In this document: piece by piece, positions 1 through 64,000 of the stretch
How the letters are laid out: each line of letters opens with the position of its first letter
Position numbering within the stretch: the first letter of the stretch is position 1
Sequence record: PQ724394.1
Strand: one strand, 5' to 3'
Length of the DNA stretch: 64,000 nucleotides
Origin: a phage
Position numbers and translations under genes: made by a program
The notes under the pieces: model-generated
Database searches by the model: none
The model's input: only the letters and a program-made list of their open reading frames with translations
What the model was told of the DNA's origin: nothing

Positions 1-519
1 CATCATCTCATCTTCATCATTAATTAATTGTAAGTTTGCTACACGGGTAGATTCAGGAAATGCTCCTGGGAACTCTTCAGGGGGAGCAGCACACAACATT
101 TTAAAGATTTCTTCCTGATAATTGTACACAAATGGTGCATCATTAATACAAAAGATATTAAATGTGCCGTAGAAGTTATAAGATGCGAAATTCCTTGCCA
201 CGTTGAAGTCTTTAGAGAAGCTCATCACGCGGTCGAATTCAATCGTAGCACCTACACACATCGTAGATTCAAGATACTTCATAGTCTTTTTAGATATACC
301 GCGATAGAGCTTATCAGGCACTACAGAAGTCAGATTCTTACGAATGATTTTGTTCAAAGTTTCTTGGATAGAATCTGGTTTATTTTCCATACACTGCCAG
401 AGAGTGCTCTGTTCTAAATCAGAATACACCTCATCAATTTCTATCTGAGTATTCTCACGGAAATCATCGCATTTGGCATTGTTGATAAATTCTGCTAATT
501 TATGGCTCGGATATAACAT
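1..519 (-). CDS. ModA/ModB-like ADP-ribosyltransferase, partial (3' end runs off window start)
   Basis: ATG at 519 preceded by GAGGAG RBS; N-terminus MLYPSHKLAEFINN...LYRGISKK; paralogous to 574-1143; YRG and S-x-S-like motifs; lies where T4 modA/modB sit relative to gene 56. Confidence 0.45.
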   Translation of the reverse strand, partial: MLYPSHKLAEFINNAKCDDFRENTQIEIDEVYSDLEQSTLWQCMENKPDSIQETLNKIIRKNLTSVVPDKLYRGISKKTMKYLESTMCVGATIEFDRVMSFSKDFNVARNFASYNFYGTFNIFCINDAPFVYNYQEEIFKMLCAAPPEEFPGAFPESTRVANLQLINDEDEMM

Positions 520-544
520 ATTATTCTCCTCAGTTGATAGAAAG

Positions 545-574
545 ATAGTACCACAAGCTTCCTTGCCTGTAAAC
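545..574 (-). promoter_or_regulatory. early promoter cassette (GTTTAC -35, TAnnAT -10)
   Basis: Copy of the recurring motif GTTTAC-N17/18-TAnnAT-AGACCTATCAAC upstream of the gene starting at 519. Confidence 0.55.
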
Positions 575-1143
575 TAAAAATCCAACATTTTTAAATGAAT
601 TATTTTGTACTCGATTTCGTATGGGTCTCTTTTGATAGTTTCGATTTCCACAATCTCAAATCGTGATAGGCTAGAGACCATGAACTCACATTCGGTTTCG
701 ACCATATCATAGAGGTCAATACGGGTTTCATCTATTTCAAGTTCGTCTACATTCCCTGCAAGAACAAGGTCAATAGCGTGGTTGTAGTAGTCAAAAATGA
801 AGGGTGCATTCCTGAGACTTAAAATAGTTTTGGTTCCATATTCCCATGCCCCTGCGAACTGACGAGCCTGAGAGTATTGTGTACTAAAAGAAGTAACCCG
901 ACCAGGAGACCACTGACATCCGACAGAAAGAACTTCAAGTTGTTCAAGTTCCATAGGGGTAATCCCACGATAAAGCTCTACAGGAACGACTGAAGTAACA
1001 TGCTTACGAACTAGTTTGTCTAGGTCGTAATGGAGGTTAGGGTCTTTTTTGGCATCCAGACATTTCTCTAACAACGCTTGTTCAGATTTTGAAAATTTGG
1101 AATTGATTCGGTCTTGATAAAGGCATTTTTGTTCGATGTTCAT
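574..1143 (-). CDS. ModA/ModB-like ADP-ribosyltransferase (R-S-E type candidate)
   Basis: 189 aa; LYRG, SFSTQ and ECE motifs; tandem paralog of the upstream ORF. Confidence 0.5.
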   Translation of the reverse strand: MNIEQKCLYQDRINSKFSKSEQALLEKCLDAKKDPNLHYDLDKLVRKHVTSVVPVELYRGITPMELEQLEVLSVGCQWSPGRVTSFSTQYSQARQFAGAWEYGTKTILSLRNAPFIFDYYNHAIDLVLAGNVDELEIDETRIDLYDMVETECEFMVSSLSRFEIVEIETIKRDPYEIEYKIIHLKMLDF

Positions 1144-1198
1144 ATGACCTCCAGTGATTTAGAGGTCATTATAACACGAAGGGAAGGGTTGTAAAACT

Positions 1199-1387
1199 TT
1201 ATTTTACCCAAGGAGCCCAGGGTGGAGGGTCTTGATAGTAAGAAGCTAGGTCGGCCAGGGCATCTTTAGGCAACTTAAAGCCGTGCTTCTGTATAATCAT
1301 ATCAAGTTCATTGACAAGGTCAATAGGCGGCTCCTGAGTTGTTTCAGGCTCAGGGTCCGGAATGACGAACATATCAAATAAGTCCAT
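1199..1387 (-). CDS. hypothetical protein (62 aa)
   Basis: ORF in the minus-strand early gene series, start overlaps next gene stop. Confidence 0.35.
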   Translation of the reverse strand: MDLFDMFVIPDPEPETTQEPPIDLVNELDMIIQKHGFKLPKDALADLASYYQDPPPWAPWVK

Positions 1388-1878
1388 TAGTAACCACCGA
1401 TAGGACCATAACCATACATACGAGCTCGTAACTTAGCATCACGAATAGCTTCTTCGGTCGGGGTAAAGCGCAGGCCTATATCAAAGTGTTTCCAAATCTG
1501 ACATTCTACTTCTATAAGGTCTTCGACGGTAGAAATCAGATAAGTACGACCTTTAAGACGTTCATTGGACATTCTATCAGTATCTTTATAGAAAATATCC
1601 GTTGTTCCTTCGGCATACGGGTCCGCCGGATAACGATAGCCTTTGATATGCAAGGCTTGAGCCACACTAAAAGGGCATCCCTCAGCAACATCAACGTTTT
1701 GATTATGGCGTACTTTCATCATAACATTTTCAGGAAGATTGATATCTTTTAAGCGCGATTCTAACTGGGTGATAGAATTCATGCCGTTGTCAACAAGGAT
1801 AAGGGCAGCCGTGGCATCATAAGGACGCGTTTGACCGGATGAATCACGCACATGGAATTCTAGTTCATAAACTTTCAT
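1387..1878 (-). CDS. hypothetical early protein (163 aa)
   Basis: Long ORF, same strand as neighbours, ATGA-type coupling with the upstream gene. Confidence 0.5.
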
Positions 1879-2028
1879 TATGTTTTCCTCTTTTTAGTTT
1901 ACCTACTAAAGGGCCATCCGGAATTTTATTTTCCTGGATGTATTTCTCGTTTTCTTCCATCATTTTACTACCAATTTTAAGAAGCAAATCCATTGCCTCT
2001 TTAGTACGTGCTTCAGCTTCTTCAATAG

Positions 2029-2229
2029 TCATGATTTATCCCCATAGATATCACGCATAATCCTAAGGGCCTCGCGCTCTAATTTCTTTTCGCGCTCTTC
2101 ACGGATACCTTTAAGAATCCATTCCTCGGATTCATGTTTCATTTCTGCGTTAGCTTGGTCTAACCAACCGTCATCAAGATAATCTCCAGGACGGTCTAGC
2201 CAATCTTTAAGCCATGATAAAGGTTTCAT
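2029..2229 (-). CDS. hypothetical protein (66 aa)
   Basis: ORF coupled to 2229-2576. Confidence 0.35.
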
Positions 2230-2576
2230 TAATCACACGAGCTTGACGAAGAGTCACAGCTTCCTGAGTCAGAATAAGACGAATCGCCGGTCCAAGAACT
2301 AACGGCAGCCGCTACTACAATAGGAGTGGTATCAATATAATTTTGCCTTTGCGCTCGCTCGTCTTTTAATTTTTCTAAACGGGCCTTTAATTTGTCGGCA
2401 TTTAAGCTCGAAGCGTGAGACCCAACATTGCCTGCTTTTTCAGGCTGACGGATAACTTCTTCCATCATACCGTCACCCATATAAACATATTCTCTTAGCT
2501 TGACATCTGAAGGCCTGATAGGGACCATGCCTTCACCTGGTTTAGTCTTGAAAAAATTCTTAAGCCAATTAATCAT
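2229..2576 (-). CDS. hypothetical protein with Ser-rich C-terminus (115 aa)
   Basis: ORF; C-terminal SSYSDSGSCDSSSSSCD low-complexity tail. Confidence 0.4.
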   Translation of the reverse strand: MINWLKNFFKTKPGEGMVPIRPSDVKLREYVYMGDGMMEEVIRQPEKAGNVGSHASSLNADKLKARLEKLKDERAQRQNYIDTTPIVVAAAVSSWTGDSSYSDSGSCDSSSSSCD

Positions 2577-2782
2577 AGGAAACCTCGTTTAAATTCAACT
2601 TTATCAATATCATCGGTCTCGTGACGGATTTCGGCGTTAAATTCGATAGAACCGTCTTCATGCATCATAAATGAATGGACAATAACTTCGGTATACCAAG
2701 GAGTATAGAAGTACTTTTTCAATACGTGATTAGCGATAATTTCATCCAAAGTTTTATTTGGTTTAATCCAACGATTTAACAT
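2573..2782 (-). CDS. hypothetical protein (69 aa)
   Basis: GAGGAG RBS upstream of ATG at 2782; early promoter cassette immediately upstream. Confidence 0.45.
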   Translation of the reverse strand: MLNRWIKPNKTLDEIIANHVLKKYFYTPWYTEVIVHSFMMHEDGSIEFNAEIRHETDDIDKVEFKRGFL

Positions 2783-2808
2783 AGTGTTCTCCTCTATAAG
2801 ATACGTCT

Positions 2809-2838
2809 ATCTTAACATGGTCTACTCGTAAAGTAAAC
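2809..2838 (-). promoter_or_regulatory. early promoter (GTTTAC-N18-TAAGAT)
   Basis: -35 GTTTAC at 2833-2838 with -10-like hexamer; upstream of gene 2573-2782. Confidence 0.5.
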
Positions 2839-2848
2839 TACTAAAACG

Positions 2849-2870
2849 AAAAAAGGAACCCGAAGGTTCC
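2849..2870 (-). terminator. intrinsic terminator
   Basis: GGAACC-TTCG-GGTTCC hairpin followed by T-run on the minus strand, after soc. Confidence 0.65.
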
Positions 2871-2876
2871 TTATAA

Positions 2877-3110
2877 TTAAACAATATCAGTTGGCGTAAA
2901 CATCGCCTCGTTCTTGGCCTTCCAGTCGGCAGCATCAGTCACTACCGTAGAATATGCTGCCTTTTCAGATGGGAAAGTCTGATAATGCGCATTAGCAATA
3001 CGATGTGCATCGGAATAGATTTCAAACGGAACTGAAACCTCAGTACCTTTAACTTCTTTACCTTCACCAGCTGCATGCGTAAAGGTTTTGATATTAACGA
3101 AACCACCCAT
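2877..3110 (-). CDS. soc: small outer capsid protein Soc
   Basis: 77 aa; recognisably similar to T4 Soc (VNIKTF...HYQTFPSEKAAYSTV); TATAAATA late promoter upstream; hairpin terminator downstream. Confidence 0.8.
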   Translation of the reverse strand: MGGFVNIKTFTHAAGEGKEVKGTEVSVPFEIYSDAHRIANAHYQTFPSEKAAYSTVVTDAADWKAKNEAMFTPTDIV

Positions 3111-3141
3111 AATTAACTCCTTTGTTGTTTAATTACAGGTG

Positions 3142-3149
3142 TATTTATA
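3142..3149 (-). promoter_or_regulatory. late promoter (TATAAATA) for soc
   Basis: Exact TATAAATA about 32 nt upstream of the soc ATG. Confidence 0.6.
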
Positions 3150-3291
3150 ACTTACAATTTGGCTGCTTTCCAAAGTTGTTCAATAATCTCTTGGTCTATT
3201 TCTTTAGTTATTTCATTACGTAATAAGGCAGTAAGGGCTTTCGCCCTTTTCTTATTCAACTTTTTGAGTTGTCGTTTATTTAAACGAGGCA

Positions 3292-3813
3292 TTAATAACC
3301 TCGGTCTTGACGAGCAAAGTTCTCGGCATTTTTCAGATAATACAGTTTAAAGATTTCTTCAGCAGTCAGACCAAGACCTTGGAACATATTCAGAACAAAG
3401 TGAAGAATATCAATCATCTCGAATTTAATTTCGAGCTGGTCTTCAGGAGACAACTCGTCAATACGACGGTTACGGAATTCACCGTGTTGAGCTTTCCAAG
3501 GCTTCCACACACTAGAGGCAGCTTTTTCGCCATTACTCATACCGCCAAGAGAAGTCAGCAGTTCACGGAATTCATCATCAATATAATCTTTCTGGTTGCG
3601 AAGCCAGTCGACAACTTGACCAGCCGTAGCTAGTTCATCGGGATTGGTGTTGAATTCTGATTTTTCAGTGGCCAGACGAACCTGTAATGATTTCTGCATA
3701 TCAAGCATAACTTGCAGAGGGTCTTTATCTTCGTGAATCAGAGCATTAAAATAAGCTTCTTCAGCTTTATCAACACCAGCAATAAGTTGAGAACATTCAT
3801 TAAAATGAGCCAT
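3292..3813 (-). CDS. 56: dCTP pyrophosphatase (dCTPase, MazG-like)
   Basis: 173 aa, same size and position as T4 gp56, adjacent to primase gene 61. Confidence 0.85.
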   Translation of the reverse strand: MAHFNECSQLIAGVDKAEEAYFNALIHEDKDPLQVMLDMQKSLQVRLATEKSEFNTNPDELATAGQVVDWLRNQKDYIDDEFRELLTSLGGMSNGEKAASSVWKPWKAQHGEFRNRRIDELSPEDQLEIKFEMIDILHFVLNMFQGLGLTAEEIFKLYYLKNAENFARQDRGY

Positions 3814-3904
3814 TATATTTTTCCTTTTTCAATTCATTAATAAGTTAGATAATTATAAACTGCTAGATTAAAGCGAATAAATATTAATTTAACAGGAGGA
3901 TAAC

Positions 3905-4105
3905 ATGGGCAGTATTTTTTACCAAATCTGGAAATTGGCAGAAAAGAAAGACAAGAAAATGATGTTAGGTTTTCTTGCGCTAGACGTATTCCTTTGGAAT
4001 CTTCTAGTAGTCCCTGTAGCCGCTAGCCAAGGGGTAGTTTTACCAGCGGTTACAATGGAACACGTGTTAAGCATAATTGGATTCTTTAGCGGAATCCCTG
4101 CTTAA
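3905..4105 (+). CDS. hypothetical small hydrophobic protein (66 aa), opposite strand
   Basis: Strong AGGAGG RBS 7 nt before ATG at 3905; hydrophobic segment; sits in the 56-61 intergenic gap. Confidence 0.35.
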   Translation: MGSIFYQIWKLAEKKDKKMMLGFLALDVFLWNLLVVPVAASQGVVLPAVTMEHVLSIIGFFSGIPA

Positions 4106-5130
4106 ATCTTGGAATATTTAGAAAGTCTCATTTTTGCCATTAGACCTTGGGCTATATTAGCTTTCATATATGCCAATACATCATTTATATCAGCTTTATC
4201 TTTCATAACCATATCATTTATATCTTTAGAAGGCCATGGAGCCTTGTCCCAGAATAGAACCCTTTCACCGGCATCAACTAGGCGTTGCATACGTTTAATT
4301 GTGTCAGGATGACGGGGTTCATTGTCCATTACCCAGGCACGAGTTTCTTTACATGGAACCATAGCCAAGTCCAACGACCCACCAGTAATTGCTATTGCGT
4401 TAGGTACGAATAATGAATCAATAGGACCTTCCATTACCCACACCAATTGACGTTCGTCAACTGTATCCATTCCATATATTTTTGTAGCTTGGTCATGAGC
4501 TTTTATTGTAATATATTTTTGTGGAGCATCTTTACGCAAGGCTCGACCCTGGAAACTTTCTATTTGTTTATCCTTATTGAAAATAGGAATAACCAAACGA
4601 GGCTCAGGCATTTCTTTAGAATAGGTCCCTGGATTCACTGAGTTAACCAATGCAGGCCATTCTTTAGTAAACCATAACCGATTCCATTTATTTTCAGGAA
4701 TGCACCGCAGAGTTACATACTTAATAATAGGATGGTCTTTCGGCATTCTATCTAATCGTTCACAGAAATTAAGCTTTTCGATTACGGGCATCTTAGCTTT
4801 AATTTTTTCAGATATCTCCACCTTAGGTGCAGCTTGTCTCCCGAACGATTGCTCTTTATGTTTCTCAAGAATATATTCGCGATATAAATCAGGCTCATAT
4901 TCGTATAGGTACTTCTTAATTCCTGCCGAATAATCACAGTTAAAACAGTGTAGCATTACAGAGCCGTCATTGGCCGGATAGGCCCAGAATCGAGCTTTGT
5001 TTTCATCTTTTTGGGAGTCACCACATACACGGCAACGACAATTTAATTTAAAATCACTACCAGTTACTTGTCTGAATTTAGGTTGGTAATTCAAGGCACG
5101 TACAGCAAATTCTCTATCGACATATGACAT
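4102..5130 (-). CDS. 61: DNA primase
   Basis: 342 aa, same length as T4 gp61; N-terminal Cys4 zinc ribbon (CRCRVC...CFNC) followed by a Toprim-like region. Confidence 0.95.
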   Translation of the reverse strand: MSYVDREFAVRALNYQPKFRQVTGSDFKLNCRCRVCGDSQKDENKARFWAYPANDGSVMLHCFNCDYSAGIKKYLYEYEPDLYREYILEKHKEQSFGRQAAPKVEISEKIKAKMPVIEKLNFCERLDRMPKDHPIIKYVTLRCIPENKWNRLWFTKEWPALVNSVNPGTYSKEMPEPRLVIPIFNKDKQIESFQGRALRKDAPQKYITIKAHDQATKIYGMDTVDERQLVWVMEGPIDSLFVPNAIAITGGSLDLAMVPCKETRAWVMDNEPRHPDTIKRMQRLVDAGERVLFWDKAPWPSKDINDMVMKDKADINDVLAYMKANIAQGLMAKMRLSKYSKI

Positions 5131-5346
5131 TATTTTTCCTTGGGCTCTAAATTAATAGAGCCATTATATCATTCGTTTTCGGATTTTTCTTTACGCTTTT
5201 TAGATGGGATTTGTTCAGGCCCTTTGTTGACGACTGCGCCCGAGGTAGTTCCGGAGGCAATATTAGATGGATTTCCACCTGCATCGCCTGCGACCATATC
5301 TTCGTTCATAACTTCTTTAAAAGATTTCATAGGCTCCTGGCCTTAT

Positions 5347-5538
5347 TTATATTACGAAAATAGCTTTATCACCATTTGCATCAGTGACTTCATATGTATC
5401 TTCGTGGTAAAGTGGAATAATCCAAGTTAAGCCATCACCTGCAATAATATGGATAGCTTCTTGGTCTTTTGATACGATTTCATATTCTTCGAATAATTCG
5501 AATACAGAAATCTTAGAGCCCGTACACATTGCAGTCAT
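5347..5538 (-). CDS. hypothetical protein (63 aa), 61.1-like position
   Basis: ORF in conserved position between 61 and 41. Confidence 0.35.
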   Translation of the reverse strand: MTAMCTGSKISVFELFEEYEIVSKDQEAIHIIAGDGLTWIIPLYHEDTYEVTDANGDKAIFVI

Positions 5539-5539
5539 A

Positions 5540-5980
5540 TTAACCTCGGTTCATAAAGGCATTAAAAATCTGGTCGTCGATTGAATAAACAGGAGCTTCC
5601 AGAATTTTCAACAGACTGTTTTTGATATACTTGCTAGGGATATCCATATTAACAGCATCGTTCAATTCATTGTCCGGGAGGATGTCTTTAAATTCAAACC
5701 CTTCAAACTCAACCTTGTCAGGAATACCATCAGCGAAAAAATAGACCAATTGGTGCATTGCATTACATGAAAATAATTTAGACCTCACCTCAATAAGTTC
5801 TTGCCAATGGTTTAATTCTCTGTTAAGAAGTTTATGGGCCATTGTAATTCTATCATCACTATCAACAAGAAAATAACCTAGGTACTGGTGGTCGTCGCTC
5901 CAAAACATCCTGTATGCTTGTGCATTTGGATTTTTACAACGAAGCTTTTTGATAACTAAATTTCTGTTAATCTTATTCAC
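5540..5980 (-). CDS. hypothetical protein (146 aa), 61.2-like position
   Basis: ORF in conserved position between 61 and 41. Confidence 0.45.
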   Translation of the reverse strand: MNKINRNLVIKKLRCKNPNAQAYRMFWSDDHQYLGYFLVDSDDRITMAHKLLNRELNHWQELIEVRSKLFSCNAMHQLVYFFADGIPDKVEFEGFEFKDILPDNELNDAVNMDIPSKYIKNSLLKILEAPVYSIDDQIFNAFMNRG

Positions 5981-6266
5981 CTGTCACCTCTTTAACAATA
6001 TTTTTGTTATCGAAATTAGCATCACAGTACAGAACATAGTTATACTGCATAACACCACTGGAAGCCAATTGGTCAGATACTTCTTTAACCATATCAGGAC
6101 GGTCGCGTTTAGTGATGTTCATGATATCAGCGTAAATCTGATGTTCAACTGACTCTTGGTCTGCAGTCATAGACCATTCACAAAGGTCTTTATCCAATCC
6201 AGCTGTAACCGGAGCTGTGCCACATGATGCTACTGTAAGGATTGCTGCGATTAATAACTTTTTCAT
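5973..6266 (-). CDS. sp: spackle periplasmic protein Sp (61.3)
   Basis: 97 aa with signal peptide; strong similarity to T4 Sp as I recall it (DKDLCEWSMTADQ...VMQYNYVLYCD); early promoter cassette upstream. Confidence 0.7.
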   Translation of the reverse strand: MKKLLIAAILTVASCGTAPVTAGLDKDLCEWSMTADQESVEHQIYADIMNITKRDRPDMVKEVSDQLASSGVMQYNYVLYCDANFDNKNIVKEVTGE

Positions 6267-6294
6267 TTTTAACTCCTCATTAGTGGATAGGTCT

Positions 6295-6324
6295 ATAGTA
6301 TCACTACCATAGACCGTTGTAAAC
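6295..6324 (-). promoter_or_regulatory. early promoter cassette
   Basis: Full conserved motif copy upstream of sp. Confidence 0.65.
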
Positions 6325-6325
6325 T

Positions 6326-6565
6326 TTATTTTAACGAATCTTCCAAATAAATTTTACGGAATTTACGTTTTGTCTGACGAATCTGACGCTTAGTAGGCTT
6401 CACAGGAAATTCGAAGAACTCTACGTATTCTTGTTCATAATCGTTGTGACCAACTGAAAGAACTAGTTCCCAGCTGCTTACGGTGCGTTGGATAAACATA
6501 TTATGCTTACCAAAAGATTTATTCCAAAAGGAGCTAGGGGTTGGCTTCATTAATACAATATTCAT
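6326..6565 (-). CDS. hypothetical protein (79 aa)
   Basis: ORF in the 61-41 interval. Confidence 0.4.
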   Translation of the reverse strand: MNIVLMKPTPSSFWNKSFGKHNMFIQRTVSSWELVLSVGHNDYEQEYVEFFEFPVKPTKRQIRQTKRKFRKIYLEDSLK

Positions 6566-6706
6566 TTATTCCTCGTCTTCATGTTTATGAGCAATTTCTT
6601 CGAATTCGCTATCGCAGTCTAAACAGGTTGCATTGTCCCAAGCATCAAATACTGCCTGGTCTTCACATACTGAACAACCACATACTACACATTCAACCTC
6701 TTCCAT

Positions 6707-6910
6707 TTAGATTTCCTCAATGCGGGCATCATATTCAAAAACTTTATTGTCATTAACAAAGGCTTTAACCAGTGCATTATTCACTTCTGCATACTGCACT
6801 GTAACCCATTCAATCATTTTTTGGTCACTAACATCCAGCGCAGTTTCTTTGGTAAACATATTACCGTTTTCAAACCAACCAATAAACACTACGTTCTCTA
6901 ATTTATACAT
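6707..6910 (-). CDS. dmd: Dmd-like antitoxin (discriminator of mRNA degradation, 61.5)
   Basis: 67 aa; resembles T4 Dmd (VVF.GWF.N..MFTKE...QYAEVNKALVKAF); conserved position just before gene 41. Confidence 0.6.
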   Translation of the reverse strand: MYKLENVVFIGWFENGNMFTKETALDVSDQKMIEWVTVQYAEVNNALVKAFVNDNKVFEYDARIEEI

Positions 6911-7240
6911 TTAGATTTCCTCACAGAAGGCCCATTCAGCGTGATAAACCGTAGCGCCTTTGGTATCATTTAAACAAACCACATCTACCGGAGCAATTAC
7001 ACGATAAAGACGAGGTTCTCCTCCCACTGAACGAGCTGCTCGTCCAGCATAAATCTTAGCCAAACCAATATCCTCAGTAAAGAACACACGGTTCAGGTTT
7101 TTCTTACGACCGGTTTCAGACAGAACTCCTGTTTCCTCAGGAGGACAAAGCATATTACCAATATTAGCAAAACTACAACTTCCGTGATAATACACTTTAT
7201 ATTCTGCTTTACAGTCGATGGTTTTCATTTTGTTCTCCAT
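6911..7240 (-). CDS. hypothetical protein; candidate Arr-family (H-G-S) mono-ADP-ribosyltransferase
   Basis: 109 aa; YYHGS at residues 17-21, downstream FFTED and PVD; early promoter cassette upstream; extra gene between dmd and 41 relative to T4. Confidence 0.5.
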   Translation of the reverse strand: MENKMKTIDCKAEYKVYYHGSCSFANIGNMLCPPEETGVLSETGRKKNLNRVFFTEDIGLAKIYAGRAARSVGGEPRLYRVIAPVDVVCLNDTKGATVYHAEWAFCEEI

Positions 7241-7253
7241 TAGTTGATAGGTC

Positions 7254-7283
7254 TATAGTATCATGCCTACAGGAGAAGTAAAC
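7254..7283 (-). promoter_or_regulatory. early promoter cassette
   Basis: Full conserved motif copy upstream of 6911-7240. Confidence 0.65.
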
Positions 7284-7292
7284 CCTTAAAAC

Positions 7293-7313
7293 AAAAAAAG
7301 GAGCCGAAGCTCC
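7293..7313 (-). terminator. intrinsic terminator after gene 41
   Basis: GGAGC-TTCG-GCTCC hairpin plus T7 run. Confidence 0.7.
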
Positions 7314-8753
7314 TTAAAATTTGATAGATGCTGCTAAATCGTCTAAATCGCTTCTATTAACACGTGACTGGCGATTGACCTCTGCTTGGCGGTTCATTTC
7401 ACCTGTGGCCTCACGAACAGTGTTCACTGGGCCTGGGTTAGAATCGTCTTCAACTTCATACCAACGTTGGTTTCCTTTCTTAACACCAATCTTAAATTTG
7501 TTGTAGTAGCTCTTATCGCCATAACGAGATTTAAGCTGCTTAATCATCTGCATACCCATCTGAGCAAACTCTTCTGTCTCGACCACACCTAACATGAAGT
7601 CTGCAGTATGTGCAATACCAAAGGATTCAGCGATATCAGCCATATCGATTTCGGCCGCAACGTTCGCACCACGAGTAGTCTGGGCTGCTGTCCATAGCAA
7701 TAATTTCTTCTCTACTGCAAGACCACGTAGTTCTTCGGCAACCATCTTAATCAATCCGTAACTGTTTTCAGAGAAAACTTTCGTACGGGATGAAGCACAG
7801 ATAGCCAAGTAGTCGACGATAACGACCTGTGGGACAAAGTTTTGTTTGAGCTTGTATTCGTTTAATAATGCACGGAATGTATCGGCATTAGCACCACCAG
7901 TAGGATATTGTTTAATCTTTAAACGACCTAAAGTAGCAGTTGAACGCCACTTATCCATCTTAGCTTTATATTCAGGCCATGAGACGTGACCATCGTCAAT
8001 ATCATCCAGTGATACATCTAGAAGGTTGGCATCGATACGCTTAGCACATACTTCCTCTGCCATCTCCATGGAGATATAAAGAACATCATAACCGGATTGA
8101 AGGTAATCAGCAGCCAATGAACACAGTCCAAGAGACTTACCTACGTTTGTTCCTGCCAACAATACGTTTTCAGTACCAAACTCAGCGCCACCCTTGGTAA
8201 TCTTATTCAGAATATTAAGACGGAATGGAACCTTACGGGCTTTATCAGAATAACTTTTAAAACGTTCTTCATAGTCATCCATCCAGTCATGGCCTAATTC
8301 AGAATCGAAACAAATCGATAATGCATCTCGCATGATATCCGGAATGGCACCAATACCTGGGAGTTTTCTATTTTGTTGCTCAACCGGAAGGTCGGCATTA
8401 GTTTGAATTTCAATAATTTTTGAAGTGGCATTATACATCGCTGCCTTCTGAACATATTTCTCTGTCTCTTTAACCAACCATTCTTGGTCTTCAGGGCCTG
8501 CATTCAGAGAATTTAAAAGCTCTTTAGCTCCTTGATGTTCAACTTCTGAAAGGGTGCTGTTATCTAATGCAATACTCAAAGCATTTTTAGAAGGCACCGC
8601 ATTATATTCATTGACATGTTTTTTGATTTCTTTGAAAAGGGTCTTTGCCGGACCCTGGTCAAAATAAGAATCATTCATATAAGGCCAGACCTTAGTGAAA
8701 TAATCACTATTGCCTAGCAGTTGAGCCAAAATAGTTTCTACCACTTCCACCAC
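7314..8753 (-). CDS. 41: replicative DNA helicase (DnaB-like)
   Basis: 479 aa; Walker A GTNVGKS; N-terminus matches T4 gp41; hairpin terminator immediately downstream. Confidence 0.95.
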   Translation of the reverse strand: MVEVVETILAQLLGNSDYFTKVWPYMNDSYFDQGPAKTLFKEIKKHVNEYNAVPSKNALSIALDNSTLSEVEHQGAKELLNSLNAGPEDQEWLVKETEKYVQKAAMYNATSKIIEIQTNADLPVEQQNRKLPGIGAIPDIMRDALSICFDSELGHDWMDDYEERFKSYSDKARKVPFRLNILNKITKGGAEFGTENVLLAGTNVGKSLGLCSLAADYLQSGYDVLYISMEMAEEVCAKRIDANLLDVSLDDIDDGHVSWPEYKAKMDKWRSTATLGRLKIKQYPTGGANADTFRALLNEYKLKQNFVPQVVIVDYLAICASSRTKVFSENSYGLIKMVAEELRGLAVEKKLLLWTAAQTTRGANVAAEIDMADIAESFGIAHTADFMLGVVETEEFAQMGMQMIKQLKSRYGDKSYYNKFKIGVKKGNQRWYEVEDDSNPGPVNTVREATGEMNRQAEVNRQSRVNRSDLDDLAASIKF

Positions 8754-9067
8754 CTCTTAGATTTAATTTTATCCAGTTCTTCTTGTATTTGCATTGTAAC
8801 ACATTTTTCTACATGAAGCGCTAGCTCTTCTTTTCGGTCTTCGGAAGGCGTTCCGAAATCAACCGACACTTTTCCATCTTTCTCAATAACAATATTCATC
8901 ACATAAACGATGTGAGCAGTGCCATCAGGCAATGTAAGCATAATTTCCTGCTTAACAGAACCCATTGACTTACGGATTATATCTAACGATTTCTCATAAT
9001 AACGAGGGTCGCTAGGACCCTCTTCAGTATCTTTAACAAAATTATCTAAATCAGATAAATCAGTCAT
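8738..9067 (-). CDS. 40: gp40-like head vertex assembly chaperone
   Basis: 109 aa ORF in conserved position between uvsX and 41. Confidence 0.5.
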   Translation of the reverse strand: MTDLSDLDNFVKDTEEGPSDPRYYEKSLDIIRKSMGSVKQEIMLTLPDGTAHIVYVMNIVIEKDGKVSVDFGTPSEDRKEELALHVEKCVTMQIQEELDKIKSKRWWKW

Positions 9068-10232
9068 CTAAATCCATCTCTTCTAAATCGTTTTCAATAT
9101 CTGCAGCACTTTGAGCGTCACCACTCAATTTAACTGCAACATTCTTAGAGACACGAGAGTTAATAAGGTCGTTCACGGCATCATCGACTTCTTTAATAGA
9201 ATTAATTGCACCAAGCTTATACTTATTCTCGATTGCTTCACGGAACGGGGCATGTTTAAACAGCGGTCCCCAGAACTCGACACAATCGGTAGCTTTAGCA
9301 CGCCATGATTTTTCTTCTTGAACCATTTCACCCGTGGTTTCATCAAGGAATGCACGATTATACCAGCCGGCTTTAGGTTTCACGACAAAGCCAATATCAG
9401 TAGCCATTTCGAGCAGACCACTAAATGGGTCGATACCACCTTCAAAGTTCACAGTAATTGGGAACGTTGATTTCTCTTTAACAGTACGAGATTTTTCGGC
9501 CTTCAGGGTGAAGTCATAACCAGTGAGCTCGGTACCATCTTTAACCTGACGTTTAGAGATAAAGAACACAGTAGAAGCAGAGTACAGAATACCAGTACCA
9601 CCACCCATAATCTCTTTAGGATACATTCCACCAATTTCCATAGCCGTATGGTTAATTGCTACACAAGGAATATCCTTGATAGTCAGATAAGGTGTTACGA
9701 TACGGAACAGAGATTTCAGAGACTTAGCTCGAGTCATATCACCTACAACTTTCTCGTTCAAAGCATCTTCGGTTTCTTTCTTAGAAGCGGTGTTACCGAT
9801 GGAGTCGATAAAGATAATAACCTTTTCGCCACGAGTAATTTCTTCTAATTGGTTGGTCATGTCAACCTTCAGTTGTTCGACTGACTGGATTGGCGTATGA
9901 ACCACACGTTCCAGGTCAACACCCATTGAACGGAAATAAGATTCTGAAGCACCGAACTCAGAGTCATAGAACAAGCAAATTGCGTCTGGATATTTCTTCA
10001 TATATGCCGCAACCATAGTTAATCCAAACAACGTTTTAAAGTGTTTAGACGGTGCAGCAAAGATTGTCAAACCTGATTGTAAGCCTGCATTCAACGCACC
10101 ACCCAATGCAATATTAAGCATAGGAATACGAGTAGGAACTTCGTCACGACCATTAAACAATTTAGATTTGGTCAGATCGGCAGTCATTTTAGAAGTAGAA
10201 GCTTTAATCAAACGGGATTTTAAATCGGACAT
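9060..10232 (-). CDS. uvsX: UvsX recombinase (RecA-like)
   Basis: 390 aa; N-terminus MSDLKSRLIKASTSK nearly identical to T4 UvsX. Confidence 0.95.
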   Translation of the reverse strand: MSDLKSRLIKASTSKMTADLTKSKLFNGRDEVPTRIPMLNIALGGALNAGLQSGLTIFAAPSKHFKTLFGLTMVAAYMKKYPDAICLFYDSEFGASESYFRSMGVDLERVVHTPIQSVEQLKVDMTNQLEEITRGEKVIIFIDSIGNTASKKETEDALNEKVVGDMTRAKSLKSLFRIVTPYLTIKDIPCVAINHTAMEIGGMYPKEIMGGGTGILYSASTVFFISKRQVKDGTELTGYDFTLKAEKSRTVKEKSTFPITVNFEGGIDPFSGLLEMATDIGFVVKPKAGWYNRAFLDETTGEMVQEEKSWRAKATDCVEFWGPLFKHAPFREAIENKYKLGAINSIKEVDDAVNDLINSRVSKNVAVKLSGDAQSAADIENDLEEMDLDD

Positions 10233-10310
10233 TATATTTTTCCATAGGCACCATTATATTTTTCTCACGTTTTTAAGATAGGGTAATTATATCACTTCAC
10301 AGTTACAGCA

Positions 10311-11204
10311 TTAAAGGACCACGTCCTCATAACGTGGCATTTCGTACTCAGAATGAATATGGGCACCGAAATAAATGAATTCAGCCAGACCAGGATGAAA
10401 TACTAAACCCGGGTTTTCATGATAAATGATATGTGGCCTTGATTTCAGAATCTGATAATATTCAACCTTACTCGGTTTGAATTTAACAATCTCTACGTCA
10501 GGACGATAGTCTTCACGCTTAAATGAATCATTCGGGTCGGTGATATAAAGACGAGCACCTTCAGCGGCAGCTTGGTCTACAACTCTTTCGAATTGATAGC
10601 ACTTATCCGAAATACGGAATGGATGGAAAATACCATCAATTTTAATAGGCGCTAGACCTTCAGAGTAACGCTCAATTACTGCAGGATTAATTACCTTTTG
10701 GTCTACAAAAATCTTATCAGAGGATGCACCTCGTGACACCAGGACGTCTTTCTGGCATTGATTCAGGACTGTAGTATAAAGTGAACGTTCAACTGAAGCC
10801 ACATCAATATCAATGAACTCGTCGATATAATAACGAGGAACTTCAGGGTCCATTGTGATATTAAAGTTGAATTGTACGGTATGAGCACCATCATAACCGG
10901 TGATATCGGTTACCAGTCCTGAGCAATCATAGTATTCGATTAGTGAATCGACTACAAACTCATTTTCAGACCAGAAATGTTTACGGGTTTCATAAGCATT
11001 TTCTTTATACCAAAGTGGTACGAAATTCAGTTCTGGGAATAATTCAATGCATTCTTTGATATCGCTCGAATTTCTAGGATAAGCCAGATAATCACCTGGA
11101 CGAGCACGATTTAAATGGAGTTGAAAATTACCGTCCTTAAGGACGGCATATTCACCTGTTTCGTAACTACGCATACTGAAAATAGGAACGATAAACAAAC
11201 TCAT
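10311..11204 (-). CDS. hypothetical protein occupying the beta-glucosyltransferase position; candidate hmC sugar transferase
   Basis: 297 aa; no recognisable similarity to T4 beta-gt; first gene of a coupled cluster with the gene-42 homolog. Confidence 0.55.
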   Translation of the reverse strand: MSLFIVPIFSMRSYETGEYAVLKDGNFQLHLNRARPGDYLAYPRNSSDIKECIELFPELNFVPLWYKENAYETRKHFWSENEFVVDSLIEYYDCSGLVTDITGYDGAHTVQFNFNITMDPEVPRYYIDEFIDIDVASVERSLYTTVLNQCQKDVLVSRGASSDKIFVDQKVINPAVIERYSEGLAPIKIDGIFHPFRISDKCYQFERVVDQAAAEGARLYITDPNDSFKREDYRPDVEIVKFKPSKVEYYQILKSRPHIIYHENPGLVFHPGLAEFIYFGAHIHSEYEMPRYEDVVL

Positions 11205-11899
11205 TTCAGGAAACCTCGGACGTAGTCAAAATCACGTTCAAACACGTGTGCACTTACCATGGTGTGGGAATATGTACCTAAACCGACACCACACTGTTCA
11301 GCAATAAATGCCATCAGTTTACCCTGCAGATAGAAATCCAGCTGCATAACAACAGCACAGTTCTGTGAACGCATATGGGTATGTGCATACAAACGTCCGT
11401 CACGAATATAATACGTTACCGAATCGGTGCAAGGATATTCTAAGGATTCGTCAGAATCAAGGAGGGCTTGGTCTTGTTCTTGGAGAATCTGGAACACAAC
11501 TCTTCGCGAGTTAGCCTTTTCTTTAAGCTCTTTAAGTAGGGCTGGGAGTTGGGCCACAATTCGAGGTCCGTAGAAAGTGTTGAAGTTTGCAGGCAATACG
11601 TCACTTTTCGGCTTATCAATGAACTTAGCAACATTAGGGTATTCCTTAAATGCTTCGGCAGCGTCAGTACCACCAGAAATCATAAATTTCCAAAAGGATT
11701 CGGCATATTCATAACTAATACGATTGATACGTGGGTCGGTGAATTTATAGGTGCTTGCATCCAGTACTTCTACCGAAGCAGAACCAATTTCATAACAACG
11801 TCCGATACGAGAATCAACTGCAAACTGTGGAGCTTCCAGGATTTCTTCGTTCATTTGTTTAAATGCATTTTCAAAACTAACAGCGGTAATGTGTTTCAT
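11201..11899 (-). CDS. 42: dCMP hydroxymethylase (thymidylate-synthase superfamily), diverged
   Basis: 232 aa; TS-like fold motifs (catalytic Cys in YPCTDS, SRRVVF, Asp at the cytosine-specifying position); position of T4 gene 42. Confidence 0.75.
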   Translation of the reverse strand: MKHITAVSFENAFKQMNEEILEAPQFAVDSRIGRCYEIGSASVEVLDASTYKFTDPRINRISYEYAESFWKFMISGGTDAAEAFKEYPNVAKFIDKPKSDVLPANFNTFYGPRIVAQLPALLKELKEKANSRRVVFQILQEQDQALLDSDESLEYPCTDSVTYYIRDGRLYAHTHMRSQNCAVVMQLDFYLQGKLMAFIAEQCGVGLGTYSHTMVSAHVFERDFDYVRGFLK

Positions 11900-12432
11900 T
11901 TATTCACCTTATTTTCAATATATTCGTTCAGACGTTTTAATTCTACCATATCAACATTAAGCAAATTATTATGGCCGTCATGATTTAAGATTTTAAACAC
12001 GTTTTCAAAACATGTTTCGTATTGCCGGATAGTTAGGTTGAACTCATCTTTGGTTAATTTAATAAGGTCGTCTTCGAAGTCTTCGTCTAACGGGTTACGA
12101 GTTAAAATAACCTCGATAACGTTAAATTCGGATTTAAACCCTTTCCAATCTTCCAGTTCTACATAAGGGTCCATTTCACCACGAAGGAATCCTGAGTAAA
12201 CAATATTACTTGGATAACCACGGTCAAGGATATAAACGAAATTAGGGTCTAAAAACTTATACAGAGTTTCAACTAAAGCCTTATCGTTATCAGTTCCTAA
12301 TGAAATACACTTGCCATTAATCTTTTTAGGAAAATCAATAAGGCGGTATTTCTTATTGGATAACAGATTTTTAATTAAAGTGGACTTCCCGGAATTATCC
12401 GGGCCGTCTATAACAATGATTTTTGGATTCAT
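11896..12432 (-). CDS. P-loop kinase (dNMP/thymidylate-kinase-like)
   Basis: 178 aa; Walker A IVIDGPDNSGKST; stop/start overlap with flanking genes. Confidence 0.65.
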   Translation of the reverse strand: MNPKIIVIDGPDNSGKSTLIKNLLSNKKYRLIDFPKKINGKCISLGTDNDKALVETLYKFLDPNFVYILDRGYPSNIVYSGFLRGEMDPYVELEDWKGFKSEFNVIEVILTRNPLDEDFEDDLIKLTKDEFNLTIRQYETCFENVFKILNHDGHNNLLNVDMVELKRLNEYIENKVNK

Positions 12433-12827
12433 GGATGATAGGCCTTATAACTATCAAGAGTTCCTTCACGAACCATTTCTTTAAAGTGGTCAGGACGGAT
12501 TGCTCGGTCATCGATGATAAAAGTATAACTCGGCTTGTGTGTAAGCAAATTGTGATATTTCAATCCAATCTTTTCAAGGTTCTTAACCAATGCAGGAACT
12601 ACTTCAACCAAGATTCGACCTGGGCCACATGAAGTCATGCCACGGGCGGTGAACAATGTAATCTCGTACCCTTCATCATAAAGCTTATTAATCATGGACA
12701 CCATTTCGGTGTCCGGTTTAAAGTTCTCATAATCACGGTCATGGTTCCAAATCGTGATTGTGTTATCGATATCAAAACATAAATGCGGCTTATTTTCTAC
12801 TCGATGCGACATTAAATTTTCTTCCAT
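12429..12827 (-). CDS. HAD-superfamily phosphatase (small)
   Basis: 132 aa; motif I FDIDNTIT, motif II LFTAR, motif III/IV K...IIDD. Confidence 0.6.
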   Translation of the reverse strand: MEENLMSHRVENKPHLCFDIDNTITIWNHDRDYENFKPDTEMVSMINKLYDEGYEITLFTARGMTSCGPGRILVEVVPALVKNLEKIGLKYHNLLTHKPSYTFIIDDRAIRPDHFKEMVREGTLDSYKAYHP

Positions 12828-14515
12828 TGTTTGTGGAGTTCAGTAGAACCTGTAGGTTTATATTTTACACCAGTTTCCTGGTCAAGCAAAACCCACTTAT
12901 CAGGACAACGAGTAATAATTTGGGCCGTGATAGGGTCACGGACTTCATCGACAAATTCACCCGTAATAAGCTTACGCTTACGAGGATGCCGCTTCAGCAG
13001 CACACTCAGTTGGTACAAACCGTTATAATAAGCACCCAGAGCTTTCAGAGGGTTATTCTTAAAGTAACCTGCCAGCGCCATCCAAATAACAGCAATCCAG
13101 AGCTTGTGCTTAAATGTGCACATAGGGATATCGTCTAAAGGCATAACCTTTTCGATATCAACGAATACACGAGTTCCGTTACGAGTTAATCCACCCCATA
13201 GAGGGTCTGAGTTAAATTTATCATAGCCATCGATAGAATAAAGCACCTTAGCTTCATCATAAATCGCAGGGCCTTTAGAACTATTACCGAAATAACCGCG
13301 TGGGTCGATGATTTTAATATCACCTTCGTCCGACAGCATAATATTACTATAGTGCGGGTCACCATGAATAAGTTGGTACGGTTCTTTATGTTCAGACAGA
13401 ATTTCTAGTGCATGGCGGAGAAGTTTTTCAGGGTCGCCTACTTTGAAATCGTTAACATGGGTAATACCCTGTGGAGCAAAGCCTTCAATCAATCCAGCAA
13501 TAGAAGCATTACGAATAAGGACCTTGTCCAATACTTCTTTCTTAACATCGGAATACCATTGTTCATCGGAAGGATTATCGATAGTTCCACCGAATGAACG
13601 TAATGCACTAATGACCTTATAAACCATGAGGACTTTAGTTTCTTTGGACATAAACCGGTAGGCATCTGCCATGGTACGACCAAAGATACGTTCCATTTTA
13701 ATGAATTCGCCTGGAGAAAAGTCTACAATGCTAGGAACGAATTCAGAATCAATAGAATTATACCAATTGATTTCTTTAGATTGAATTTCTTTACCTAATT
13801 CGTTAGTTGGTACTTTAATAGCTAGATTCTCGGTGAATTCTAATTTATTAAATTCACGATTAATTTCAGATTCTTCATGGGCCTTAGCCAGTTTCAATTT
13901 GTCACCGACATCAACTACAAAGTCTAGTTTACGTTCGGTCAAATAGACCATTGAATCCAGGTTATCAGCAAGGTCTTCACCATAATTAGAACGGTCGAAA
14001 CCTGTCCAGTTAGCCACCTGATACAAACCAACTACACCGCCACCAGTACCAATTTCACGTAAGTACGGTTCTTCAAATGTAAAACGACAGTCGGTCCCAT
14101 AGGTATAACAGTAGTCGTTACCCCATTCAACTTTATGACCGATAGGAATGATGTCACACCAGTTAAACAAGACATTATGGCCAATGATATCTTCGGCAAT
14201 GCAATCGATAGCATGGGCCGAACCATTAGCAACATCAACGTTACGAATAGTGAATTTAGGCTTATCACCAGTAATCATGTTAATGGATTTAATATAGCCT
14301 TTAACGAGGTCGTTAAATTTGCTGTGAATAACCAGAATAATTTCATCCGATTGGTTACTATACAAATCATACAAATGCTTTAATACCGTATGTTGTTTGT
14401 AGTTAACCAATACCTTCGGGATTTCGTTAGTAATTGGATACAACCGTGAGCCAAGACCTGCGCCTAAAATAACAACCTTTTTCATTATCTGTTCCTCAAG
14501 TGAATGTAGGTACAT
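12812..14515 (-). CDS. bifunctional nucleotidyltransferase / protein-kinase-like (APH/choline-kinase fold) enzyme
   Basis: 567 aa; N-terminal ILGAGLGSRL nucleotidyltransferase signature; C-terminal HGDPHYSNIM...IIDPRG kinase motif. Confidence 0.75.
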   Translation of the reverse strand: MYLHSLEEQIMKKVVILGAGLGSRLYPITNEIPKVLVNYKQHTVLKHLYDLYSNQSDEIILVIHSKFNDLVKGYIKSINMITGDKPKFTIRNVDVANGSAHAIDCIAEDIIGHNVLFNWCDIIPIGHKVEWGNDYCYTYGTDCRFTFEEPYLREIGTGGGVVGLYQVANWTGFDRSNYGEDLADNLDSMVYLTERKLDFVVDVGDKLKLAKAHEESEINREFNKLEFTENLAIKVPTNELGKEIQSKEINWYNSIDSEFVPSIVDFSPGEFIKMERIFGRTMADAYRFMSKETKVLMVYKVISALRSFGGTIDNPSDEQWYSDVKKEVLDKVLIRNASIAGLIEGFAPQGITHVNDFKVGDPEKLLRHALEILSEHKEPYQLIHGDPHYSNIMLSDEGDIKIIDPRGYFGNSSKGPAIYDEAKVLYSIDGYDKFNSDPLWGGLTRNGTRVFVDIEKVMPLDDIPMCTFKHKLWIAVIWMALAGYFKNNPLKALGAYYNGLYQLSVLLKRHPRKRKLITGEFVDEVRDPITAQIITRCPDKWVLLDQETGVKYKPTGSTELHKQWKKI

Positions 14516-14545
14516 TATACACTATTTTTAATAAATTTCTATTGC

Positions 14546-15046
14546 TTAAATCTTATCTTTACCGTATTCCATGCACTGTTCTACTGCAGCAGGCACTTTG
14601 GTCTTAAGCTTGTTGATTTGTTTCTTATAATCACGAGCCTTATCGAAGCTCTCGGTTTCGAGCATTTCGTAATAACGAGCCTCGTGGACAGAAATCTGTA
14701 AATTGATATGGTTTACACACATAGCATACAGTTTCTGCTTTTTGTACAAATCATCTTGGCGCTTCATTTCTGCCTGGTGTTTGGCTAGTACCGCTTCACG
14801 CTTAGACTCTTGTTCACGTTGGAATTCTATTTCCCTTTGAGCATATTTTGCACAGTTATTACCACATTGATTATTAGCTCGGGTATACACAAGTCCAGAA
14901 CCGGCATGGAATTTCATCTCGCCGTCGAATTGTTTCTGTTCAGCTGCAATACGAGCTTTACCAACTTCATCAGCCGAAACTGCATCACCGTATTGGACTG
15001 CGCAACCTGATAGGAGCATACTCATTGCGATAATTAACTTTTTCAT
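14546..15046 (-). CDS. lipoprotein (166 aa)
   Basis: Signal peptide with lipobox LLSGC; Lys/Glu-rich coiled region; adjacent to imm. Confidence 0.6.
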   Translation of the reverse strand: MKKLIIAMSMLLSGCAVQYGDAVSADEVGKARIAAEQKQFDGEMKFHAGSGLVYTRANNQCGNNCAKYAQREIEFQREQESKREAVLAKHQAEMKRQDDLYKKQKLYAMCVNHINLQISVHEARYYEMLETESFDKARDYKKQINKLKTKVPAAVEQCMEYGKDKI

Positions 15047-15053
15047 AATATCC

Positions 15054-15191
15054 TCAATTAAAACAGTTATACTTAATTTGTGCTATAAGAATAATCCATC
15101 CCATGATTAATGTTGGAATCATTGGAGGAATTGCCACTGCCCAATAAACGGTAAAGGCAGCCATTATAAGAAATAAAATAATTATCTTCAT
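15054..15191 (-). CDS. small hydrophobic membrane peptide (45 aa)
   Basis: ATG overlaps imm stop (ATGA); translated by hand; its stop overlaps the RBS of the lipoprotein gene. Confidence 0.35.
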   Translation of the reverse strand: MKIIILFLIMAAFTVYWAVAIPPMIPTLIMGWIILIAQIKYNCFN

Positions 15192-15424
15192 TGTTTAACG
15201 ATAATGATTTGTGCATTTGATTTACGTTCAGCGACGATAGCCCAGATTAAAGCCACTACCCAACCAATCATCGTCCATCCTAACAGGAGATTAAGGAAGA
15301 AGATTCCGACATTGCTACGGGTGCCTCGCAGAAGAGCCAGAATCCATGGTAAAAAGTAACCAATGAACATAATAAACAGAGAACCGAATCCTAAAACACC
15401 AGCACTAACGATTAAAGCTTCCAT
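15188..15424 (-). CDS. imm: Imm-like superinfection immunity membrane protein
   Basis: 78 aa, two hydrophobic helices; conserved position between 42 and 43; early promoter cassette upstream. Confidence 0.6.
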   Translation of the reverse strand: MEALIVSAGVLGFGSLFIMFIGYFLPWILALLRGTRSNVGIFFLNLLLGWTMIGWVVALIWAIVAERKSNAQIIIVKQ

Positions 15425-15454
15425 TATAATTTCCTCATGTAGTTGATAGGAAGG

Positions 15455-15484
15455 ATACTACCACGTTCCATGTGGTATGTAAAC
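15455..15484 (-). promoter_or_regulatory. early promoter (GTTTAC-N18-TAGTAT)
   Basis: Upstream of imm. Confidence 0.6.
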
Positions 15485-15486
15485 AC

Positions 15487-18198
15487 TTAAAAGTCGAACA
15501 TGTCAAATAATGTTGCTTTTTTCTCGTAGTCGATTTTAGCAGACTCAGTAAAACCTGTCAGAGGTTTGATAAAGGTCTTTTGGAACAGTACGTTGTAGTC
15601 CATCCAACGGAGGACTTGGTCACGAATCTGAATCGGAAGTTCAATACCTGACGGCCATGCCATACAAGCTTCACCGAACGGGTTGCCTTCTTTAAGTGGC
15701 AGTACATATACCTTTTCACCATCAACGATTCGAGGCATTGTCAAATCACCAGCAGAAGCACGCATGTAAGCTAAGCAACCTTTGATGTGGTACGGACATT
15801 TAGAACCAGGGAAACCACCTTCATTATATTTCTCGATGTTGTTAGCACTGGATACTGCAGCAATGCTTACATAGTCTAGTTCGTTAAATTCCTTATTAAA
15901 CTGTTTGAAATATTCTTGCAAAGAGGCCTCGCCTTCTTGAAGCATACGACGGATACATTCTTTCAGAGCTTTCTGAACCGCTTTAGGTGTACTTGATTTC
16001 TGGGTTTCGAGACCCATGATTTTCAAGTGTGGTTCGGCATAACGAGTACCTTCCATGTCCCAAACGTTCAGTGCATAACGTTTCTTGCCTGTCCAGAATC
16101 CACCAAGACCTTTAGAACCAAGTGGAGGACCAGCGATAGCTTCTCGGTCCATGAACATCAAGTGCTGTTTATTGTTCATGTATTCACACATCTCACGGAA
16201 GCCTGCATCAATAGCTGGTTCCATACGTTCACGTGCAAATTTATCTAAGAAGTCAACCCAGTGGTTGGTATCACGGAATTTGTCTTCGCCTACTTTATTG
16301 ATGATTGCATCGGCCTTAACATAAATGGAGTCGGTATCACCATAGAGCACGAACTTCTGGTTTTCAGTCTTGCACACACCATTCAGATATTCGTTAACCT
16401 TACGTTCAATCCATTGGAGGGCCATTTGACCAAACAATGTTATTGCAGTTGCGTTCCTGAGGTCATAGTAACGGAACCATACGTTACCAAGTGCACCATA
16501 AAGGGAGTTGATAAGCAATTTACGGTTAATCTGAGCAGTCATACCTGCGACTTCAGTACGTTCGGCTTTGAACAACATTTCTTTTAAAGAAGATGCTGAC
16601 AATTTTTTAATCTGGGCTTTGACTTCGTCAGAGAAGTCGAAACGATAATCAACATCCAATGGACTATCAACAGACAGATTAGGATTTTCTAATGCTTCTT
16701 TAATTAACTCACCATTACGTTGAGCTGCAAGCATATAACCTTTATGTTCTTTACGTTGTAAGAACACCTTCGTGATTTCTGTAGGAATCACACCATCACG
16801 GTCTTTATAGTACATCATGCCGTTAGGAGAGCAACTGTAGGTGTCGCTAGGACGCGGAGCAGTTCCGGCAATATATTCATGTATCGGCGCGTTTGCGAAT
16901 GTCCCTGCGATGGTCTCTGGGCTTATATTCACTTGTCGAATGATACTCGGGTACAGAGATGTAAGGTCGAAACTCATTACATATTTGTACGCGTTAGGAA
17001 TAGGTTCCTTAACGAAAGCACCCGGATAAGGTTGAACCGCATGCGATTTGGCCTGAGGAATAACTTTACCCTGTTCTTTAAGGCTATTAAAGATAATAGC
17101 GTCCCAAGTCTTAATTGGACTGAACACCGACTGAATCTGCATCTTGGCATAGTAACCCATGTCCAGACTAAGAAGAATGAACTGGCGTTTCATATCAATC
17201 TGCACAACACGATATACGTCGATAATGTTATAGGAAATATATCGTTGGTGGTTCGTCTCACGTAACTTGGAGATAGGACCATCATATTTCAACTTACCTA
17301 CTTTCAATTCATATTCAGAAACATAATCCAGAGAATAAGAAGGCTGGTTGGTGAAGCTGAATTTTTTATAAAGGTCGATATAATCCAGAACAGAGATACC
17401 GAACAGTGTAATAATTTCGCGAGCGCCGTACATGTTCTCGATAACTTTAACACGAGTCTTACGATGCGGGCTTAATCGCTTAGCAGTGTTCTCACCAAAC
17501 AGATTTTTCAGACGGTTATAAACGTATGGCACGTCAAATGATTCAACGTTCCATCCAGTCAAAATCACAGGAGTTTTCTGTTGCCAGAAATTAAGATACT
17601 CAAGCATCATTTCTTCTTCAGAATTAAACGGAAGATAAACGATTTTGTCAATGATTTCCTGTGGAACTTCGTCACCACCTTCGTCTTGGAGTTTCTCAGC
17701 GATTTTAATCGACCACTCTTCGACCGTACCATAAGGTGAAACTAAAAGGTCAAATACATAGAATTTATCATCAATCGAGTCGTAGTGAGTAATGGCATCG
17801 ATAGGATGTTTAGCCTGGGCAGGTTCAGGGAATCCATCAGGAGATGTTACCTCGATGTCGAAGTTAGCAATACGAATCTTGGAAGAATCATACTTGATTT
17901 CTTTACGATAGGTATCAGACAAATAGGCTAATTTATAGTCATCCATACCAAGGGCTTCGAGACCCATATCGTCCATGCGCTTCATCCACTGAGAAGCATC
18001 GCGCATTGAATTGAATTCTTTCTTAACACAGCCCTTACCGTAGATGTCAATATATTTTACGGCTTGCTCCGGGTTAGCATGCATAAACATTGTAGGCTTG
18101 TAAGGAACTTCACGACTACGTTCGTTACCATTTTTATCGATGTAACGTTCGAGAATATTATCACCGATTTGTTCGACTGTCAAATAGAATTCTTGCAT
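15487..18198 (-). CDS. 43: DNA polymerase (family B)
   Basis: 903 aa from MQEFYLTVEQ; YGDTDS and exonuclease FDIE motifs; high similarity to RB69 gp43 as recalled; RBS AAGGAAA before ATG at 18198. Confidence 0.97.
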   Translation of the reverse strand: MQEFYLTVEQIGDNILERYIDKNGNERSREVPYKPTMFMHANPEQAVKYIDIYGKGCVKKEFNSMRDASQWMKRMDDMGLEALGMDDYKLAYLSDTYRKEIKYDSSKIRIANFDIEVTSPDGFPEPAQAKHPIDAITHYDSIDDKFYVFDLLVSPYGTVEEWSIKIAEKLQDEGGDEVPQEIIDKIVYLPFNSEEEMMLEYLNFWQQKTPVILTGWNVESFDVPYVYNRLKNLFGENTAKRLSPHRKTRVKVIENMYGAREIITLFGISVLDYIDLYKKFSFTNQPSYSLDYVSEYELKVGKLKYDGPISKLRETNHQRYISYNIIDVYRVVQIDMKRQFILLSLDMGYYAKMQIQSVFSPIKTWDAIIFNSLKEQGKVIPQAKSHAVQPYPGAFVKEPIPNAYKYVMSFDLTSLYPSIIRQVNISPETIAGTFANAPIHEYIAGTAPRPSDTYSCSPNGMMYYKDRDGVIPTEITKVFLQRKEHKGYMLAAQRNGELIKEALENPNLSVDSPLDVDYRFDFSDEVKAQIKKLSASSLKEMLFKAERTEVAGMTAQINRKLLINSLYGALGNVWFRYYDLRNATAITLFGQMALQWIERKVNEYLNGVCKTENQKFVLYGDTDSIYVKADAIINKVGEDKFRDTNHWVDFLDKFARERMEPAIDAGFREMCEYMNNKQHLMFMDREAIAGPPLGSKGLGGFWTGKKRYALNVWDMEGTRYAEPHLKIMGLETQKSSTPKAVQKALKECIRRMLQEGEASLQEYFKQFNKEFNELDYVSIAAVSSANNIEKYNEGGFPGSKCPYHIKGCLAYMRASAGDLTMPRIVDGEKVYVLPLKEGNPFGEACMAWPSGIELPIQIRDQVLRWMDYNVLFQKTFIKPLTGFTESAKIDYEKKATLFDMFDF

Positions 18199-18255
18199 TT
18201 CATTTCCTTTATAGACGAGTGATTGTCTTTTGTTTGTTGATGAATCATTATACTC

Positions 18256-18276
18256 CAAAAAGGGACCGAAGTCCCT
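18256..18276 (-). terminator. intrinsic terminator upstream of gene 43
   Basis: AGGGAC-TTCG-GTCCCT hairpin plus T-run. Confidence 0.65.
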
Positions 18277-18280
18277 TTGC

Positions 18281-18496
18281 TTAAATTTCTATTGCCAAAC
18301 GTTTAATTGTTAGATTGCCATCTTCGTCTTTAGTTCTAATCATAGCCTGAAAGACTTGCTGACCTGGATGTAGTAACTTATGGAGGTCCTTTTGAAATTC
18401 TATTTGGAGCTCTTCGGAAAGGTCAAAAACAGTTTGAGTTGGTGAAAGCCCGTACACCTCTTTAAGACGTTCACACATTTCAATTTCAAGAATCAT
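18281..18496 (-). CDS. hypothetical protein (72 aa) between regA and 43
   Basis: ORF with ATG 1 nt after regA stop; start chosen at internal Met to avoid overlapping regA. Confidence 0.35.
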   Translation of the reverse strand: MILEIEMCERLKEVYGLSPTQTVFDLSEELQIEFQKDLHKLLHPGQQVFQAMIRTKDEDGNLTIKRLAIEI

Positions 18497-18497
18497 A

Positions 18498-18860
18498 TTA
18501 ATTACCAATGGTATACTTAGACAATAGTTCCCAGTCATTTTTCTGTTTAAAGGAAATGACACGGAAATTATTAGTAATTTCGAACAATTCAGAATCGTCT
18601 ACAATATCAATAAGTCCCCAATCCTTAAGAAGCTGGGCGATAGAATCACGGCGTTGGTAGTCTTCACCATCGATATCTACCTGGCGACCGTCCATACGCA
18701 ACATCTCTTTAAAGTGGACAATATAATACCGTCCTTGCTTTTGCAAAATGTGACAGGATTGATATAGTTTCTTTTCTTTATTATTGGCGATACCCATACG
18801 AGTCAGGGTCTCTTTCACTTTCAAGAAGTCTTCAGGTTGTTTCAGAGTAATTTCAATCAT
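18498..18860 (-). CDS. regA: translational repressor RegA
   Basis: 120 aa; MIEITLK.PEDFLKVKETLTRMGIANNK nearly identical to T4 RegA. Confidence 0.9.
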   Translation of the reverse strand: MIEITLKQPEDFLKVKETLTRMGIANNKEKKLYQSCHILQKQGRYYIVHFKEMLRMDGRQVDIDGEDYQRRDSIAQLLKDWGLIDIVDDSELFEITNNFRVISFKQKNDWELLSKYTIGN

Positions 18861-18866
18861 TTTAAT

Positions 18867-19439
18867 TTACCATTCCAATGCTTTCTTTTTCAAGTCTTTT
18901 TGTTCTTTCACATTTTTGGTTACAGATTTCAAGAACTCGTCCGTAACCAACCCTTTCATCTTCTTAAGCATTGCCGGAAGATGGCCTTTAATTTTATAAG
19001 TCTCGAGATAACGATAAGCGTCATCATTATTAATTGAATGGTATTTCATCAATAAACGAGTAATAAAAACTACACTAACTTCATCATCATGGGCCTTAGC
19101 CCATTTACCAAATCTTTTACCCTTAGGAACAGCATGTAAAAGATAATTGAAGTGACTTTGGTCGTCAAGTTTAAGACAGTTAACCATCGCGGCTTGCATA
19201 ATGCAATCTACGTGTTGGCTCAAACTATTATCTAGCCAAAATTGATTATAGTTTTCTGATTGAGCTAAGTTACGTTGTTTTTTACCGTATGTGATATCGT
19301 TCATAATGGCAAACAATTCGTTTTCAGCCTTTTCTTTAAATGAATCGGCTAAGGCTTGAATAGCAGCGTCGTTACGTTGTTTCCAAGCAACTTCATGTTC
19401 ATTCAGTTCAACGTCATCATCAAAAAGACTTATAGCCAT
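18867..19439 (-). CDS. 62: clamp loader small subunit
   Basis: 190 aa; similarity to T4 gp62; coupled to gene 44. Confidence 0.9.
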   Translation of the reverse strand: MAISLFDDDVELNEHEVAWKQRNDAAIQALADSFKEKAENELFAIMNDITYGKKQRNLAQSENYNQFWLDNSLSQHVDCIMQAAMVNCLKLDDQSHFNYLLHAVPKGKRFGKWAKAHDDEVSVVFITRLLMKYHSINNDDAYRYLETYKIKGHLPAMLKKMKGLVTDEFLKSVTKNVKEQKDLKKKALEW

Positions 19440-20389
19440 TGGAGCTCCAGAGCAAGTTGGATAAACAGATATGTCAGGTGAATTTCTGGGTTAGCAGCAA
19501 TACCATGGTATTGGTTATTTTCACCGACGATTTCATACATTCTAACAATGCTTGGTCCAGGCAATTTACCATATAGTTCGTTAGCCAATGTCATAATAAA
19601 GTTGGCATAATCATTGACATGACGTGGAGCTAATGCACGGAGTTCTTTAAAGTTTTTATCTTTCAGTGCAGCCACTACTTCATCAATAGGCGAATTGGTA
19701 TTCATTACAATACTCAAAATGCCTGTATCGATTTTACCACTTGAGGAATAACGGTCTAGTTGGTTAACTGTTTTACGGAAGTCAGGGAAGTTTTGTTTAA
19801 CTAAAGCAGCAATAACTTTAAGGTCTTCGACTTCAACATTTTCATTTTTACAAATTGCTACAGCACGATGAATCATTTCTTTCATCATGGATGTTTGGTC
19901 AGCTGGAGTGGCTTCACCAAATTTAATTACACGACAACGGGATTGAAGTGGACCGATGATACCATCAATATTGTTTGCTGTAATAATTACAGAACAGTTT
20001 GAGGAATAGGCCTCTAAGAATGAACGAAGGTGGCGTTGAGCTTCAGCTACACCAGCACGGTCGAATTCGTCAATAACAATTACCTTACGTTTACCTTCGA
20101 TAGATTTAGAAGATGCAAAACGAGTAAGTTCGTTACGAACGAAATCAATACGACAGTCAGAACCGTTAACAAACAACATGTCTGAATTTGTATCAGCACA
20201 CAATGCTTTAGCCACGGTAGTTTTACCTGTGCCTGGTGAAGCAGAGACTAGGATAATGTTAGGGATTAGGCCCTTATTAACAATGGCTTGGAGAGTTTCT
20301 TTATCATGAGCAGGCAGAATACATTCAGATAAAGTACCTGGACGATATTTCTGTTCCCACATGAATTCATTATTATTTACTGTAAGCAT
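19430..20389 (-). CDS. 44: clamp loader large subunit (AAA+)
   Basis: 319 aa; Walker A SPGTGKTT; N-terminus like T4 gp44. Confidence 0.95.
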   Translation of the reverse strand: MLTVNNNEFMWEQKYRPGTLSECILPAHDKETLQAIVNKGLIPNIILVSASPGTGKTTVAKALCADTNSDMLFVNGSDCRIDFVRNELTRFASSKSIEGKRKVIVIDEFDRAGVAEAQRHLRSFLEAYSSNCSVIITANNIDGIIGPLQSRCRVIKFGEATPADQTSMMKEMIHRAVAICKNENVEVEDLKVIAALVKQNFPDFRKTVNQLDRYSSSGKIDTGILSIVMNTNSPIDEVVAALKDKNFKELRALAPRHVNDYANFIMTLANELYGKLPGPSIVRMYEIVGENNQYHGIAANPEIHLTYLFIQLALELQWL

Positions 20390-20450
20390 ATTAATTTCCT
20401 CAGGTTTGTTTTTACATTATACTCCAAGGGAGGAAATTCCTCCCTATGCT

Positions 20451-21149
20451 TTAGAACGAGTGGCTTGAGCCTGCTTCCATAGCTAATACATAAGAAGCTT
20501 GTGTACCTTCAAACTTAGCCGCAAATCGAGCATCCTGACCTTCACCACGGGCCCATAGCAATACATGGTAATCAGCCGGCATCATTTTCATATTGGTTTT
20601 GTTAATGATGAACTTAAAGTCAGGGCCATCATGGTCAGCCACGACCAGAGAATACAATGGACGTGCCAGGTCCTTATCATCAACTTGTTTGTAGCCATTG
20701 ATTACAATTTTACCGTTGTCTACGGTAATAGCAAATGTATCGATACTCAGACCAGAGGACACACGCATCAACTGTTGATAATCTTCGGCCTTCAGGTCAA
20801 AAATAACTTCAGCCACTGGGAACGGGATAGCTTTACTTGGGAATGCGATTGTGCTTGGGTCGGCAATAGGCCACTTAATTGTTGAACGTTGGTCTTTAAT
20901 AATTAATGTGGTTTGGTCTTCACTTACCGAAACTTCAGCACTTTCTGATACCAAAGACAGAATACTTAAGAAGCCATTCAAATCATAGATGGCTGCTTCT
21001 ATATCGAAGGTATCACTTACAGTAGCTTCACCATAACTTGCACCAGTAACAGATCGGGTTAGAATAGTGTTACCAGGTTTAAGCATGATACCTGGGTTGA
21101 TACTAGAGAAGTTTTTCAGAATGTTCAGGGTTTCTTTAGAGAATTTCAT
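20451..21149 (-). CDS. 45: sliding clamp
   Basis: 232 aa; similarity to T4 gp45 throughout. Confidence 0.95.
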   Translation of the reverse strand: MKFSKETLNILKNFSSINPGIMLKPGNTILTRSVTGASYGEATVSDTFDIEAAIYDLNGFLSILSLVSESAEVSVSEDQTTLIIKDQRSTIKWPIADPSTIAFPSKAIPFPVAEVIFDLKAEDYQQLMRVSSGLSIDTFAITVDNGKIVINGYKQVDDKDLARPLYSLVVADHDGPDFKFIINKTNMKMMPADYHVLLWARGEGQDARFAAKFEGTQASYVLAMEAGSSHSF

Positions 21150-21174
21150 AATGTTTCCTTATCAAGTCAAATTA

Positions 21175-21609
21175 TTAAGCAATTACGATCATTTGTTTAC
21201 GGATTGATTCAGGCAGAGATTCAATATACTCTGGAATCTTGGAAGCAATAATAGAACCGGCTTCAAGCAACTGCTCATCAGGGTCGACGCAATAATCATC
21301 TTCTAAACGTTCAGAACCGTCGCGGTCGATAACAAGTTTAGCACCTGCAGCCAAAGAATCTTTAAAGTGTTTACGCATGATTTCAATCCACTTATCAGAT
21401 ACATCGTTATCGATGATACTGTACAGCATAAACTTGGTTTCTTGTGGAAGAGACTGCAGTCGGCGTGCAGAGTCGGTATCAATATTCAGTACCCATGATT
21501 TACGGATACGGTTCTGATTATGTGGGTTGGAATCAGTACGGATGGTTTTAACTTGGATATCTTTAACGGTAACGCCATTAGAAGTAGCAAACATAATATT
21601 TTCTCTCAT
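21175..21609 (-). CDS. rpbA: RpbA-like RNA polymerase binding protein
   Basis: 144 aa ORF in rpbA position between 45 and 46. Confidence 0.5.
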   Translation of the reverse strand: MRENIMFATSNGVTVKDIQVKTIRTDSNPHNQNRIRKSWVLNIDTDSARRLQSLPQETKFMLYSIIDNDVSDKWIEIMRKHFKDSLAAGAKLVIDRDGSERLEDDYCVDPDEQLLEAGSIIASKIPEYIESLPESIRKQMIVIA

Positions 21610-21650
21610 TTAGTTGGTAAATGTATTATAAATCAATATTTTAAAGCAAT

Positions 21651-21842
21651 TTAATCAAAATACTCATAGACAAACCATGCTGGATTTCTATTTGACATGA
21701 TTGTAACATATTCTGACTTAAAAGCATTTTGGAGATAATCTTCAGTAACAAGATGTTCGTCTCCAGAGAAGTTGTTAACTAAAACATATCTCTTTATTTC
21801 TGGAACGGCCAACAAATGCTGGCCTGTTATAAAATCACTCAT
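21651..21842 (-). CDS. hypothetical protein (63 aa)
   Basis: ORF coupled to gene 46. Confidence 0.4.
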   Translation of the reverse strand: MSDFITGQHLLAVPEIKRYVLVNNFSGDEHLVTEDYLQNAFKSEYVTIMSNRNPAWFVYEYFD

Positions 21843-23521
21843 TCCATCACCGTGAATCGTCCAACTTTCTTCATTTGAAGATGTTGGCCATAAGCTTGTG
21901 GGTCATGGTCTCGGTGAGAGATAATGAACACGTTCGTATCCTCAAGGCTATTCAAGATGGTTGCAATGCTCTTAACGCCTTCAGCGTCAGTTGCACTGTC
22001 AAATACCTCATCAAGAATCAGTGTGGATATATTAACACCTGATACCCTAGAAGCAATATCACGCCATGTAAAAAGTAGTGCGATATCAATACGTGCTTTC
22101 TCACCCTGTGAAAATGAAGCATAACTAAAGTCTTCACGTCCACGTGATTTAATCGTCTCATTGAATTCTTCGTCTAGGGTAAAGACGTAGTCCGCTTCCA
22201 TAATCTTCAAATAAGAATTAATCTGCTTATTAAAGATAGGAATGTATTTCTTAATAATGGAACCTTTAATACCAGTATCCTTCAACATTTCTGTCAGAAT
22301 TCCACGATGATATTTTTCCATTACCAAGGACGATTTGGTAGAGACGATTTTATCAAGCTCTGCTTGAAGCGCAGCAATCTCTTCGGCATTACTTACAAAC
22401 TCAGCTGCTGCCTGGTCAATTAATACCTTAACCTTTTTAGCTTTCTCTACAGCAGTAATGGCTTGCTGTTTATGAGTAGCTATCTGAGATTTAATAGCCA
22501 AAGCTTTATTGCGTTGTTCGGTTACTTGGTCTTTAATGAGCTTGAGTTCTTGGTATTGCTCATTAATCTTATCCAAAGATTTTTGAAGCTCAAAGTTTTT
22601 ATCCTTAATTTTAGTAAGGATATTACCATGCTCTTCTAACCCTTGCATACACGTAGGACACTGGCCACCGGTTTCGTATAACTTAATTACCTTTGTAAAG
22701 GTTGCCATATCATTTTTGATTGCAAATCCTTTATTACTCAGGTCACTCATGGAGTTGCTAGGGTCATCACCTACGATAACATTGAGTAATTCATCAGTCA
22801 GGGATTCTATGCTCGCCTTCGCAGTCCTGGCTTCTTTAACGAGCTCATCATACATTAATTGTAGACGGGCAGCGTTCTCGCCAGATAATTTACGTTGACG
22901 TTCTTCGTTGTCATTATAAATTTTAATTTGTTGGGTAATAGAATCTTGCTTAACGTCTATTACTTGGATTTGGCTATTAGTCTCACGAATCAAAGATTTG
23001 TTCAACTTATCCATATCCGCTAATACAGAAACCTCTAAGAGGTCTTCGACGAGTTTTCTTCTTGCAGGAGTGGATAGGCCCATAAAAGGGGTATATCCAG
23101 CTGTGCCGAGTACGACGATTTGTTTGAAGCTTGCGTAGGACATTCCGATAAGCTGTTCAAATTCCGCTTGGAAGTCTTTACTGCTGGCAGATTCATCAAG
23201 ACGTTCACCGTCACAAGAGATTTCAAAAACGTTGGGTTTTTGCCCGCGTTTGATATAGTATTCTTTGCCATCATATTCCATCCACAGTTCGACCAAAAGG
23301 TCTTTCTTGTTACTTGAGTTAATCAACTGCCCTTTCTTAACATCGCGAAAAGGCTTACCGAACAGAGCAAATGTAACGGCTTCAAGGAATGTTGATTTCC
23401 CTGCACCATTTTTACCAGTGACTAAGGTCTTTTGGACCTTATCAAGTTGGATTGTAATAGGCTGCTGCCCTACCGACATAATATTTTTATACGTTACTTT
23501 CTTTAACTTAAAAGTCTTCAT
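21839..23521 (-). CDS. 46: recombination endonuclease subunit (SbcC/Rad50-like)
   Basis: about 560 aa; Walker A GKNGAGKST; long coiled-coil; start chosen at MKTFKLKKV by similarity to T4 gp46. Confidence 0.9.
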   Translation of the reverse strand: MKTFKLKKVTYKNIMSVGQQPITIQLDKVQKTLVTGKNGAGKSTFLEAVTFALFGKPFRDVKKGQLINSSNKKDLLVELWMEYDGKEYYIKRGQKPNVFEISCDGERLDESASSKDFQAEFEQLIGMSYASFKQIVVLGTAGYTPFMGLSTPARRKLVEDLLEVSVLADMDKLNKSLIRETNSQIQVIDVKQDSITQQIKIYNDNEERQRKLSGENAARLQLMYDELVKEARTAKASIESLTDELLNVIVGDDPSNSMSDLSNKGFAIKNDMATFTKVIKLYETGGQCPTCMQGLEEHGNILTKIKDKNFELQKSLDKINEQYQELKLIKDQVTEQRNKALAIKSQIATHKQQAITAVEKAKKVKVLIDQAAAEFVSNAEEIAALQAELDKIVSTKSSLVMEKYHRGILTEMLKDTGIKGSIIKKYIPIFNKQINSYLKIMEADYVFTLDEEFNETIKSRGREDFSYASFSQGEKARIDIALLFTWRDIASRVSGVNISTLILDEVFDSATDAEGVKSIATILNSLEDTNVFIISHRDHDPQAYGQHLQMKKVGRFTVME

Positions 23522-23771
23522 CGTTATAAGCATCCTTGATGCATGATTCAGCCATATGAATTAATGTTTCTGGAGTATCATCTACCATTACATTAAAGCT
23601 AAATTCCACAGCCCAATCGGTAGCAACATAAACTTTAATAAGCTCGCCGGTATCACGAGTGCTCACGGCTTCAAACCAGAACTTAATTGTACTAGGTTGG
23701 CCATCATCGTCAATAACTATACAGTCGTGTTCCAGTTCAAGTCCTGATTTTTTGAATTCATCTAAAGTCAT
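23508..23771 (-). CDS. hypothetical protein (87 aa)
   Basis: ORF between 47 and 46. Confidence 0.45.
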   Translation of the reverse strand: MTLDEFKKSGLELEHDCIVIDDDGQPSTIKFWFEAVSTRDTGELIKVYVATDWAVEFSFNVMVDDTPETLIHMAESCIKDAYNDEDF

Positions 23772-24790
23772 CGTGTAACCTCATTATAAAGTTGTGCGGC
23801 CATAGTCTTAAGGGCTTTAACGTCTTCTTCAGTGTGGCCATCAGGAAGGGCGTCGATATAATCATACATCATATCCAAGAGGGATTTAACTTCATCTTCC
23901 TCTTCAGAATCATCGATATCAACACTATTATCTACCTTAGACACAATACGTAAAGAGTGAACAACCTTTTCAAGCTCTGATTCGAACTTAGTAAGGCCGT
24001 CATCGATTTTATCGACTATAACACGAACTGCGATATTTGTAAAATCTTTGTAATCGATAGTCGCATTAGGATAATGAATCTTACGATGCCAACAGGTTTC
24101 ATTAATGATGAAATCCATTTTATGAGTTTCGGTATCGAAAATCCAGAAACCACGAGGGTCGTTCTCATCGCCTGCAGTAAGGGTCCATGGAGTACCAATG
24201 TACTTGACGTTTGCTGCATCAGAAATAGTATGGAAGTGGCCTGACCAAACTTGCTTATACTTTTTAAGGAAATCAGGTTCTAAACCATGGGATTTCATTC
24301 CTTTATAGAAATAGAAACCATTTAATTCCCAATGGCCAACACAGAAATCTGCTGTGGTATTTTTGATATGGTCCATGATATCGGTCGTGTTTTCTTCACA
24401 CATCCATGGAATCAAATCAATTTCGGTGCCATCAAAGTTAACCGTAGTAGGTTTCTCAATAACCTTGATATGGTCATATTTACCGAGAACTTCAGAAGCA
24501 GCATTAGGAGTCAAGGTATTTTTGTAGTGCATATCATGATTACCAACAATGGTATACATGGTAATGCCATTAGCTTTAAGCAAATCAGAGATTTCGCGAG
24601 CGAATTCCATACACTTATGGGTAATTGCTTTACGAACGTCAAAGATATCACCGTACTGAATCCATACAGTAATGCCATTTGCTTTAGAATAATTGATAGC
24701 GTCTTGGATACCTTGACGTTGGATATTTTGTACCCACACATCATCGGCCTTAACTCCAAGGTGCCAGTCACCTGTGTTTAATATTTTCAT
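23768..24790 (-). CDS. 47: recombination endonuclease subunit (SbcD/Mre11-like phosphoesterase)
   Basis: 340 aa from MKILNTGDWHLG; metallophosphatase motifs (GDxHD-like, GNHD). Confidence 0.9.
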   Translation of the reverse strand: MKILNTGDWHLGVKADDVWVQNIQRQGIQDAINYSKANGITVWIQYGDIFDVRKAITHKCMEFAREISDLLKANGITMYTIVGNHDMHYKNTLTPNAASEVLGKYDHIKVIEKPTTVNFDGTEIDLIPWMCEENTTDIMDHIKNTTADFCVGHWELNGFYFYKGMKSHGLEPDFLKKYKQVWSGHFHTISDAANVKYIGTPWTLTAGDENDPRGFWIFDTETHKMDFIINETCWHRKIHYPNATIDYKDFTNIAVRVIVDKIDDGLTKFESELEKVVHSLRIVSKVDNSVDIDDSEEEDEVKSLLDMMYDYIDALPDGHTEEDVKALKTMAAQLYNEVTR

Positions 24791-24930
24791 AAGCCGAGCA
24801 CCGTTATCGCAATGCAAAATAAAATTATTGAGATGAACCCATCAGGAGTAGAAAAGAATCCTATCCAACAGGCTCGTGTGAATGTGCAGAATGCCATGAA
24901 TAACACGACATATCCTAAAAGTAATTCCAT
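24787..24930 (-). CDS. small hydrophobic peptide (47 aa)
   Basis: GAGGAG RBS; stop overlaps gene 47 start; sits where T4 alpha-gt would be. Confidence 0.35.
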   Translation of the reverse strand: MELLLGYVVLFMAFCTFTRACWIGFFSTPDGFISIILFCIAITVLGL

Positions 24931-24950
24931 ATGTTCTCCTCAGTTGGTTC

Positions 24951-24976
24951 ATTTTATCATCCGAATATAAAGCAAA
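24951..24976 (-). promoter_or_regulatory. MotA-type middle promoter candidate
   Basis: TTTGCTTTA box, 11-nt spacer, TAAAAT; directly after the gene-47-upstream terminator hairpin. Confidence 0.4.
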
Positions 24977-24993
24977 AAAGGAGCCTAAGCTCC
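24974..24993 (-). terminator. intrinsic terminator
   Basis: GGAGC-TTAG-GCTCC hairpin plus T6 run. Confidence 0.65.
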
Positions 24994-25430
24994 TTTACCA
25001 ATTAATACACCATACAGAGGTTCATGAGAAGACCTGAACTTGATAGGCTTATAGGTAATAGTACCTTCATTTTCTGCTTTAATACGAGCGGCTTCAAATT
25101 GAAGTATCATCTCATTTTTGTCAGATTTAATCTTATCAAAATCCATCGAATTCGTCATTCATAAAACCTCTTAAACTTTTTCGTATTCGTCATTCATAGC
25201 TTAAAAATCCGGATGTTCGTCTTTCATTAGCCACCTGTCCATGTTATCATCGTTGCCACCACTTCTTAAGTTGATGTGAATCCACCCAAACCTTGGCTAC
25301 AGGCTCAATCCGAAAAATTTCGTCGGAATATTGCCCGACCATTTTATATTCGGTTTCAGTCTGCTTAATACAAATATTACCGTATGAGCGAAGTCTGAAG
25401 GCGGCTCCAATAAGAAGCCGTTTAAAGGGT

Positions 25431-25742
25431 TTATTTACTAGCGCCATTGATAATTTCCCAAATCTGTTTACGCGTAGTTTCCCACATAACTCTAACGATT
25501 TCGTCAGTAGTTGGTTGACGGTAAATACCACGTAATTTAATTATAGCATATTTGTAAGCTTCGAAATTGTTTTCGAGAACAGCGCCCTGAGCATGTGTAT
25601 TAAGACGCTTAATTTCACGGGCATTCTTTTTAAGAATTTTGGCAGCTTGAGAAGCGGCTTCTTTAGCATTATTCTCTTCTAAACGCTTCTGGGCTTCTTC
25701 AATTTGCTCTTCGGTCAATTGAGAAATGTCGGTGCTTTGCAT
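25431..25742 (-). CDS. hypothetical protein (103 aa)
   Basis: ORF between 47 and 55. Confidence 0.4.
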   Translation of the reverse strand: MQSTDISQLTEEQIEEAQKRLEENNAKEAASQAAKILKKNAREIKRLNTHAQGAVLENNFEAYKYAIIKLRGIYRQPTTDEIVRVMWETTRKQIWEIINGASK

Positions 25743-25743
25743 A

Positions 25744-25992
25744 TTAATCCTTGTAATTCAGTTTTATATAAAAATCTTCGTCGGTAACGTGATAGTTATA
25801 AGTTAATGTTCCTTTTTCAGCTTTAATTTCTACCGAATCAGGGTGTTTTGGGTCTATTACAATAGGAAGCTTGGCAATATCCTTAAGATACATTTTAAGA
25901 ACATAAGGAATTGCCGAATACTCTCCATCTACTTCTTCTAAAAGGCCTACCAGGTTAATCTTGAGTTCCATATAAAAAATCCAGCTCACCAA
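25744..25992 (-). CDS. hypothetical protein (82 aa)
   Basis: ORF between 47 and 55. Confidence 0.4.
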
Positions 25993-26512
25993 CTTTAGAT
26001 TCGGCGCTCTTATCAGACCCTGGCGCTTTAACTAAAGAGGTTTCGTACTGAGTCATTTTGTCGTAAATATCCTGGATAAAAGTTTCATCTGCGATACCTA
26101 CCATGTCGTCGTCATTAGCGTCATAAACGTTATGGACGAAGTAGCTGTATTTCTTTGCCATTTCTTTACGTTCTTTCTTGATACGCTGAACAAAGGCATT
26201 AAAACAAGCCATAGTGATATATGCATGTGGGTTGTCGTATTTTGTTTCGTCGAAGTTATGAAGACCTTTAATGGAAGCTTCGATTCCATCAGCAATCATT
26301 TCTTGCTTCCAAGATTGGGTATATCCGGAGAAGTTGAAACGCTTAGAAAGGCCTTCAGCAATGAGCATAATAGCCAAGCCGATAACGTCGTTCTGACGAA
26401 CTATTTTATTAGGGTCGGTATTTTCTCGGAGTTCCGTTTTCCACTGGGTAATGGCTTTCAGAAGCTCCTTATTATTTACATAGTTATTTTTAGTCAGTTT
26501 AATTTCGGTCAT
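25955..26512 (-). CDS. 55: late-transcription sigma factor
   Basis: 185 aa, same length as T4 gp55; conserved position. Confidence 0.85.
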
Positions 26513-26551
26513 TGTTACCTCAGATAACTCAAATCATAGGTCTATTATATC

Positions 26552-26579
26552 ATAGTATTTGGAGACCCGTTTAAAGCAT
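26552..26579 (-). promoter_or_regulatory. MotA-type middle promoter candidate upstream of gene 55
   Basis: ATGCTTTA box with TACTAT about 12 nt downstream. Confidence 0.4.
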
Positions 26580-26842
26580 CAGCGGAGTAAGCAATAAGCC
26601 TGAAATACGGTTTCAAGGATTTGTATGAACTCGGGATAAGAAATTGTATCAGTACATCCATGTTCGGACATATATCCGCAAAATTCTTTAAAAAGTTCCG
26701 GATAATCCCGATGGTTGTATTTGGAAATATGAGACTTCCATACTAAAGAAGTCTCACCACAAACAAACTCAACATCCATACAGTTATCTATTAAGAAAAA
26801 TCCGAGACCTTCATAAGCGAGGGTGGTGGATATGGGTTTCAT
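26579..26842 (-). CDS. hypothetical protein (87 aa)
   Basis: ORF. Confidence 0.4.
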   Translation of the reverse strand: MKPISTTLAYEGLGFFLIDNCMDVEFVCGETSLVWKSHISKYNHRDYPELFKEFCGYMSEHGCTDTISYPEFIQILETVFQAYCLLR

Positions 26843-27063
26843 TGTAGGAATCGAGCTCCTTCTAATGCATCATCAAGATTATCAAACTCATCGACGTAAT
26901 CAATACCGCCAACTTCATCTTTAGCGTATAGCCAGTACCGTTTAAATTCATATTCGATAATAAAGTGGTCACCTTCAATCTGGAGAGCCCCATCACCATT
27001 AAATTGAACTGCATAACCTGTAAAGCGGACATCATTCAGGAGTTCTTCTTTCATAGCAATCAT
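26839..27063 (-). CDS. hypothetical protein (74 aa)
   Basis: ORF coupled to the downstream gene. Confidence 0.4.
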   Translation of the reverse strand: MIAMKEELLNDVRFTGYAVQFNGDGALQIEGDHFIIEYEFKRYWLYAKDEVGGIDYVDEFDNLDDALEGARFLQ

Positions 27064-27100
27064 TCCAAGTTTTTATCGTAATTAGAGAGTTTTATTTTAA

Positions 27101-27430
27101 TCATTTCGCAGCCTTAACAATTTTCAGGTCAACGAATTTTTTCTTACGTTGATTCTTCATACGACGGATGGTTTTGTCTGTAATTTCACCCGGCTGCCAA
27201 GCTTTAGATTCGACACCAAAGGCGGCAACATCAAACTCGTCGAGAATATATTGAACCAGGATTTCACGAATACCGTTCTTACCAATTTTTTGGTCTTTAG
27301 AGTGCATAATTGGTAACAGTTCAGCAACCCATTGGTCAAGAACCTGAGGAGTTACAAAGCCGGTTTTCATCAGTTCGTTAACTTTATCGAAAGCGAAAGA
27401 GTTCAGTACGTTTTTAATAGCTTGTGACAT
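27101..27430 (-). CDS. hypothetical protein (109 aa)
   Basis: ORF; early promoter upstream; shares a 26-nt initiation region with gene 34022-34867. Confidence 0.45.
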   Translation of the reverse strand: MSQAIKNVLNSFAFDKVNELMKTGFVTPQVLDQWVAELLPIMHSKDQKIGKNGIREILVQYILDEFDVAAFGVESKAWQPGEITDKTIRRMKNQRKKKFVDLKIVKAAK

Positions 27431-27469
27431 AATAATTTCCTCAGTTTAAAATTTATAATCCGTGGGGCC

Positions 27470-27499
27470 ATTATACTCTGGTCCCAAGAGTTTGTAAAC
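27470..27499 (-). promoter_or_regulatory. early promoter (GTTTAC-N18-TATAAT)
   Basis: Upstream of 27101-27430. Confidence 0.55.
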
Positions 27500-27699
27500 T
27501 ATTTTTGTGCTAATGCACCTTTCCAGCCTTCATACATCATCGCGGCTGATATCAATATTGCTCCTGAGCATTTTGAATATTTGTTATTCCAAAACCAGTT
27601 TAGAAAAACTTCGTCATCAATACCTTGGGCTATCATGTTTTCAAAGAACTGACGACGGGCTTCAGCAATTCGTTGTGATAATTTAGATTCAGGATTCAT
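27499..27699 (-). CDS. hypothetical protein (66 aa)
   Basis: ORF. Confidence 0.35.
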   Translation of the reverse strand: MNPESKLSQRIAEARRQFFENMIAQGIDDEVFLNWFWNNKYSKCSGAILISAAMMYEGWKGALAQK

Positions 27700-27924
27700 T
27701 TAAATTTTCCAGTTACCGTTTTCATCAATAAATTCAATCCAGTCATTTACTGACCACTTAGTCGTATCGCCTTTTGGAGCAACATTTAAGGTGTATAATC
27801 CTTGTTTAAAAAGCATACGTTTGATATTCATATTTTCCTCAGCTGTAACGATAGCACTCGTTTGATTTACGTTTTGCAACTCGATGAGAAGTATTGTAAT
27901 CAGGTTCATCGTCATTGTAAACAT
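27700..27924 (-). CDS. hypothetical protein (74 aa)
   Basis: ORF. Confidence 0.35.
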   Translation of the reverse strand: MFTMTMNLITILLIELQNVNQTSAIVTAEENMNIKRMLFKQGLYTLNVAPKGDTTKWSVNDWIEFIDENGNWKI

Positions 27925-28132
27925 CTTTTTTCAGCTTTCTCACTTCTTTACGAAGTTGGCGATTCATTTCATTCTTAACTTCAGAATCAACGCCACGCAT
28001 ACGTTTCCACTTGTCAGAACGGAAGATATTTTCTTCAACTCGTTCCTGACTTACGCCGTCTGGTGCTTTACGACGTCCGGAATAATAAAAATCTTTTACA
28101 GACAATTCTTTACGACGGATAGTTTTACCCAT
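27839..28132 (-). CDS. hypothetical basic protein (97 aa)
   Basis: ORF overlapping its neighbour by 86 nt; start uncertain. Confidence 0.3.
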   Translation of the reverse strand: MGKTIRRKELSVKDFYYSGRRKAPDGVSQERVEENIFRSDKWKRMRGVDSEVKNEMNRQLRKEVRKLKKDVYNDDEPDYNTSHRVAKRKSNECYRYS

Positions 28133-28134
28133 AG

Positions 28135-28389
28135 TTACCTCAACAGTTTGTATCCAATAAGATTTTTAATGTACTGGATATCTTTGATATCCAAATCCAA
28201 CTTAAGGTCTTTCAGACGGTCGGCCAAGGTCAAAAAGGTTACATGCTTCCAATTCTTCACTGGGCAGCAATAAGTCTTAGGACCATTTGCAATTTCAATA
28301 TTCTTATCAGTGACGGTGAGAAAAATTAGGCGCTCATCATCCAGATTAAGGGTGACGACATTTTTCATTGAATGCAATTTCAGGCTCAT
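28135..28389 (-). CDS. hypothetical protein (84 aa)
   Basis: ORF. Confidence 0.4.
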   Translation of the reverse strand: MSLKLHSMKNVVTLNLDDERLIFLTVTDKNIEIANGPKTYCCPVKNWKHVTFLTLADRLKDLKLDLDIKDIQYIKNLIGYKLLR

Positions 28390-28562
28390 AATTTAATTTC
28401 CTTAGCTATCGAACAAAATACACCACGGTCACAAATCATTTTAATATTAAGGTCAATTATAGTATACCACACGTCCAGGCTAGATATTTCAGTTACTAGA
28501 ACAGCTTTGCCATTGATTGAATAATACTGGTTGACTTTAATTTCTTTATCTTGGATAGTCAT
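28386..28562 (-). CDS. hypothetical protein (58 aa)
   Basis: GAGGAG RBS and early promoter cassette upstream; translated by hand. Confidence 0.35.
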   Translation of the reverse strand: MTIQDKEIKVNQYYSINGKAVLVTEISSLDVWYTIIDLNIKMICDRGVFCSIAKEIKL

Positions 28563-28590
28563 AATGTTCTCCTCATGTGTTGATAGGATA

Positions 28591-28620
28591 GACTATAACA
28601 CGTGAGGAGAGGAAGTAAAC
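28591..28620 (-). promoter_or_regulatory. early promoter (GTTTAC-N17-TATAGT)
   Basis: Upstream of 28386-28562. Confidence 0.6.
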
Positions 28621-28621
28621 A

Positions 28622-28939
28622 CTAATCTTCAATTAAATCTCGGTCATAGCCAAGCTCAATCAAAAGGGATTTGAAGGCAGGAATATTTTCTATTTTCTTA
28701 TTATCAACAAAGATTACAGGATAGCGTATAGCTAAGCTCTTGAAGCCAGCACGTTTGGCCAATGATACTATAAGAGGCTTATCATATACTGCGCCTGACG
28801 GCGTCTGGTTAATCACAGGATAGAAAGTATATTGGATAGAAAGGGAATTTAGGAGCGATAGAACTGCAATGCACCCTGGACAGCGCATGACCGTCTCAGG
28901 GATACCGTAAATCTCAATTTTAGTTAACTTTTGGTCCAC
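28622..28939 (-). CDS. glutaredoxin/NrdH-like redoxin, probable GTG start
   Basis: Thioredoxin-fold pattern KIEIYG...CPGC; AAGGAG RBS 8 nt upstream of GTG at 28939; the longer ATG-initiated frame overlaps the neighbouring gene. Confidence 0.45.
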   Translation of the reverse strand: MDQKLTKIEIYGIPETVMRCPGCIAVLSLLNSLSIQYTFYPVINQTPSGAVYDKPLIVSLAKRAGFKSLAIRYPVIFVDNKKIENIPAFKSLLIELGYDRDLIED

Positions 28940-29216
28940 AGGAAATAACTCCTTGGTAGTCCCAAGTTTTGATAACTTCGTCTTCATTAGTTCCATACGG
29001 GATGTAAATCTGGATAAGGAACCCAGTATCATCAAAAGAGAAGTAGACAGTAGGTTTAATACCATGAATCTCTGAAAGAGCATAGATGTCCTTGAGGTCA
29101 TCTTCCTTATCTTTAAAGAATTCTGGGTTCAGGTCACAGTCATGGAAGTACCATTCTTGGCCAAACTTGTCCCAAGCGCCCCAATCAGTAGCTACATACT
29201 CTTCAAAACGTTTCAT
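28920..29216 (-). CDS. hypothetical protein (98 aa)
   Basis: ORF. Confidence 0.4.
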   Translation of the reverse strand: MKRFEEYVATDWGAWDKFGQEWYFHDCDLNPEFFKDKEDDLKDIYALSEIHGIKPTVYFSFDDTGFLIQIYIPYGTNEDEVIKTWDYQGVISCGPKVN

Positions 29217-29440
29217 TCTTTCACCTTCATCATTTTAGAAATAACACTATGAACAGACTGGATTCGTTTTTCGAACTCAGAATCTTCAAGACCCTTTTCA
29301 GTACTCAGCGCACCAATCATCACAAACAGCAATCCAAATGGGATAACCAGGATTAAAAGGCACACAATAAACAGGACAAATGTAATATTGGCCAGGATAT
29401 CAGAAGCAGCATTACGAAATTTATTCATACGATAGTCCAT
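29213..29440 (-). CDS. hypothetical membrane protein (75 aa)
   Basis: ORF with hydrophobic helix. Confidence 0.4.
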   Translation of the reverse strand: MDYRMNKFRNAASDILANITFVLFIVCLLILVIPFGLLFVMIGALSTEKGLEDSEFEKRIQSVHSVISKMMKVKE

Positions 29441-29534
29441 GTATTAGTTACAACAAATAACCATTGGGCAGGATACTCAACACCCATGCGCCGGATAATA
29501 TCATTCATAGATTCGGTTAAGGCATAAAAATTAA

Positions 29535-30008
29535 TCATTTAAGCGATTTCCTCAGTTGTTTTTTAAATGAATCGACCATTTGTTTCTTTGTGTCAGATTC
29601 ATTATAAGCCATTCCGTGTGAAAGCATTTCAGCAATCATTTCTTCCTTACCTAATCTACTGAACTCTTTGGTTTTATCAGGAACGAAATTAGGATGGATA
29701 TTGTTTTCAGTATAATCAGATTTCAGATAGACCAGCAAATTCTCTAACCATTCGAGGTAGTCAACATTTTGACCTTTAAGACCAGAACGGTTGAACTTAT
29801 GCTTCATTTGTCCTTCTGCAGCATTGCACAGGTTACATAGTAAACCACGAACCTTACCGGCTTTTGGCCCATTCAATTCATGGTCGTGGTCAAGGTGGTT
29901 ACTTTGAACATCAGGGTTTAATTCACGTTTACAAATCAAACACTTACCATGTTGTGCATCATAAAGTTTTTGTTTTTCTTCTTTGTATAGTTTGCCAGTC
30001 AACAACAT
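29535..30008 (-). CDS. 49: endonuclease VII (Holliday junction resolvase)
   Basis: 157 aa; about 90 percent identical to T4 endo VII as recalled (MLLTGKLYKEEKQK...CNLCNAAEGQMKHKF). Confidence 0.95.
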   Translation of the reverse strand: MLLTGKLYKEEKQKLYDAQHGKCLICKRELNPDVQSNHLDHDHELNGPKAGKVRGLLCNLCNAAEGQMKHKFNRSGLKGQNVDYLEWLENLLVYLKSDYTENNIHPNFVPDKTKEFSRLGKEEMIAEMLSHGMAYNESDTKKQMVDSFKKQLRKSLK

Positions 30009-30509
30009 AATAAACCCTTACCATTATTAGATAAGGGTATTTATTAAACGTTATAAAATGAGCGATGCAACCGTTTAAATTGACGAATCATCTTTTTGGT
30101 AGGACGGGTGTATAATCCTACACAAGTGGCCATAAACTGGTCAGTAGGACTTCCTTTGATAAGAAGTTTCCATACCTTGTCACCATTTAACTTTTCAGTA
30201 TAGACTAATACAGTTTTCATCAGAACGCCTTATCAGCAAAGCGGAGTTGAGCTTCAAGCCAATGGATATAATCGGCTGCGGCTTTAATTAAATCAGACTC
30301 TAGGTCAGGTAAAGAACCCGAATCCGATAACTCGTAAAGCGAATGTTCAATCAGACGGCCTTTATGACGGCCAACTTCAATTTTGGTACTCATATCCAAA
30401 CTCCATATCGATTAAATCATTGTTTGAAGGTTCATTATACTCTATTTCGGAATCGTTGTAAACTGGTTCCTCTGGCTCGGTAGTTTCCCACCGAGCGACA
30501 TACCATGGC

Positions 30510-30818
30510 TTAACGGTCACGCCACCAACTACTTACTTCAAAATCAGGCTCGCCGTTTTCCCAATACCAAGGGCCAACCGGGTGCCAATCACCATGCTCA
30601 TCTTCTTCAAATTCTTCGGATTCGAGCCCGACGTATTGCCATTGGACTTCATAAGCAATGCCGCCGATTACAACGGTGTTCTCGCCGTATGGGTGAGCTA
30701 CAACAAAGTCAATACCTTCTGCTTTAGCCAACCAAACCATATATTCATATAGTTTATATTCTAGGTCGTCTTCGGTGCCATCACCTAGAAAAATGGTTTG
30801 TTCATTTAATTCAATCAT
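30510..30818 (-). CDS. hypothetical acidic protein (102 aa)
   Basis: ORF. Confidence 0.4.
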   Translation of the reverse strand: MIELNEQTIFLGDGTEDDLEYKLYEYMVWLAKAEGIDFVVAHPYGENTVVIGGIAYEVQWQYVGLESEEFEEDEHGDWHPVGPWYWENGEPDFEVSSWWRDR

Positions 30819-30972
30819 TTAAAGTTCCAGAATGAAGCCCCAACTAGAAATAAAGGCCAACAAATCATAGACGTCAACCACCAACAAAAATCACCGGAAT
30901 CATCCAATTTAGCTAGGGTCTTAGCATAACCAATGCCGATGATAAGATACAAAACACCCAACAATAATTCAA

Positions 30973-31236
30973 TCATTTGAAATATGCTCGCAGTTGGTCA
31001 AAGCCACCAATAGAAGTTCCATCAGGAGCAAATACCTGAGGCATAGTCAAACCTACTTGAGATTCACGTCCAAGAGCAGCCAGGAGTTCAGCAATCTTCT
31101 CATCATCAAATACACCTTTTTCCGGCATCACGTTAATGAATTCGTAAGGTTGTTTCTTAACATCAAGCAGACGTTTAGCATTATCACAGAAAACACAACG
31201 GTGAATATTTGAATCGTAACCATAAACTTTAAACAT
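30973..31236 (-). CDS. nrdC: thioredoxin/glutaredoxin NrdC
   Basis: 87 aa; MFKVYGYDSNIH.CV.CDNAKRLL nearly identical to T4 NrdC. Confidence 0.9.
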   Translation of the reverse strand: MFKVYGYDSNIHRCVFCDNAKRLLDVKKQPYEFINVMPEKGVFDDEKIAELLAALGRESQVGLTMPQVFAPDGTSIGGFDQLRAYFK

Positions 31237-31237
31237 T

Positions 31238-31474
31238 TTAAATTCCTAATACTTGTTTGAATGCTTCAGAACGGTCAAGTTCTGTTCCGTATTTTTCGAG
31301 GTGTTCGTATTTTAAATCATACACATCAGATAGTATATTATTATACGAACGAGTTAAAGCAGATTTCAATACTGAATAACTGTCCGGAAATTTACCATGC
31401 TCTTTATAATAAGCCAGAGTAAGTTCGCGGACTGCCTTATCGGCAGCCTCTACATATTCTTTACGCTTTGCCAT
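31238..31474 (-). CDS. hypothetical protein (78 aa)
   Basis: ORF; start placed at internal Met to minimise overlap. Confidence 0.4.
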
Positions 31475-31772
31475 TTTCGTCTCGCTCAAATTTGTGTTTG
31501 CAATGGCGGCATTTATATCGAAGATTACTGGTTTGCCAATGGACCAATTGAACCTGTTCTGTGCCACACTTAGGACAGTTAGGAACATTCTTAGAAGCTT
31601 GTTCTCGTCGTGCGACCATAGCCATTACTGCATCCCAATTAACGGCATCACCATAATCATCACAACCATGAATTTTACCAACCAATTCAACTTCAACATC
31701 CTCGGCTTTAATAAATTTCAATAAACCGGTATTAGATGCTGAAGCAATATCTTCAGCTAAACGTTGTTTCAT
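31461..31772 (-). CDS. zinc-ribbon protein (103 aa)
   Basis: CPKCG...CRHCKHKF four-Cys ribbon. Confidence 0.45.
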
Positions 31773-32779
31773 TTCAACAGCTCCAGAGCCTGTTCAAGAC
31801 GGTCTAAACGATTGGTAGACTCTTCCCAAAGTTTCTTGGCAGCGGTATATTGGCCAGTCAGTTTTTTGTTAATAGCCAAGGCATCTTTATACGCTTTTTC
31901 TAAGGCAACGATTTCCGGTAACTTGGATTTAGTAATTGGTGTATGGGCCATGATAGGGCTGTTCAAGTCGTTAATCAAGTCTTCTAATGTAGCAGGCTCT
32001 TTATCAGTATTCACAATTTCCTCACATTTTTCTTGGTAAATTTCAGCGTCAGTTTTTGGAACAGGCCATTTGATTTCGCGAACTGTTACTAAAACTTCAT
32101 ATCCTTTCCAGCCTAAGTGGTGTTTAACTTCTTGGGTCTCATATTTCTCTACTGTATCCATCAAAGCTAAGGCTTGTTCGATAGTATTCAAGGTATCGTA
32201 AGCAATATCTTGATACTTTACAACTTCCGCATCATCTTTAGGTTTCCAACTAGGTGACCAAATAACAGAAATAATAGCTTTTCCTTTATAACTATTTGTT
32301 TTAATCATGCAATTAGCCATCGGGTGAATAGTACGACAATCACCGGAAACTATAGTTTTAGAGGCCGCTTTGAGAATTAATGCAGAGTTAGCCTTGAATT
32401 CGCTAACCCAACGTTGCGGAAATAAACTACTAGGGTCCATACCTTTAATTTTGACATAATCTTTTATGGTATCACCAAACCATTTGTAGCTAACAACATG
32501 GTTAGAACCCGGATATTTCTCTTTACCGAACTCAGAAAGGATGTCCTTATTGACCAGTCGAGAAAGCAGTCGAGAACCTTTAAATGTATCTACGATATCA
32601 GGAATAAACAAACGACCCGCTATCTTTTCGATTTCAGCTTTGAAACAGCGCGATAATGCATCATCAATTTGGTCGACCCATTTATTGATATTAGAAACTA
32701 TTACCACATATGGGGTTAATGGAGGGGTTTTGTCAGTGATATACTTAGTAAAGGCATTAATGTATTCAGTACGGGTCAT
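31769..32779 (-). CDS. hypothetical protein (336 aa)
   Basis: Long ORF; start at ATG 32779 with GAGGAG RBS; early promoter cassette upstream. Confidence 0.55.
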   Translation of the reverse strand: MTRTEYINAFTKYITDKTPPLTPYVVIVSNINKWVDQIDDALSRCFKAEIEKIAGRLFIPDIVDTFKGSRLLSRLVNKDILSEFGKEKYPGSNHVVSYKWFGDTIKDYVKIKGMDPSSLFPQRWVSEFKANSALILKAASKTIVSGDCRTIHPMANCMIKTNSYKGKAIISVIWSPSWKPKDDAEVVKYQDIAYDTLNTIEQALALMDTVEKYETQEVKHHLGWKGYEVLVTVREIKWPVPKTDAEIYQEKCEEIVNTDKEPATLEDLINDLNSPIMAHTPITKSKLPEIVALEKAYKDALAINKKLTGQYTAAKKLWEESTNRLDRLEQALELLK

Positions 32780-32807
32780 GATATTCTCCTCAGTAGTTGA
32801 TAAAAGG

Positions 32808-32837
32808 ATTATACTCCATCCGTCCTTGGATGTAAAC
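32808..32837 (-). promoter_or_regulatory. early promoter (GTTTAC-N18-TATAAT)
   Basis: Upstream of 31769-32779. Confidence 0.6.
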
Positions 32838-32838
32838 A

Positions 32839-33744
32839 CTATTTTAGAGCTAATAGTGCCGCGCTGAGCTTGTCACGCTGGTTTTCCATATTCTTGATGC
32901 GGGTCAATACGTCTTGAATGCTCTTTTTCTCATCTTCAATCTGACCATTTAAACGGTGGATTGATTCCTGAATGCTATCTGCATAATAGGTCTCAATAGG
33001 TTTCATCGTAGGGTTAGTAACAACCAAAGAATTATCAGGTTTAATTTTCCAATGATACGGTTCGGAATTGAATGGACTAGGCACAGCAGTGGTTTTGAAT
33101 TTGTCATAGGCAGCATACTGGCCTACGCTGTCACATGATACTGTAGAGGTAGCGGTAGATATACGACGTTCCATTTGTGGGTCCTTTTGTTGGGATTGAT
33201 AAGGGGCATAAGATAAAAGATATTCGCGAGTTAGTTTAACATTAAAATACACTGCATCGGCTTGCCCTGAACAATCGGCATATTCATCGGTTGTAACTTT
33301 ATACGATTCTACCGCTTTAATACGATTTAATGCTTCTTTGAATAGGGTTTTGAATGCTTCACGAAGAGCCTTATTACCTTTTGAGGTAGGACGGAAACGA
33401 ACTTGAATACCGTCAGCCAGAATATTAATGACTAGGTTATGAGCCGTAAAATTAATATTCTTGATATTAACAGGAACCGTAGAAATACGTCCTGCAGTGG
33501 CCAAGAGGTCTTTGATATTAGCCCGCAATGTTGCACCAAACAGGTGGGCTGGGCACCGGCAATAATCGTTCAAAGAACTAATATAGGTCCCTTTACGTCC
33601 TACACCATAAGTATAATTACCATTACAAATATGACCAAAGTCGGCCAGCCGATCGATAGCGATACGACGAGTCGTATCGTGGTCGTATATAGAATATTCT
33701 TTACGTGTTTTAATGTTCATATTAAAGTCCAAATAATTTTTCAT
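32839..33744 (-). CDS. hypothetical protein (301 aa)
   Basis: Long ORF, C-terminal coiled coil. Confidence 0.55.
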   Translation of the reverse strand: MKNYLDFNMNIKTRKEYSIYDHDTTRRIAIDRLADFGHICNGNYTYGVGRKGTYISSLNDYCRCPAHLFGATLRANIKDLLATAGRISTVPVNIKNINFTAHNLVINILADGIQVRFRPTSKGNKALREAFKTLFKEALNRIKAVESYKVTTDEYADCSGQADAVYFNVKLTREYLLSYAPYQSQQKDPQMERRISTATSTVSCDSVGQYAAYDKFKTTAVPSPFNSEPYHWKIKPDNSLVVTNPTMKPIETYYADSIQESIHRLNGQIEDEKKSIQDVLTRIKNMENQRDKLSAALLALK

Positions 33745-33937
33745 AGAATTTAGCGAAAGGCCATGCGATACACATTATAATGCCCACTATCCAAAACATA
33801 GGCCATGCTAAAGTAGTGAATACTGCATCATACTCATCACCGGTTTCATACGGACTATCAAACTTATGGAGCAGTACAGTAGTAATGAATCCTATCACAA
33901 AATATCCAAAAATAGAACCAATAATTAAAGTAGTCAT
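33722..33937 (-). CDS. hypothetical membrane protein (71 aa)
   Basis: Two hydrophobic helices. Confidence 0.45.
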   Translation of the reverse strand: MTTLIIGSIFGYFVIGFITTVLLHKFDSPYETGDEYDAVFTTLAWPMFWIVGIIMCIAWPFAKFYEKLFGL

Positions 33938-34021
33938 ATTAACCTATAATGTTTGAGAAAATTAGCCACAGAACACCCGTGGCTACGATTACATATCCAA
34001 GAACAGCGAGCCATTCCATAA

Positions 34022-34867
34022 TTAATCCTTAAGAAGATTTAGGATATCGATATATTTCTGACGTTCAGCCTTAGCTTTGGCATTCAGACCAGAGAGTCGG
34101 AAAATCTCATCATCTTGTTGTTGGATTGTAACATTCAAGCAAGTAAGCAAATTGCTAAAATACTCAATCTGGGCTTGATGTTTCTCATTGCTGCGCACTG
34201 GTACAGGTTCCATTTTAGGAGCTTGTTCTGAATGCTCTTCAGCCAGGTCTTTAATTTTATAAAGTTTAATACGTTGACCTACTCCAGTTTCAGCATCACC
34301 AAAACTAAGAACACCGTGCTGTTCTAATTCAGACAGGGCTAATCGGAGATGGAACTTCCAGTTGTCATATTGACAACCACTAAAAGTTGAAATGGTATAC
34401 TCATTTTCATTTCCGGGGTGGTTAACAATATTAAAGATAATCCAATCGCCTGAACCATTGGTCTTAAAGGTCATTTGTTTATCAAGACCTTTTGCAAGGC
34501 GAGCGCCAAGAGCCAGTAGACGTCGTTGGTTGGCATGAAGGTCTTGAACAACTTCGTCAAATGACATCGCAGGGATTAAACGACCGTAGAGGTCGTAGCC
34601 TTTGTTATAATTTTTAAGAATAATTTTGGCATTAGCACGAGACAACATACCTGTTTTACGAAGAGTTTTCATGACTCGGTCTTCTAACGTAAACGAACCT
34701 TTAGTCTTGTCAAAGATTTTAGTGAAGTCATCTTTAACAGTACAAACATTGAACTTGTCCCACATCATATATAGGACCTTTTCAACCACTTCTTTAGAAC
34801 TAGGAATACGGCCAAATTTAACAACTTTTTTAACTTCAGAACGAATTTGATTAATTGCTTGTGACAT
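34022..34867 (-). CDS. hypothetical protein (281 aa)
   Basis: Long ORF; MotA-type promoter upstream. Confidence 0.55.
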   Translation of the reverse strand: MSQAINQIRSEVKKVVKFGRIPSSKEVVEKVLYMMWDKFNVCTVKDDFTKIFDKTKGSFTLEDRVMKTLRKTGMLSRANAKIILKNYNKGYDLYGRLIPAMSFDEVVQDLHANQRRLLALGARLAKGLDKQMTFKTNGSGDWIIFNIVNHPGNENEYTISTFSGCQYDNWKFHLRLALSELEQHGVLSFGDAETGVGQRIKLYKIKDLAEEHSEQAPKMEPVPVRSNEKHQAQIEYFSNLLTCLNVTIQQQDDEIFRLSGLNAKAKAERQKYIDILNLLKD

Positions 34868-34904
34868 AATAATTTCCTCAGTAAGTAATTAAGAACCTAG
34901 AACC

Positions 34905-34929
34905 ATTATACCATCCTTGGTATAAAGCG
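34905..34929 (-). promoter_or_regulatory. MotA-type middle promoter candidate
   Basis: GCTTTA box, 12-nt spacer, TATAAT; upstream of 34022-34867. Confidence 0.4.
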
Positions 34930-34930
34930 T

Positions 34931-35455
34931 TTATGCGAGAACCGTCTTTAAACGCTCTTCAAATTTCTGAAGCAGAGCTTGGCGTTCAGCTCGTTGTGAT
35001 TTGTACTGCTCGATACGACCTGAAGTGAGGGCGTACTGTTCGTTTACTGATTCCCGCATAAATTCAGGAATCTCTTTACAAGCTTTGATTTCGTCAAACT
35101 TATCAATAACTGCTTGTTGTTCAGCAATCAAGTTATCGAAATAAGCGATATCTGATTTAACGTTTGCCAGGTCAGATTCAGTAGGCATTAAACGTTTATT
35201 ACGCTCGGCTTGATAAGCTTGGTTGGTTTCACGACTCCAGTGAAGAGTACGTTTTTTGTTGGTGTTTTTATAGAGCTCTACAATACCAACTGAATCGATT
35301 ACAGCAATCCAGTTCCAACGGCTTTTGTAAATCTCTCCTCCAGATACGGTAATCTCATTACCACAAGCAACATCATTAAAGAACTTGCTTTGTTTTTCAG
35401 ATTTGAAATTACCATTGTTAAAATTAATCAGTGAAAAAATATCTTTAGCGTTCAT
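34931..35455 (-). CDS. hypothetical protein (174 aa)
   Basis: GGAGG RBS; early promoter cassette upstream. Confidence 0.5.
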   Translation of the reverse strand: MNAKDIFSLINFNNGNFKSEKQSKFFNDVACGNEITVSGGEIYKSRWNWIAVIDSVGIVELYKNTNKKRTLHWSRETNQAYQAERNKRLMPTESDLANVKSDIAYFDNLIAEQQAVIDKFDEIKACKEIPEFMRESVNEQYALTSGRIEQYKSQRAERQALLQKFEERLKTVLA

Positions 35456-35480
35456 GATAACCTCCAGTAGTTGATAGGTC

Positions 35481-35510
35481 TATAGTATCATTTCTACTGG
35501 AGATGTAAAC
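35481..35510 (-). promoter_or_regulatory. early promoter cassette
   Basis: Full conserved motif copy upstream of 34931-35455. Confidence 0.65.
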
Positions 35511-35512
35511 AA

Positions 35513-35854
35513 CTAATAAAAACTTTTTTCACCGGCTTGCCCACTAAACCATGCGGATTGGGTGTTCTCTTTCCGTTGGTGTTCAATACGAATACGGTAT
35601 TCGTTCCTGATGGCGTAGAGTTCATCCCTGAAGTCGCCTGCCAACTTAACCTGCTTACGGTCTAGATTTATTAAGGCTTGGGTCTTCGCTGCCAAGAGCA
35701 GTCTCCTGTAGTCTCCTTCTTCACAATCGGTTTTATAAACTCTATTGGTATATCCGTCGATAACTTCCTTATCATAGTCCTCGACGGACCGTTTCATGGC
35801 TTTGGAAAAAGTCTGACCTGCATTAAAAAGATTGTAAATAAATTGTTCGAACAT
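35513..35854 (-). CDS. hypothetical protein (113 aa)
   Basis: ORF. Confidence 0.45.
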   Translation of the reverse strand: MFEQFIYNLFNAGQTFSKAMKRSVEDYDKEVIDGYTNRVYKTDCEEGDYRRLLLAAKTQALINLDRKQVKLAGDFRDELYAIRNEYRIRIEHQRKENTQSAWFSGQAGEKSFY

Positions 35855-35864
35855 AATTTCACCT

Positions 35865-36845
35865 TTATTTCAGAAGTGTAACTTCAGCGATTTCGCTCCA
35901 GTCATTTTTATCGGTGGCAATGAAGTCCGCCAGATAAAGAGCCGTACGCAATGATACGTTACGAAGACGAGATACATTAGCCTTCATCCATGCTAAAGCT
36001 TGATAAGTCTCAGCATCAGTCAGACCTCGGTTTTGCATCATATCAGTGGACAGGATAACGTCTTCAACACGAACCATAATCTCTTCGTTCGAGTGAACTC
36101 CGAGGTCCAAGTAAACTGAACGAGATACTAAAGCCTGGAGGTGCGGAGCAAGTTTAGTACCACGTTCTAATTCACGGTCAATATCAACGTTGGTGATGAA
36201 CACGATGGTGCCTTCGTATTCGAATTCTTTATCGATATTTTTATCATCGAGATAAGAACTTGAAGTGCTCCAGCACACCTTACGTTTCTCTCCTGTATCC
36301 AACGCCGCTTTAAGAAGGTTCAGGATATCCATGTCAGAGAATACATCAACATCATCAATAAGAAGAACACTATTAGGGCCGCGGTTATTCCAAAGCTGCT
36401 CGTAAAGACCGATTCCACTAATCTTTCCGTTGATTGATTTATATTCGATAGTTTCATTTTCGTGGGCATTTTGTAATGCTTTATCCAAAGAGTATGTTTT
36501 ACCAATACCTGCGGCACCGGAGATGATAAGGGAACGAATTTTACCATCGATGATTCCGTTAGTCATCATGTTCATTACTTTAAAACGTTTGTTGATGCGG
36601 TGTTTCATTTCTTCGGCGGATTCAGTAATCACCGCAGGAGCTTCGGCACCTTCCATTTCGATGTCACATTTGAACACCCATACACCACGTTCAACACCAT
36701 CAATCTGTACAAATACCTTACCATCACCGAGATGAGCTTCGGATTCATGAATTTTATTAGGGAACCAGGTTTTACCTGAACTCATGAACGTACCAGAGAT
36801 TTCATTACCACGATAGATACCTTTGTTGATTTTGATAGTTAACAT
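35865..36845 (-). CDS. AAA+/P-loop ATPase
   Basis: 326 aa; Walker A GAAGIGKT, Walker B LLIDDVD, sensor FITN. Confidence 0.6.
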   Translation of the reverse strand: MLTIKINKGIYRGNEISGTFMSSGKTWFPNKIHESEAHLGDGKVFVQIDGVERGVWVFKCDIEMEGAEAPAVITESAEEMKHRINKRFKVMNMMTNGIIDGKIRSLIISGAAGIGKTYSLDKALQNAHENETIEYKSINGKISGIGLYEQLWNNRGPNSVLLIDDVDVFSDMDILNLLKAALDTGEKRKVCWSTSSSYLDDKNIDKEFEYEGTIVFITNVDIDRELERGTKLAPHLQALVSRSVYLDLGVHSNEEIMVRVEDVILSTDMMQNRGLTDAETYQALAWMKANVSRLRNVSLRTALYLADFIATDKNDWSEIAEVTLLK

Positions 36846-36881
36846 TTTATTCTCCGTTTAACTCAGTAGATTTGATAGGTC

Positions 36882-36911
36882 CATAATAACATGCTCTACG
36901 AGAGTGTAAAC
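36882..36911 (-). promoter_or_regulatory. early promoter (variant cassette)
   Basis: GTTTAC at 36906-36911, variant spacer; upstream of AAA ATPase gene. Confidence 0.5.
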
Positions 36912-36930
36912 TCTTTTTTGCACTAAACCC

Positions 36931-36953
36931 AAAAAAGGACCCCGAAGGGTCCT
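36931..36953 (-). terminator. intrinsic terminator
   Basis: GGACCC-TTCG-GGGTCC hairpin plus T6 run. Confidence 0.7.
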
Positions 36954-36961
36954 AAATTTAG

Positions 36962-37972
36962 TTAACGGTAATAAGAGTTGTGGTTGTCAAGGTACACCTC
37001 TTCGACGAACTTGTCCCAGAACTTCATGTCCACCTTCGCAGGCATACCATTCTTAGCTGCCTGGATGGCCAGAACTTCAACTAAATCGACAGTATCTTCA
37101 AGAAGTTCTTGAACTTCTTTAAATGGTAATTCACCAGCTTTAATCAGCTTAATGATAGAGGCTTCACGCAATGGGAATACCAAGTCACCAGTTTGGTAGA
37201 TTTCCATCAATTGGTACCCGGCACGATAAGCATGGCTCAGAGCTTTCCAGTCAATACCTTCATTGGCTTCAGCCTTACGAGCACGTTCGCCATATTCGGC
37301 ATCGAGTTTATTCAGAGATTGCTTAAGCTCGACCAATGACAAAGTAGTTTGGTACTTACGTCCGAGGACAGTATAGAACGTTTGAGGACCTGTTTTCTCA
37401 TGGTTATGAAATACCCATTCGCAAAACTCGTTTTCAGGGAGCCTGTGCTTGATATCTTCTACCTTAGTCCGACGTAAACGATCCGGAATGCCTTCTTGAT
37501 AATCAACCCATTGTTCAGGAATCTGGTTAACAATTGCCAGTACACCACGCAGTGCAGCCAATCGAGAACCTTTAACACCATATTTAGAGGCTTGCTTACG
37601 GACGTACCCTAAATAGGCTTTCATGTTAGTTGTATAGAAACGCGAACGGTTATCTTGGATAAATTTCCATACATCAGGTAAATCAGATTTAACCACTAGT
37701 TCAGGTGGAGTGTGGAGCATATCCAGAGCAACGGTTTCGCCTTCAGCAGCCAGTTTAAAGAAATATTTCAGACTGTAAAGCTCATGGTCAACATCATCTT
37801 TAGTGTTTTTGGAAGCAGTGTTATTCGTATTCAGGTTGGTATGGTTCATTGCCGTACCTAACAGAATATCACGCGGATGCGGAACAAAGATTTCTTTAAA
37901 ATCGACATCAGATTCCGGAGTACTTGTTCCATAAAGATGGCTACCGAAGTAGCCTTTCATAACTGTTCTCAT
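36962..37972 (-). CDS. polymerase-beta-superfamily nucleotidyltransferase-like protein
   Basis: GSHLYGTSTPESDVDF (G-S-x11-D-x-D) motif; ATG at 37972 overlaps upstream stop; hairpin terminator downstream. Confidence 0.55.
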   Translation of the reverse strand: MRTVMKGYFGSHLYGTSTPESDVDFKEIFVPHPRDILLGTAMNHTNLNTNNTASKNTKDDVDHELYSLKYFFKLAAEGETVALDMLHTPPELVVKSDLPDVWKFIQDNRSRFYTTNMKAYLGYVRKQASKYGVKGSRLAALRGVLAIVNQIPEQWVDYQEGIPDRLRRTKVEDIKHRLPENEFCEWVFHNHEKTGPQTFYTVLGRKYQTTLSLVELKQSLNKLDAEYGERARKAEANEGIDWKALSHAYRAGYQLMEIYQTGDLVFPLREASIIKLIKAGELPFKEVQELLEDTVDLVEVLAIQAAKNGMPAKVDMKFWDKFVEEVYLDNHNSYYR

Positions 37973-38421
37973 TCTTTGTTCTCGAAGTGAATTACAGGAC
38001 ACATCTTAGATTTACGAGCTTTAATGTATTGGACGACGATATTTTCTTTAATTTCCTTTCCTTCACGTTTAGCTTTAATTCGTTCCCATTCCTTTTCTTC
38101 TCTACGGGCATCATACCATGCATGTAAATTCATCGCACCGAATGCTAAACCGATGGATAGCGCAATAATAAGAGCTATTGCAGTCAACCCTAAAACAAAC
38201 CCGAGGCTCAACAGAACGGGAGTACTTAATACAAAGAAATGCTCTAATACACCAGCGCCTGCAACAGTTAATCCAAAAAGCGTACTACCTACAACAACAG
38301 CACAAGCAAAACAAGCCCAAATCATTTTCCAGAAATAAGCACACAAAGAGTGCGGTCGAGAATGACTGTCATAAAAACGGTCGTGTAATTTAACGTGCCA
38401 AGAGTTTGAATTGATAATCAT
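37969..38421 (-). CDS. hypothetical membrane protein (150 aa)
   Basis: Several hydrophobic helices. Confidence 0.5.
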   Translation of the reverse strand: MIINSNSWHVKLHDRFYDSHSRPHSLCAYFWKMIWACFACAVVVGSTLFGLTVAGAGVLEHFFVLSTPVLLSLGFVLGLTAIALIIALSIGLAFGAMNLHAWYDARREEKEWERIKAKREGKEIKENIVVQYIKARKSKMCPVIHFENKE

Positions 38422-38431
38422 AATATTTTCC

Positions 38432-38992
38432 TTAAGGGTTCATAGTTGGGATAACAGAGTTCAGATAAGAGACTAAAACTTTTAGCTCGTCTTTAGTAAA
38501 TACCACTTCATTTTCACCGTCGTGTCTTTGGGTCAAGGATAGCAAATCACGACCCTGGTGTTGATACACGGATAATTCGGTATCATAATCCAGTTCTTCT
38601 TCATCACCTTCAAATGTTTCACTAGAACGAATCACCGCATCTTGACCTGGAACTTTCCATTCAACTTCAGGCTTGCATTCTTCCTGGAACAGTTTAAAAA
38701 TACATTTAAAGAAATTACTAGAATTCCTAATGCTTAGACATTCCGTATCAGTTTCGATATTAAATCCGTCTTCATTTTTATAAATCTGGGCCCATACATC
38801 GTCGTTAATATCAAACGATGCTCTATGGCGTCCATCAAGATACCCATCTTTATCCAAAACCTTTAAATCATAAAGTGGTTTAATATCTTGGATAGTTAGT
38901 ACGATTTTATCGTCTTCTTGGCAAATCTCAATAGCATTATCAACTACTTCAGCGGTCAGTTCACCAAACAGCTCAGATGTTTCGATAATCAT
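38432..38992 (-). CDS. hypothetical acidic protein (186 aa)
   Basis: ORF. Confidence 0.5.
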   Translation of the reverse strand: MIIETSELFGELTAEVVDNAIEICQEDDKIVLTIQDIKPLYDLKVLDKDGYLDGRHRASFDINDDVWAQIYKNEDGFNIETDTECLSIRNSSNFFKCIFKLFQEECKPEVEWKVPGQDAVIRSSETFEGDEEELDYDTELSVYQHQGRDLLSLTQRHDGENEVVFTKDELKVLVSYLNSVIPTMNP

Positions 38993-39002
38993 TTTTATTT
39001 CC

Positions 39003-39233
39003 TCAACGGTTATGTTTTAAAATACTATAAAGTTCTTCGACTTGGCTTGCATCCAGATAAATGACCTCGTCGTCTTGTTCCAGGACAATTCCACCTTTAA
39101 TAAGATTCCACTCTACCACTTCAACGGTCATATCATCACCAGAACCTGCTAATGTTTCAGGTTTCAAAACAATAACACCATCTTCAGAATTACCACTCGG
39201 GTCGTATAAACTCATCTCATGCTCCTGTGCCAA
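39003..39233 (-). CDS. hypothetical protein (76 aa)
   Basis: ORF. Confidence 0.4.
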   Translation of the reverse strand: MAQEHEMSLYDPSGNSEDGVIVLKPETLAGSGDDMTVEVVEWNLIKGGIVLEQDDEVIYLDASQVEELYSILKHNR

Positions 39234-39469
39234 CAGTTACGTGGCTCACGTTTAAAAATTTCATCATGCATTGACTGACAACCTATACAGTATATCACAC
39301 CTTTGATAGCTTGACGTCGTGCTTCAGGAATCTCTTCATCACAATCAAAACAATATTTAGCCGATTCACGTTCAACTGCTACTTGCTTACGGGCGTGTAC
39401 TATAGCGGCCTGTACGACCGCTTCCATTTCGAGCTGTTCAGCTCCGTCCTTAGCAAATCCAACAGCCAT
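39212..39469 (-). CDS. zinc-finger protein (85 aa)
   Basis: CFDCDEE...CIGC four-Cys motif, DksA/TraR-like arrangement. Confidence 0.4.
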   Translation of the reverse strand: MAVGFAKDGAEQLEMEAVVQAAIVHARKQVAVERESAKYCFDCDEEIPEARRQAIKGVIYCIGCQSMHDEIFKREPRNCWHRSMR

Positions 39470-39651
39470 TATGCTTTCAACTCATTAAGATACTCAACCA
39501 AGGCTGCTTTAGAGTTAGCCAAATCTCGTTTACACTGCTCTATTCCGGAATACGAATAGCCTTCGCAATGTTCTACTGCAATATCATAAGAATCGCGTTC
39601 AACATCGCTAGCAAGTTTGATAATTTTCTCAATCTGTTCAGTAGTTAACAT
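39469..39651 (-). CDS. hypothetical protein (60 aa)
   Basis: ORF. Confidence 0.35.
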   Translation of the reverse strand: MLTTEQIEKIIKLASDVERDSYDIAVEHCEGYSYSGIEQCKRDLANSKAALVEYLNELKA

Positions 39652-39655
39652 AATA

Positions 39656-39892
39656 TCACCAGTATTTGTTGATAGTAGAAATTAATTCTTGGGCTTGAGT
39701 GGTCTTCAGCTTACACCCACAACCCTTTAATGTGTCTTTAAGGAGCCATGGTTCCTTGAGCTCGTCCTTTTCTAGGCGAATTCTGTACCCTCGGTAGTCA
39801 GCAAATATACTTCGGTCGTCGAATATCTTAATCTCAAGGAGGTGGTTATTGATTTCGTATTCCAATGAAACCGTAGTACTTGTAAGTTTCAT
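39656..39892 (-). CDS. hypothetical protein (78 aa)
   Basis: Early promoter cassette upstream. Confidence 0.45.
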   Translation of the reverse strand: MKLTSTTVSLEYEINNHLLEIKIFDDRSIFADYRGYRIRLEKDELKEPWLLKDTLKGCGCKLKTTQAQELISTINKYW

Positions 39893-39919
39893 ACTGTTCT
39901 CCTCATTAGTTGATAGGTC

Positions 39920-39949
39920 TATAGTATCACGTTCCTAGAGGATGTAAAC
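39920..39949 (-). promoter_or_regulatory. early promoter cassette
   Basis: Full conserved motif copy upstream of 39656-39892. Confidence 0.65.
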
Positions 39950-39956
39950 ACTAAAA

Positions 39957-39984
39957 CGAAAAAAGGTCCCACCGAAGTGAGACC
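39957..39984 (-). terminator. intrinsic terminator
   Basis: GGTCTCAC-TTCG-GTGGGACC hairpin plus T-run. Confidence 0.65.
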
Positions 39985-39989
39985 TTTGA

Positions 39990-40376
39990 TTATTCTAACG
40001 TTAACAAATACTTAGTCTGGTAAAAGACACCAGTGATGTCGTCCAAAGTCGATTGGATGGCCTTAGGAAGATTTTTGTAGATTTTATCAGACGCTTTAAT
40101 AAGTTCATCAAGAAAATCTATGGGGTCTTTAGGCAGTTCTGAAGCAGATGGTAGTGATGCTTTATATTCTTTGCCACTAAATCCTAAATACTGTTCACTG
40201 AACTGGTCTAGTGGTCCTTGAACTTCTGTATAATAGAAGTCATATGCTTTGTGTCTTGCATAGCTTTTGGTTTCCAAATGGGCTGACTTAAAATAGGCTA
40301 AAGAAACCAACAGCCAGCCAATATAAGAATCTACTTCAGTCCCTCGACTAAGTACGAAATCATTGAATTTCATCAT
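39990..40376 (-). CDS. hypothetical protein (128 aa)
   Basis: ORF; hairpin terminator downstream. Confidence 0.45.
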   Translation of the reverse strand: MMKFNDFVLSRGTEVDSYIGWLLVSLAYFKSAHLETKSYARHKAYDFYYTEVQGPLDQFSEQYLGFSGKEYKASLPSASELPKDPIDFLDELIKASDKIYKNLPKAIQSTLDDITGVFYQTKYLLTLE

Positions 40377-40653
40377 CTACCTTCATTAGTTTAGCGTATC
40401 GTTCTCCGATAGCCCGACCTTCAATCGAGCAAGACTCTATTGTATTGCAATTTGAAATTTTCCAAGAAGCAGTTACATAAGCCCAGTAGTCTTCGGAGGC
40501 CTTTACACTAGGTTTACTCATTTGCGCATAAACTGGCATCGCACTACTAGCAAAGGCGTCCATCAATTTAGGGTCGGATTTGTTTGCTAGTGAAGATGTT
40601 GGGCTTAAACATCCAATCATAAGGATACAAGCCACTGTACGGAAAATACCCAT
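40360..40653 (-). CDS. rI: RI-like lysis inhibition regulator (periplasmic antiholin)
   Basis: 97 aa; N-terminal signal-anchor; same length and position relative to tk as T4 rI. Confidence 0.5.
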   Translation of the reverse strand: MGIFRTVACILMIGCLSPTSSLANKSDPKLMDAFASSAMPVYAQMSKPSVKASEDYWAYVTASWKISNCNTIESCSIEGRAIGERYAKLMKVDDEIQ

Positions 40654-40743
40654 ACAAAAGTCCTTTGTTATTTTATACGAATTTGCCTTTCGGCCTTAAC
40701 CGATAGCGATTACCAAAAGCTAAAGCTCTACGGTTAGTATTAC

Positions 40744-40751
40744 TATTTATA
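40744..40751 (-). promoter_or_regulatory. late promoter candidate (TATAAATA) upstream of rI
   Basis: Exact TATAAATA about 90 nt upstream of the rI-like ATG, in a structured leader. Confidence 0.35.
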
Positions 40752-41025
40752 GCTTTTTAAGCTTGCGACAATAAGAATAGAACACGTCGTTAAAATTATA
40801 TTCAACCCAATTCCTCTGTATAGGCGAGGTAATGGAAAGCATATAATGCGCTTTAATTAAATCCATCCCATTTTTATTAGGGCATTCTTTATTATTAGCA
40901 TTATACGTCGCTGCTACAACTTCTATCTCTCTTTTGTAAGCCGCATCATCCATGATGGGCGAAAGAACAATATAAGAGATGGCCACAGCGAACGCTAGAA
41001 TTAAAATCTTTGAATTTAGGTCCAT
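40747..41025 (-). CDS. hypothetical membrane-anchored protein (92 aa)
   Basis: N-terminal hydrophobic helix. Confidence 0.4.
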   Translation of the reverse strand: MDLNSKILILAFAVAISYIVLSPIMDDAAYKREIEVVAATYNANNKECPNKNGMDLIKAHYMLSITSPIQRNWVEYNFNDVFYSYCRKLKKL

Positions 41026-41032
41026 AGTACCC

Positions 41033-41605
41033 TCAACTCGTTATTTCTATCCAGTGCTTCCTGCACAATGACACGTAAGAATCGTTGCCACCTATAGAAA
41101 CTTGGGCTCCGTCCTTAATTGCGACACCATCTTGGACCCTAGCAGTCATAGTAGCTTTACGGCCGCAATGGCACACACCTTTGTACTCAACGAGTTTATC
41201 TGCCGTAGCGAGTAATTCGGCAGAACCAGGAAACAGTTTACCCTGAAAATCAGTTCTTAGCCCATAACACATAACCGGAACGTTATAATTGTCTACTATC
41301 TTTGCCAGTTGTTTTATCTGTGTAGGTTCTAAGAACTGTGCTTCATCCACAAACACACAGTGGATATCTTTTTGAGATTCAGCCCAACGATAGAACTCGT
41401 ATAGGTCCATATCTGGAGTCACTGCATTAGCCTCTTGACTAATCCCTATACGAGACGAAATGGTATGGCTTGATTCTCTATTGTCTATCGCAGGCTTTAA
41501 AAGGAGCACGCCCATACCACGTTCTTTATAATTATGGGCGGCCGTTAGCAATGAAGCGGTTTTACCGGAGTTCATTGCCGCGTAGTGAAAATAAAGTTGA
41601 GCCAT
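41033..41605 (-). CDS. tk: thymidine kinase
   Basis: 190 aa; P-loop NSGKTASLL; C-terminal CxCG zinc motif. Confidence 0.9.
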   Translation of the reverse strand: MAQLYFHYAAMNSGKTASLLTAAHNYKERGMGVLLLKPAIDNRESSHTISSRIGISQEANAVTPDMDLYEFYRWAESQKDIHCVFVDEAQFLEPTQIKQLAKIVDNYNVPVMCYGLRTDFQGKLFPGSAELLATADKLVEYKGVCHCGRKATMTARVQDGVAIKDGAQVSIGGNDSYVSLCRKHWIEITS

Positions 41606-41784
41606 ATTACCTTCTTAAAGACTATTTACATAAGCAATTAATTCATTTTCCTTTTTAGAAAACTCATCCTCTTCGCCGCCTCTCCAATCCCAATCCAGAG
41701 AGTTATCAAATTCGCATTCTATATTAAGTTCCATGAGCTCATGGATAAGCTCAAACAATTTGTCTTTCTGTTCTTTACTCAAAC

Positions 41785-41991
41785 TCATTTGGGTTCCCCA
41801 TATCGCACAAATTTAGGATGTTCGCAATAACCGGAATGAAAACCTTCACCCTTATGATTAGAACATCCTTTATTAGAACAGTACCACCAGTAATCAAATT
41901 CACATTCCATTTCATCGTTGCATAAAGCGGCGATTACTGGCCATTCGCATTTTTCACATTTGGCCGTTTTAAGAATTCGGGCTTGGCTCAT
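41785..41991 (-). CDS. hypothetical Cys-rich protein (68 aa)
   Basis: Multiple Cys/His (CEKCEW...CSNKGCSNH...C). Confidence 0.4.
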   Translation of the reverse strand: MSQARILKTAKCEKCEWPVIAALCNDEMECEFDYWWYCSNKGCSNHKGEGFHSGYCEHPKFVRYGEPK

Positions 41992-42185
41992 AATTCAATT
42001 CCGTCCATAGCCAAAATTCTTTTTCGTTGGGCCTTGAGAGCTGTTTGGGTTTTGTCATAATCTTCTTGACTACCGCTAGGCTGTAAAGCCGCTACTTTTT
42101 TGGCCAAGTGAATAAGCTTATCCAAGTTTTCAACAATACGTTCTTGTTCTTCATTCAGGCTCATAACCATTGCACCTTTAAGCAA
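41988..42185 (-). CDS. hypothetical protein (65 aa)
   Basis: ORF. Confidence 0.35.
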   Translation of the reverse strand: MLKGAMVMSLNEEQERIVENLDKLIHLAKKVAALQPSGSQEDYDKTQTALKAQRKRILAMDGIEL

Positions 42186-42373
42186 TATTCTTCTACATGC
42201 TGTTTACGTTTATTTTTATCTATAAAAGTATATTCAACATATTCACCGATATACCATTTATCCGTGTTGTGTTGGCTTTTTATAGGGCATTTAGTTACTC
42301 GGGTTTCGGTCCAGCGCCGAATAATTTCGGCTTTGTTTTTAGGGTCAAACGGATGTGGGTAGTGTGCTTTCAT
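42161..42373 (-). CDS. hypothetical protein (70 aa)
   Basis: ORF. Confidence 0.35.
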   Translation of the reverse strand: MKAHYPHPFDPKNKAEIIRRWTETRVTKCPIKSQHNTDKWYIGEYVEYTFIDKNKRKQHVEEYCLKVQWL

Positions 42374-42824
42374 AATCCACCACTATTAAATCAATATCAG
42401 GGGTAAACATGTCGATTAATTTAGAAACCTTGTCCCAATCACCGCCAGCAATACCACAACCAATGCGAGGAATATAAATTCTTGGTTTAAACAAAAGAGT
42501 TTCTGCTTGTAGATTTAATTCTATCATACAGTTTACTAAAGCACCGTAATCAAGATTAGGGCCTGGTTCGTATTGTGTATACAAGTTATAGCACATACCA
42601 AACCCTGCAGGCTTATGTTTAAAAACAATAGACATGTCGCCTAATTTATCACGAGAACCGTATTCAGTAGTGGTCTTATCAATTTCTAATATTTTAGGAT
42701 AGGCTCTTGCTAATTGACCAGCAACACCTGAACCCATAGTATGAAAACAGTTGCACCCATGTGCAATAATATTACCTTGGAGAAACAGGGCGACGATATC
42801 GCCCTTAATATAATCAATAATCAT
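42345..42824 (-). CDS. macro-domain protein (ADP-ribose binding/hydrolase family)
   Basis: 159 aa; macro motifs HGCNCF.TMGSGVAGQL and PRIGCGIAGG. Confidence 0.7.
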   Translation of the reverse strand: MIIDYIKGDIVALFLQGNIIAHGCNCFHTMGSGVAGQLARAYPKILEIDKTTTEYGSRDKLGDMSIVFKHKPAGFGMCYNLYTQYEPGPNLDYGALVNCMIELNLQAETLLFKPRIYIPRIGCGIAGGDWDKVSKLIDMFTPDIDLIVVDYESTLPTSV

Positions 42825-43177
42825 TTAGAGTTTAGCCCTCGGTTGTAAGAGTCAACGAGTCTGTCTACCATAGACGCGCACATTTCTTTGTACTTTTTAT
42901 CAGATGGAACACATTCAGTAACGTTTAGACGTTGCTCGTATCTTTTAGAAAGAGTTTTCTCTTTCATTCGGCGATGCTCGACGTCGTTCTGCCCATCTTT
43001 AAAAGCAGCTGTTATTTTTGAACTGAATTCAATAACACATTCAGTATTACTCGGATGACAATAATCTTTTGCTGTACGGGTGGCATACTCGACAATTGAA
43101 TTATTTGTATCATCAACCTGTGATGCTAATACTCCCGGAGCAATCAACATAAGCGCTATAGTCATCTGTTTAATCAT
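42821..43177 (-). CDS. secreted hypothetical protein (118 aa)
   Basis: N-terminal signal peptide. Confidence 0.45.
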   Translation of the reverse strand: MIKQMTIALMLIAPGVLASQVDDTNNSIVEYATRTAKDYCHPSNTECVIEFSSKITAAFKDGQNDVEHRRMKEKTLSKRYEQRLNVTECVPSDKKYKEMCASMVDRLVDSYNRGLNSK

Positions 43178-43717
43178 TTAATATACCGCCTCAAACATCT
43201 TTTTAGATTTTAGGTAATTGGCCTTTTCTAGAACTTCGGAAGCATATTTACTGCCTGCTTTGACATTCCAGCCCGCATTATAAGAAGCAATCGCTTTTCT
43301 CAGGTCACCTTTGTGAACATTAATCCAATAAGACAGCTCAATGTAGGCCCAAGAGGCACTGTTCTGTCGTTTTTGGACCATACGAATTATTTCTTTGTCT
43401 GACATCTTCCAACCTACCTGTTGAACACGACTTCTTAACGTAGGCAAGTAATTTTGGAACATGCCATAAGCATGGTGCTTATCTTTATTTAAACCTTGAT
43501 TAATTCCAGCAGATGATTCCTGCCATAATAATCCGGCCATTATATATCCTAATCCTTTTTGATTAGGGTTTTCTTTGAACTTTCCCGACTTTTGGTATTG
43601 TTCACCGAAAGCATACGCATAATGTAAATTATCGAGTTGTTCATTACTGAAAGTAGGCTCTACGCTATAGGCAGACATACTAACTGTCAATAGTAAAGTG
43701 GCTAATACTTTTTTCAT
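43178..43717 (-). CDS. secreted lytic-transglycosylase-like protein (SLT domain)
   Basis: Signal peptide; LWQESSAG and SYNAGW motifs. Confidence 0.55.
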   Translation of the reverse strand: MKKVLATLLLTVSMSAYSVEPTFSNEQLDNLHYAYAFGEQYQKSGKFKENPNQKGLGYIMAGLLWQESSAGINQGLNKDKHHAYGMFQNYLPTLRSRVQQVGWKMSDKEIIRMVQKRQNSASWAYIELSYWINVHKGDLRKAIASYNAGWNVKAGSKYASEVLEKANYLKSKKMFEAVY

Positions 43718-43729
43718 GAGACCTCATTA

Positions 43730-44188
43730 TTAAAGATAGATTACTTTCGTGCTGGTTTTACCTTCTAAACGTTTAGAGTTAACAAATGCCATACGACATT
43801 TTAATGAATATCCTTTATCAGGATGTTTACGATCTACGGTCATACCCAACCATAAGGTTTTATCGGTAATCTCGAGACGCAGTGGACGATACACCTTACC
43901 TGGAATAATTTCAGATTCTACGTCAGGAAGAGGCTCCTGGATTAAAAATTCATGGATTTCTTTAACATGATTGTGGAGCTTCTTGAACAAAGAGAAAACA
44001 TATTTTTCGTCAATTTCACGTTGGATAGCACGGTCCAACAAGTGATTAGAGTACTTAATAAAGAAAGCTGGGACCCCGCTCTTAATGGCGGCTTTTTTGA
44101 TGGACGCGTTAAGTTCACGAAATTCGGTTTCGAACTGACGACGTAATTTGTTGCGGCGGATGAATACTTCTGAATTAATTTCTGACAT
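43730..44188 (-). CDS. regB: RegB endoribonuclease
   Basis: 152 aa from MSEINSEVFIRRNKLRR; strong similarity to T4 RegB; the longer frame runs into the promoter cassette. Confidence 0.85.
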   Translation of the reverse strand: MSEINSEVFIRRNKLRRQFETEFRELNASIKKAAIKSGVPAFFIKYSNHLLDRAIQREIDEKYVFSLFKKLHNHVKEIHEFLIQEPLPDVESEIIPGKVYRPLRLEITDKTLWLGMTVDRKHPDKGYSLKCRMAFVNSKRLEGKTSTKVIYL

Positions 44189-44215
44189 TTTGTAATCTCC
44201 TGTAGTTGATAGGTC

Positions 44216-44245
44216 TATAGTACCACGTCTACAGGAGATGTAAAC
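44216..44245 (-). promoter_or_regulatory. early promoter cassette
   Basis: Full conserved motif copy upstream of regB. Confidence 0.65.
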
Positions 44246-44250
44246 TGCTT

Positions 44251-44529
44251 TTAGTATTTTTCCTCGGGTTGGAAAACGGAACGACAGGCCCACATGGATG
44301 CTTCTTTCAAGCGTTCGATTGCCGTGCGAATCTGGGCGAGACGTTCATGAGTGAGGTCGAATTCTTCACCACTCATTTTATCAACACCTGAGCATGTAAA
44401 GGCTTCAACGTATTCTTCTTCTAGTGCTTTAAAGATTAAGCCTAATCGAACTTCAGCATCTTTAATGGCATTCACTTTACTGATTTTATCGTCGGTATGT
44501 GGCTTGTAACCCTTGATATCTTCAATCAT
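44251..44529 (-). CDS. hypothetical protein (92 aa)
   Basis: ORF. Confidence 0.4.
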   Translation of the reverse strand: MIEDIKGYKPHTDDKISKVNAIKDAEVRLGLIFKALEEEYVEAFTCSGVDKMSGEEFDLTHERLAQIRTAIERLKEASMWACRSVFQPEEKY

Positions 44530-44744
44530 TTCGCTTCCTCATCAGATGCAATATCATATTCTACAAAACGAAGGCCATCGTATCCACCACTAACAGAGAT
44601 ATACGTAGTCGGGTAAACAATTTCTTTACCATTCCATTGGCCGCCGTCCCAACATTCCATAAAGCCTTGTTCGCCCTGTTCGTGGAACCAGTCAACAAAC
44701 ATCTTCAGAGCTTCATCAGAGCCTTCAATTGTCAATTTAGACAT
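44526..44744 (-). CDS. hypothetical protein (72 aa)
   Basis: ORF. Confidence 0.4.
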   Translation of the reverse strand: MSKLTIEGSDEALKMFVDWFHEQGEQGFMECWDGGQWNGKEIVYPTTYISVSGGYDGLRFVEYDIASDEEAK

Positions 44745-45033
44745 ATTTTTTCCAGTCAGAAATCATATGAATCTCTTGGTCATACGTCAAGAGACTGCGA
44801 GTAATAATACCCTTACACGGCCCTGAGATGAACTCGAGGGTGAAGTAAGGAACCTGTTTCATTAATCGGATGCTTGGGGCATGACATCTAAAACGAGAGC
44901 CCTTAAAGGGCCCTGACATGAATACATATTCCAATGGATAGAAATAAGCATATTCGAAATTTGCAGTAAGGTCCTCTCTTCGAACCTTACGTGAGAAATA
45001 ACAGAACTCAAAAAGCTCTTCATCAGTCATCAT
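44737..45033 (-). CDS. hypothetical protein (98 aa)
   Basis: ORF. Confidence 0.4.
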   Translation of the reverse strand: MMTDEELFEFCYFSRKVRREDLTANFEYAYFYPLEYVFMSGPFKGSRFRCHAPSIRLMKQVPYFTLEFISGPCKGIITRSLLTYDQEIHMISDWKKYV

Positions 45034-45557
45034 TGCATTCCTATCACAAAGAACAGTGGCAGAGGTTTAGAACCCTGGCACATAAATTTGTTAATCATTA
45101 CCTGGTAAGCTTCATAGAACTTATCCATCGATGGAAGGCGCATTGGCTCTTCGATAATAATCAATAATCGAGTAACTGATAGACCACGATACTTATGGAA
45201 GTTATCTTCGTCTAAAAATGAACGCACAGTATCATATACAACAAACCCAGGACCTTCTACCTGAAGGTGTGGGTGGGCCTTAGAAACCCTTTTTATTATA
45301 TTACAGATTTCTCGTGAGCGATGCGAAGAACTCGACATAACAATCACATCATTACCCTTGGAAACCCAATCAGCCGCGAACTGGGCAAGGGCACTTGTTT
45401 TACCTGTTTGACGCCCACCGTCAAGTCGAAGAGTACCAAACTCTTGCATTCTTGAAGTAGGTTCGTACCAGGTATATTGGTCTGAGTCTAAACGTTCAAT
45501 GGCGCGTTCAGCGAAGGCGTGCATTAAGGTTAGATAAATAGGGGTTAAAAATTTCAT
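45030..45557 (-). CDS. hypothetical P-loop protein (175 aa)
   Basis: Walker-A-like GGRQTGKTS and hydrophobic-Glu-Glu Walker-B-like LLIIIEEP. Confidence 0.45.
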   Translation of the reverse strand: MKFLTPIYLTLMHAFAERAIERLDSDQYTWYEPTSRMQEFGTLRLDGGRQTGKTSALAQFAADWVSKGNDVIVMSSSSHRSREICNIIKRVSKAHPHLQVEGPGFVVYDTVRSFLDEDNFHKYRGLSVTRLLIIIEEPMRLPSMDKFYEAYQVMINKFMCQGSKPLPLFFVIGMQ

Positions 45558-45704
45558 AGTGGTCTCTTAGTTGTGGGCCGTTCCTTGGCACATTAATTCG
45601 TCCCTTTCTGCATTTACCCATTACCGCACTTGGGCTCGACCTTATTACAGGTTGGCAGGAGTCCCTCACAGAATTGTGAGGTCCAGGTTGCTCCCATTTA
45701 ATTA

Positions 45705-46064
45705 TTAAAGATGGTCAAGTGCTGGGTTGTGAGGTTTTTCTGCTTTAGTAGTGTTTTTGTGCCAATCTGATTTAGAGACACGAATTGCATCAGCGCCATA
45801 AGAACTCTTAAGGATGCCTTTTTTATTGTACACACTTACTGAAGTAAGAGAATCACCGTTCCAAGTAGCATGGACGAAGTTGGATTTAGATTTAAGCTCT
45901 TTAGCCAGGCTCTGATTAGTAGCCATAGAAGCAAAATCTTTACCCGTAACTTTAAAGACTTCAGACGGGTTCAGGCCTTCTTTAGCCTTAGCCAACTGTT
46001 CAGGCGACATACCTTCATTAATGCGTTGGGTAGATTCTGTAATAAATTCTTGATAAGTTTTCAT
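45705..46064 (-). CDS. internal-protein-like head protein with capsid targeting leader
   Basis: N-terminus MKTYQEFITE|S matches the T4 internal-protein leader with prohead-protease site after Glu10. Confidence 0.55.
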   Translation of the reverse strand: MKTYQEFITESTQRINEGMSPEQLAKAKEGLNPSEVFKVTGKDFASMATNQSLAKELKSKSNFVHATWNGDSLTSVSVYNKKGILKSSYGADAIRVSKSDWHKNTTKAEKPHNPALDHL

Positions 46065-46106
46065 ATTATTCCTTAAGTTGATAGAAGTATTCTATCACGG
46101 ATTTAA

Positions 46107-46523
46107 TTAAGCGTAAATAGCCTTGCCATAGTGTTTGTACCAGGTAGGACGTTGTGCAATTTTTTCATCCAAACGGGCTTGTGAAATAGCGATAGAAGCT
46201 TCGTGAGGAACATAATCACCACGGAATTCCTGAGGAATATCACTAATGTCCTGGACTGTAGTATCCTTGATATTAAAGCCACGTTTTAAACATTCAGCTA
46301 TAAGCTCAATTTGACGCTTACGTAAAAATTCAAGCTTATCATAAAAGAATGTAACATGGCCCGTACCAAGTATAAAAGTAGGGCTGATTTTAAAATCACG
46401 AACACGTTTACCGTTAGCAACATGCTTACGAACCGCACCGAAAACACGTGGTAATTCACGGTATTCAGCCATTAAGTGTTGGTCAGCCAATTCAGATACT
46501 AAGGTAAGGTTGATACGAGTCAT
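46107..46523 (-). CDS. denV: endonuclease V (pyrimidine-dimer DNA glycosylase)
   Basis: 138 aa; essentially identical to T4 DenV as recalled ([29 protein letters not shown]). Confidence 0.95.
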
Positions 46524-46548
46524 TTTAATCTCCTGTAGTTGATAGGTC

Positions 46549-46578
46549 TATAGTATCATGCCTACTGGAGATGTAAAC
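46549..46578 (-). promoter_or_regulatory. early promoter cassette
   Basis: Full conserved motif copy upstream of denV. Confidence 0.65.
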
Positions 46579-46583
46579 TGCTT

Positions 46584-47072
46584 TTATCTATAAGCGGCCC
46601 AAGTACCTGTTTTAAAGGCGGCGATAACACGCTTGGCACGATTCGGGGTTTGCTTGTACCAACGAGACTGCGCCAGGTTAACTGCGGCGTCATCCCAACG
46701 TTTCTGTTGGAGCATACGCAGAGAGTTGGTAAACCCCGCTACACCAGCTTCACCCATTTGGAAGACCATATTAATCAATGCACAACGACGAACTTCGTCC
46801 AGCACATCATAAACTGGTTTCAATTTAGGATTACGCATTATAGCTCTACGAGCATTTTCCACTGAACGATTAAAGAGTTGTTCAGCTTCAGCCATAGTAA
46901 TACGACCATTACAAACTCGACCCATAAGCTTATCAAGTTCAGCGCGAGCAACATCTTTAGATGGGTTCTTGGTAACTAACTGGCCTATACCAATAGTCCA
47001 ATAACCTTCAGTGTCTTTATAAAGATTTAAATCAAGACCTTCGTCTTGACGTAACATATCAAAAATATCCAT
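46584..47072 (-). CDS. e: lysozyme (endolysin)
   Basis: 162 aa; matches T4 lysozyme ([16 protein letters not shown], catalytic Glu/Asp/Thr context). Confidence 0.95.
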
Positions 47073-47095
47073 AATTACCTCCTGATTATAGGAGG

Positions 47096-47103
47096 TATTT
47101 ATA
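47096..47103 (-). promoter_or_regulatory. late promoter (TATAAATA) for lysozyme gene e
   Basis: Exact TATAAATA immediately upstream of a CCTCC...GGAGG hairpin that contains the e Shine-Dalgarno. Confidence 0.65.
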
Positions 47104-47550
47104 TCAAAAGAGTGAATCTAAAACCTTAAACATCGACTGGCCCATGACGTATTCCCATTGCGGACGTTTAATCAAAGCGAAAGCGTCGAATTCTGGAATC
47201 GTACGACCATCAGGGAACGTATGGTAAGCCGTACATTTGCAATTCTTGAACTGCTCGTGTTCGACAGGCACAGTATATAAGAACAGGTGTAGATTCTTAT
47301 TGCTTGAATATTTGAACTCACCTAGGTCTTTCAGGAACGCAGGGTCGTATGCCGTGAATCCAATCTCTTCTTCGGTTTCACGCATTGCTGCTTGAATAGG
47401 CTCTTCGCCTGGTTCGACATGACCTTTAGGAATGTCCCATTTATGACGCATGTTCTCTGGATTACGAGAGCCTGTTACACGACCCATAACCAATTCTTTA
47501 TCGGCGGTCATGAACAAAATACCTGCGGATAATTCTTTAACTTTACTCAT
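47104..47550 (-). CDS. nudE: Nudix hydrolase
   Basis: Nudix box [23 protein letters not shown]; start at [10 protein letters not shown]. Confidence 0.8.
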
Positions 47551-47779
47551 CGTCTCGTTTCCATGATTGTTCAAAAATATCTCGTATAATAATTTCAACA
47601 CACGTTTCTGTTGACGGACTTTCACTATCAGATATTTGGACCATATAATCAGAAATAGGTCGGAACAAATCCAAGTCGCTTTCTAAATCTTCTTTGATTT
47701 TCTCTTCTGATGTTCCAGTGTCATAGGAATACAGATACGAATCGCATGACTCGGATTTAATATAAATCGCAATACTCAT
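47543..47779 (-). CDS. hypothetical acidic protein (78 aa)
   Basis: ORF. Confidence 0.4.
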   Translation of the reverse strand: MSIAIYIKSESCDSYLYSYDTGTSEEKIKEDLESDLDLFRPISDYMVQISDSESPSTETCVEIIIRDIFEQSWKRDDE

Positions 47780-48363
47780 TTACGGCATTCCTCAATAAAA
47801 GAGTTTAATGTATTTTTCTTAGTGATATCGTCATACACCTTTTTAACTTTAGAAATACGAAAAGGTACTTCAACAACTGCAGTCCATAAAAATGATGCGA
47901 TAAGTCCTAAGATAGCCGCAGACATCGCTGAAGCAAATAGCGTAATAGGCAGGTCATTATCCGTTGTCAGGAAAAACCCTAGGAGTGGGAAAAATAATAT
48001 CCCCATCCAAACATAGAACCTAGAACTCACTAATTTGTCGTATTCATCACTCCATGTACGAAAGCCGTATTTTTTGCTATAACAAATCAATGGGTCTGGT
48101 GTCTGTTCTTTATGGGGTTCCGGTTGCCAACCATTTACGATATATCCCATTTTATATTCCTCAATTAAAAGTTGTTTCATTTCAGCAGTACAACCTGACC
48201 AATCTATTGTACTGGCTGAAATTCCTTCATCGCCATCATCAATATTTCGCCAGGACTTTTTAATAATCATATTCTCACCACTTGGGATAATGATTCCGGC
48301 ATTTTCTGACCGACGGATGAAGTTTACATCAACACCCATGCATCCGGGTTCATAAAGGGCCAT
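47776..48363 (-). CDS. hypothetical membrane protein (195 aa)
   Basis: Two C-terminal TM helices; C-terminal FIEECRK motif. Confidence 0.45.
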   Translation of the reverse strand: MALYEPGCMGVDVNFIRRSENAGIIIPSGENMIIKKSWRNIDDGDEGISASTIDWSGCTAEMKQLLIEEYKMGYIVNGWQPEPHKEQTPDPLICYSKKYGFRTWSDEYDKLVSSRFYVWMGILFFPLLGFFLTTDNDLPITLFASAMSAAILGLIASFLWTAVVEVPFRISKVKKVYDDITKKNTLNSFIEECRK

Positions 48364-49049
48364 TACCAGCCCTCCATAGGGAATTCCAGATATACTTGAG
48401 CATTAACGCGGATTTCATTTGTAATCTTTTTAACACGGTCGGTATTACGAGACACACGACCAAACCAGCGCCAACCGTTACTTACTGCACGAGAACCTGT
48501 ATGCCATGTCTGCCAATCAAACTGGAGCAATGTGCGGTCAGGAGCATCCCACTTGGTTAGTTCATTGGACTCGATTTTTTCCAGAACTTCTTTATGCCAC
48601 TGGCGATAGATAAGTTCGCCTTCAGGAATCTGGCTAAATTGTGCAGTTCCGGTTGCAAAATAAGTAGGACACACATCAGCGTTAACAAGACCAAGAATAT
48701 GTTCAGAATGGTATCGAGGATTATCATAATCAGGTTGCCCTGCAGTAATAAAGTGTTGACCAACCGGAATATCCGGACGTGGTACATCATCATGGTGATA
48801 ACCTGGGATAGCAGGATACCAACCAGGCATAAGCATATGAACTCGAGAATCAAATACAACCTGGTCGGTGTTCCACTCATCTGGCAGGTTCATGATGAAG
48901 CTGCGAGTAATAGGGCCGCCGTTATCAAAAGCGAAGGCCAACGAACTGTTGAAGAACATAGTTTCATTTTTGATTTTATCGTTAGAAATTTTACCGGCAA
49001 AACTACCTACTGCACGAGCTTTGGAATTAAAAGTTTTCGGGCCGTTCAT
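48363..49049 (-). CDS. hypothetical protein, possible 2OG-Fe(II) oxygenase-like
   Basis: 228 aa; H-x-D (HHDD), distal His (WHTGSRA) and R-x-S spacing. Confidence 0.45.
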   Translation of the reverse strand: MNGPKTFNSKARAVGSFAGKISNDKIKNETMFFNSSLAFAFDNGGPITRSFIMNLPDEWNTDQVVFDSRVHMLMPGWYPAIPGYHHDDVPRPDIPVGQHFITAGQPDYDNPRYHSEHILGLVNADVCPTYFATGTAQFSQIPEGELIYRQWHKEVLEKIESNELTKWDAPDRTLLQFDWQTWHTGSRAVSNGWRWFGRVSRNTDRVKKITNEIRVNAQVYLEFPMEGW

Positions 49050-49063
49050 AATATTTTCCTCAA

Positions 49064-49276
49064 TTACTTTTTGTTGAAAAAGTACATTTTACCTTTAGGG
49101 GATAAGGATACACGAAGTGCGTTACCGATACCAACTGAACATTTAACCAGGTCGGCAGATTTCAATTCACCAAATGCTTGACGAAGGTCACCGTCACGAG
49201 TGTTAACCATCAGGCATTTAGCACCAGCTGCACGAACTTCGTTTAACATGTTTATTGCTTGGTTAGAAAGTTTCAT
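49064..49276 (-). CDS. hypothetical protein (70 aa)
   Basis: ATG at 49276 with RBS; the longer frame runs into the promoter-like motif. Confidence 0.4.
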   Translation of the reverse strand: MKLSNQAINMLNEVRAAGAKCLMVNTRDGDLRQAFGELKSADLVKCSVGIGNALRVSLSPKGKMYFFNKK

Positions 49277-49307
49277 TTTATTCTCCATTTCACTCTGTTG
49301 TTTTGAT

Positions 49308-49342
49308 AGGTCTATAGTATCACACCTATAGACCTTGTATAC
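49308..49342 (-). promoter_or_regulatory. promoter-like cassette variant (-35 GTATAC)
   Basis: Conserved GATACTATAGACCTATCAAAAC segment with degenerate -35; upstream of 49064-49276. Confidence 0.4.
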
Positions 49343-49354
49343 TGTTTTATGCAA

Positions 49355-50314
49355 TTATTTTTCGAAAGGACGAATTAAATGTTGATTACGCTTAAACCGG
49401 TTGATGTAGTCACTTTCACCTAGGGTCCTATACATATTCACTACAGCTTGGTAGTTTTCCCAAGCATACTCACGGAACCATCCAGAAGTAATGGAGGTAC
49501 AGACTTTTTCCAGAGCAACATGGAAGCTCACGGATGGAGAGATATTAAAGTCATTAGGAACCTGCGAACGCTCCAGAGCAAGTACACATGCTTCTTCATA
49601 AACGCCGGCCAGTTTAATAGCTTCAGGCAAAGCTTCAAACTTCTCACGTGAGGTCATGACTTCAGAACCATCCTTCATATAAAAGGTATACGCTGGACGT
49701 CCGGCTAATGCCACAGCTTCATGGATAGAGTCGTGGTCTAATGTATAAATGGTATCATTAAAGAACGATGATTTGTTTACATCCAATTTAGGATGAGAAT
49801 AGCTCAACGTTTCTTTCTGACGTTGCAGCATGATTTCTTGGAGCTCTTCATTCAAGGTTACACCTTTATTACGAAGATATTTGATGTGGGACATCGTCTT
49901 CAAAAAGAAAGGGTTGTTCTTCAAATAACGATGGCTCATTTTGATGGCCAGACAGATATCAGGTGTGGCCCAATAGAAACCCGTAAGACGGTCCTTTTTA
50001 ATATGATTTTCGGCATATTTCAGGAGACGATAACTTGAAGTGAAATCTTCGCCCTGAAGCTCACCGGTGATTTCTCGTACGTTAGTCAGGGCACGGACGA
50101 TATAAGCTTCAAAATAGGTTTCTTTACCATTGTGCATACATTTAAAGGCCTGGACATCAGGGTTATCCACAGGAACATGAGCGCCGAACATCCGGGCTTT
50201 AAATTGATTCCATGAGCCTTGGTCGGCAATAAAATCCCAATCAGAATTTTCGATATACTTACTTTCAATCAGACCAGCGTGGTGCAGTGCACGAGAACCA
50301 ATAACTAGCATCAT
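49355..50314 (-). CDS. hypothetical protein (319 aa)
   Basis: Long ORF; loose G-S...D-x-D pattern near the N-terminus. Confidence 0.5.
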   Translation of the reverse strand: MMLVIGSRALHHAGLIESKYIENSDWDFIADQGSWNQFKARMFGAHVPVDNPDVQAFKCMHNGKETYFEAYIVRALTNVREITGELQGEDFTSSYRLLKYAENHIKKDRLTGFYWATPDICLAIKMSHRYLKNNPFFLKTMSHIKYLRNKGVTLNEELQEIMLQRQKETLSYSHPKLDVNKSSFFNDTIYTLDHDSIHEAVALAGRPAYTFYMKDGSEVMTSREKFEALPEAIKLAGVYEEACVLALERSQVPNDFNISPSVSFHVALEKVCTSITSGWFREYAWENYQAVVNMYRTLGESDYINRFKRNQHLIRPFEK

Positions 50315-50516
50315 AATATTTTCCTCATTAATAAAGACGAGTTACTTCATATTTACCCAGTTCAGATTTTTTTGCTTCAATACGCGTTGCGGCTAGATTA
50401 GCAGCCTCTAGTGAAGAAAATTGGACCACTTGGGAAGTATTCTGCCTTACGCCACCTTGTGGGTGAGTAACAAAAACAATAAGAACATTATACATAATAT
50501 TTTCCTCAGAGTAAAC

Positions 50517-50756
50517 TTAAATTTCAGCAACGTAATCGTTATGCAATTCCCACATATCATCAGAATTATTCTTAATGATAGGAATTATCTCATTAGAGAT
50601 TTCTTCTGCATAAGGGTCGTTGATACAGTGGGCATCTTCAAAACGAACACCGTAATCAGACTTCTTATAGGCAAAGCCATAAATCTTTTTAAACTTGGCA
50701 CGACTAATGCGTACCGGCTCATCAGACTTATCAGACAGTGGAGAGTAATACCACAT
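50517..50756 (-). CDS. hypothetical protein (79 aa)
   Basis: GAGGAG RBS. Confidence 0.45.
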   Translation of the reverse strand: MWYYSPLSDKSDEPVRISRAKFKKIYGFAYKKSDYGVRFEDAHCINDPYAEEISNEIIPIIKNNSDDMWELHNDYVAEI

Positions 50757-50800
50757 AATGTTCTCCTCATGTTTGAGTAAGGTAATAGTAACACAAGTTT

Positions 50801-51130
50801 TTAGAGTTGTACATCACTTCTGCAATATTCTAAAAATAATTTATCGCTGTCTACTGTATCCCAACGTCTCCAAGATGGGTTCCAGACCAAAGCGTTGTCA
50901 CCACAATCATTGAGCTTAAAATGGTCATAGTACATAGCTATGTGTCTAGTCTCGTCACCAGAGAACCCTAGTATAGGCTCGCCATGGGTATGATACATAT
51001 GATGGTGCATTGAGAGGTCGCATTTATAAAACATCTCACGTTTACCACGGACGAACAAGAAAGCTTGTCCATTCATATAGAATTCTTTATCTGTTTTCAA
51101 AAGATATTTGAATACTGAATCTTTGTGCAT
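50801..51130 (-). CDS. hypothetical His-rich protein (109 aa)
   Basis: AGGAGG RBS before ATG at 51130; HHHMYHTH cluster. Confidence 0.45.
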   Translation of the reverse strand: MHKDSVFKYLLKTDKEFYMNGQAFLFVRGKREMFYKCDLSMHHHMYHTHGEPILGFSGDETRHIAMYYDHFKLNDCGDNALVWNPSWRRWDTVDSDKLFLEYCRSDVQL

Positions 51131-51161
51131 AAGTCCTCCTACCACATCCTTGTGGTTATTA

Positions 51162-51386
51162 TTAACAGCTACTTGGGTACCAGATTTTACCATCAGAGCG
51201 AGCAACGAAGGTACGACCAGCTTCTTCACCATAACAAGAGCTATTCAGCCAATCTTCAAGACGAACTTCACCGTCGTAATCATCTAGCTCAACACCAAAA
51301 TCCTGAGCAGAAGCCATATCTTTTACTTTCTTATACAGCGCAGCCAGTTCAAGAGCTGCTTTTTCTAATTCATTAATATTAGACAT
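51162..51386 (-). CDS. small protein, member of tandem family with C-terminal W-x-x-S-S-C tail
   Basis: AAGGAA RBS; ends ...KIWYPSSC. Confidence 0.5.
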   Translation of the reverse strand: MSNINELEKAALELAALYKKVKDMASAQDFGVELDDYDGEVRLEDWLNSSCYGEEAGRTFVARSDGKIWYPSSC

Positions 51387-51395
51387 TTTTATTCC

Positions 51396-51626
51396 TTAGC
51401 AAGACATAGAGGAGTTAAACCAGAAACCCTGGCCATCATTGATGCCGTAATCACTGCGAATCCAGTCATATTCTTCATATTCTTCGCTAGAAGCCGGAAT
51501 ATAACGTTGGAAACGGTCTGCGGCGTGTAAATTAAAAATTTCACCGGTTTTATCGGCCAACTGCTCGCCTTCACAGATTAGTGCACGGATTTGGTCTTCG
51601 ATTTCTTTAACAGTTTTAGCAGTCAT
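51396..51626 (-). CDS. small protein, tandem family member
   Basis: AAGG RBS; ends ...GFWFNSSMSC. Confidence 0.5.
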   Translation of the reverse strand: MTAKTVKEIEDQIRALICEGEQLADKTGEIFNLHAADRFQRYIPASSEEYEEYDWIRSDYGINDGQGFWFNSSMSC

Positions 51627-51635
51627 TTTATTACC

Positions 51636-51833
51636 TTAACATTCGTAAGAGGAGGACACCCAAGAGGTACCACTAATAGTAATACAACCGTTATAAAGCG
51701 TTATATGTCGTTCTAAGTCACGAGCACCATCAATATAGATATCAGCTTCTTCGCGTTCTTCTTTACAAATCTGAATAACGTTTTCAATAGCCGCCGCTGC
51801 GGTACGGATTGCACAATCTAATTCACGAGACAT
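51636..51833 (-). CDS. small protein, tandem family member
   Basis: AAGGAA RBS; ends ...TSWVSSSYEC. Confidence 0.5.
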   Translation of the reverse strand: MSRELDCAIRTAAAAIENVIQICKEEREEADIYIDGARDLERHITLYNGCITISGTSWVSSSYEC

Positions 51834-51842
51834 AATATTTCC

Positions 51843-52124
51843 TTAACATTCAGAAGAAGAGGACACCCAACCGCCAGTTGCGAGGTCAGTTGTATAGTCA
51901 TGAGTATTAACAATAGCCCATTCAGGATGACCATCTTCTTCCCAATGGGCAAGGTCAGCTTTCAAGGCGCCAGGAGAATAATAGTCACCGCCCATACCGC
52001 GAGCAGGGTATATATTAAAATGAGTCTCATATTTGTCTGCAATTTCCTCGGCACGACGAATAGCTTCATGAATTTCTTTTACTGCGGCCAGAAGCTCTGG
52101 ATGGTTATGATTATCATTCATCAT
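51843..52124 (-). CDS. small protein, tandem family member
   Basis: AAGGAA RBS; ends ...GGWVSSSSEC. Confidence 0.5.
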   Translation of the reverse strand: MMNDNHNHPELLAAVKEIHEAIRRAEEIADKYETHFNIYPARGMGGDYYSPGALKADLAHWEEDGHPEWAIVNTHDYTTDLATGGWVSSSSEC

Positions 52125-52133
52125 AGCTTTTCC

Positions 52134-52424
52134 TTAGCACATTGCCGAAGAGGAGACCCAGGCACCAACTGTAACGACGCCATTTTCAACTTCACCGCCA
52201 TTGTTTTCAATTTCATCTTTAAACCACTGGGAGCATTCATAACCAACAGGGTAGTAGGTACGTCCTGAGCCATAATCACCTGTTCCGAATTGAATACCGT
52301 ACTTATCGGCAATAGCTTCACATTTGGATTCGATGATATCTACTTTACCGAGCAGGGCATAGATAGCTTTTTCTGCAGATTTCTCGTCGTTGTATTCAGG
52401 GATTTCAATTTCAATTTTATTCAT
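52134..52424 (-). CDS. small protein, tandem family member
   Basis: AAGGAA RBS; ends ...GAWVSSSAMC. Confidence 0.5.
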   Translation of the reverse strand: MNKIEIEIPEYNDEKSAEKAIYALLGKVDIIESKCEAIADKYGIQFGTGDYGSGRTYYPVGYECSQWFKDEIENNGGEVENGVVTVGAWVSSSAMC

Positions 52425-52810
52425 GATTTACATTCCTTAATAAAGGTTTCAAGGTCATTACGTTTGGTTTGTTTTACATACTCATTATAATTAGCCATCT
52501 CTAAAGCATATCTCTTACGGATGGGGGCATTCAAAGCATTTGTATGGCAAATATCATACACTAGAGGGATAAAATAAGCCACGACAGCCGGAGCGATTAT
52601 CATATAGAAACCCATCTCAATAGGCATGACTCCTTCGATTGCGGCCATAACTGTGGTCATTACCAGACCAACCAGACCGCCGAGCATACCTGTGACAATT
52701 CCCGTGAATAAGGAAATAGCAATATCATATTCAGCCAATTGATAAACATGCGATGAAAGACTAGGCCGTTCCATTTTGAACCTCTTTAGCGTATTCACGG
52801 CATTCAGCAA
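52421..52810 (-). CDS. hypothetical membrane protein (129 aa)
   Basis: Hydrophobic helices; C-terminal FIKECKS. Confidence 0.45.
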   Translation of the reverse strand: MLNAVNTLKRFKMERPSLSSHVYQLAEYDIAISLFTGIVTGMLGGLVGLVMTTVMAAIEGVMPIEMGFYMIIAPAVVAYFIPLVYDICHTNALNAPIRKRYALEMANYNEYVKQTKRNDLETFIKECKS

Positions 52811-53303
52811 TAAAGCGATTAAGCTTCCGTTGTTGTTTACGACTTTCTAATGTGTACTCAGCAGTTAAGATACCAAGCTCGGCTTTATCATAATTTTTAA
52901 TATCGGTGTAAGATGGTCGACGGTCGACCATTCCAAATACATCACCATTTTCTAAAGCCACATAGCATACTAAATGGTAATCATCGTCTGCTATATTAAG
53001 AAGCACACAATCATTGCTCTCATTTAAAGAATATACTGAATAACGTAGTCCAGCGAATTCCACTCGTTGAATAGCCAGATTTACGTCAATAATTTCCAAA
53101 GCATCTTCAAAAGAAAGGTCTTCAGCTAAAGCAAAAATAAAAGGTAATTTGGTAGTATCGCCACGGCTAGATGTTCTGCTTAAGAAATCGTTTGAATAGC
53201 CTAGGTCTTGGCGAATTCTATAAAGAACTGAATTGGTTTCATGGGAAAGACCACTATTTTTAAACCAATCAATATTTGATATAAGGTTATCATATAAACT
53301 CAT
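52761..53303 (-). CDS. hypothetical protein (180 aa)
   Basis: ORF; C-terminal region contains FIAECREY. Confidence 0.45.
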   Translation of the reverse strand: MSLYDNLISNIDWFKNSGLSHETNSVLYRIRQDLGYSNDFLSRTSSRGDTTKLPFIFALAEDLSFEDALEIIDVNLAIQRVEFAGLRYSVYSLNESNDCVLLNIADDDYHLVCYVALENGDVFGMVDRRPSYTDIKNYDKAELGILTAEYTLESRKQQRKLNRFIAECREYAKEVQNGTA

Positions 53304-53351
53304 AATATTCTCCTCTCCTCCAAATAGGGAGACTTCGGTCTCCCGGTAACA

Positions 53352-53945
53352 TTACTTAAGTGAATTGATGTAGTCTTCGATATCGGCTGAAGTCGTATCC
53401 ATTCCAACTTGAGGGCCTTTAAACGTTTCTACACGCATCAGTGTATCTTCAATATCAATCTTAGTCAGTGCAGCGATTTCAACAACGTCATCAGCAGTAG
53501 CAATACCAAGGGCGGCCATATTACGAGTTTCACGGATGTACTCGAGCTTAACGGCCAGTTCCTGACGAGAGTCATCAAGTTCCTTGACCTTCAGTTTAAT
53601 TTCATTACGCATTTCGATATAATCGTCAGCTTTCTTACGAAGTTGAGTAGCTGTACGACGATAAAGGAGGCCAAGTTTAGCATGCACCTGGACATCTGCA
53701 CCTTCTTTAATCAGTTTACGAATTTCGCGTTCTTTAGAAGCAGCCAGTTGGTCTTTTTCATTTGCCAATGCACGAATGCGTTTTTCTTCATTCACAGACT
53801 TAACATGAGCAGTCTGGAGTTCGGTAATTTTATCAATCAGGGTAGAAGCAGCTTTAGTATACTGGTCTTCGATTGACAGGTTCTGAGCCATCGCGGTACC
53901 CAGTTTAGAACGGATGAATTCAACAATTTTCTTTAAAGTATTCAT
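53352..53945 (-). CDS. coiled-coil protein, possibly PspA/IM30-like
   Basis: 197 aa from [10 protein letters not shown]; heptad-rich; GAAGGAAA RBS; early promoter (GTTTAC-N18-TATAAT) upstream. Confidence 0.45.
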
Positions 53946-53988
53946 AGTATTTCCTTCAGTCGGTTGGTATTTTGTAATCCATGAGGAC

Positions 53989-54018
53989 ATTATACCCTGT
54001 CCTCTGAGGGTTGTAAAC
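53989..54018 (-). promoter_or_regulatory. early promoter (GTTTAC-N18-TATAAT)
   Basis: Textbook sigma70-like spacing upstream of 53352-53945. Confidence 0.6.
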
Positions 54019-54020
54019 AT

Positions 54021-54419
54021 TTATTTCATTTTTGCGAGGCAAATTTCATTGGCTTCCCATTGAGCTTGCTTAATAATAGCTTTGGATACAGGAACCCTTT
54101 GGCCATAAGTTTTTGACGTTGAGAGAACAATATATTTGTTTGCCTCATTATGCCAACCTAGTGATTTTTCACCATGAGTACCTTTAATCACAGCTGACAC
54201 CTCAACAGAGCAACCACCATCAGAAATCTTGGTTTCTACAATCCATTCATTTCTCTCGACAGCTTCAATTTCCGATCTCCTTTTTTCTTCATACATGGCG
54301 GCCCAATCAGTTTTTGCCAAGCTGAAAGTAAGAGCTTTCTCTAATTCTTTGGCAGCTTTTTGTTGTTCGGGTGTTAATGAATTATACAACTCTTGCATTT
54401 CTTTATCTTCGATATTCAT
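54021..54419 (-). CDS. hypothetical protein (132 aa)
   Basis: ORF. Confidence 0.45.
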   Translation of the reverse strand: MNIEDKEMQELYNSLTPEQQKAAKELEKALTFSLAKTDWAAMYEEKRRSEIEAVERNEWIVETKISDGGCSVEVSAVIKGTHGEKSLGWHNEANKYIVLSTSKTYGQRVPVSKAIIKQAQWEANEICLAKMK

Positions 54420-54476
54420 TATGCTCTCCTCAAATTATAGGCTCATAATATCTCAATCATGAGCCCATGTAAACAA

Positions 54477-54740
54477 TTATTTCATATTATTGAAATAATC
54501 TTCCGCATCAAAATCGTTATCGTGATAAACTTTGGTAGACAATTTGACGTAACCTTCGGCAGCAAACATATTAACCACAACCTTTACGGTATACCATTGT
54601 CCATCATCATTACCCATTACTGCGTAAGTTTCAAATATGGGATGGTCATCACCTATAACCTTAATATCGTTAACAGTAGCACCAAATTCTTCAGGAACGC
54701 ATTTCATAAAGAAATTAAACAATTCACCGTAATTATCCAT
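54477..54740 (-). CDS. hypothetical protein (87 aa)
   Basis: ATG at 54740; early promoter cassette upstream. Confidence 0.45.
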   Translation of the reverse strand: MDNYGELFNFFMKCVPEEFGATVNDIKVIGDDHPIFETYAVMGNDDGQWYTVKVVVNMFAAEGYVKLSTKVYHDNDFDAEDYFNNMK

Positions 54741-54774
54741 TTTACTCCCCTTCACACTGTTGTTTTGATAGGTC

Positions 54775-54804
54775 TATAGTATCACGTTTAAAGGAGGTGT
54801 AAAC
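54775..54804 (-). promoter_or_regulatory. early promoter cassette
   Basis: Conserved motif copy upstream of 54477-54740. Confidence 0.6.
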
Positions 54805-54835
54805 AACTTTGTGAAATTATTTTTAGATTAAACCC

Positions 54836-54858
54836 CCTAAAAGGAGACCGAAGTCTCC
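54836..54858 (-). terminator. intrinsic terminator (short T-run)
   Basis: GGAGAC-TTCG-GTCTCC hairpin, T4 run. Confidence 0.5.
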
Positions 54859-54863
54859 TTTCA

Positions 54864-55481
54864 CTATTTACGAGTCTTTTCGAACTGAGCTGCGTCTCCG
54901 GCCAGACGACGTGCTTGACGAAGTTTGTTATCAATTTCTTCGCGCATAGGCTGGGTGTACTTAAGGCCTTCAACTGTCAGGTAAAGACGATAGAGGTCCG
55001 GCGTGTCCAGGTTGTTAATGTGTTGGCCGTTACGAAGGGCATTGAATTCACGAACAACCTGTTTTGTTTCAGATTCGATTTCTGAAATCAAAGAAGCTAG
55101 CTGGTTATATTTTTTAACAATAGTAGTGGTGTCAAACTTGATTTTAGATTTAGGAGCTTCTTTTACAGGCTCTGCTTTAGGCGCCGGTTTCGGTGCTGCA
55201 ACTTTGGTTGGGGCTGCTGGTTTAGCAACAGGAGCTTTAGCTGGTTTAGCAGGCTTAGTAGCGCCACCGGCTACGATATCTTTAAAAGCTTTGGAAGCTT
55301 TGTAATATTCTTTCTGGCTACTAGTATCAAAACCATACATATCATAAACGTTTTTAAAGAACTCAGTAGTGGTTTTAGTCCCGGAAATTTTATCATAAGC
55401 CGCTTGCCACATATCTTTAGTCATGCGCAAGCCGGCTTCACTCAGAACGCTTTCGTTCAAAAATTCATTGTAAGTTTTCAT
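54864..55481 (-). CDS. internal-protein-like head protein (Ala/Pro/Lys-rich) with capsid targeting leader
   Basis: N-terminus MKTYNEFLNE|S; low-complexity KPAKPAKAPVAKPAAP segment; TATAAATA late promoter upstream; terminator downstream. Confidence 0.55.
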   Translation of the reverse strand: MKTYNEFLNESVLSEAGLRMTKDMWQAAYDKISGTKTTTEFFKNVYDMYGFDTSSQKEYYKASKAFKDIVAGGATKPAKPAKAPVAKPAAPTKVAAPKPAPKAEPVKEAPKSKIKFDTTTIVKKYNQLASLISEIESETKQVVREFNALRNGQHINNLDTPDLYRLYLTVEGLKYTQPMREEIDNKLRQARRLAGDAAQFEKTRK

Positions 55482-55509
55482 TATTGTTTCCTGTGTTAAT
55501 TAACTTATC

Positions 55510-55517
55510 TATTTATA
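55510..55517 (-). promoter_or_regulatory. late promoter (TATAAATA) for internal-protein-like gene
   Basis: TATAAATA about 30 nt upstream of ATG at 55481; directly follows a terminator hairpin. Confidence 0.55.
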
Positions 55518-55518
55518 C

Positions 55519-55546
55519 AAAAAAGGCCCAACCTTTTGGAAGGGCC
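55519..55546 (-). terminator. intrinsic terminator (copy 1 of duplicated cassette)
   Basis: GGCCCTTCC-AAAA-GGTTGGGCC hairpin plus T6 run. Confidence 0.65.
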
Positions 55547-55551
55547 GTAAA

Positions 55552-56106
55552 TCAGTTCTTGTAGAACCGGAACGGGTTCACGTGGAAGGCTAACATAGCT
55601 TTAGGGATTTTACGAGACAAAAGGCTCTTAAGCTTCCATCCACAGTACACGCGAAGGTAAAATGTGATTCCGCCGACCTTAAGATAAGGAACTGAAGCAA
55701 ATACACCCCAGGCATCATCATTCCACATCCATAACCAACCATGGTGGGCTTTATCAGGAGAACCTGATTCTACGTCAGGATTGCCGCGATAATGGAATTC
55801 TGAACTACAATCACGTCCTAGTTTATGATAAGCAAAGTTATAAGCTTTATTTCGCCATAGCCAAGCTACTCTCTGGAGATAAACACCACCAGGCATTTTC
55901 CTGATTTTAGCCCAACGTTTAATATGACCTTTATCGCCGTCAATTGGATTATCGTATGTCATCATCCAATCAAAACCGTATGGCAATTTACCAGTCTTTT
56001 TATTGTAGAAAGGAACCACAAAAGGCGCAAGGATAACAGCCAGAACCATAGAGATAAAATCTAGTGGGACCAACAGAATCCAACTCAAATATTTTAAAAG
56101 TTTCAT
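55552..56106 (-). CDS. hypothetical membrane-anchored protein (184 aa)
   Basis: N-terminal TM helix; flanked by duplicated terminator/late-promoter cassette. Confidence 0.5.
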   Translation of the reverse strand: MKLLKYLSWILLVPLDFISMVLAVILAPFVVPFYNKKTGKLPYGFDWMMTYDNPIDGDKGHIKRWAKIRKMPGGVYLQRVAWLWRNKAYNFAYHKLGRDCSSEFHYRGNPDVESGSPDKAHHGWLWMWNDDAWGVFASVPYLKVGGITFYLRVYCGWKLKSLLSRKIPKAMLAFHVNPFRFYKN

Positions 56107-56132
56107 ATTATTTCCTAAGTTAGTTTACTGTA

Positions 56133-56140
56133 TATTTATA
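56133..56140 (-). promoter_or_regulatory. late promoter (TATAAATA)
   Basis: TATAAATA about 28 nt upstream of ATG at 56106; part of duplicated cassette. Confidence 0.55.
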
Positions 56141-56141
56141 C

Positions 56142-56169
56142 AAAAAAGGCCCAACCTTTCGGAAGGGCC
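56142..56169 (-). terminator. intrinsic terminator (copy 2 of duplicated cassette)
   Basis: GGCCCTTCC-GAAA-GGTTGGGCC hairpin plus T6 run. Confidence 0.65.
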
Positions 56170-56189
56170 TTTAACCTAGGGTAACCTTG

Positions 56190-56480
56190 TCGGGGTTCCA
56201 CCTGCTAGGCAAGTGTTTGTACGAAACGCCGGGATTCGAACCCGGTTATTAAGCAGTTGACGCTACTCAATATTTTTTTAAAAGGCCATATCTCGACCAT
56301 ATCCGAACGTTCCGTCAAAAACGCTACTCGGCTTACGGCAAAGATATTTCCTCGAATCGATAATTCGATGCGCCGTTTCAGCTGTGATAGTAAAGAACCA
56401 GAACACAGTAAAACTGTGGGAGGAACTATACTCCAGGGAACTTCAGTCCGACGACTTACCGGTAGCGACCCGGTTTCTTG
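56190..56480 (-). ncRNA. possible small stable RNA(s) with tRNA-like T-arm, adjacent to tRNA cluster
   Basis: CCGGG-TTCGAAT-CCCGG T-arm-like element at 56229-56245 without foldable anticodon or D arms; several palindromes; analogous position to T4 stable RNAs C and D. Confidence 0.3.
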
Positions 56481-56482
56481 TT

Positions 56483-56558
56483 TGGTCGAGACAGTAGGGA
56501 TCGAACCTACGACCCAGGACTTAGAAGGTCCTTGCTCTTCCTTCTGAGCTATGCCTCG
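56483..56558 (-). tRNA. tRNA-Arg (anticodon TCT)
   Basis: Hand-folded cloverleaf: 7-bp acceptor stem, D arm GCTC/GAGC, anticodon loop CTTCTAA, T arm GTAGG-TTCGATC-CCTAC, CCA encoded. Confidence 0.8.
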
Positions 56559-56562
56559 TATT

Positions 56563-56637
56563 TGGCGGACATGCATGGATTCGAACCATGGACCAATTGA
56601 TTAACAGTCAACTGCTCTACCGCTGAGCTACACATCC
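56563..56637 (-). tRNA. tRNA-Asn (anticodon GTT)
   Basis: Hand-folded cloverleaf: acceptor stem with two G-U pairs, D arm GCTC/GAGC, anticodon loop CTGTTAA, T arm CATGG-TTCGAAT-CCATG, CCA encoded. Confidence 0.75.
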
Positions 56638-56641
56638 GAAT

Positions 56642-56715
56642 TGGTGGCCCTGGGTGGAATCGAACCACCATCCAGCGATTATGAGTCGCTCGCTTGACCG
56701 TCCAGCTACAGGGCC
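56642..56715 (-). tRNA. tRNA-Met or Ile-lysidine (anticodon CAT)
   Basis: Hand-folded cloverleaf: perfect 7-bp acceptor stem, anticodon loop CTCATAA, T arm GGTGG-TTCGATT-CCACC, CCA encoded. Confidence 0.75.
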
Positions 56716-56783
56716 TTAATTCTATTATGAAAGGCTCTTTGAGGGAAGAACCTTTGGTAATAGAGGGTATTAATGATAGAGTA

Positions 56784-56810
56784 ATAATATCACATAATTC
56801 TTAAAGCATA
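56784..56810 (-). promoter_or_regulatory. MotA-type promoter candidate upstream of tRNA cluster
   Basis: TATGCTTTA box, 12-nt spacer, TATTAT; oriented toward the tRNA genes. Confidence 0.35.
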
Positions 56811-57085
56811 TTAATGTAATCAAGTTTAATAGAAGCAATCTTCAAAGGATTTTTAAAGATGTCGTATTCGACCAACCCATTTTCATTTGCCGTATAAAAA
56901 GTAAAGTTAACAGAATTATAGCGTTGGCTGTTAACTTTGAGTTTAACATCGCTTGAACTACGGCCAATATTAACCTGTTGAACATCAAGCACAGCATCTT
57001 TGCCGTAATTTCGAATCAACAACTCAGCTGCAACCTGATCGGATTTATAGCCATTCTCTGGATTAGTAACCTTAACGTATAACAT
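56801..57085 (-). CDS. hypothetical protein (94 aa)
   Basis: ORF. Confidence 0.4.
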   Translation of the reverse strand: MLYVKVTNPENGYKSDQVAAELLIRNYGKDAVLDVQQVNIGRSSSDVKLKVNSQRYNSVNFTFYTANENGLVEYDIFKNPLKIASIKLDYINML

Positions 57086-57490
57086 TTAACCCTCGTCTAC
57101 AATAGTGTGGGTATTGGCATTAACAATCTGCCACCAGCCAAAACGATTAGAACCGTAAAGAGGCTTATTCTCGTTTTCTTTAATGATATCGCGCAGTTCA
57201 TCTTCAGAGAAGGCTTTAGCGATTAAATCAGTATACCCACCGCGTGGATAATAATTATCACCCGCAAACAAAAGGAAATTTACCTTTCCGGAAGGAACAT
57301 ATGCTTCCTTAGGATACTTGTTTCCTGCATGGTCTACCACTTCAATATAACGGTAAGGAATATCAGTACTTTCAACCCATTGCCATGCTGCAGCAGGGGA
57401 TTCAAAAGCATCTACACCTAAACGATTATCTTCATCTTTAGACGGATTATTTTCGTAATCCGCATATACATAATATTCAATGTTCATCAT
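57086..57490 (-). CDS. hypothetical protein (134 aa)
   Basis: ORF. Confidence 0.45.
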   Translation of the reverse strand: MMNIEYYVYADYENNPSKDEDNRLGVDAFESPAAAWQWVESTDIPYRYIEVVDHAGNKYPKEAYVPSGKVNFLLFAGDNYYPRGGYTDLIAKAFSEDELRDIIKENENKPLYGSNRFGWWQIVNANTHTIVDEG

Positions 57491-57672
57491 TCACCTTTAG
57501 AGATTTTATCCATAACGAAAGAGATTGAACCAATTAAGAATGCCACTACTAAAGAGATTGTATTCTCGGAAGTTGTAAGCAAATCCAACATGAATCCTGC
57601 AAACATACTAAAGCCAAAAGCAGTAACGGCGGCCAGTGCAGTAACATTTCTAATTAATTCACAACGTTTCAT
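57487..57672 (-). CDS. hypothetical membrane protein (61 aa)
   Basis: ATG at 57672; early promoter cassette upstream. Confidence 0.4.
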   Translation of the reverse strand: MKRCELIRNVTALAAVTAFGFSMFAGFMLDLLTTSENTISLVVAFLIGSISFVMDKISKGE

Positions 57673-57707
57673 TTTATTCTCCAATCACTCATTTGTTTTG
57701 ATAGGTC

Positions 57708-57737
57708 TATAGTATCATGCCTATAGACCTTGTAAAC
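57708..57737 (-). promoter_or_regulatory. early promoter cassette
   Basis: Conserved motif copy upstream of 57487-57672. Confidence 0.6.
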
Positions 57738-57749
57738 ATCTTTTTTAAA

Positions 57750-58004
57750 TTATTTTAGGTCTTCTAGACGTTTCTTCATCTTAGAGCCATTCTTAGCAAT
57801 TTCGCCAGCGTCTGAACATAGAGCCAAAAGGGCTTTAACTTTAGTCTGGTCACCTTTAAAGGAACTCGGGTCAACAGAATCAGCAAGTTCTTTAATACGC
57901 GCGAACAAACGTTCGGCTTCAGCTAAAGCAGTACCAAGTTTTACTTCCATACCGTGTGAGGATTCGGTTAGAGGTTGCGCAGAAAATTCTTGATAAGTTT
58001 TCAT
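57750..58004 (-). CDS. internal-protein-like protein with capsid targeting leader
   Basis: N-terminus MKTYQEFSAQPLTE|S. Confidence 0.5.
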   Translation of the reverse strand: MKTYQEFSAQPLTESSHGMEVKLGTALAEAERLFARIKELADSVDPSSFKGDQTKVKALLALCSDAGEIAKNGSKMKKRLEDLK

Positions 58005-58022
58005 TTTGTTCCTTAGTTTAAA

Positions 58023-58924
<902 letters not shown>

Positions 58925-58932
<8 letters not shown>

Positions 58933-59686
58933 TTTTATTTCCTAATAATTTATCAATAGTAGTGTATAGTTCAGAAAGAGTGCCGTTATTTTCAACAACA
59001 ACGTCACCAGGTAAAATTGGTAGACCCGCTTCAGTGATGTGCGAGTCTTGTACTTGACCGGTTTCAGCGCGAACTACATGAATAATCGTAGCACCCATCG
59101 CTCTGAGCGAATCAATTTCGTGTGTTTGACGAACATCAGGTACGACATAGTATTTCGCATCAGAGTATATTTTATCAAAATAGTCTAAAGCGAACAACTT
59201 AACCCAATACATCTTATCAAATTGGTTAACAATAATATCAGTCCCAAGGGTCTGCATGAGACGACGTACTGACCAATTGTTATTTTTATTTATTACTTCA
59301 AATAGCTGGTCTTTTGTTTCTTCAGACAGATATTGGACCGGGGTAAGACCATAATGATACGCGGTAAGAACATCAATTCCCGGAATAGGAAGGATATTAT
59401 TCAGCTTAACAATAGCATGTTCAAAAATATCAACCACATCATACGGTTTTAAAGGAATGATTTCTTCACGGTCATAACCGATACCTTCAAAACAATTAAA
59501 ATCTAATTTAGGCATATAGCTACGGTCGAATACAGGGTCATCAGATATGTATTCATAAGCTTCAGCCAGATACTTTTTAATAGGACCTGCGAGTTGGAAT
59601 TTTACGGAATCCATATTTTCAATTACATAGTTAGCAACGGTATCCTTACCGCTACGTTTGATTCCTACAATTGATATTAGTTTCAT
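58925..59686 (-). CDS. 1: deoxynucleoside monophosphate kinase
   Basis: P-loop GIKRSGKDT; similarity to T4 gp1. Confidence 0.9.
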
Positions 59687-60276
59687 TATTTTCTCATAGA
59701 TGGATGCATAGACATACGAGCCACACGTTGTTCGGCATACGAATCAATTTGTGGACGACCTGTAACTATTGTACCATCTATTTCTACAGCAAACGACTTG
59801 AAGTTGAATGTTGCTGTAGCGATTATAGCAGGGTCGGAATCTTCTTTATAAGAGTACTGAATCTCGGAAAGGTCGGATGGCCAACCGCCGTAGTAATGAA
59901 TGCTCATTACGATTTTCTGTTTGTTGTTATCAAGAATGTGGAGGGTAATCGCTTCAGGCAAGCCTTTAGGGTGCCAGGCTTCAGATTCATGTGTTACATA
60001 ATTGTTTAATGATAGCATCCATTTATAAACGTCCATCCATGATTTCAGCTCACGGTCTACAAGAAAGTTTACAATCAAGGGGTCGAATTCTACTGTAGAA
60101 CCTGGCAGCTTAGCACGATGTATGCCCTGGGTCGATCCAGGGACGTCTGAGATAGGAATATGGATACCCGGTAGTGTTACATCTTGCACGTTCAATTTGA
60201 ATGACTGCGTCATTCCTGAGTCACTAACCTCTAAGATAAAGTTGGTAGTGTTAGTTTGGTTAAATAAACCGTTCAT
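59686..60276 (-). CDS. 3: gp3-like tail completion / sheath stabiliser
   Basis: Position between genes 1 and 2; start at ATG 60276 with AGGAA RBS. Confidence 0.5.
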   Translation of the reverse strand: MNGLFNQTNTTNFILEVSDSGMTQSFKLNVQDVTLPGIHIPISDVPGSTQGIHRAKLPGSTVEFDPLIVNFLVDRELKSWMDVYKWMLSLNNYVTHESEAWHPKGLPEAITLHILDNNKQKIVMSIHYYGGWPSDLSEIQYSYKEDSDPAIIATATFNFKSFAVEIDGTIVTGRPQIDSYAEQRVARMSMHPSMRK

Positions 60277-60361
60277 AGGATTCCTATATTGCTTAAGTCC
60301 TAGCCAGTGTATAATGGTCCTAGGTCTGTTCCATTCAATAACTGGCTGGGATAATAGATTA

Positions 60362-61189
60362 TTATGCGTTCTTCCATACTTTCTGAGCTGAGTAACGCTT
60401 ACCTTTAGACATGAATTGCTGAAGCGGAAGCATGACCACATTAGCCCAATCAGAAGGTTTTATTTCTACTAAAGGACCCTTGATATTTCCAGGGATATAA
60501 GCCTTAATCATCACGTCAGCGCCAGCGAATCCTTTTACCTTACTCCAATCGATTTTTAATTTAGTCGAGTTCGTAATGGTAGGTGTACTCGCGTATTGCT
60601 TCAGCAATTCTTCTAGAAATTGTTGGCGCGCTTTAGGCGGAATATAGTGTAAGTTCAACCCGTACATCAGATTATGCTTACCAAGTCCAAGATAAATGAT
60701 TAAAGGATATTTGTCCCAGTAGGGTAATGTGTCCTTGTGTTTAGCATCATAGATATAAGCATAAAGCTTGCCAGGAGATGGTTTAGATACCTGGTGTCCA
60801 CGAATTCCTTTCTTTAATGTTTCTGTAAACCATTTAGCTGATTTATTGTTTACAGCAGCGCCTTCGTTAGCAATCTTATCACGAATACTCTTTCTAAAAC
60901 TATTCACCAAAATTAATTGACGTTCGGCTTTGGTCAATTTATTGCCAGGTTTCTTCTGGAGTTTTTCGACCTGTACAGCAGTTTTAATTCGACTAGAATA
61001 TCGAGACATCGCAGATGTAAAGCTAGAATACTTAATGCCTTTATCTTCAGCGAATTTCTTAGCCGAGACACCTTTGGCCTTAGCTTTGGCATATTCAACA
61101 CCTAAAGCTATCCATTGTTGCTCTGAACGAGTAGGCTTAGAACCTTTTGTGGTTTCAGTAGCCTCATTGATGTAGGAAAATATACTCAT
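60362..61189 (-). CDS. 2: gp2-like DNA end protector
   Basis: 275 aa; ATG overlaps gene 4 stop (ATGA); position. Confidence 0.6.
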
Positions 61190-61635
61190 CCTTTCCATCC
61201 TAATTTTTTCAGTGAGTTTTCAGTTATCAATCTAAAATTGATTCCCATTTTATCTGCTGTAGCTTTAGCAGCTTTCCATTTATCTTTATTTACACTCCAT
61301 GTATAATGTTCATTGATATATCTCTTTTTAGCAGCTGTAGTCATTTTAGCAGGAGCCGCCGGAGGATGGGTTTCTTTAAAAGGTTTGACTTCAAAAAAGA
61401 ATTGTTGGCCGTTATCAAACTTAACCCAGAAGTCCATAAAATATCGACGTTTCTTTCCATCAGCATTACTAAAATACGGAATAACTACCTCTTCAGAGTT
61501 CCATTGGACTACGTTAGGATGATTGTCAAGCCAACGCATGAGCCATGCTTCCCATGAGGAACGATATTGGATTTTCTTCCAGTCACCTTTATATTTTTGT
61601 AAGTTGGTAGGTTTAAATTTCCCTGAGTAAGCCAT
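61186..61635 (-). CDS. 4: head completion protein
   Basis: 149 aa; MAYSGKF...NVV.W.SE...[10 protein letters not shown] pattern like T4 gp4; divergent late promoter upstream. Confidence 0.7.
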
Positions 61636-61646
61636 AGTTGCCTCCT

Positions 61647-61654
61647 TATAAATA
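61647..61654 (+). promoter_or_regulatory. late promoter (TATAAATA) for gene 53
   Basis: TATAAATA 28 nt upstream of the gene 53 ATG. Confidence 0.65.
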
Positions 61655-61661
61655 TTAATAT

Positions 61662-61669
61662 TATTTATA
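61662..61669 (-). promoter_or_regulatory. late promoter (TATAAATA) for gene 4, divergent from the gene 53 promoter
   Basis: Reverse-complement TATAAATA 27 nt upstream of gene 4 ATG. Confidence 0.6.
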
Positions 61670-61681
61670 CTCGGAGGCCCT

Positions 61682-62284
61682 ATGCTCTTCTCATTTTTCG
61701 ATCCTATCGATTACGAATCAAAAACAGTCAAGCCAGATTCCGGCTCATTAACAAATGCCGATGTATTGAGCGTGCCGATGACTGATATATTTAGAAATTA
61801 TAAAGAATATTTTGATAGAGTGGCTAAAAATTATACACTAAAAACTTATTATATCAATGGAGCCCCGCGTCCGGAAGAATTAGCCCATCTTCTTTATGGC
61901 AATGTCCAATTATATTGGGTTTTACTGATGTGTAATAATATATACGACCCGTATTATGGATGGATTACTGGTCAAGAAGCCGCCTACCAAGCAGCCATCC
62001 AAAGATATTCTACAGCTGGTGGAAACCAGGTCCTTTACCATGTAAACGAAAAAGGCGAGAAATTCTGGAATCTTGTCAACACACCAGAAAATCCGTATAC
62101 TTGGTATGATAAAGGCGATACAGAAAAACGTTATCCTCAATACGAAGGCCCATTGGCCGCAGTAGATATTTACGAGGATGCTATTCGCAAAAATGAATAT
62201 AAGCGCGAAATAAAAATTATAGACCCTAATGATATTGAGTCTTTTATTTCTGCTCTTATTCGTGAAATGGAGAAAGCCCTCTAA
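61682..62284 (+). CDS. 53: baseplate wedge protein
   Basis: 200 aa; plus strand; TATAAATA 28 nt upstream; similarity to T4 gp53. Confidence 0.75.
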   Translation: MLFSFFDPIDYESKTVKPDSGSLTNADVLSVPMTDIFRNYKEYFDRVAKNYTLKTYYINGAPRPEELAHLLYGNVQLYWVLLMCNNIYDPYYGWITGQEAAYQAAIQRYSTAGGNQVLYHVNEKGEKFWNLVNTPENPYTWYDKGDTEKRYPQYEGPLAAVDIYEDAIRKNEYKREIKIIDPNDIESFISALIREMEKAL

Positions 62285-64000
62285 TGATTAACATGTCTGA
62301 TAATTTAAGTTGGTTCGTCGGTGTAGTTGAAGACCGAATGGACCCACTCAAACAGGGCCGAGTACGCGTACGCGTCTGGGGTATGCATCCATATGAAAAA
62401 GTACAAGGTCCCGTAAAAGGTCTTCGTACAGAAGATTTACCATGGATGTCGGTATTAATGCCTACATCTTCTGCCTCTGTTTCAGGTATCCAAACCGCTA
62501 TGACTGGTATGGTCCCAGGTACACAAGTTTACGGACACTTTCTTGATAAGTGGAAATTAAACGGGCTTGTCCTCGGCACATACGGTTCGGCTTCAAAACA
62601 AAAGGCAAATCCAAACGAAGGTTTTAGTGACCCAACAGGACAGTATCCGCTTTATTTAGGTAATGATGCCGCTGCACTAAACCGAGGTGGTGAAGTTGGA
62701 TATGATGCCACTTCTAACGTAATACAAGATGCAAACACTGATGTAGGTATTAATCCGGATGGATTAGATTTAAGCCAAGTTAAGCCTGATGATAATCCTA
62801 ATTTCACAATAGAAAACATGCTTCATCGTGATGAGGGTCTTCGTCTGAAGGTATATTGGGATACCGAAGGATACCCTACTATTGGTATAGGTCACCTTAT
62901 TACACCACAACCTATTAGAGATATGAATCAGATAAACAAAATATTATCTAATCAAATAGGCCGAGAAGTTAAAGGTAACCCTGGTGCAATATCAATGGAC
63001 GAGGCTTCCAAGTTATTCCAAGAAGACCTTAAAAAAGTTCAAAACGATATAGGTAGGCATAGTGTTGTAGGTCCTGTTTACAATAAAGAAAACCGTTCAA
63101 GACAAATGGCCCTTGAAAACATGGCTTTCCAAATGGGTTTAGGTGGGCTTGCTAAATTCCGTGGTATGCTCAGTGCAATGCTAATAGGTGATTATAAAAA
63201 GGCATTTGAGGAAGCTCGCAATTCAGTATGGTTCAACCAAACTAAAGGCCGAGCATCAAGGGTATCAATGATTATCCTTACAGGTAATATGGAATCATAT
63301 GGTATTATGGCCCCTAAAGAAAGAGAATTTAATGGCCGTTCTTATAGGATGATTCAAACCTTTGCAGCCCCTACAAATTCTGACCCTGCCGACCCGTGGA
63401 CCCCGGAAGATACAAGGATTCTTTTTAAAGAGCCGGATTCTAGTTATAAAGGCGAATACCCGTATGTCCAAACCATGCAAACTGAAGGTGGGCATATCCA
63501 AGAATTCGATAACACCCCAGGGCAAGAACGTTACCGATTAATCCACCCTACAGGTAGTTACGAAGAAGTCGCTCCTGACGGACGTAAAACTTCTAAGACA
63601 GTAGCCGATGGGTATTATATGACCCAAGGCGATTCTAATACTTATGTCGGCGGTAATAATAAAGTCAATATAGGTGGTGATGAAACCTATTATAATATGG
63701 CAAACGTTCGACGTCAAACTGACGGTTCTGAAAGCATCCATATTCGTGGTAATGAAACCAAAACAGTAGAAGGCGACGGGACCCTTATTGTTAAAGGAAA
63801 TGTTACGGTTATTGTTGAAGGCAATGCCGATATAACTGTTAAAGGTGATGCAAAAACCTTAGTCGAAGGCAACCATGATTATACAGTAAATGGAAATGTT
63901 AAGTGGTCGGTAAACGGAAACGTCGATATGACTGTTGCCGGTAATTGGTCTGAAACTATGTCGACTATGAGTTCTATTGCGTCCGGTCAATATACTATTG
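62284..64000 (+). CDS. 5: baseplate hub / tail lysozyme gp5, partial (continues beyond window end)
   Basis: ATG overlaps gene 53 stop; N-terminus NLSWFVGVVED...DLPW like T4 gp5; no stop before window end. Confidence 0.7.
   Translation, partial: MINMSDNLSWFVGVVEDRMDPLKQGRVRVRVWGMHPYEKVQGPVKGLRTEDLPWMSVLMPTSSASVSGIQTAMTGMVPGTQVYGHFLDKWKLNGLVLGTYGSASKQKANPNEGFSDPTGQYPLYLGNDAAALNRGGEVGYDATSNVIQDANTDVGINPDGLDLSQVKPDDNPNFTIENMLHRDEGLRLKVYWDTEGYPTIGIGHLITPQPIRDMNQINKILSNQIGREVKGNPGAISMDEASKLFQEDLKKVQNDIGRHSVVGPVYNKENRSRQMALENMAFQMGLGGLAKFRGMLSAMLIGDYKKAFEEARNSVWFNQTKGRASRVSMIILTGNMESYGIMAPKEREFNGRSYRMIQTFAAPTNSDPADPWTPEDTRILFKEPDSSYKGEYPYVQTMQTEGGHIQEFDNTPGQERYRLIHPTGSYEEVAPDGRKTSKTVADGYYMTQGDSNTYVGGNNKVNIGGDETYYNMANVRRQTDGSESIHIRGNETKTVEGDGTLIVKGNVTVIVEGNADITVKGDAKTLVEGNHDYTVNGNVKWSVNGNVDMTVAGNWSETMSTMSSIASGQYTI

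Follow-up and report, generated by a model that had tools for sequence, protein, structure and literature searches.

The window analysed here is a stretch of 64,000 nucleotides (64 kb) of phage DNA (PQ724394.1) that is 95–96% identical to phages of the JS98 group, and the phage that carries it is a Dhakavirus, a JS98-like T4-type coliphage. Two of its minus-strand genes, annotated in the JS98-group phages as 55.2 and nrdC.6, are considered below. The 55.2 homolog (27101–27430) encodes a 109-aa protein that begins MSQAIKNV and falls into Pfam DUF7570 and phrog_1475, and the nrdC.6 homolog (34022–34867) encodes a 281-aa protein that begins MSQAINQI and falls into phrog_2257, without a Pfam family. 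T4 gp55.2 is an inhibitor of E. coli topoisomerase I, and its over-expression is toxic (PMC4396842).

An identical 26-nt translation-initiation segment in both genes was pointed out in an earlier note on this DNA, and we confirmed that the window contains exactly two copies of GCTTGTGACATAATAATTTCCTCAGT, at 27420–27445 (copy 1, 55.2) and 34857–34882 (copy 2, nrdC.6). No third copy was found in the window even when up to three mismatches were allowed. On the minus (coding) strand the segment reads ACTGAGGAAATTATT-ATG-TCACAAGC and runs from −15 to +11 relative to the start codon in both ORFs: a Shine-Dalgarno (SD) GAGG, an 8-nt A/U spacer (AAATTATT), the ATG and the next 8 nt, that is, codons 2 and 3 and two bases of codon 4. 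The segment had been described as covering the ribosome-binding site and the first five codons; this holds for the ribosome-binding site and the first codons, but the fifth codon, for the Ile common to both proteins, lies just beyond the exact repeat. Past the repeat, one mismatch is followed by five more matching bases (ATTAA). The bases that go beyond a generic SD-AUG core are ACU at −15 to −13 and UCACAAGC at +4 to +11. Among the exact repeats of the window this one is the fifth-longest, and outside a family of early promoters the only long exact repeats are the 26-mer and one terminator/late-promoter pair.

Both sites look like functional translation starts. GAGG stands 8 nt before the ATG in each, and both ATGs align with the starts of conserved protein families across genera. 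The minimum free energies of the start regions were −3.8 and −3.7 kcal/mol (z = +1.6 and +2.0), and 195/200 and 199/200 shuffles, respectively, folded at least as stably as the two leaders; a conserved RNA structure was rejected, both leaders being less structured than shuffles. An antisense promoter within the repeat was also rejected: a plus-strand match (GTGACA-N17-TAAAAT) is seen at the 55.2 copy only, because its −10 box falls outside the repeat.

Promoters and other features near the two starts

Copy 1 is preceded, at a distance of about 25 nt, by a sigma-70/T4-early-type promoter (27470–27498, minus strand; TTTACA-N17-TATAAT, 11/12), from which a short-leader transcript with 55.2 as its first cistron is predicted. 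Copy 2 follows, by about 22 nt, a middle-promoter-like site (34905–34928, minus strand), in which a Mot-box-like GCTTTA is followed after 12 nt by TATAAT; it is kept in Gapriver- and Mosigvirus relatives. The Mot-box-like pattern occurs four times in the window against 0.07 expected, every time on the coding strand. The repeated early-promoter family of the window (GTTTACA...GATACTATAGACCTATCAAC, nine copies) is unlike the 26-mer, and a common promoter family was rejected as the source of the repeat, since this cassette differs in sequence and 55.2 and nrdC.6 have promoters of unlike type.

Two further minus-strand features bear on regulation. A homolog of regA, the translational repressor, is encoded at 18498–18860 (PF01818, E = 7e-59) and is the candidate trans-acting factor should the sites be operators. 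The SD-spacer of gene 44 (CCTGAGGAAATTAAT, 20390–20404), a gene in whose product gp44 domains were found, matches the focal upstream segment at 13/15 positions, and the T4 gene 44 mRNA is the classical RegA operator (PMC3014915). The window also holds an internal control: another unrelated gene pair, at 28386–28562 and 50517–50756, has an identical 19-nt SD-spacer-ATG.

The two proteins are unrelated beyond their first residues

The two genes had been called otherwise unrelated, a view that would fall if the proteins were full-length paralogs, and every comparison upheld it. BLASTP between the 55.2 and nrdC.6 proteins gave no alignment at E ≤ 100. An hhalign comparison of the family alignments returned a probability of 2.7% over columns 1–8, with nothing aligned further on, and the Pfam and PHROG families, the lengths and the conserved columns all differ. 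Paralogy was accordingly rejected.

The resemblance at the N-terminus might instead reflect a shared ancient module, either from a common ancestor or as a duplicated leader plus an N-terminal peptide with a function of its own. Such a module would explain MSQAI(K/N) in both proteins, the vague similarity of the T4 versions (MTIQIKNV in 55.2, MSVVINNV in nrdC.6) and the fact that hhalign aligned residues 1–8 at all. We nevertheless regard it as highly improbable: in addition to the low hhalign probability and the different lengths, families and conserved columns, Ser is the second residue of 19/114 predicted proteins in the window, a third gene there begins MSQA using different codons, and by a rough estimate about one pair of proteins per genome is expected to have its first five residues identical.

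How generic is the start, and how likely is the match?

The 16-mer TGAGGAAATTATTATG was found in more than 120 viral contigs, ahead of more than 80 unrelated ORFs. It also precedes two further Dhakavirus genes outside the window, and at least four Dhakavirus genes carry it in all. A 19-mer that takes in codon 2 as well was confined to Dhakavirus among 2.9 million viral contigs. In the IMG/VR contigs the 26-mer and the 19-mer lie only at the same two loci and only in Dhakavirus, and a mobile or repeated element was rejected.

Chance in its naive form is ruled out for a 26/26 match, as had been supposed. The 26-mer did not turn up in 100 shuffles, and modelling the translation starts of this phage position by position still gave only 6e-8 expected pairs per window. 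This position-weight-matrix model understates the real similarity of starts because it ignores SD register and gene subclasses, and empirical pair frequencies were therefore also used. We counted how often, among 6441 gene pairs, the 15 nt upstream and the 8 nt downstream are identical, and from these frequencies estimated the chance as about 8e-4 per window and about 4e-3 per genome. Both the model and the empirical estimate rest on crude gene calls: the 114 ORFs were picked by SD score, and a few of their starts are wrong. Among the same 6441 pairs of the window 26/26 is an outlier, the runner-up pair reaching 22/26. With an empirical chance of only ~1e-3 to 5e-3 per genome, a coincidence calls for a look-elsewhere argument, whose elements are the many phage lineages, the many windows and the post hoc choice of the pair.

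Each start has its own history in related phages

When both loci were compared in related phages, the N-terminus and SD of each gene could be followed through its own family into other genera. In many genera 55.2 begins MSQAIKNV behind ACTGAGGAAAWT, and MSQAIKNV together with A(C/A)TGAGGAAA(A/T)T recurs at 55.2 loci of many T4-like lineages at 56–68% protein identity. The nrdC.6 protein starts with MSQAIN in Dhaka- and Gapriverviruses and with MSV(A/V)IN in T4-type phages. Its start region reads ATTGAGGAAAATAAT-ATGTCACAAGCAATTAAT in Gaprivervirus, CTGAGGAAATAGTT-ATG in Mosigvirus and ATGTCAGT(A/C)G(C/T)AATTAAT (MSVAIN or MSVVIN) in T4-type phages, which indicates that the SD, its spacing and the MS.AIN start are older than the genus. 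The identity between the two sites does not extend outside the genus: the 55.2 and nrdC.6 sites agree at 17/26 positions in VR20, from the sister genus, and at 10/26 in the T4-type phage G8.

Across Dhakavirus the exact run between both sites varies from 22 to 29 nt, the differences being at synonymous third positions only, and all changes observed at the two starts within the genus are synonymous, the sites drifting independently in the eight genomes sampled. Codon 3 of nrdC.6 is CAG, not CAA, in 5/6 IMG/VR Dhakavirus genomes, and among these six genomes only JS98 has the exact 26-mer twice; ESCO10 and VR5 have GCA-ATC in 55.2. In GenBank, the exact 56-nt nrdC.6 start was present in 13 records, and 38 others differ from it at one or two positions. 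A seeming third locus in ESCO10, annotated as 'receptor-recognition protein assembly protein', was rejected as a mis-annotated 55.2 homolog. The 22-nt core was invariant at both loci in 6/6 Dhakavirus genomes, even where nrdC.6 protein identity fell to 80%; this fits purifying selection on each start and is also compatible with a common ligand.

Local alignment of the 200-nt flanks on either side of the two sites gave no similarity that was significant against shuffles (p ~0.1), which led us to reject an extended, degraded repeat. The 55.3-55.2 adjacency is retained in JS98 and VR20, and the nrdC.8-nrdC.6 adjacency in Dhaka-, Gapriver- and Mosigvirus, an extra gene lying there in T4-type phages.

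Recombination and a common operator as alternatives

The earlier note had offered a recombination junction as one source of the identity. A short ectopic exchange or gene conversion in the Dhakavirus ancestor might have made the two SD-AUG segments alike, both sites being the 3' ends of PeSL/PmSL-type promoter cassettes that perhaps still support a rare 7.4-kb excision. PeSL/PmSL cassettes are units of promoter and stem-loop whose last part is the SD and start codon of the gene that follows, and the crossovers mapped in them lie downstream of the −10 box and upstream of the SD or ATG (PMC2839356, PMC4122927). Both focal loci have the promoter followed by SD and ATG (TTTACA-N17-TATAAT at 27498–27470; GCTTTA-N12-TATAAT at 34928–34905), with the sites 22–25 nt downstream; the 26-nt identity is genus-specific; and nrdC.7, which lies just upstream of nrdC.6 in T4-type phages, is missing from Dhaka-, Gapriver- and Mosigviruses. 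Visual inspection brought out only short stems, CTCT...AGAG at 55.2 and, at nrdC.6, TACCA-AGGA-TGGTA, which overlaps the −10 box; a search of the coding strand gave no terminator-like hairpin. Yet the promoters and leaders are unrelated, one early and one Mot-box type, and no cassette repeat extends across them: the upstream 200 nt were not significantly similar (p = 0.09), the −10 region alone aligning. Between Dhaka- and Gaprivervirus nrdC.6 the supposedly exchanged tract is better kept than the rest of the leader, with differences at 3/15 positions versus 10/16 just upstream (hand count), the outgroup Mosigvirus already carries CTGAGGAAAT at nrdC.6, and the two sites do not co-vary among the strains compared. 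A deletion between the repeats would take out gene 49 and nrdC, and no deletion variant turned up incidentally among 930 matching records. With flanks devoid of residual homology, adjacencies kept, and N-termini and SDs continuous with their own families, the notion of a junction is not supported, and we consider a homogenising exchange quite improbable.

The shared regulatory target, the other source that had been proposed, would be a common translational operator: RegA or another RNA-binding factor would repress both mRNAs by competing with the 30S subunit on the A/U-rich SD-AUG segment, and selection would keep the sites identical. Known RegA sites overlap the AUG or lie just 5' of it and are A+U-rich and unstructured with a 5' A-tract, and the SELEX consensus is aaAAUUGUUAUGUAA (PMC3014915). 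With the AUG aligned, GAAAUUAUUAUGUCA matches this consensus at 9/12 non-AUG positions, the best of the 114 predicted starts in the window; as some start must top a list of 114, the first rank is weak evidence. The regA homolog, the unstructured sites, the 13/15 match to the start of gene 44 and the placement of both genes behind early or middle-type promoters, the class on which RegA acts, all agree with such control, and since T4 gp55.2 is toxic if over-expressed (PMC4396842), a brake on its translation would be reasonable. The consensus is matched, however, only within the generic 16-mer, which also stands ahead of unrelated genes in unrelated viral contigs, and codons 3–5 drift synonymously within Dhakavirus. 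The two sites are dissimilar in the sister genus and in T4-type phages, and T4-type phages also encode RegA. RegA recognition is short and degenerate, so a 26-nt identity is not needed for it. As judged from sequence, it is plausible that 55.2 and nrdC.6 are candidates for RegA repression, and such repression would not account for the 26/26 identity; an operator whose function keeps the two sites identical seems unlikely to us.

Interpretation

We conclude, with a probability of roughly two in three, that the two 26-mers are independently inherited initiation regions of unrelated genes that became identical by convergence and a modest coincidence. What the comparisons establish is the anatomy of the starts, the absence of homology, the separate vertical histories, an identity not conserved outside the genus and synonymous drift within it; from these we infer that the exact match came about by convergence and coincidence and not through gene conversion or selection for identity. 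The 26 bases would agree because a generic strong ribosome-binding site is present at both genes and is joined to old Met-Ser-Gln-Ala protein starts. The segment is predicted to recruit ribosomes through its GAGG core, which stands 8 nt before the AUG in an essentially unstructured leader rich in A/U, with the start just downstream of a putative promoter, early-type for 55.2 and Mot-box middle-type for nrdC.6. The 16-nt SD-spacer-AUG UGAGGAAAUUAUUAUG is a generic optimum that many phages have reached repeatedly, and Met-Ser-(Gln/Val)-Ala-Ile has long been the start of both protein families; in the spacer, a small number of A/T substitutions particular to the lineage would then have coincided. 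The finding is thus ordinary, a known kind of translation start with no trace of a mobile element or recombination scar, and the overall significance of the repeat is small.

There is a slim chance of something broader, in which one factor reading beyond the SD-AUG core drove both starts to identity, or micro-conversion between the ends of promoter cassettes homogenises starts in T4-type genomes. Candidates for such a factor would be RegA with an operator extended in this lineage, an RNA-binding protein or a small RNA, and the factor would co-regulate one early-promoter and one middle-promoter gene in Dhakaviruses. The 55.2 and nrdC.6 genes of JS98-like phages are candidates for RegA-mediated translational repression; if this were true and the extended identity were needed, the known specificity of RegA would be slightly enlarged. 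For repeat scans of T4-type genomes the pair is a caution: exact repeats of 20–30 nt can arise at the starts of unrelated genes because a few near-optimal SD-spacer-AUG sequences are reused and N-terminal Met-Ser is common.

Comparison with known systems

The RegA operators of T4 and RB69 (PMC3014915) resemble the focal sites in their SD-AUG overlap, A+U-richness, A-tract and lack of structure. They are short and non-identical, whereas the focal identity reaches bases that RegA is not known to read. Sites of the RegB endoribonuclease are similar in having an early-type SD region followed by A-rich sequence, and the RegB motif is GGAG in early-gene SDs (PMC3014915). The focal SD reads CUGAGGAAA; since the 26-mer holds GAGG and no GGAG, the sites are not predicted RegB targets, and this identification was rejected. 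PeSL/PmSL cassettes share with the focal loci the order of promoter, SD and start codon within a plastic region where genes are small and of unknown function. They differ in that the focal pair appears to have only the SD-AUG end in common, neither promoter nor stem-loop, and in that no indel between close relatives appears to map to the focal sites. The closest likeness is to the canonical SD initiation regions of T4-type early and middle genes, which have the same GAGG, spacing, A/U spacer, low structure and promoter proximity, and from which the focal pair stands out only by the 26-nt identity of two unrelated genes, eight coding bases included.

Identical translation starts of two unrelated genes

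The window contains two exact copies of the segment GCTTGTGACATAATAATTTCCTCAGT (27420-27445 and 34857-34882), and no third copy was found there at up to three mismatches. On the minus strand, the coding strand for genes of this part of the window, it reads ACTGAGGAAATTATT-ATG-TCACAAGC: 15 nt with a GAGG core and an A/U spacer of 8 nt, followed by ATG and 8 coding nt. Copy 1 starts the ORF at 27101-27430 (109 aa) and copy 2 the ORF at 34022-34867 (281 aa), so that the segment is, as the earlier note had described it, a shared initiation region, with a Shine-Dalgarno (SD) sequence, spacer and ATG in both genes. Past it there is one mismatch, after which ATTAA is also identical; farther out, identity is at background.

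Over 9 kb, the region shares 95-96% identity with the Dhakaviruses (T4-type Straboviridae) JS98, JS10, MN04 and Esco_phi_B-01. In JS98, whose annotation names these genes 55.2 and nrdC.6, the surrounding gene order is unchanged. T4 gp55.2 inhibits E. coli topoisomerase I and is toxic if over-expressed (PMC4396842). The 55.2 product matched Pfam DUF7570 and phrog_1475, and the sole match of the nrdC.6 product in Pfam and PHROGs was phrog_2257. BLASTP gave no alignment between the two proteins at E ≤ 100, and profile-profile comparison of their families (15 and 8 sequences, respectively) returned a probability of 2.7%, with columns 1-8 alone aligned. Judged by these comparisons the proteins are not related; full-length paralogy, which could have undone the earlier view of the genes as otherwise unrelated, was detected by neither method.

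In the record of phage ESCO10 (OM386655.1; locus L180, 1-3032), product names do not line up with the genes: the 55.2 homolog, for instance, is called a "receptor-recognition protein assembly protein", and tail-fiber names are given to small 55.x ORFs. In VR20, of the sister genus Gaprivervirus, nrdG and nrdD lie between 55.8 and gene 49 (L063, 1946-4230), where the window (~29440-29540) and JS98 have neither, a roughly 2.3-kb difference in a plastic region.

Both focal sites are ordinary strong initiation regions. Their leaders are predicted to have almost no structure (folds weaker than in 195/200 shuffles for 55.2 and 199/200 for nrdC.6), GAGG-to-AUG spacing is near-optimal, and each lies ~45 nt downstream of a promoter -10 box. 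Because GGAG, the RegB motif (PMC3014915), is absent from the focal sites, RegB cleavage is not predicted.

Promoters and other repeats

Upstream of copy 1, the minus-strand 55.2 promoter is of sigma-70/T4-early type (TTTACA-N17-TATAAT, 11/12), and nrdC.6 is preceded by a Mot-box-like promoter, GCTTTA-N12-TATAAT (34905-34928, minus). The window has four matches to the pattern GCTTTA-N11-13-TATAAT (0.07 expected), all of them on the coding (minus) strand (3852-3874, 21625-21647, 34905-34928 and 52484-52507), and these sites are probably MotA-dependent middle promoters. A small hairpin, TACCA-AGGA-TGGTA, overlaps the -10 box of the nrdC.6 promoter; promoter and hairpin have changed very little in Gapriver- and Mosigvirus relatives (L051, L054), and the 16 nt directly downstream diverge strongly there.

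By length, the 26-mer ranks fifth among the window's exact repeats. All longer ones and most shorter ones are members of an early-promoter family, and one pair combines terminator and late promoter. The early-promoter cassette is the window's true repeat family, with nine minus-strand copies (6286-6304, 7238-7270, 35467-35491, 39904-39933, 44193-44222, 46526-46565, 49295-49323, 54757-54788 and 57693-57723) that read GTTTACA-N17-GATACTAT-AGACCTATCAAC..., after which come GGAG or GAGG and ATG. Exact identity among them reaches 30 nt, and the conserved part runs from the -10 box on into the initial transcribed region. A 27-nt exact repeat precedes two neighbouring genes (55510-55536 and 56133-56159, minus); its coding strand, GGCCCTTCC(A/G)AAAGGTTGGGCC-TTTTTT-GTATAAATA, resembles an intrinsic terminator hairpin with a T4 late-promoter box, TATAAATA, immediately after it.

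How unusual is the shared segment?

Naive chance, which the earlier note had considered inadequate, is excluded, and no copy turned up in 100 shuffles. A position-weight model predicts 6e-8 pairs per window. Empirical pair frequencies give about 8e-4 per window and 4e-3 per genome, and 26/26 is an outlier among gene pairs, the runner-up matching at 22/26. The coincidence is therefore real but modest, and it is acceptable given that many phage lineages and windows were scanned and the pair was picked post hoc.

The components are common. The 16-mer TGAGGAAATTATTATG was found in at least 120 viral contigs and before at least 80 different, mostly unrelated ORFs among the matches listed, and it precedes two more Dhakavirus genes outside the window; the 19-mer that takes in the codon directly after ATG was confined to Dhakavirus among the viral contigs searched. 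Five other window genes, including gene 44, match the upstream 15-mer at 12-13 positions. The genes at 28386-28562 and 50517-50756, whose products gave no BLASTP match to each other, share an identical 19-nt SD-spacer-ATG, ACATGAGGAGAACATTATG (28560-28578 and 50754-50772, minus), showing that identical starts of unrelated genes recur in this genome. Serine is residue 2 in 19/114 predicted window proteins, and a third window gene begins MSQA with different codons. A further Dhakavirus gene outside the window (MNKLNIVNEL..., 109 aa; IMG/VR loci L094, L133, L069) starts (A/C)CTGAGGAAATTATTATG-AACAAGCT and has the 16-mer plus the ACAAGCT seen after the 55.2 ATG, one base out of frame.

History of each site

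Among forty IMG/VR 55.2 loci, MSQAIKNV and the upstream A(C/A)TGAGGAAA(A/T)T occur in lineages whose 55.2 proteins are just 56-68% identical to that of the window, with variable wobble positions (ATGTC[ACTG]CA[AG]GC[TA]AT[CT]); in T4-type phages the N-terminus is MTIQIKNV. The nrdC.6 start is ATTGAGGAAAATAAT-ATGTCACAAGCAATTAAT in Gapriverviruses (72% protein identity), CTGAGGAAATAGTT-ATG with a different N-terminus in one Mosigvirus, and GAGTGAGGAAAAT-ATGTCAGT(A/C)G(C/T)AATTAAT, encoding MSVAIN or MSVVIN, in T4-type phages. At each locus the SD, its spacing and MS.AI are thus older than the genus and native to that locus, and neither site looks imported from the other.

Site-to-site agreement falls to 17/26 in VR20 and 10/26 in the T4-type phage G8. 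Within the genus, nrdC.6 codon 3 is CAG instead of CAA in 5/6 IMG/VR Dhakavirus genomes, of which only JS98 has the exact 26-mer twice; 13 GenBank records match the 56-nt nrdC.6 start exactly and 38 with one or two differences, and 55.2 of ESCO10 and VR5 has GCA-ATC in place of GCT-ATT. The 26-nt identity is thus not itself conserved. Depending on the strain, the exact shared run is 22 to 29 nt long, and all observed differences are synonymous third-position changes. Such variation would be expected of two independently drifting coding sequences, and not of an RNA element selected for identity or of concerted evolution. Separately, the nrdC.6 promoter, leader and first 15 codons (~34822-34935) are invariant in six Dhakavirus genomes (L042-L047) bar the one CAA/CAG difference, and the remaining protein drops to 80% identity, which suggests strong constraint at this 5' end or mosaic exchange inside the gene.

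Origin of the identity

We favor, with a probability of roughly 0.68, two independent, vertically inherited copies of a strong initiation region of a generic kind, upstream of protein N-termini that have long been similar. A generic GAGG, spacer and AUG in an unstructured leader would recruit initiation at each gene separately, and the similar ancient N-termini of 55.2 and nrdC.6 would extend the match into coding bases.

Selection for a shared ligand such as RegA could also have made the sites identical. The window encodes regA (18498-18860; PF01818, E=7e-59), and RegA sites are A+U-rich and unstructured, contain an A-tract and overlap the AUG or lie just 5' of it (PMC3014915). The unstructured focal GAAAUUAUUAUGUCA matches the SELEX consensus aaAAUUGUUAUGUAA at 9/12 non-AUG positions, the best of 114 window starts, and resembles this phage's gene 44 start, CCTGAGGAAATTAATATG (published gene 44 site, AAAUUAUGAUU; PMC3014915). 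RegA repression of both genes is a reasonable prediction from these matches. The fit, however, is a property of the generic core, identity at -15 to -13 and +4 to +11 is not needed for RegA repression or accounted for by it, and the two loci are not alike in other RegA-encoding genera, making this origin of the identity unlikely. We consider the recombination junction proposed in the earlier note quite improbable as well, although T4-type phages have one more gene, nrdC.7, directly upstream of nrdC.6, which signals plasticity, and the focal architecture is comparable to that of known recombining cassettes. The 200-nt flanks have no significant similarity (p about 0.1), the upstream flanks align only at the -10 box of promoters that differ in kind, and gene adjacencies are kept (55.3-55.2 in JS98 and VR20; nrdC.8-nrdC.6 in Dhaka-, Gapriver- and Mosigviruses). 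In the nrdC.6 leader, Dhaka- and Gapriverviruses differ at 3/15 positions of the repeat segment versus 10/16 just upstream (manual count), the opposite of what a recent conversion tract would give. What survives of the earlier proposal is the shared initiation region beyond naive chance; the comparison of related phages that it had suggested places each start as native to its own locus, with identity lost outside the genus.

Two independently inherited initiation regions would be a phenomenon of an already known kind. The PeSL and PmSL cassettes of T4-like phages are promoter and stem-loop units whose last elements are the SD and start codon of the gene that follows, with recombination sites between the -10 box and ATG (PMC2839356, PMC4122927). 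The window's nine-copy early-promoter cassette resembles the published PeSL elements. The two focal sites have no promoter or stem-loop sequence in common, but they share with these cassettes the order of a promoter followed by the SD and start codon of the downstream gene.

Follow-up and report, generated by a model that had tools for sequence, protein, structure and literature searches.

The RlaP family of nucleotidyltransferases was reportedly defined by Burroughs and Aravind in 2016. Members of the family from Pseudomonas add 1-2 NMP to the 3'-OH ends of RNA, with a preference for Mn2+ as the metal and for the 5' half of a cleaved tRNA as the substrate; DNA and protein are not substrates of these enzymes (bioRxiv 10.64898/2025.12.29.696909). 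According to the same work, RlaP improves the aminoacylation of a repaired tRNA from which a nucleotide had been lost, its untemplated addition would restore the correct nucleotide only part of the time, and its 3'-OH product suits 5'-phosphate ligases such as Rnl1 (bioRxiv 10.64898/2025.12.29.696909). The enzymes assayed fall into sequence cluster 1a and T4 NrdC.11, which is listed there as an uncharacterised member of the family, into cluster 5 (bioRxiv 10.64898/2025.12.29.696909).

Both genes treated here, their domain calls, the assignment of T4 NrdC.11 to RlaP and the prediction of a role against RloC have all been published before. [quoted passage not shown] A T4 phage from which the nrdC.11-mobD.3 block has been deleted is still viable on laboratory hosts (PMC9825161), and this dispensability, while it fits an accessory role, lends no positive support to a role in repair.

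The nrdC.11-nrdC.10 locus and its regulatory signals

The window, by which we mean the entire stretch of 64,000 nucleotides of phage DNA that was analysed, belongs to a JS98/JS10-like T-even phage. Its minus strand carries an ORF of 336 aa (37972..36962) and, downstream, an ORF of 326 aa (36845..35865), both as the earlier note had described them. The DNA of the region is 91–97% identical to that of Dhakavirus phages, in which these ORFs are annotated as nrdC.11 and nrdC.10, and nrdC.11 is annotated in JS10, JS98, IME08, Bp7 and T4. The two ORFs are orthologues of genes long catalogued in T4, with a protein identity of ~82% to T4 NrdC.11 (NP_049709) and of ~78% to T4 NrdC.10 (NP_049708), and synteny with the annotated phage JS10 confirms that they lie, as had been proposed, in the nrdC-tk region. 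The earlier note had set against its own reading the prospect that the orthologues are ordinary conserved nrdC-region genes with a structural role; the orthologues are indeed nrdC.10 and nrdC.11, and a structural role is not among the facts known of them. Gene order, strand, terminator hairpin and promoter in T4, JS98, JS10 and IME08 are as in the window, and T4 and the window also have in common a spacer of ~115 bp (114 bp in T4, 116 bp in the window), such that they otherwise differ by sequence divergence only; the spacer of JS10 is longer, at 423 bp. As a matter of nomenclature, both proteins are often mislabelled 'thioredoxin' in public records, an error that stems from the gene-name prefix nrdC.

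The signals that separate the two genes are well defined. A strong terminator had been claimed to follow the nucleotidyltransferase gene, and it does so, though its place has to be corrected, as it lies between the two genes and the order reads nrdC.11, terminator, promoter, nrdC.10. The intrinsic terminator (36930..36953, minus strand) consists of a 7-bp stem, a UUCG tetraloop and a U6 tail (AGGACCC-UUCG-GGGUCCU at 36953..36936, then UUUUUU), and its fold energy of -16 kcal/mol (z = -2.9) was equalled by none of 200 shuffled sequences. The promoter of nrdC.10 (36883..36910, minus strand), which bears out the suggestion that the ATPase gene has one of its own, is of the sigma-70 or T4-early type, with TTTACA, a 16-nt spacer and TG-TTATTAT; it matches 10 of the 12 consensus positions and has an extended -10 element (TG present), and a GGAGA ribosome-binding site stands ahead of the ATG at 36845. 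This terminator-promoter cassette is kept in T4 and other T-even phages. The -35 element (GTTTACA) and the -10 region both persist in T4 and its relatives, and the terminator is retained in T4, VR5 and other relatives, with one position of its stem C-G, G-C or A-T depending on the phage, a pattern of compensatory changes. In T-even phages, nrdC.11 and nrdC.10 are adjacent early genes of the nrdC-tk accessory region, each in a transcription unit of its own.

Family and likely activity of NrdC.11

NrdC.11 begins MRTVMKGYFGSHLYGTSTPESDVDF and carries the nucleotidyltransferase signature that the earlier note had read in it, albeit with a spacing of G-S-x10-D-V-D (G10 S11 ... D22 V23 D24) where x11 had been given. 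The protein matches the Pfam family RlaP (PF10127) with 47.9 bits against a gathering cut-off of 23 (E 1.8e-12), as do all 38 of the diverse NrdC.11 relatives examined (38/38), and it also matches the nucleotidyltransferase family PHROG 388 (E 1.9e-131). Among 147 cluster representatives, G10, D22 and D24 are conserved in 100% and S11 in 99%, followed by D60 (97%), D62 (95%) and D84 (95%). The catalytic core is N-terminal (G10 S11, D22, D24 and D60/D62/D84), with D60, D62 and D84 as candidates for the third catalytic carboxylate, and the C-terminal domain, predicted to be mostly helical, has its own set of invariant residues (Y131, R230, D241, K243, H247 and R250). By its family match and its motifs, then, NrdC.11 is an RlaP-family (PF10127) nucleotidyltransferase of the Pol-beta fold, and the earlier reading of it as a nucleotidyltransferase with its acidic residues intact stands. 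Of the three functions that had been offered for it, RNA repair proves to be the right one, given a score above the RlaP cut-off both here and in every relative examined.

An AlphaFold2 model of NrdC.11 built from a 20-sequence alignment reached an overall pLDDT of 69; the catalytic N-terminus (residues 1–63) was poorly modelled (pLDDT 30–40), and residues 64–336 were predicted to be mostly helical (pLDDT 60–89). A Foldseek search of the PDB with this low-confidence model returned noise only (best E 0.31), and sequence and profile searches of the PDB gave no usable match for either NrdC.11 or NrdC.10 and did not retrieve the PfRlaP crystal structure.

The genomic surroundings of NrdC.11 relatives point in the direction of RNA repair. 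RtcB, Pnkp, Hen1 or an Rnl1-type ligase is encoded within 3.5 kb at 16 of the 79 bacterial and archaeal loci that have full-length relatives (34–53% identity), and among these loci are operons in which RlaP stands together with a T4-type Pnkp and an Rnl1-type ligase (loci L084, L140 and L145). A similar association is found in viruses, in which RtcB, Pnkp or Rnl lies no more than 10 kb away at a third (8/24) of the most distant NrdC.11 loci, taken from the 80 kept in a reciprocal scan. JS10 encodes pseT, rnlA and stp, with pseT and rnlA not adjacent to nrdC.11 but ~87 kb from it, and a pseT-rnlA stretch of 97.9% identity is present in the genome that most resembles the window.

The two bacterial RlaP enzymes with assay data suggest, by analogy, that NrdC.11 most likely acts on RNA 3' ends; a tRNA substrate and a role in counter-defence are likely as well. 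Using NTPs and Mn2+, the enzyme would extend the 3'-OH of a broken RNA by one or two untemplated nucleotides. Its likeliest substrate would be the 5' half left when a tRNA is cleaved in its anticodon loop, and the phage Pnkp (pseT) and RNA ligase 1 (rnlA) would then rebuild the full-length tRNA. A repair of this kind would work even when the host anticodon nuclease had also removed a nucleotide, as RloC does. Were NrdC.11 to restore excised nucleotides in this manner, it would be the third enzyme of the textbook T4 tRNA healing-and-sealing pathway, and its action would answer the question, raised in 2008, of whether wobble excision by RloC really defeats phage repair (PMC2610378).

An alternative, which we consider possible though unlikely, is that NrdC.11 acts on RNA 3' ends outside of anticodon-loop repair, either in mending the 3'-CCA of tRNA or in tailing host or phage RNAs during takeover. 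Such a breadth of action would be in keeping with the behaviour of bacterial RlaP in total RNA, in which it labels rRNA-sized and full-length tRNA-sized species along with tRNA halves, and with its having little NTP specificity (bioRxiv 10.64898/2025.12.29.696909); the fact that nrdC.11 does not adjoin pseT or rnlA in T-even genomes is also consistent with it. However, when given a mimic of cleaved tRNA, RlaP acts on the 3' end created by the break in preference to that of the acceptor (bioRxiv 10.64898/2025.12.29.696909), and the recurrent linkage of RlaP relatives to ligases and end-healing enzymes argues for a step before ligation. We accordingly retain anticodon-loop repair as the preferred role of NrdC.11.

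NrdC.10 and its relation to NrdC.11

The AAA+ superfamily features are all present in NrdC.10: Walker A (SGAAGIGKT, residues 109–117, with K116), Walker B (LLIDDVD, residues 161–167, with D164/D165), sensor 1 (N219), conserved arginines, and a core with a lid. A conserved insertion precedes sensor 1 (R188, W192), and R242 is a candidate arginine finger. The structure model is confident (pLDDT 89) and depicts a generic AAA+ fold, with an N-terminal beta domain (1–64), an alpha/beta core (~77–247) and a helical lid (253–324); the motifs and the predicted fold agree with the ATPase reading of the earlier note. None of the Pfam AAA models reaches threshold against NrdC.10, and comparison with MoxR/NorQ/CbbQ, MCM, NtrC, Hda/DnaA, Cdc6/ORC, RFC and MuB singled out no AAA+ clade as clearly the best, identities being 10–18% throughout. 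The N-terminal beta domain is confined to the T4-like proteins, since the alignment of distant homologues starts at about residue 75, and a structure search of the viral BFVD returned uncharacterised phage AAA+ proteins only. The neighbours of the distant homologues include a UvsW-like helicase at 8 loci and a PF09414 RNA ligase in one lineage (six near-identical contigs), and no generally conserved gene was found among them. NrdC.10 is an independent AAA+ ATPase with its catalytic motifs intact, and probably forms an oligomer that uses ATP to remodel or load a nucleic-acid or protein substrate.

The earlier note had gone further and proposed that the pair could be a module for anti-defence or end modification. 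In a two-component system of this kind, the AAA+ protein might, for instance, extract substrates or present them to the transferase. The two genes are persistent neighbours in part of the T4-like phages: both belong to the early region, they are adjacent on the same strand with nrdC.11 upstream in 36–41 T4-like loci, from enterobacterial to Acinetobacter phages, and the order nrdC.11 to nrdC.10 is held down to ~51–57% identity over spacers of ~0.1–2.3 kb. Against this stands the conserved intrinsic terminator that, together with the separate promoter, splits the two genes, as well as the spacer itself, which is an insertion hot spot that varies from 112 to 2284 bp. Furthermore, each gene is widespread alone. 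No NrdC.11 lies within 10 kb of the NrdC.10 relatives of Aeromonas and KVP40-like phages, nor of those at 29 of 30 more distant viral loci; among the 80 viral NrdC.10 loci surveyed, those of <=41% identity are without NrdC.11 within that distance, with one exception. Conversely, 44 of 80 viral NrdC.11 loci are without NrdC.10, two of these 44 being at 90% identity. In contigs of Aeromonas phages both genes are present but ~59–110 kb apart, an NrdC.10-like ATPase occurs near cellular RlaP at 0 of 79 loci, and the counts of phage records differ (1619 for NrdC.11 and 1312 for NrdC.10). We therefore set the proposal of a two-gene module aside as improbable: the pair is not a module but a case of neighbours by descent, and the transferase has no dedicated partner in NrdC.10.

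The retention of gene order over ~50% protein divergence in the T4-like clade may nonetheless reflect some cooperation within that clade. One form that this could take is the recruitment of NrdC.10 within the Tevenvirinae as a helper of NrdC.11, e.g. in pulling cleaved tRNA off the anticodon nuclease or the ribosome for NrdC.11, Pnkp and Rnl1. We attach only a slight probability to this proposal; if true, it would explain why the order nrdC.11 to nrdC.10 persists across such divergence, and would make of the pair a clade-specific extension of T4 tRNA repair against nucleotide-excising nucleases such as RloC.

Comparison of NrdC.11 with known nucleotidyltransferases

Two further functions had been offered for the transferase in the earlier note. 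The first, an antitoxin of the MNT type (an MntA-like adenylyltransferase), is very unlikely, and so is the related reading of NrdC.11 as an enzyme that AMPylates proteins and thereby neutralises a HEPN-type toxin. NrdC.11 and MntA do have the minimal G-S...D-x-D motif in common, and this motif accounts for weak matches to NCBIfam MntA (NF047752; E 0.01, 15.7 bits against a cut-off of 60) and to Pfam NTP_transf_2 (15.1 bits against a cut-off of 21), but both matches are sub-threshold and cover the motif alone, the former extending over just 17 residues (8–25). In comparison with the MntA-type minimal nucleotidyltransferase antitoxins, which are single-domain proteins of ~100–150 aa, NrdC.11 is about three times longer (336 aa) and has an RlaP-specific C-terminal domain. 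No HEPN gene adjoins nrdC.11, its neighbours being genes for a membrane protein and the AAA+ ATPase, and proteins are not labelled by the RlaP enzymes that have been assayed (bioRxiv 10.64898/2025.12.29.696909). The second, a cGAS/DncV-like enzyme, whether it were to produce cyclic-nucleotide signals or to imitate them (for signalling or as a decoy), is the least credible of all, as Pol-beta-fold superfamily membership is the only feature that NrdC.11 and cGAS/DncV have in common, no CD-NTase, SMODS or Mab-21 match was obtained in Pfam at E up to 1 nor any Cdn match in PADLOC, and the family to which NrdC.11 belongs is RlaP. Searches of PADLOC and NCBIfam with both proteins yielded sub-threshold matches only, at the level of the P-loop or the motif. 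With profile scores and gene context against them, the MNT and CD-NTase readings of NrdC.11 were dropped.

The full reading at which we arrive, in which the two ORFs are T4 orthologues, NrdC.11 has an RlaP-type role at RNA 3' ends and NrdC.10 is an independent ATPase, is one that we hold with moderate confidence. Within it, the identity of the genes, the families they belong to, their motifs, the signals for transcription and the patterns of linkage were established directly, and the RNA 3'-end activity of NrdC.11, its tRNA substrate, its part in counter-defence and any activity of NrdC.10 are inferences. With the RlaP of P. fluorescens and P. aeruginosa, NrdC.11 has in common its Pfam family and an N-terminal Pol-beta nucleotidyltransferase core with conserved aspartates, its C-terminal domain is predicted to be helical as theirs is, and in its relatives, too, there is linkage to genes for RtcB, Pnkp or Rnl. 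It differs from the Pseudomonas enzymes in that it is phage-encoded, lies away from ligase genes and belongs to cluster 5 rather than 1a; its likely partner, moreover, is Rnl1, a 5'-phosphate ligase, and not RtcB. The CCA-adding enzymes and other template-independent RNA 3'-end nucleotidyltransferases resemble it in their Pol-beta-fold core and, to judge by the activity of RlaP, in untemplated addition to a 3'-OH. NrdC.11 has no sequence match to these enzymes in Pfam, however, and the assayed RlaP enzymes differ from them in adding only 1-2 nt with little base specificity.

Identity and arrangement of nrdC.11 and nrdC.10

The 3-kb region examined here is 91-97% identical to T-even phages of the JS98/JS10 type (genus Dhakavirus), with Escherichia phage Esco_phi_B-01 as its best match, and Dhakavirus annotation names the two open reading frames nrdC.11 and nrdC.10 and locates them between nrdC and tk. 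The same two genes are present in T4, and a 2006 comparison of six T4-like phages reported a COG3541 nucleotidyltransferase match for nrdC.11 and an AAA ATPase match for nrdC.10, the latter gene being found in only three of the six (PMC1524935); the T4 nrdC.11-mobD.3 block is deletable (PMC9825161). The features described in the earlier note are real, and they are these known genes. Many GenBank and UniRef entries call homologues of either protein 'thioredoxin', and 'HNH homing endonuclease', 'glutaredoxin' or 'processivity clamp loader' stands in a few others; such names look like annotation errors that spread from genes nearby or from the nrdC prefix of the gene names.

By ORF listing and direct reading of the minus strand of the window, the order of transcription is nrdC.11 (336 aa, 37972..36962, ORF listing), a stem-loop of AGGACCC-UUCG-GGGUCCU followed by U6 (36953..36930, direct reading), a promoter-like site of TTTACA, a 16-nt spacer and TG-TTATTAT (36910..36883, consensus match), a GGAGA ribosome-binding site and nrdC.10 (326 aa, 36845..35865, ORF listing). 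The terminator previously proposed to follow the nucleotidyltransferase gene is borne out by this hairpin, which lies between the two genes and has a fold energy of -16 kcal/mol (z = -2.9) equalled by none of 200 shuffles; the separate promoter ascribed to the ATPase gene likewise stands, matching 10 of 12 consensus positions with an extended -10. In a spacer alignment of T4, the window and three relatives, conservation covers the UUCG hairpin, the run of T residues and the GTTTACA / extended -10 promoter, and one stem position is C-G, G-C or A-T depending on the phage, through compensatory changes. It follows from this conservation that nrdC.10, in T4 as in the window phage, is preceded by a terminator and then by an early-type promoter of its own. 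The spacer (window 36846-36961; its equivalent in the fetched viral loci L001-L051) is also an insertion hot spot, measuring 116 bp in the window, 114 bp in T4 and 306-2284 bp in other T4-like phages.

Upstream of nrdC.11 is an ORF for a predicted 150-aa membrane protein (37969-38421, minus strand; PHROG 944 'membrane protein', host-takeover/moron category), and the two are probably translationally coupled since its TGA overlaps the nrdC.11 ATG (ATGA); a homologue at 25-93% identity occupies this position in most T4-like loci examined. Next to it, a mobD.1-like ORF (38432-38992, minus) matches the Pfam 'y05I-like putative transcription factor' domains T4_y05I_N and T4_y05I_C. On the other side, a 113-aa ORF (35513-35854, minus; Pfam DUF7203, PHROG 1931), with homologues in close relatives only, starts 10 nt past the nrdC.10 stop and is probably co-transcribed with it. 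Elsewhere in the window, ARAGORN calls a 97-nt 'tRNA-Phe (anticodon aaa)' (56219-56315, minus) adjoining three good tRNA genes (Arg-TCT, Asn-GTT and Met-CAT; 56486-56715); the Rfam tRNA model does not match this call even at E up to 1, and it is either false or a tRNA-like stable RNA.

NrdC.11 as an RlaP-family nucleotidyltransferase

NrdC.11 is an RlaP-family enzyme. It scores 47.9 bits against the Pfam RlaP model (PF10127, 'RNA repair pathway DNA polymerase beta family'; gathering score 23) and falls in PHROG 388, 'nucleotidyltransferase'. When 1.84 billion cluster representatives were searched exhaustively, 3302 relatives came up with E no higher than 1e-3, and PF10127 matched all 38 of the diverse relatives tested. 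The nucleotidyltransferase motif is present as GSHLYGTSTPESDVDF, with a spacing of x10 rather than the x11 originally claimed. Among 147 full-length family representatives, conservation is 100% for G10, D22 and D24, 99% for S11, 97% for D60 and 95% each for D62 and D84, and C-terminal Y131, R230, D241, K243, H247, R250 and P267 are essentially invariant. As judged from sequence, the catalytic carboxylates are intact because the motif and aspartates are conserved across these representatives. The AlphaFold2 model is poor over residues 1-63, and a fold search with the same model is meaningless.

The earlier note had offered three possible kinds of enzyme, and it is the RNA-repair-associated option that the RlaP match upholds. 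An MNT antitoxin is rejected, as the NTP_transf_2 and MntA models cover only the 17-20-residue motif, below their cut-offs. A cGAS/DncV-like enzyme is likewise rejected, as neither CD-NTase family nor defence-system models match NrdC.11.

NrdC.10 and the question of a joint module

Both motifs reported for the 326-aa protein, SGAAGIGKT and LLIDDVD, were found. No Pfam AAA model reaches threshold against it, and its PHROG (1250) is labelled function unknown. Across 30 homologues, Walker A G110, G113, G115, K116 and T117, Walker B D164 and D165, sensor-1 N219, R242 and R295/R300 are invariant, as are R188 and W192, which belong to an insertion preceding sensor 1. NrdC.10 is a genuine AAA+ ATPase, and probably an active one.

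The suggestion that the two genes act as one module is not supported, given the conserved terminator and promoter between them and the frequency with which each occurs without the other. When nrdC.11 was sought within 10 kb of an NrdC.10 relative in 80 viral loci (tblastn and profile HMM), it lay 0.1-2.3 kb upstream in about 41 T4-like phages of enterobacteria and Acinetobacter; within this distance it was not found in Aeromonas T4-likes or KVP40-likes, nor in 29 of the 30 loci whose identity is 41% or lower. The reciprocal scan found no NrdC.10 within 10 kb in 44 of 80 NrdC.11 loci, two of these at 90% identity. In three Aeromonas phage contigs both genes occur, separated by roughly 59-110 kb according to contig coordinates, and an NrdC.10-like gene was near cellular RlaP in none of 79 loci. 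Phage records hold an NrdC.11 relative in 1619 cases and an NrdC.10 relative in 1312. Among distant NrdC.10 homologues there is no general association with RNA-repair genes, an RNA ligase being nearby in one lineage and a UvsW-like helicase in eight loci. That the two genes are neighbours in T-even phages is best explained by synteny inherited within an accessory region, and we consider cooperation of the two proteins restricted to a clade to be improbable.

At 26% identity, the most distant of the NrdC.10-like ATPases is at about position 10000 in six near-identical viral contigs (L076-L081), flanked by proteins of repeated YWYLNGxxHREDGPAIE units, by their look candidate MORN-type repeats, with a PF09414 RNA ligase about 1.8 kb downstream.

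Linkage to RNA repair and a proposed role for NrdC.11

Full-length NrdC.11 relatives at 34-53% identity were fetched from 80 bacterial and archaeal loci, with an intact ORF in 79. In 16 of the 79, an RNA-repair gene lies no more than 3.5 kb away, in most cases on the same strand (RtcB, bacterial Pnkp with a ligase domain, Hen1, T4-type Pnkp or Rnl1-type ligase), and Ro60/TROVE is recurrent nearby. By rough reckoning, chance would give such linkage in well under 1% of loci, because these repair genes occur about once per genome. In three loci (L084, L140 and L145) RlaP is clustered with both a T4-type Pnkp and an Rnl1-type ligase. L084, a 4-kb Bathyarchaeota MAG contig that might be viral, encodes RlaP at 80-994 (43% identity to NrdC.11) with, downstream on the same strand, the Pnkp at 373 bp and the ligase at 1.7 kb, a compact gene set for healing, filling and sealing. 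RtcB, Pnkp or Rnl also lies within 10 kb of the NrdC.11 relative in 8 of the 24 most distant of the 80 viral loci kept in the reciprocal scan. Repair genes do not adjoin nrdC.11 in T-even phages; pseT, rnlA and stp are present in the JS10 genome, and the pseT-rnlA stretch is found at 97.9% identity in the genome closest to the window.

A December 2025 preprint by Carruthers, Fatma and Huang characterises the RlaP enzymes of two Pseudomonas species: they labelled RNA and neither DNA nor protein, required a 3'-OH, added one or two NMPs (dNMPs also being usable), preferred Mn2+ and, on a cleaved-tRNA mimic, the end at the break, and raised the aminoacylation of a tRNA repaired after losing one anticodon-loop nucleotide (bioRxiv 10.64898/2025.12.29.696909). 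The 3'-OH left by RlaP meets the requirement of 5'-phosphate ligases such as Rnl1 (bioRxiv 10.64898/2025.12.29.696909). From these assayed bacterial homologues and the gene linkage, the most likely mechanism is that NrdC.11 would add one or two nucleotides to broken tRNA 3' ends, that Pnkp and Rnl1 would then seal the extended tRNA, and that nucleotide-excising anticodon nucleases may in this way be countered.

This mechanism has already been proposed in print, and both genes were already known. In the RloC paper, excision of the wobble nucleotide was argued to be a possible way of defeating T4 repair by Pnkp and Rnl1 (PMC2610378), and the antidote role was predicted for phage RlaP by Iyer et al. 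2021 (PMC7824862), citing Burroughs and Aravind 2016. The preprint authors, who assign T4 NrdC.11 to RlaP family cluster 5, 'of unknown function', likewise put RlaP forward as an antidote to nucleases whose cut is followed by trimming, RloC and PaOrf2 among them (bioRxiv 10.64898/2025.12.29.696909).

Follow-up and report, generated by a model that had tools for sequence, protein, structure and literature searches.

A macrodomain encoded by a phage could serve several ends, and the question raised by the locus described here is which of them applies. The DNA analysed, referred to below as the window, is a 64,000-nucleotide stretch of a phage genome (PQ724394.1). Between tk and regB it encodes a small protein, Tk.4, that an earlier sequence-only reading had taken for a macro-domain protein, suggesting that it might counter host defence based on ADP-ribosylation or regulate the phage's own ADP-ribosyltransferases. 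DarTG systems halt phages through ADP-ribosylation of DNA, and phage erasers of the mark set host range on strains carrying such systems. AdfM, an anti-DarT factor, is a macrodomain. None of this is new in outline: the gene and its macro domain were annotated long ago, and what the T4 orthologue does has been published as a preprint. Beyond the cited literature the present analysis would add modestly, in three respects: the lysine-free, SCO6735-like active site of T4-type AdfM, the distinctness of its lineage from PhiKZ AdfM, and the standing of tk.4 as a recombination hot spot.

tk.4 lies in a tightly packed gene cluster

The open reading frame proposed earlier is present, starting with ATG and encoding 159 aa; the ORF list and the sequence place it on the minus strand, which had been left unstated. 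Both macro signatures occur as quoted, AHGCNCFHTMGSGVAGQL at residues 21-38 and PRIGCGIAGGDW at residues 119-130. The locus comprises the following features:

41033-41605: tk (PF00265)
42161-42373: tk.3 (DUF7202)
42345-42373, minus strand: 29-nt overlap between the 3' end of tk.4 and the start of tk.3 (coordinates and sequence)
42345..42824, minus strand: tk.4 (adfM) coding sequence, encoding a 159-aa predicted stand-alone macrodomain of the ALC1-like class (ORF, Pfam, PHROG, AlphaFold and Foldseek)
42821..42824, minus strand: ATGA overlap between the vs stop and the tk.4 start (coordinates and sequence)
42821-43177: vs, valyl-tRNA-synthetase modifier (PHROG 1256, E=4e-34)
43178-43717: vs.1, with a sub-threshold Pfam SLT match (E=0.015, 15.3 bits against a cut-off of 21.3)
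43730-44293: regB (PF10715)

As the sequence-only reading had it, tk and regB flank tk.4. On one strand regB, vs.1, vs, tk.4 and tk.3 follow one another closely, and from this packing tk.4 is probably co-transcribed with the other four. A generic promoter and terminator scan of 40.9-45.2 kb performed no better than on shuffled sequence (13 promoter-like sites against 12.2 expected), and an Rfam scan of the whole window returned three tRNAs only, all distant from the locus. The adjoining "secreted protein" noted earlier is Vs, whose N-terminus is indeed signal-like. What had been called a "lytic-transglycosylase-like gene" is vs.1; a weak SLT resemblance exists, but it stays below the Pfam threshold. 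Searches of PDB sequences returned no matches for vs.1 or vs.

The tk.4 protein is modelled as a stand-alone macrodomain

The protein matched positions 2-117 of the 118-position Pfam Macro profile (PF01661) with E=1.7e-7; its 31.6 bits exceed the gathering cut-off of 22 and, taken with the PHROG and homologue matches given below, show the resemblance to be no accident. An AlphaFold2 model was built, and conservation assessed, from an alignment of 55 homologues that left out the T4 Tk.4 sequence and reached down to about 39% identity to the window protein. The model is confident (pLDDT 93.9, pTM 0.88). Foldseek returned 165 PDB matches at E<=1e-3, and the best 50 of the 165 were all macrodomains or serine hydrolases designed on one. 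In order, the top matches were TARG1 (E about 1e-9, TM 0.71-0.82), Poa1p (E 6.8e-9, TM 0.75), BT1257, and DarG of T. aquaticus and M. tuberculosis (5M31 and 5M3I; E 8e-8 to 2e-7, TM about 0.72), spanning E values of 1e-9 to 2e-7 and TM scores of 0.7-0.8. The macro domain claimed earlier is thus borne out by the confident model and these structural matches, and the model assigns the protein to the stand-alone macrodomains of the ALC1-like class.

The same relatives were recovered from sequence. A single-sequence search of the PDB gave BT1257 (1.5e-10), Poa1p (1e-9), SCO6735 (5.5e-8), M. tuberculosis DarG (4e-5) and human TARG1 (9e-3). A profile search against PDB sequences matched BT1257 (1.8e-18), TARG1 (1.8e-16), Poa1p (1.3e-15), SCO6735 (5.8e-15) and M. 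tuberculosis DarG (2.7e-11). DarG was also the sole match in the PADLOC defence library (5e-7) and the top match in NCBIfam (NF048014, E=2e-6), the latter with 27.2 bits against a cut-off of 250. Both DarG models aligned to the 159-aa protein through their macro half only (positions 1-142 of 338 in NCBIfam and 2-144 of 329 in PADLOC).

tk.4 is orthologous to tk.4 of phage T4

A 1.9-kb neighbourhood of tk.4 shares 97.5% identity with Escherichia phage JS98 (Dhakavirus, Straboviridae); judged by this similarity, the window is a JS98-like Dhakavirus. The JS98 gene is annotated as "phosphatase; contains A1pp phosphatase motif", and T4 tk.4 carries the identical annotation. In T4 the genes are ordered tk.3, tk.4, vs, vs.1 and regB; the order tk.3, tk.4, vs is common to the window, T4, JS98, IME08 and Shfl2. 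Aligned with T4 Tk.4 (NP_049723), the window protein showed 56% identity and 73% positives (E=1e-68), ungapped over residues 1-155. The T4 protein is slightly shorter (155 against 159 aa) and differs at 44% of residues. Both proteins contain HGCNCFHTMGSGVAGQL and the NLYTQ motif, whereas T4 Tk.4 has PRIGAGIGKGNW at the place of PRIGCGIAGGDW, and the window allele is of the JS98/Shfl2 type. Similarity and position together identify tk.4 as the orthologue of T4 tk.4 (AdfM). Score, fold, similarity and synteny place the protein in Pfam Macro as well as in the Tk.4/AdfM orthologous group.

The family is widespread. The protein matched PHROG 335 ("phosphatase") with E=3.3e-71, and homologues numbered 795 in the protein database and were found in 2769 of 50,697 phage records. 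The phages concerned are Straboviridae and many others that differ in genome size and host, some with very large genomes, and their host genera include Escherichia, Salmonella, Klebsiella, Pseudomonas, Vibrio, Acinetobacter and Aeromonas.

The predicted active site is of the glutamine type

Three segments make up the predicted ADP-ribose-binding and catalytic site:

42711..42761, minus strand: loop-1 motif H22-G-C-N25-C-F-H-T-M-G-S-G33-V-A35-G-Q-L, putative distal-ribose/phosphate-binding loop (conservation and comparison with SCO6735)
42573..42587, minus strand: N80-L-Y82-T83-Q84 motif (conservation and profile alignment)
42435..42470, minus strand: putative phosphate-binding loop P119-R-I-G122-C-G124-I-A126-G-G-D-W130 (conservation and alignment)

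Residues H22, G23, N25, C26, G33, A35, N80, Y82, Q84, G88, P119, G122, G124 and W130 are invariant in the 55 homologues. In profile alignments, Q84 falls opposite the catalytic Lys84 of TARG1 ("LITK") and a Gln of BT1257 ("NMIGQ"), and it occupies the position of the DarG catalytic Lys80. A126 aligns with the catalytic Asp125 of TARG1 ("GCGLDR", within the aligned segment PRIGCGLDRLQW). TARG1-type chemistry was ruled out, since the Lys84/Asp125 dyad is replaced by Q84/A126. The phosphate loop is nearly identical to LPRIGCGLAGGTW of SCO6735 and PRIGCGLAGGKW of BT1257, and a query with the C-terminal half aligned to SCO6735 over the phosphate loop only. We infer that H22, N25, Q84 and G124 correspond to His24, Asn27, Gln85 and Gly128 of SCO6735, the pairing of Q84 with Gln85 being drawn through BT1257 and TARG1. 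Read in this way, the tk.4 protein bears the defining residues of the SCO6735 (Gln) type, namely Gln in place of the catalytic Lys and the conserved Asn. The segment following Q84, YEPGPNLDY, has no lysine. SCO6735 has a longer "mobile loop" for DNA binding, with Lys89 and Lys94, to which this segment may or may not be equivalent.

In SCO6735, a protein of Streptomyces coelicolor, Gln85 stands in place of the lysine; the Q85A mutant is inactive, N27S is nearly inactive, and H24Y is inactive through disruption of the structure (PMC9411070). The enzyme efficiently strips thymidine-linked ADP-ribose from DNA and rescues E. coli from DarT toxicity (PMC9411070). Because the Lys and Asp of TARG1/DarG are both replaced in the tk.4 protein (Q84 and A126), the case for catalysis rests on the analogy with SCO6735. 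The sequence-only reading had held that missing catalytic-site residues would leave the protein with a structural role at most. The lysine of TARG1/DarG and the aspartate of TARG1 are indeed missing, but in their place stands a site of the Gln type, with which SCO6735 is able to catalyse.

The tk.4 protein is predicted to remove ADP-ribose from phage DNA

The functional evidence comes from T4. According to a 2025 preprint (bioRxiv 10.1101/2025.11.20.689424), tk.4 was the single significant hit when a T4 transposon library was grown on a DarTG2 host (HIDEN-SEQ), and a clean T4 tk.4 knock-out was sensitised to DarTG2. This evidence is genetic; the authors named the gene adfM, and enzymatic removal of ADP-ribose from DNA is a proposal of theirs. 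T-even phages also encode AdfN, a NADAR enzyme that acts against DarTG1 (PMC11825919). The earlier suggestion that the protein counters host DarT-type defence is supported by its orthology to T4 tk.4 in the same slot and by the DarTG2 sensitivity described in the preprint. The support is specific to DarT2-type thymidine ADP-ribosylation of DNA, because T4 tk.4 is needed on DarTG2 hosts.

We therefore favour, with a probability of roughly 0.7, that the tk.4 protein is a stand-alone macrodomain hydrolase of the Gln type, which frees thymidines in the single-stranded DNA of the phage from the ADP-ribose that DarT2 attaches. We infer that the T4 phenotype and the SCO6735 chemistry carry over to the 56%-identical allele of the window, action by catalysis included. 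The mechanism would run as follows. tk.4 would be expressed together with regB, vs.1, vs and tk.3. On a DarTG2-carrying host, the DarT2 toxin would place ADP-ribose on thymidines of single-stranded phage DNA and thereby block replication. Two glycine-rich loops of the tk.4 protein, HGCNCFHTMGSGVAG and PRIGCGIAGG, would grip the ADP-ribose; in place of the missing lysine nucleophile of TARG1/DarG, Gln84, held by Asn25, would orient the distal ribose and a water network. Cleavage of the N-glycosidic bond to thymine would restore normal DNA and allow growth on such hosts. If so, the presence of an AdfM orthologue in JS98-like, therapeutic-type coliphages would help to predict resistance to DarTG2.

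Other activities of the macro fold have to be weighed against DNA repair. The protein could be a small-molecule hydrolase, a Poa1p-like ADP-ribose-1''-phosphate phosphatase or an O-acetyl-ADP-ribose deacetylase, that clears NAD-derived by-products, for example of Tpt1/KptA-type RNA 2'-phosphotransfer or sirtuin reactions, and takes no part in DNA repair. Sequence scores do not separate DNA-directed from Poa1p-like roles, as Poa1p scores as high as SCO6735 and is among the top sequence and structure matches (1e-9, 1.3e-15 and, in Foldseek, 6.8e-9 with TM 0.75). The JS98 and T4 records carry the A1pp phosphatase annotation. By our own reading of mutant entry titles (H23A and S30A) and the alignment, with a three-residue tag offset assumed, H22 and T29 would sit at Poa1p His23 and Ser30. 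Such activity in vitro is also common among macrodomains (PMC8883491). On its own, however, it would hardly account for conservation in more than 2700 phage genomes. No Tpt1/KptA-like gene adjoins tk.4, and SCO6735, a relative of the Gln type, efficiently de-ADP-ribosylates DNA (PMC9411070). Fitness loss on DarTG2 hosts is the sole recorded phenotype of the T4 orthologue (bioRxiv 10.1101/2025.11.20.689424), and a Poa1p-like activity leaves it unexplained; a small-molecule role is unlikely. Alternatively, the protein could neutralise DarT2 mainly by binding the toxin, as an antitoxin mimic on a macro-fold scaffold, instead of hydrolysing the adduct. The loss of the catalytic Lys and Asp of TARG1/DarG fits such a role, and the catalytically dead SCO6735 variant Q85A is still an inhibitor of DarT in vitro, a stronger one than DarG K80A or TARG1 K84A (PMC9411070). 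The patch at residues 43-80, exchanged between alleles as described below, is what a surface coevolving with a toxin might look like. Against this, every position for ADP-ribose binding and SCO6735-type catalysis (H22, N25, G33, Q84, G122 and G124) is invariant in 55 diverse homologues, a pattern that points to catalysis as what selection maintains. Moreover, the C-terminal DarT-binding domain of DarG is missing, only the first 145 or so of the 329-338 model positions being matched, and the remotely related PhiKZ AdfM works enzymatically (PMC13309987). Toxin binding as the principal mode of action accordingly has long odds.

The two remaining possibilities lie outside DNA. The tk.4 protein might reverse ADP-ribosylation of protein or RNA, tuning the phage's Alt, ModA and ModB marks or undoing other host defences such as RNA-targeting toxins. 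A ModA-like ADP-ribosyltransferase is encoded in the window at 574-1143 (PHROG 832, E=1.4e-37). The residue modified by the T4 Alt and Mod enzymes is, however, arginine. Arginine-linked ADP-ribose is reversed by ARH1-type hydrolases, while acidic residues are the targets of TARG1 and MacroD (PMC8883491), so regulation of the phage's own transferases finds no support. With 41 kb between them, tk.4 and the modA-like gene are also unlinked, and the available part of the T4 study reports no tk.4 depletion outside the DarTG2 condition (bioRxiv 10.1101/2025.11.20.689424). On the other side, SCO6735 and TARG1 also accept protein substrates (PMC9411070), and the AdfN authors speculate that factors of this kind counter other defences that ADP-ribosylate DNA or RNA (PMC11825919); even so, we consider a protein or RNA target very unlikely. 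Least probable of all, to the point of being barely credible, is that the protein sequesters or degrades ADP-ribose-derived immune signals such as the Thoeris signals gcADPR and His-ADPR. The general capacity of macrodomains for ADP-ribose derivatives speaks for it and nothing further does. A hydrolase-type active site is kept across the family, the PADLOC defence library gave DarG as the sole match with no anti-Thoeris proteins, and, among the conditions in the available part of the preprint, tk.4 was a hit for DarTG2 only (bioRxiv 10.1101/2025.11.20.689424). The Thoeris link proposed earlier thus found no supporting evidence.

Comparison with known macrodomain proteins

Close counterparts of the tk.4 protein are SCO6735 of Streptomyces coelicolor (5E3B) and BT1257 of Bacteroides (2AFC/2FG1), which are likewise stand-alone proteins of about 150-160 aa with Gln at the catalytic Lys position. 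Their His, Asn and Gly positions and their phosphate loops match those of the tk.4 protein. No PDB sequence matches better than BT1257 (1.8e-18), which shows about 26% identity in the Foldseek alignment. In SCO6735, Val25 occupies the place of G23, but its role is exerted through the backbone. Both are cellular proteins with a proposed role in genome protection, in contrast to the viral counter-defence proposed here. TARG1/OARD1 and yeast Poa1p, the top structural matches, have overall ADP-ribose-binding loops like those of the tk.4 protein. TARG1 differs by its Lys84/Asp125 dyad (Q84/A126 in the tk.4 protein), and Poa1p is a small-molecule phosphatase that clears by-products of tRNA splicing, a context with no counterpart at tk.4.

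DarG (DarG2), the antitoxin of DarTG2 toxin-antitoxin systems, shares with the tk.4 protein its fold, its class and the presumed substrate, DarT2-modified thymidine, but uses a catalytic lysine (Lys80 in Thermus aquaticus) where the tk.4 protein has Q84. Membership in DarG was ruled out: the protein has no such Lys and no DarT-binding domain, and its gene has tk.3 and vs as neighbours instead of a DarT gene. An origin from an operon-derived antitoxin was also considered; the one bacterial homologue checked, P0083 of Pelagimonas, is a stand-alone gene in a housekeeping context with no DarT neighbour, but as a single example it is not conclusive.

De-ADP-ribosylation of DarT2-modified DNA has been shown biochemically for the AdfM of PhiKZ, gp104 (Cell Rep 2026, PMC13309987). 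Gp104 is a phage stand-alone macrodomain that counters DarTG2, as is proposed for the tk.4 protein, and it is imported into the phage nucleus (PMC13309987). When the published PhiKZ sequence was translated and compared, the two proteins showed 21% identity (BLASTP E=4e-4, hhalign probability 95%). Gp104 keeps the DarG-type lysine, with "PTK" opposite "YTQ" of tk.4. The 21% identity and the PhiKZ lysine suggest that PhiKZ AdfM and T4-type AdfM are different lineages of the same class under one name.

tk.4 alleles are mosaic

The genes of the cluster were compared with those of IME08, a Dhakavirus and so of the same genus, and Shfl2, a Tequatrovirus; nucleotide identity was followed in 60-nt windows. 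Protein identities to the window were:

tk: IME08 98%, Shfl2 69%
tk.3: IME08 99%, Shfl2 76%
tk.4: IME08 78%, Shfl2 96%
vs: IME08 99%, Shfl2 45%
vs.1: IME08 99%, Shfl2 67%

Nucleotide identity to Shfl2 is 40-65% in vs but climbs to 81-96% within tk.4. JS98 is 100% identical to the window in vs, but only 76-95% in tk.4, where protein identity is nevertheless 97%. Within tk.4, one segment stands apart:

42583..42697, minus strand: apparently replaceable internal patch, about residues 43-80 (IME08 nucleotide identity 40-48%, against 81-93% in flanking windows)

These contrasts with IME08, Shfl2 and JS98 indicate that the alleles of tk.4 are old, that purifying selection acts on the protein they encode and that recombination shuffles them, both inside a genus and from one genus to another (Dhakavirus and Tequatrovirus), and the drop inside the gene indicates that the internal patch has been replaced outright. 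In the secondary structure of the AlphaFold model, the patch takes in the helix 44-52 region and a loop, and then the first strands of a hairpin whose end is at Q84. Apart from K60-L61-G62, no other part of the family alignment is so poorly conserved.

To link this mosaicism to an arms race with DarT2 variants is speculative. A fuller version of the idea, which we regard as rather doubtful, is that T4-type AdfM is not a co-opted DarG but a separate, lysine-independent Gln-type lineage resembling SCO6735 and BT1257, in which residues 43-80 form a swapped specificity surface racing DarT2 variants. Were this true, the surface might contact the toxin itself or select differing DNA or protein substrates, and different tk.4 alleles would protect against different ADP-ribosylating defences.

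tk.4 as a recombination mosaic

Comparison across the segment covering tk.3, tk.4, and vs (window 42161-43177) shows the macrodomain gene tk.4 to be a recombination mosaic. Against IME08, a phage of the same genus, the tk.4 protein is 78% identical and the products of the flanking genes are 98-99% identical. Against the Tequatrovirus Shfl2, the identity of the tk.4 protein is 96% and that of the flanking genes 45-76%. Within tk.4, nucleotide identity to IME08 falls to 40-48% in a patch at window 42583-42697.

A homologue of the tk.4 protein (41% identity) is encoded on a piece of the Pelagimonas phthalicica chromosome (L006, 5001-5459). It is a stand-alone gene with neighbours of housekeeping type and no adjoining DarT toxin gene.

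The phage carries an ADP-ribosyltransferase of its own

Since the window contains a ModA-like gene, located 41 kb from tk.4, the phage has its own ADP-ribosyltransferase:
574-1143, (-) strand: ModA-like ADP-ribosyltransferase, 189 aa (PHROG 832, 'RNA polymerase ADP-ribosylase', E=1.4e-37)

Genes adjoining tk.4

Vs, the valyl-tRNA-synthetase modifier (42821-43177, (-) strand), begins with a hydrophobic, signal-peptide-like segment, MIKQMTIALMLIAPGVLASQ, which is odd in view of its reputed role as a modifier of a cytoplasmic synthetase. The N-terminus of the vs.1 product (43178-43717, (-) strand) is likewise signal-peptide-like, and its SLT match is sub-threshold only. A sequence search of the PDB with Vs and the vs.1 product found a relative of neither.

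Mechanical ORF calling placed the start of regB at a GTG codon:
43730-44293, (-) strand: regB, 187 aa

The Pfam RegB domain starts at residue 39 of this ORF, and the JS98 annotation gives a 152-aa protein that starts at an internal ATG at about window 44188. The 187-aa version is probably an ORF-calling artefact.

RB69-like gene block and tRNA genes

A block of genes resembling RB69 orf047c-052c occupies window 10311-14515 on the (-) strand and is not known from the T4 map. Besides a 567-aa protein of unknown function, it encodes:
11201-11899, (-) strand: thymidylate-synthase-like protein (PHROG 160)

JS98 annotations for neighbours in this region read 'thymidylate kinase' and 'phosphoheptose isomerase'. 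A link is possible between this region and arabinosyl-hydroxymethylcytosine, the DNA modification found in RB69-like phages.

ARAGORN alone reported an odd 97-nt 'tRNA-Phe (aaa)' at window 56219-56315, a call that the Rfam scan did not support. Rfam and ARAGORN agree on three tRNA genes:
56219-56715, (-) strand: tRNA-Arg (TCT), tRNA-Asn (GTT), and tRNA-Met (CAT)

Follow-up and report, generated by a model that had tools for sequence, protein, structure and literature searches.

A conserved gene module of large phages combines small proteins bearing a Ser/Cys tail with a predicted nucleotidyltransferase

The five-gene array and its setting

The window, by which we mean the whole stretch of 64,000 nucleotides that was analyzed (PQ724394.1), comes from a Dhakavirus, a JS98-like T4-type coliphage, and its positions 50800-52900 are 94.6% identical to phages dhabil and CLB_P2. 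The original prediction had described five tandem ORFs on the minus strand, of 74, 76, 65, 93 and 96 aa, with similar C-termini. All five were found with the coordinates, lengths and C-termini that it gave them, and each has an AAGGA-type Shine-Dalgarno sequence of its own, as had been proposed. The array and the features that flank it on either side are:

53989-54017, minus strand: sigma-70-type promoter-like site, TTTACA-17-TATAAT (11/12), upstream of the e.6-like gene
52421-52810, minus strand: e.3-like predicted membrane-protein gene, upstream of ORF5 and translationally coupled to it
52134-52424, minus strand: ORF5, type A, 96 aa, ...GDYGSGRTYYP...GAWVSSSAMC; PHROG 899, E 1.1e-22
51843-52124, minus strand: ORF4, type B, 93 aa, ...ARGMGGDYYSPG...GGWVSSSSEC; PHROG 899, E 1.3e-18
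51636-51833, minus strand: ORF3, type C, 65 aa, MSRELDCAIRTA...TSWVSSSYEC; PHROG 4882, E 2.4e-36
51396-51626, minus strand: ORF2, type D, 76 aa, ...GFWFNSSMSC; PHROG 899, E 5.8e-15
51162-51386, minus strand: ORF1, type E, 74 aa, ...KIWYPSSC; PHROG 899, E 3.7e-10
51141-51156, minus strand: small stem-loop ACCACAAGGATGTGGT, directly 3' of the last array gene

At all four junctions within the array the TAA stop and the following Shine-Dalgarno sequence overlap (TAAGGA or TAAGGT) and the gap from stop to ATG is exactly 9 nt, and at the head of the array the start of ORF5 overlaps the stop of the e.3-like gene (ATGA). ORF2 is the most variable copy among close relatives, with dhabil having a divergent 70-aa allele in its place. 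GC-rich hairpins like the ACCACAAGGATGTGGT stem-loop are also present 3' of the type E gene in Aeromonas, Pectobacterium and Pseudomonas phages. We also observed that ORF1 has two copies of the tail motif, an internal DWLNSSC-YGE and the terminal WYPSSC, a doubling that was absent from the original prediction.

The array is located in the plastic "e.1-e.8" region, which has lysozyme e/nudE on one side and the tRNA cluster on the other. The e.3-like gene marks the point at which the array is inserted in the Tevenvirinae and is outside the module elsewhere; in T4, in the e.3-e.2 region examined, e.3 is followed directly by e.2 and there is no array. The promoter-like site at 53989-54017 is the only strong one that we found and is, from its sequence, a candidate early promoter for a unit that would run from e.6 through e.3 and into the array. 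No T4 late promoter (TATAAATA) is present within 47104-55509. Because a late promoter is missing from this interval, the one strong site is of the sigma-70 type and the stretch from e.6 to the end of the array consists of tightly packed or coupled genes, it is likely that the array is transcribed early. The same promoter findings lend no support to the suggestion that the tail is a packaging or export signal, nor do the five sequences themselves, in which no N-terminal signal or hydrophobic segment is visible.

Conservation of the tail at the protein level

Are the shared C-termini a property of the proteins or of the DNA that encodes them? When the whole window was divided into stop-to-stop segments of at least 50 aa in all six frames, 9 of the 438 segments ended in Cys. 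Among the window's six-frame segments a terminal W..SS..C was found four times and a terminal W..SSC once, compared with 3e-4 expected from composition, and the six-frame translation of the window has no further occurrence of the motif beyond the five ORFs.

As an alternative, the tails could owe their likeness to a repeated nucleotide element, for example a recombination or duplication junction, or a hairpin that sequesters the RBS by pairing UCCUC from the Ser codons with the downstream AAGGA; or the ORFs might not be real genes. The tails of this array are indeed alike in their DNA, the overlap of the TAA with the next Shine-Dalgarno sequence and the fixed 9-nt spacer count in favor of this, and weak UCCU:AGGA pairing is seen in two junction folds. 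However, in 35 family members from 14 loci the tail Ser codons swap between TCN and AGY, Cys is encoded by TGT or TGC, all three stop codons (TAA, TGA, TAG) are used and what follows them varies, whereas W, S, S and C are constant. The six junction folds are no more stable than shuffled sequences (z -0.17 to +2.1), and the motif is invariant in 141 clusters at no more than 50% identity. In addition, dN/dS values relative to the orthologs in phage VR7 are 0.10 for ORF5, 0.30 for ORF4, 0.06 for ORF3, 0.13 for ORF2 and 0.03 for ORF1; the corresponding value for the partner gene, described below, is 0.11. We consider the explanation at the nucleotide level to be effectively refuted and would assign it hardly any weight.

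On this sequence evidence the five ORFs are protein-coding genes under purifying selection, and with a whole-gene dN/dS range of 0.03-0.30 the description of them as a "diversifying" family is not supported. A repeated nucleotide element in another frame, which the original prediction had itself named as a possible refutation, is ruled out by the codon switching. Its observation that the tail is conserved in nucleotides is correct for this array and does not extend to the family, in which that conservation is lost at synonymous sites; the DNA similarity within the array is attributable to protein conservation together with recent duplication, and not to a DNA element.

The small-protein family

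An exhaustive search of 1.84 billion representative proteins with a tail-family profile took the family well beyond this phage, to 141 diverse clusters whose members are all 64-175 aa. We defined the Cys-tail family by a C-terminal W-x-(S/A/P/N)-S-S-x-x-C or W-x-x-S-S-C in which the Cys is the final or penultimate residue, and all five window ORFs belong to it. Cys is the final residue in 126 of the 141 clusters. Within these 126, W is at position -7 in 124, S at -4 in 125 and S at -3 in 124, with S, A or P at -5 and Gly-rich positions -9/-8; about 10 of the remaining clusters keep W-x-x-S-S/T with one extra residue past the Cys. The hallmark of the family is a nearly invariant C-terminus, G-x-W-(V/I/L)-(S/A/P)-S-S-x-x-Cys-COOH. 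The codon data, the 141 clusters and the dN/dS values together bear out the central claim of the original prediction, namely that this is a real paralogous family with a shared tail, and show the tail to be under strong protein-level constraint.

Members of the family are small acidic alpha/beta proteins that are found only in phages, and all those examined are acidic (pI 4.0-4.8, net charge -6 to -16). The family is present in several hundred genomes. By tblastn, 367 phage records contain type A (ORF5-like) and 245 contain type E (ORF1-like), all of them from large myoviruses of Enterobacteria, Aeromonas and others. Both types are in all eight Straboviridae arrays examined, those of distant Aeromonas phages included, with the exception of Mosigvirus PhAPEC2, which is without type E, and both are found again in Phapecoctavirus. 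ORF1, ORF2, ORF4 and ORF5 match PHROG 899 over their full length and ORF3 matches PHROG 4882; Pfam, NCBIfam and PADLOC gave no significant match for any of the five.

The N-terminal halves had been thought unrelated, which proved to be true of some of them. With the tails removed, profile comparison with hhalign links the bodies of ORF5 and ORF4 (types A and B; 97.5%, E 7.5e-12) and those of ORF4 and ORF2 (types B and D; 92.5%), so that these three have a common body, whereas the bodies of ORF3 (type C) and ORF1 (type E) could not be linked to the other types. By eye, all five have a helix followed by an A-[D/E/S]-x-x-x-Φ-x-Φ strand (Φ = hydrophobic), which is also seen in the members of 139-175 aa, so the minimal core of the family would appear to be the helix, the first strand and the W-tail strand, with variable inserts. 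These larger members contain no known domain and no informative fusion. The AlphaFold2 model of ORF5 is a compact domain in which two helices accompany a small sheet (pLDDT 88.7, pTM 0.74), a predicted fold for which we found no known structural relative. In the model A-W-V-S is the last beta-strand and S-S-A-M the terminal turn, which argues against the earlier notion of the tail as a free appended tag, as it is predicted to be built into the fold.

The partner gene

Downstream of the array, on the same strand, are three intervening genes and a gene that we refer to as the partner:

50801-51130, minus strand: intervening gene, 109 aa, PHROG 9796
50517-50756, minus strand: intervening gene, 79 aa, PHROG 3723
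50328-50495, minus strand: intervening gene, 55 aa, PHROG 20278
49355-50314, minus strand: partner gene, DUF7277 + DUF7275, PHROG 2141, 319 aa, with a predicted Pol-beta nucleotidyltransferase (NTase) N-domain and a highly conserved helical C-domain

The AlphaFold2 model of the partner is confident (pLDDT 90.4, pTM 0.84), and its N-domain has the alpha/beta fold of an NTase. G6-S7 follows beta1 in this model, D25-W-D27 is at beta2 and E69 is in strand 64-73, placements that correspond to the hG[GS], DxD and third carboxylate of the Pol-beta NTase superfamily, and G6-S7, D25-x-D27 and E69 are invariant in 26 partner homologs, down to about 45% identity. We predict from the model that the partner is a Pol-beta-fold NTase with an intact catalytic triad. 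The DUF7275 C-domain is conserved even more than the N-domain (...YDHDSIHEAVA..., ...VYEExCVLALERSQ..., ...CTSITSGWFREYAWENY...) and has invariant His, Asp and Glu residues and two invariant Cys. No known NTase sequence family was matched by the 26 homologs, for which Pfam at E <= 10 gave DUF7275 and DUF7277 alone; phmmer and profile searches of PDB sequences with the partner found no match, and searches of PADLOC-DB and NCBIfam with eight homologs found no significant one. The partner is represented by more than 2,200 protein clusters and is in 734 phage genomes. One GenBank record names its partner homolog "DefenseFinder protein", without explanation. The original prediction did not include this linked downstream NTase gene.

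Linkage of the tail genes to the partner

In the window, the stop of the array (51162) and the start of the partner (50314) are 848 nt apart. In other lineages the three intervening genes (50328-51130) do not form a conserved part of the module, and a tail gene directly abuts the partner in Aeromonas, Pseudomonas and metagenomic loci. To gauge the linkage we scanned 80 independent partner-anchored IMG/VR loci with 6-kb flanks, in 72 of which one to five tail ORFs are on the partner's strand. These same-strand tail ORFs have a strict polarity, with 192 upstream and 0 downstream of the partner in the 80 loci, and the nearest one is at a median distance of 391 nt from the partner start. Two of the eight exceptions have variant tails directly upstream (...NWDSSTC and ...EWESSESSEC), four have tail genes on the opposite strand, one is truncated and one, L051, is truly without tail genes. 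In the reverse check, which started from tail-family proteins, the partner was directly downstream in 4/4 assessable contigs, one of them with four tandem tail genes (...GWVPSGLNC, ...GWEPSGLDC, ...GWVSSSQNC and ...GWVPSGLNC). In every lineage the array is followed by a partner ortholog, of about 300-320 aa.

The linkage is also kept in other backbone contexts: in the Aeromonas Tulanevirus it is at the nrdD/nrdC region, and in AS-yj, an Aeromonas phage of the Emmerichvirinae, it has a different neighborhood, downstream of an RNA ligase 1 gene. It is also present in a marine Tara contig, Pseudomonas phage PspYZU05, a metagenomic phage and Acinetobacter T4-like phages, as well as in Otagovirus phiPsa347, Ralstonia RSP15 and Pseudoalteromonas J2-1, and in Phapecoctavirus tuntematon types B, E and A are followed by the partner. 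The partner of Menderavirus Moby is linked too, but to a tail gene that is downstream. At the most distant partner homologs (25-35% identity), those of Streptomyces, Gordonia, Noahvirus and KVP40-like phages, the linkage is lost. Distant homologs adjoin RNA ligase, PNKP, phosphoesterase, Acb1 or tRNA genes; an RNA ligase is adjacent to or near the partner in RSP15, DSS3_VP1, Limpid and locus L110, and PNKP in locus L013. In the Tevenvirinae loci, as in the window, the partner has no adjoining RNA ligase. The tail genes and the DUF7277-DUF7275 gene are two halves of a conserved module.

Does this linkage reflect a joint function? The small proteins could instead act independently of the NTase, for instance as anti-defense or host-takeover factors with targets in the host, and be co-inherited with it in one early accessory cassette; the tail would then be structural or metal-binding, with the terminal Cys, for example, completing a metal site upon oligomerization. 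The proteins are small, acidic, apparently early and tandemly duplicated in a plastic T4-type region, a profile that is common to many known phage inhibitor proteins. Consistent with a structural tail, its W and hydrophobic residue are predicted to be in a beta-strand of the fold, and consistent with independence, some partner homologs have no tail gene nearby and T4 lacks the array in its e.3-e.2 region. Against this, passive co-inheritance poorly explains a linkage that persists in unrelated phage families and differing neighborhoods with so strict an upstream, same-strand polarity. Furthermore, the small proteins have no match in PADLOC or any annotated family, and with a single universally conserved Cys a metal site would need several chains. 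We regard independent action as unlikely.

Possible role of the module

A role for the tail in recognition or modification is the best current reading, and we put at roughly 45% the probability that the tail docks into, or is modified by, the partner enzyme. That the tail engages the NTase is suggested by three considerations: the small proteins are conserved most strongly in the tail, the enzyme class transfers NMP to hydroxyls, and the gene layout is typical of the substrates or partners of a modifier. The conserved tail would be the common element by which each paralog engages the partner. Its W and the next hydrophobic residue would anchor the last beta-strand, presenting the Ser-Ser hydroxyls and the thiol and carboxylate of the terminal Cys, and Ser-Ser/Cys may then act as acceptor or blocker, most likely by nucleotidylylation of a Ser hydroxyl, which is chemistry typical of the enzyme class. 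The variable bodies could give each paralog its own target or role.

A stronger form of this proposal, which we think improbable, is that the enzyme covalently modifies the Ser-Ser...Cys tail and that the module is a new phage-encoded system of post-translational modification in which one enzyme has one to five substrates encoded in the array. The modification could be O-nucleotidylylation of Ser, after which elimination and attack by the terminal Cys might close a thioether ring at the C-terminus.

The module looks to be early-expressed and accessory. As RNA-repair genes adjoin its partner homologs in distant phages, it could plausibly serve in a conflict between phage and host over RNA or translation.

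If our reading is true, what has been an unannotated, widespread pair of gene families becomes a defined system composed of one NTase and variable Ser/Cys-tailed proteins. It is carried by T4-like phages that infect Escherichia, Klebsiella, Enterobacter, Aeromonas, Acinetobacter and marine hosts, and by the unrelated Phapecoctavirus, Otagovirus and Menderavirus, several of these phages being used or considered for therapy. The system would also make genes that every record labels hypothetical accessible to concrete, inexpensive experiments, and it could reveal a new protein modification or a new form of phage control over an NTase whose substrates may be the ends of RNA or tRNA.

Comparison with known systems

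Both families have been cataloged previously, the small proteins in PHROG 899, PHROG 4882 and pVOG 2412-2416 and the partner in PHROG 2141/DUF7277+DUF7275, all as "unknown function", and neither the tail motif nor the linkage is recorded in their PHROG, pVOG or Pfam entries. Our full-text searches of PMC and bioRxiv returned no paper on DUF7275, DUF7277, the RB69 ORF names or the PHROG ids, and in the literature we found no paper on Cys-tailed T4-like paralogs, their tail motif or the linkage.

The module resembles MenAT1, in which a small protein, MenA1, is likewise coupled with an NTase, MenT1 (DUF1814/AbiEii). MenAT1 also offers a precedent for a further alternative, since the 68-aa MenA1 blocks the MenT1 active site: the small proteins may be non-covalent regulators of the NTase, antitoxin- or adaptor-like, that block or steer the enzyme with the tail as a binding epitope. 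DUF1814/AbiEii/MenT toxins are defined by signature motifs III and IV, and motif III of MenT1 carries a lysine (PMC10435456). The partner has an invariant K125 whose spacing resembles that of this lysine, but it shows no obvious Asp of motif IV and the partner is not a sequence member of DUF1814/AbiEii (PF08843), as none of the 26 homologs matched it in Pfam at E <= 10. In addition, MenA1 is a helical hairpin to which the small proteins, acidic and alpha/beta with a Ser/Cys tail, are unrelated, and MenAT1 is found in bacterial chromosomes whereas our module is in virulent phages with one to five small genes per enzyme. That several copies with different bodies accompany a single NTase is a misfit for a 1:1 inhibitor, toxicity of the NTase is without support, and the invariant Ser-Ser and Cys suggest chemistry rather than a hydrophobic epitope. 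A regulatory role of this kind seems to us doubtful, and engagement of the tail by the enzyme as target or docking element remains our preferred reading.

RlaP is, like the partner, a phage-encoded Pol-beta-fold NTase, and the distant partner homologs recall its RNA-repair context. It is this gene context by which RlaP is defined, and the part of its account available to us mentions no small Cys-tailed partner proteins (PMC7824862). The 26 partner homologs gave no match to the RlaP family at E <= 10, and no RNA ligase adjoins the partner in the window.

The tandem small genes beside one enzyme gene, and the Ser-rich tail with its ring-type Ser -4/-3...Cys arrangement, also call to mind lanthipeptide and AviCys systems, although as a resemblance only. 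Among RiPP precursors, epidermin ends in ...S-x-x-C-COOH and prochlorosin loci encode multiple precursors, and a Ser at -3 or -4 relative to a C-terminal Cys has the spacing of lanthionine and AviCys rings. However, lanthipeptide and AviCys precursors are leader-core peptides, whereas ORF5 is predicted, with the model scores given above, to be a folded domain. Unlike lanthipeptide precursors, the window proteins are conserved at the C-terminus and variable at the N-terminus, and the adjacent enzyme has a predicted NTase fold. No enzyme of the LanB, LanM, LanKC, LanL, LanC or LanD type was found among the window genes scanned at 49355-53303, which gave DUF7275, DUF7277 and chance-level matches alone; for the two shorter intervening genes (55 and 79 aa) and for the e.6-like gene the comparison was with PHROGs alone, where all three are annotated as being of unknown function.

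A chemical analogy lies with MntA-HepT, GlnE and GlnD, Pol-beta NTases that move NMP to a side-chain hydroxyl of a partner protein, on Tyr, with the partner protein of MntA-HepT being encoded adjacent to its NTase. By analogy, this is the same kind of chemistry as that proposed for the Ser-Ser tail, with Tyr as the acceptor there and, hypothetically, Ser here, but a HEPN, PII or glutamine-synthetase-type partner is absent from our module. We conclude that the module can be likened to pairs of an NTase and a small partner (MenAT1, MntA-HepT) and to RiPP-like arrays but fails the sequence and anatomy tests of each, and that the linkage of the tail genes to the NTase gene across many phage groups points to an undescribed two-part phage system.

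RNA-repair-type genes beside distant homologs of the partner enzyme and a stem-loop after the array

Genes of RNA-repair type repeatedly adjoin distant homologs of the partner, the DUF7277-DUF7275 protein encoded downstream of the tail-family array. The neighbor in question is an RNA ligase, a phosphoesterase/phosphatase, a PNKP or a 2H phosphoesterase of the Acb1 type, or else a cluster of tRNA genes. The places in the phage and metagenomic loci that we compared with the window are as follows.

Distant partner homologs with RNA-repair-type neighbors or a tRNA cluster
L018, 4245-5267
L019, 765-2310
L020, 1564-2223
L013, 322-1260
L110, 6304-6765 and 9171-10199
L021, 5347-7484

Because such genes recur beside the distant homologs, an RNA-end-related role is suggested for the partner enzyme. 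The homolog in Acinetobacter phage phi1_092060 (PQ885451.1; L014, 2162-3115) is named "DefenseFinder protein" in its GenBank record; a search of PADLOC-DB (E <= 1) returned no match for it or for seven other partner homologs.

A GC-rich stem-loop stands immediately 3' of the type E gene, the last of the tail-family genes, in several unrelated phages (examples are GGGCTCTCCGGAGCCC, GGGTCATAGGACCC and GGGAGCCTAGGCTCCC). Lying between array and partner gene, it is possibly a terminator or an RNA-processing signal that has been conserved.

Stem-loop after the type E gene
Window, 51141-51156, minus strand
L007, ~3980-4010, GC-rich
L008, ~4035-4060, GC-rich
L009, ~4012-4040, GC-rich
L012, ~3956-3985, GC-rich

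Cysteine-containing genes and tails without cysteine

Marine contig L010 carries two more small Cys-containing genes near the module (2447-2647 and 3858-3992); their products are a Cys_rich_CWC protein (PF14375) and a protein of 44 aa with the C-terminus ...HGKWC. A tail-family member on this contig lacks the cysteine and ends ...EWTSSSQN; the related IMG/VR contig L061 has ...EWTSSSQNC. A 138-aa protein of Pseudomonas phage phiPsa347 (L016, 1750-2166), flanked by two tail-family genes and ending ...WEASGGCEWEESAQYGSDYGWNV, may represent a type E gene product that has degenerated and lost its terminal Cys.

Gene starts and a tRNA call

The mechanically called 143-aa ORF at 50801-51232 (minus strand) overlaps ORF1, but its PHROG 9796 alignment starts at residue 35. 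The true gene is probably 50801-51130 (minus strand, 109 aa), which is preceded by AGGAGG and matches dhabil_187. At the corresponding place the relative dhabil has an additional insertion of ~200 bp that codes for dhabil_188, a 75-aa protein outside the tail family.

Upstream of the array lies the e.6-like gene.

53352-54020, minus strand, e.6-like gene, listed as 222 aa, PHROG 1203 by family profile match

The profile begins only at residue 26 of the listed protein. The actual start is probably near 53945, because a near-consensus sigma-70-type promoter-like site (TTTACA-17-TATAAT, 54017-53989) falls within the annotated 5' extension.

ARAGORN also reported an RNA beside normal tRNA-Arg, Asn and Met genes.

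56219-56315, minus strand, "tRNA-Phe", 97 nt, anticodon AAA at position 37

Both its size and its anticodon are out of the ordinary. ARAGORN may have miscalled it, or the sequence may encode a tRNA with an intron or a small stable RNA of the T4 rnaC/rnaD kind.
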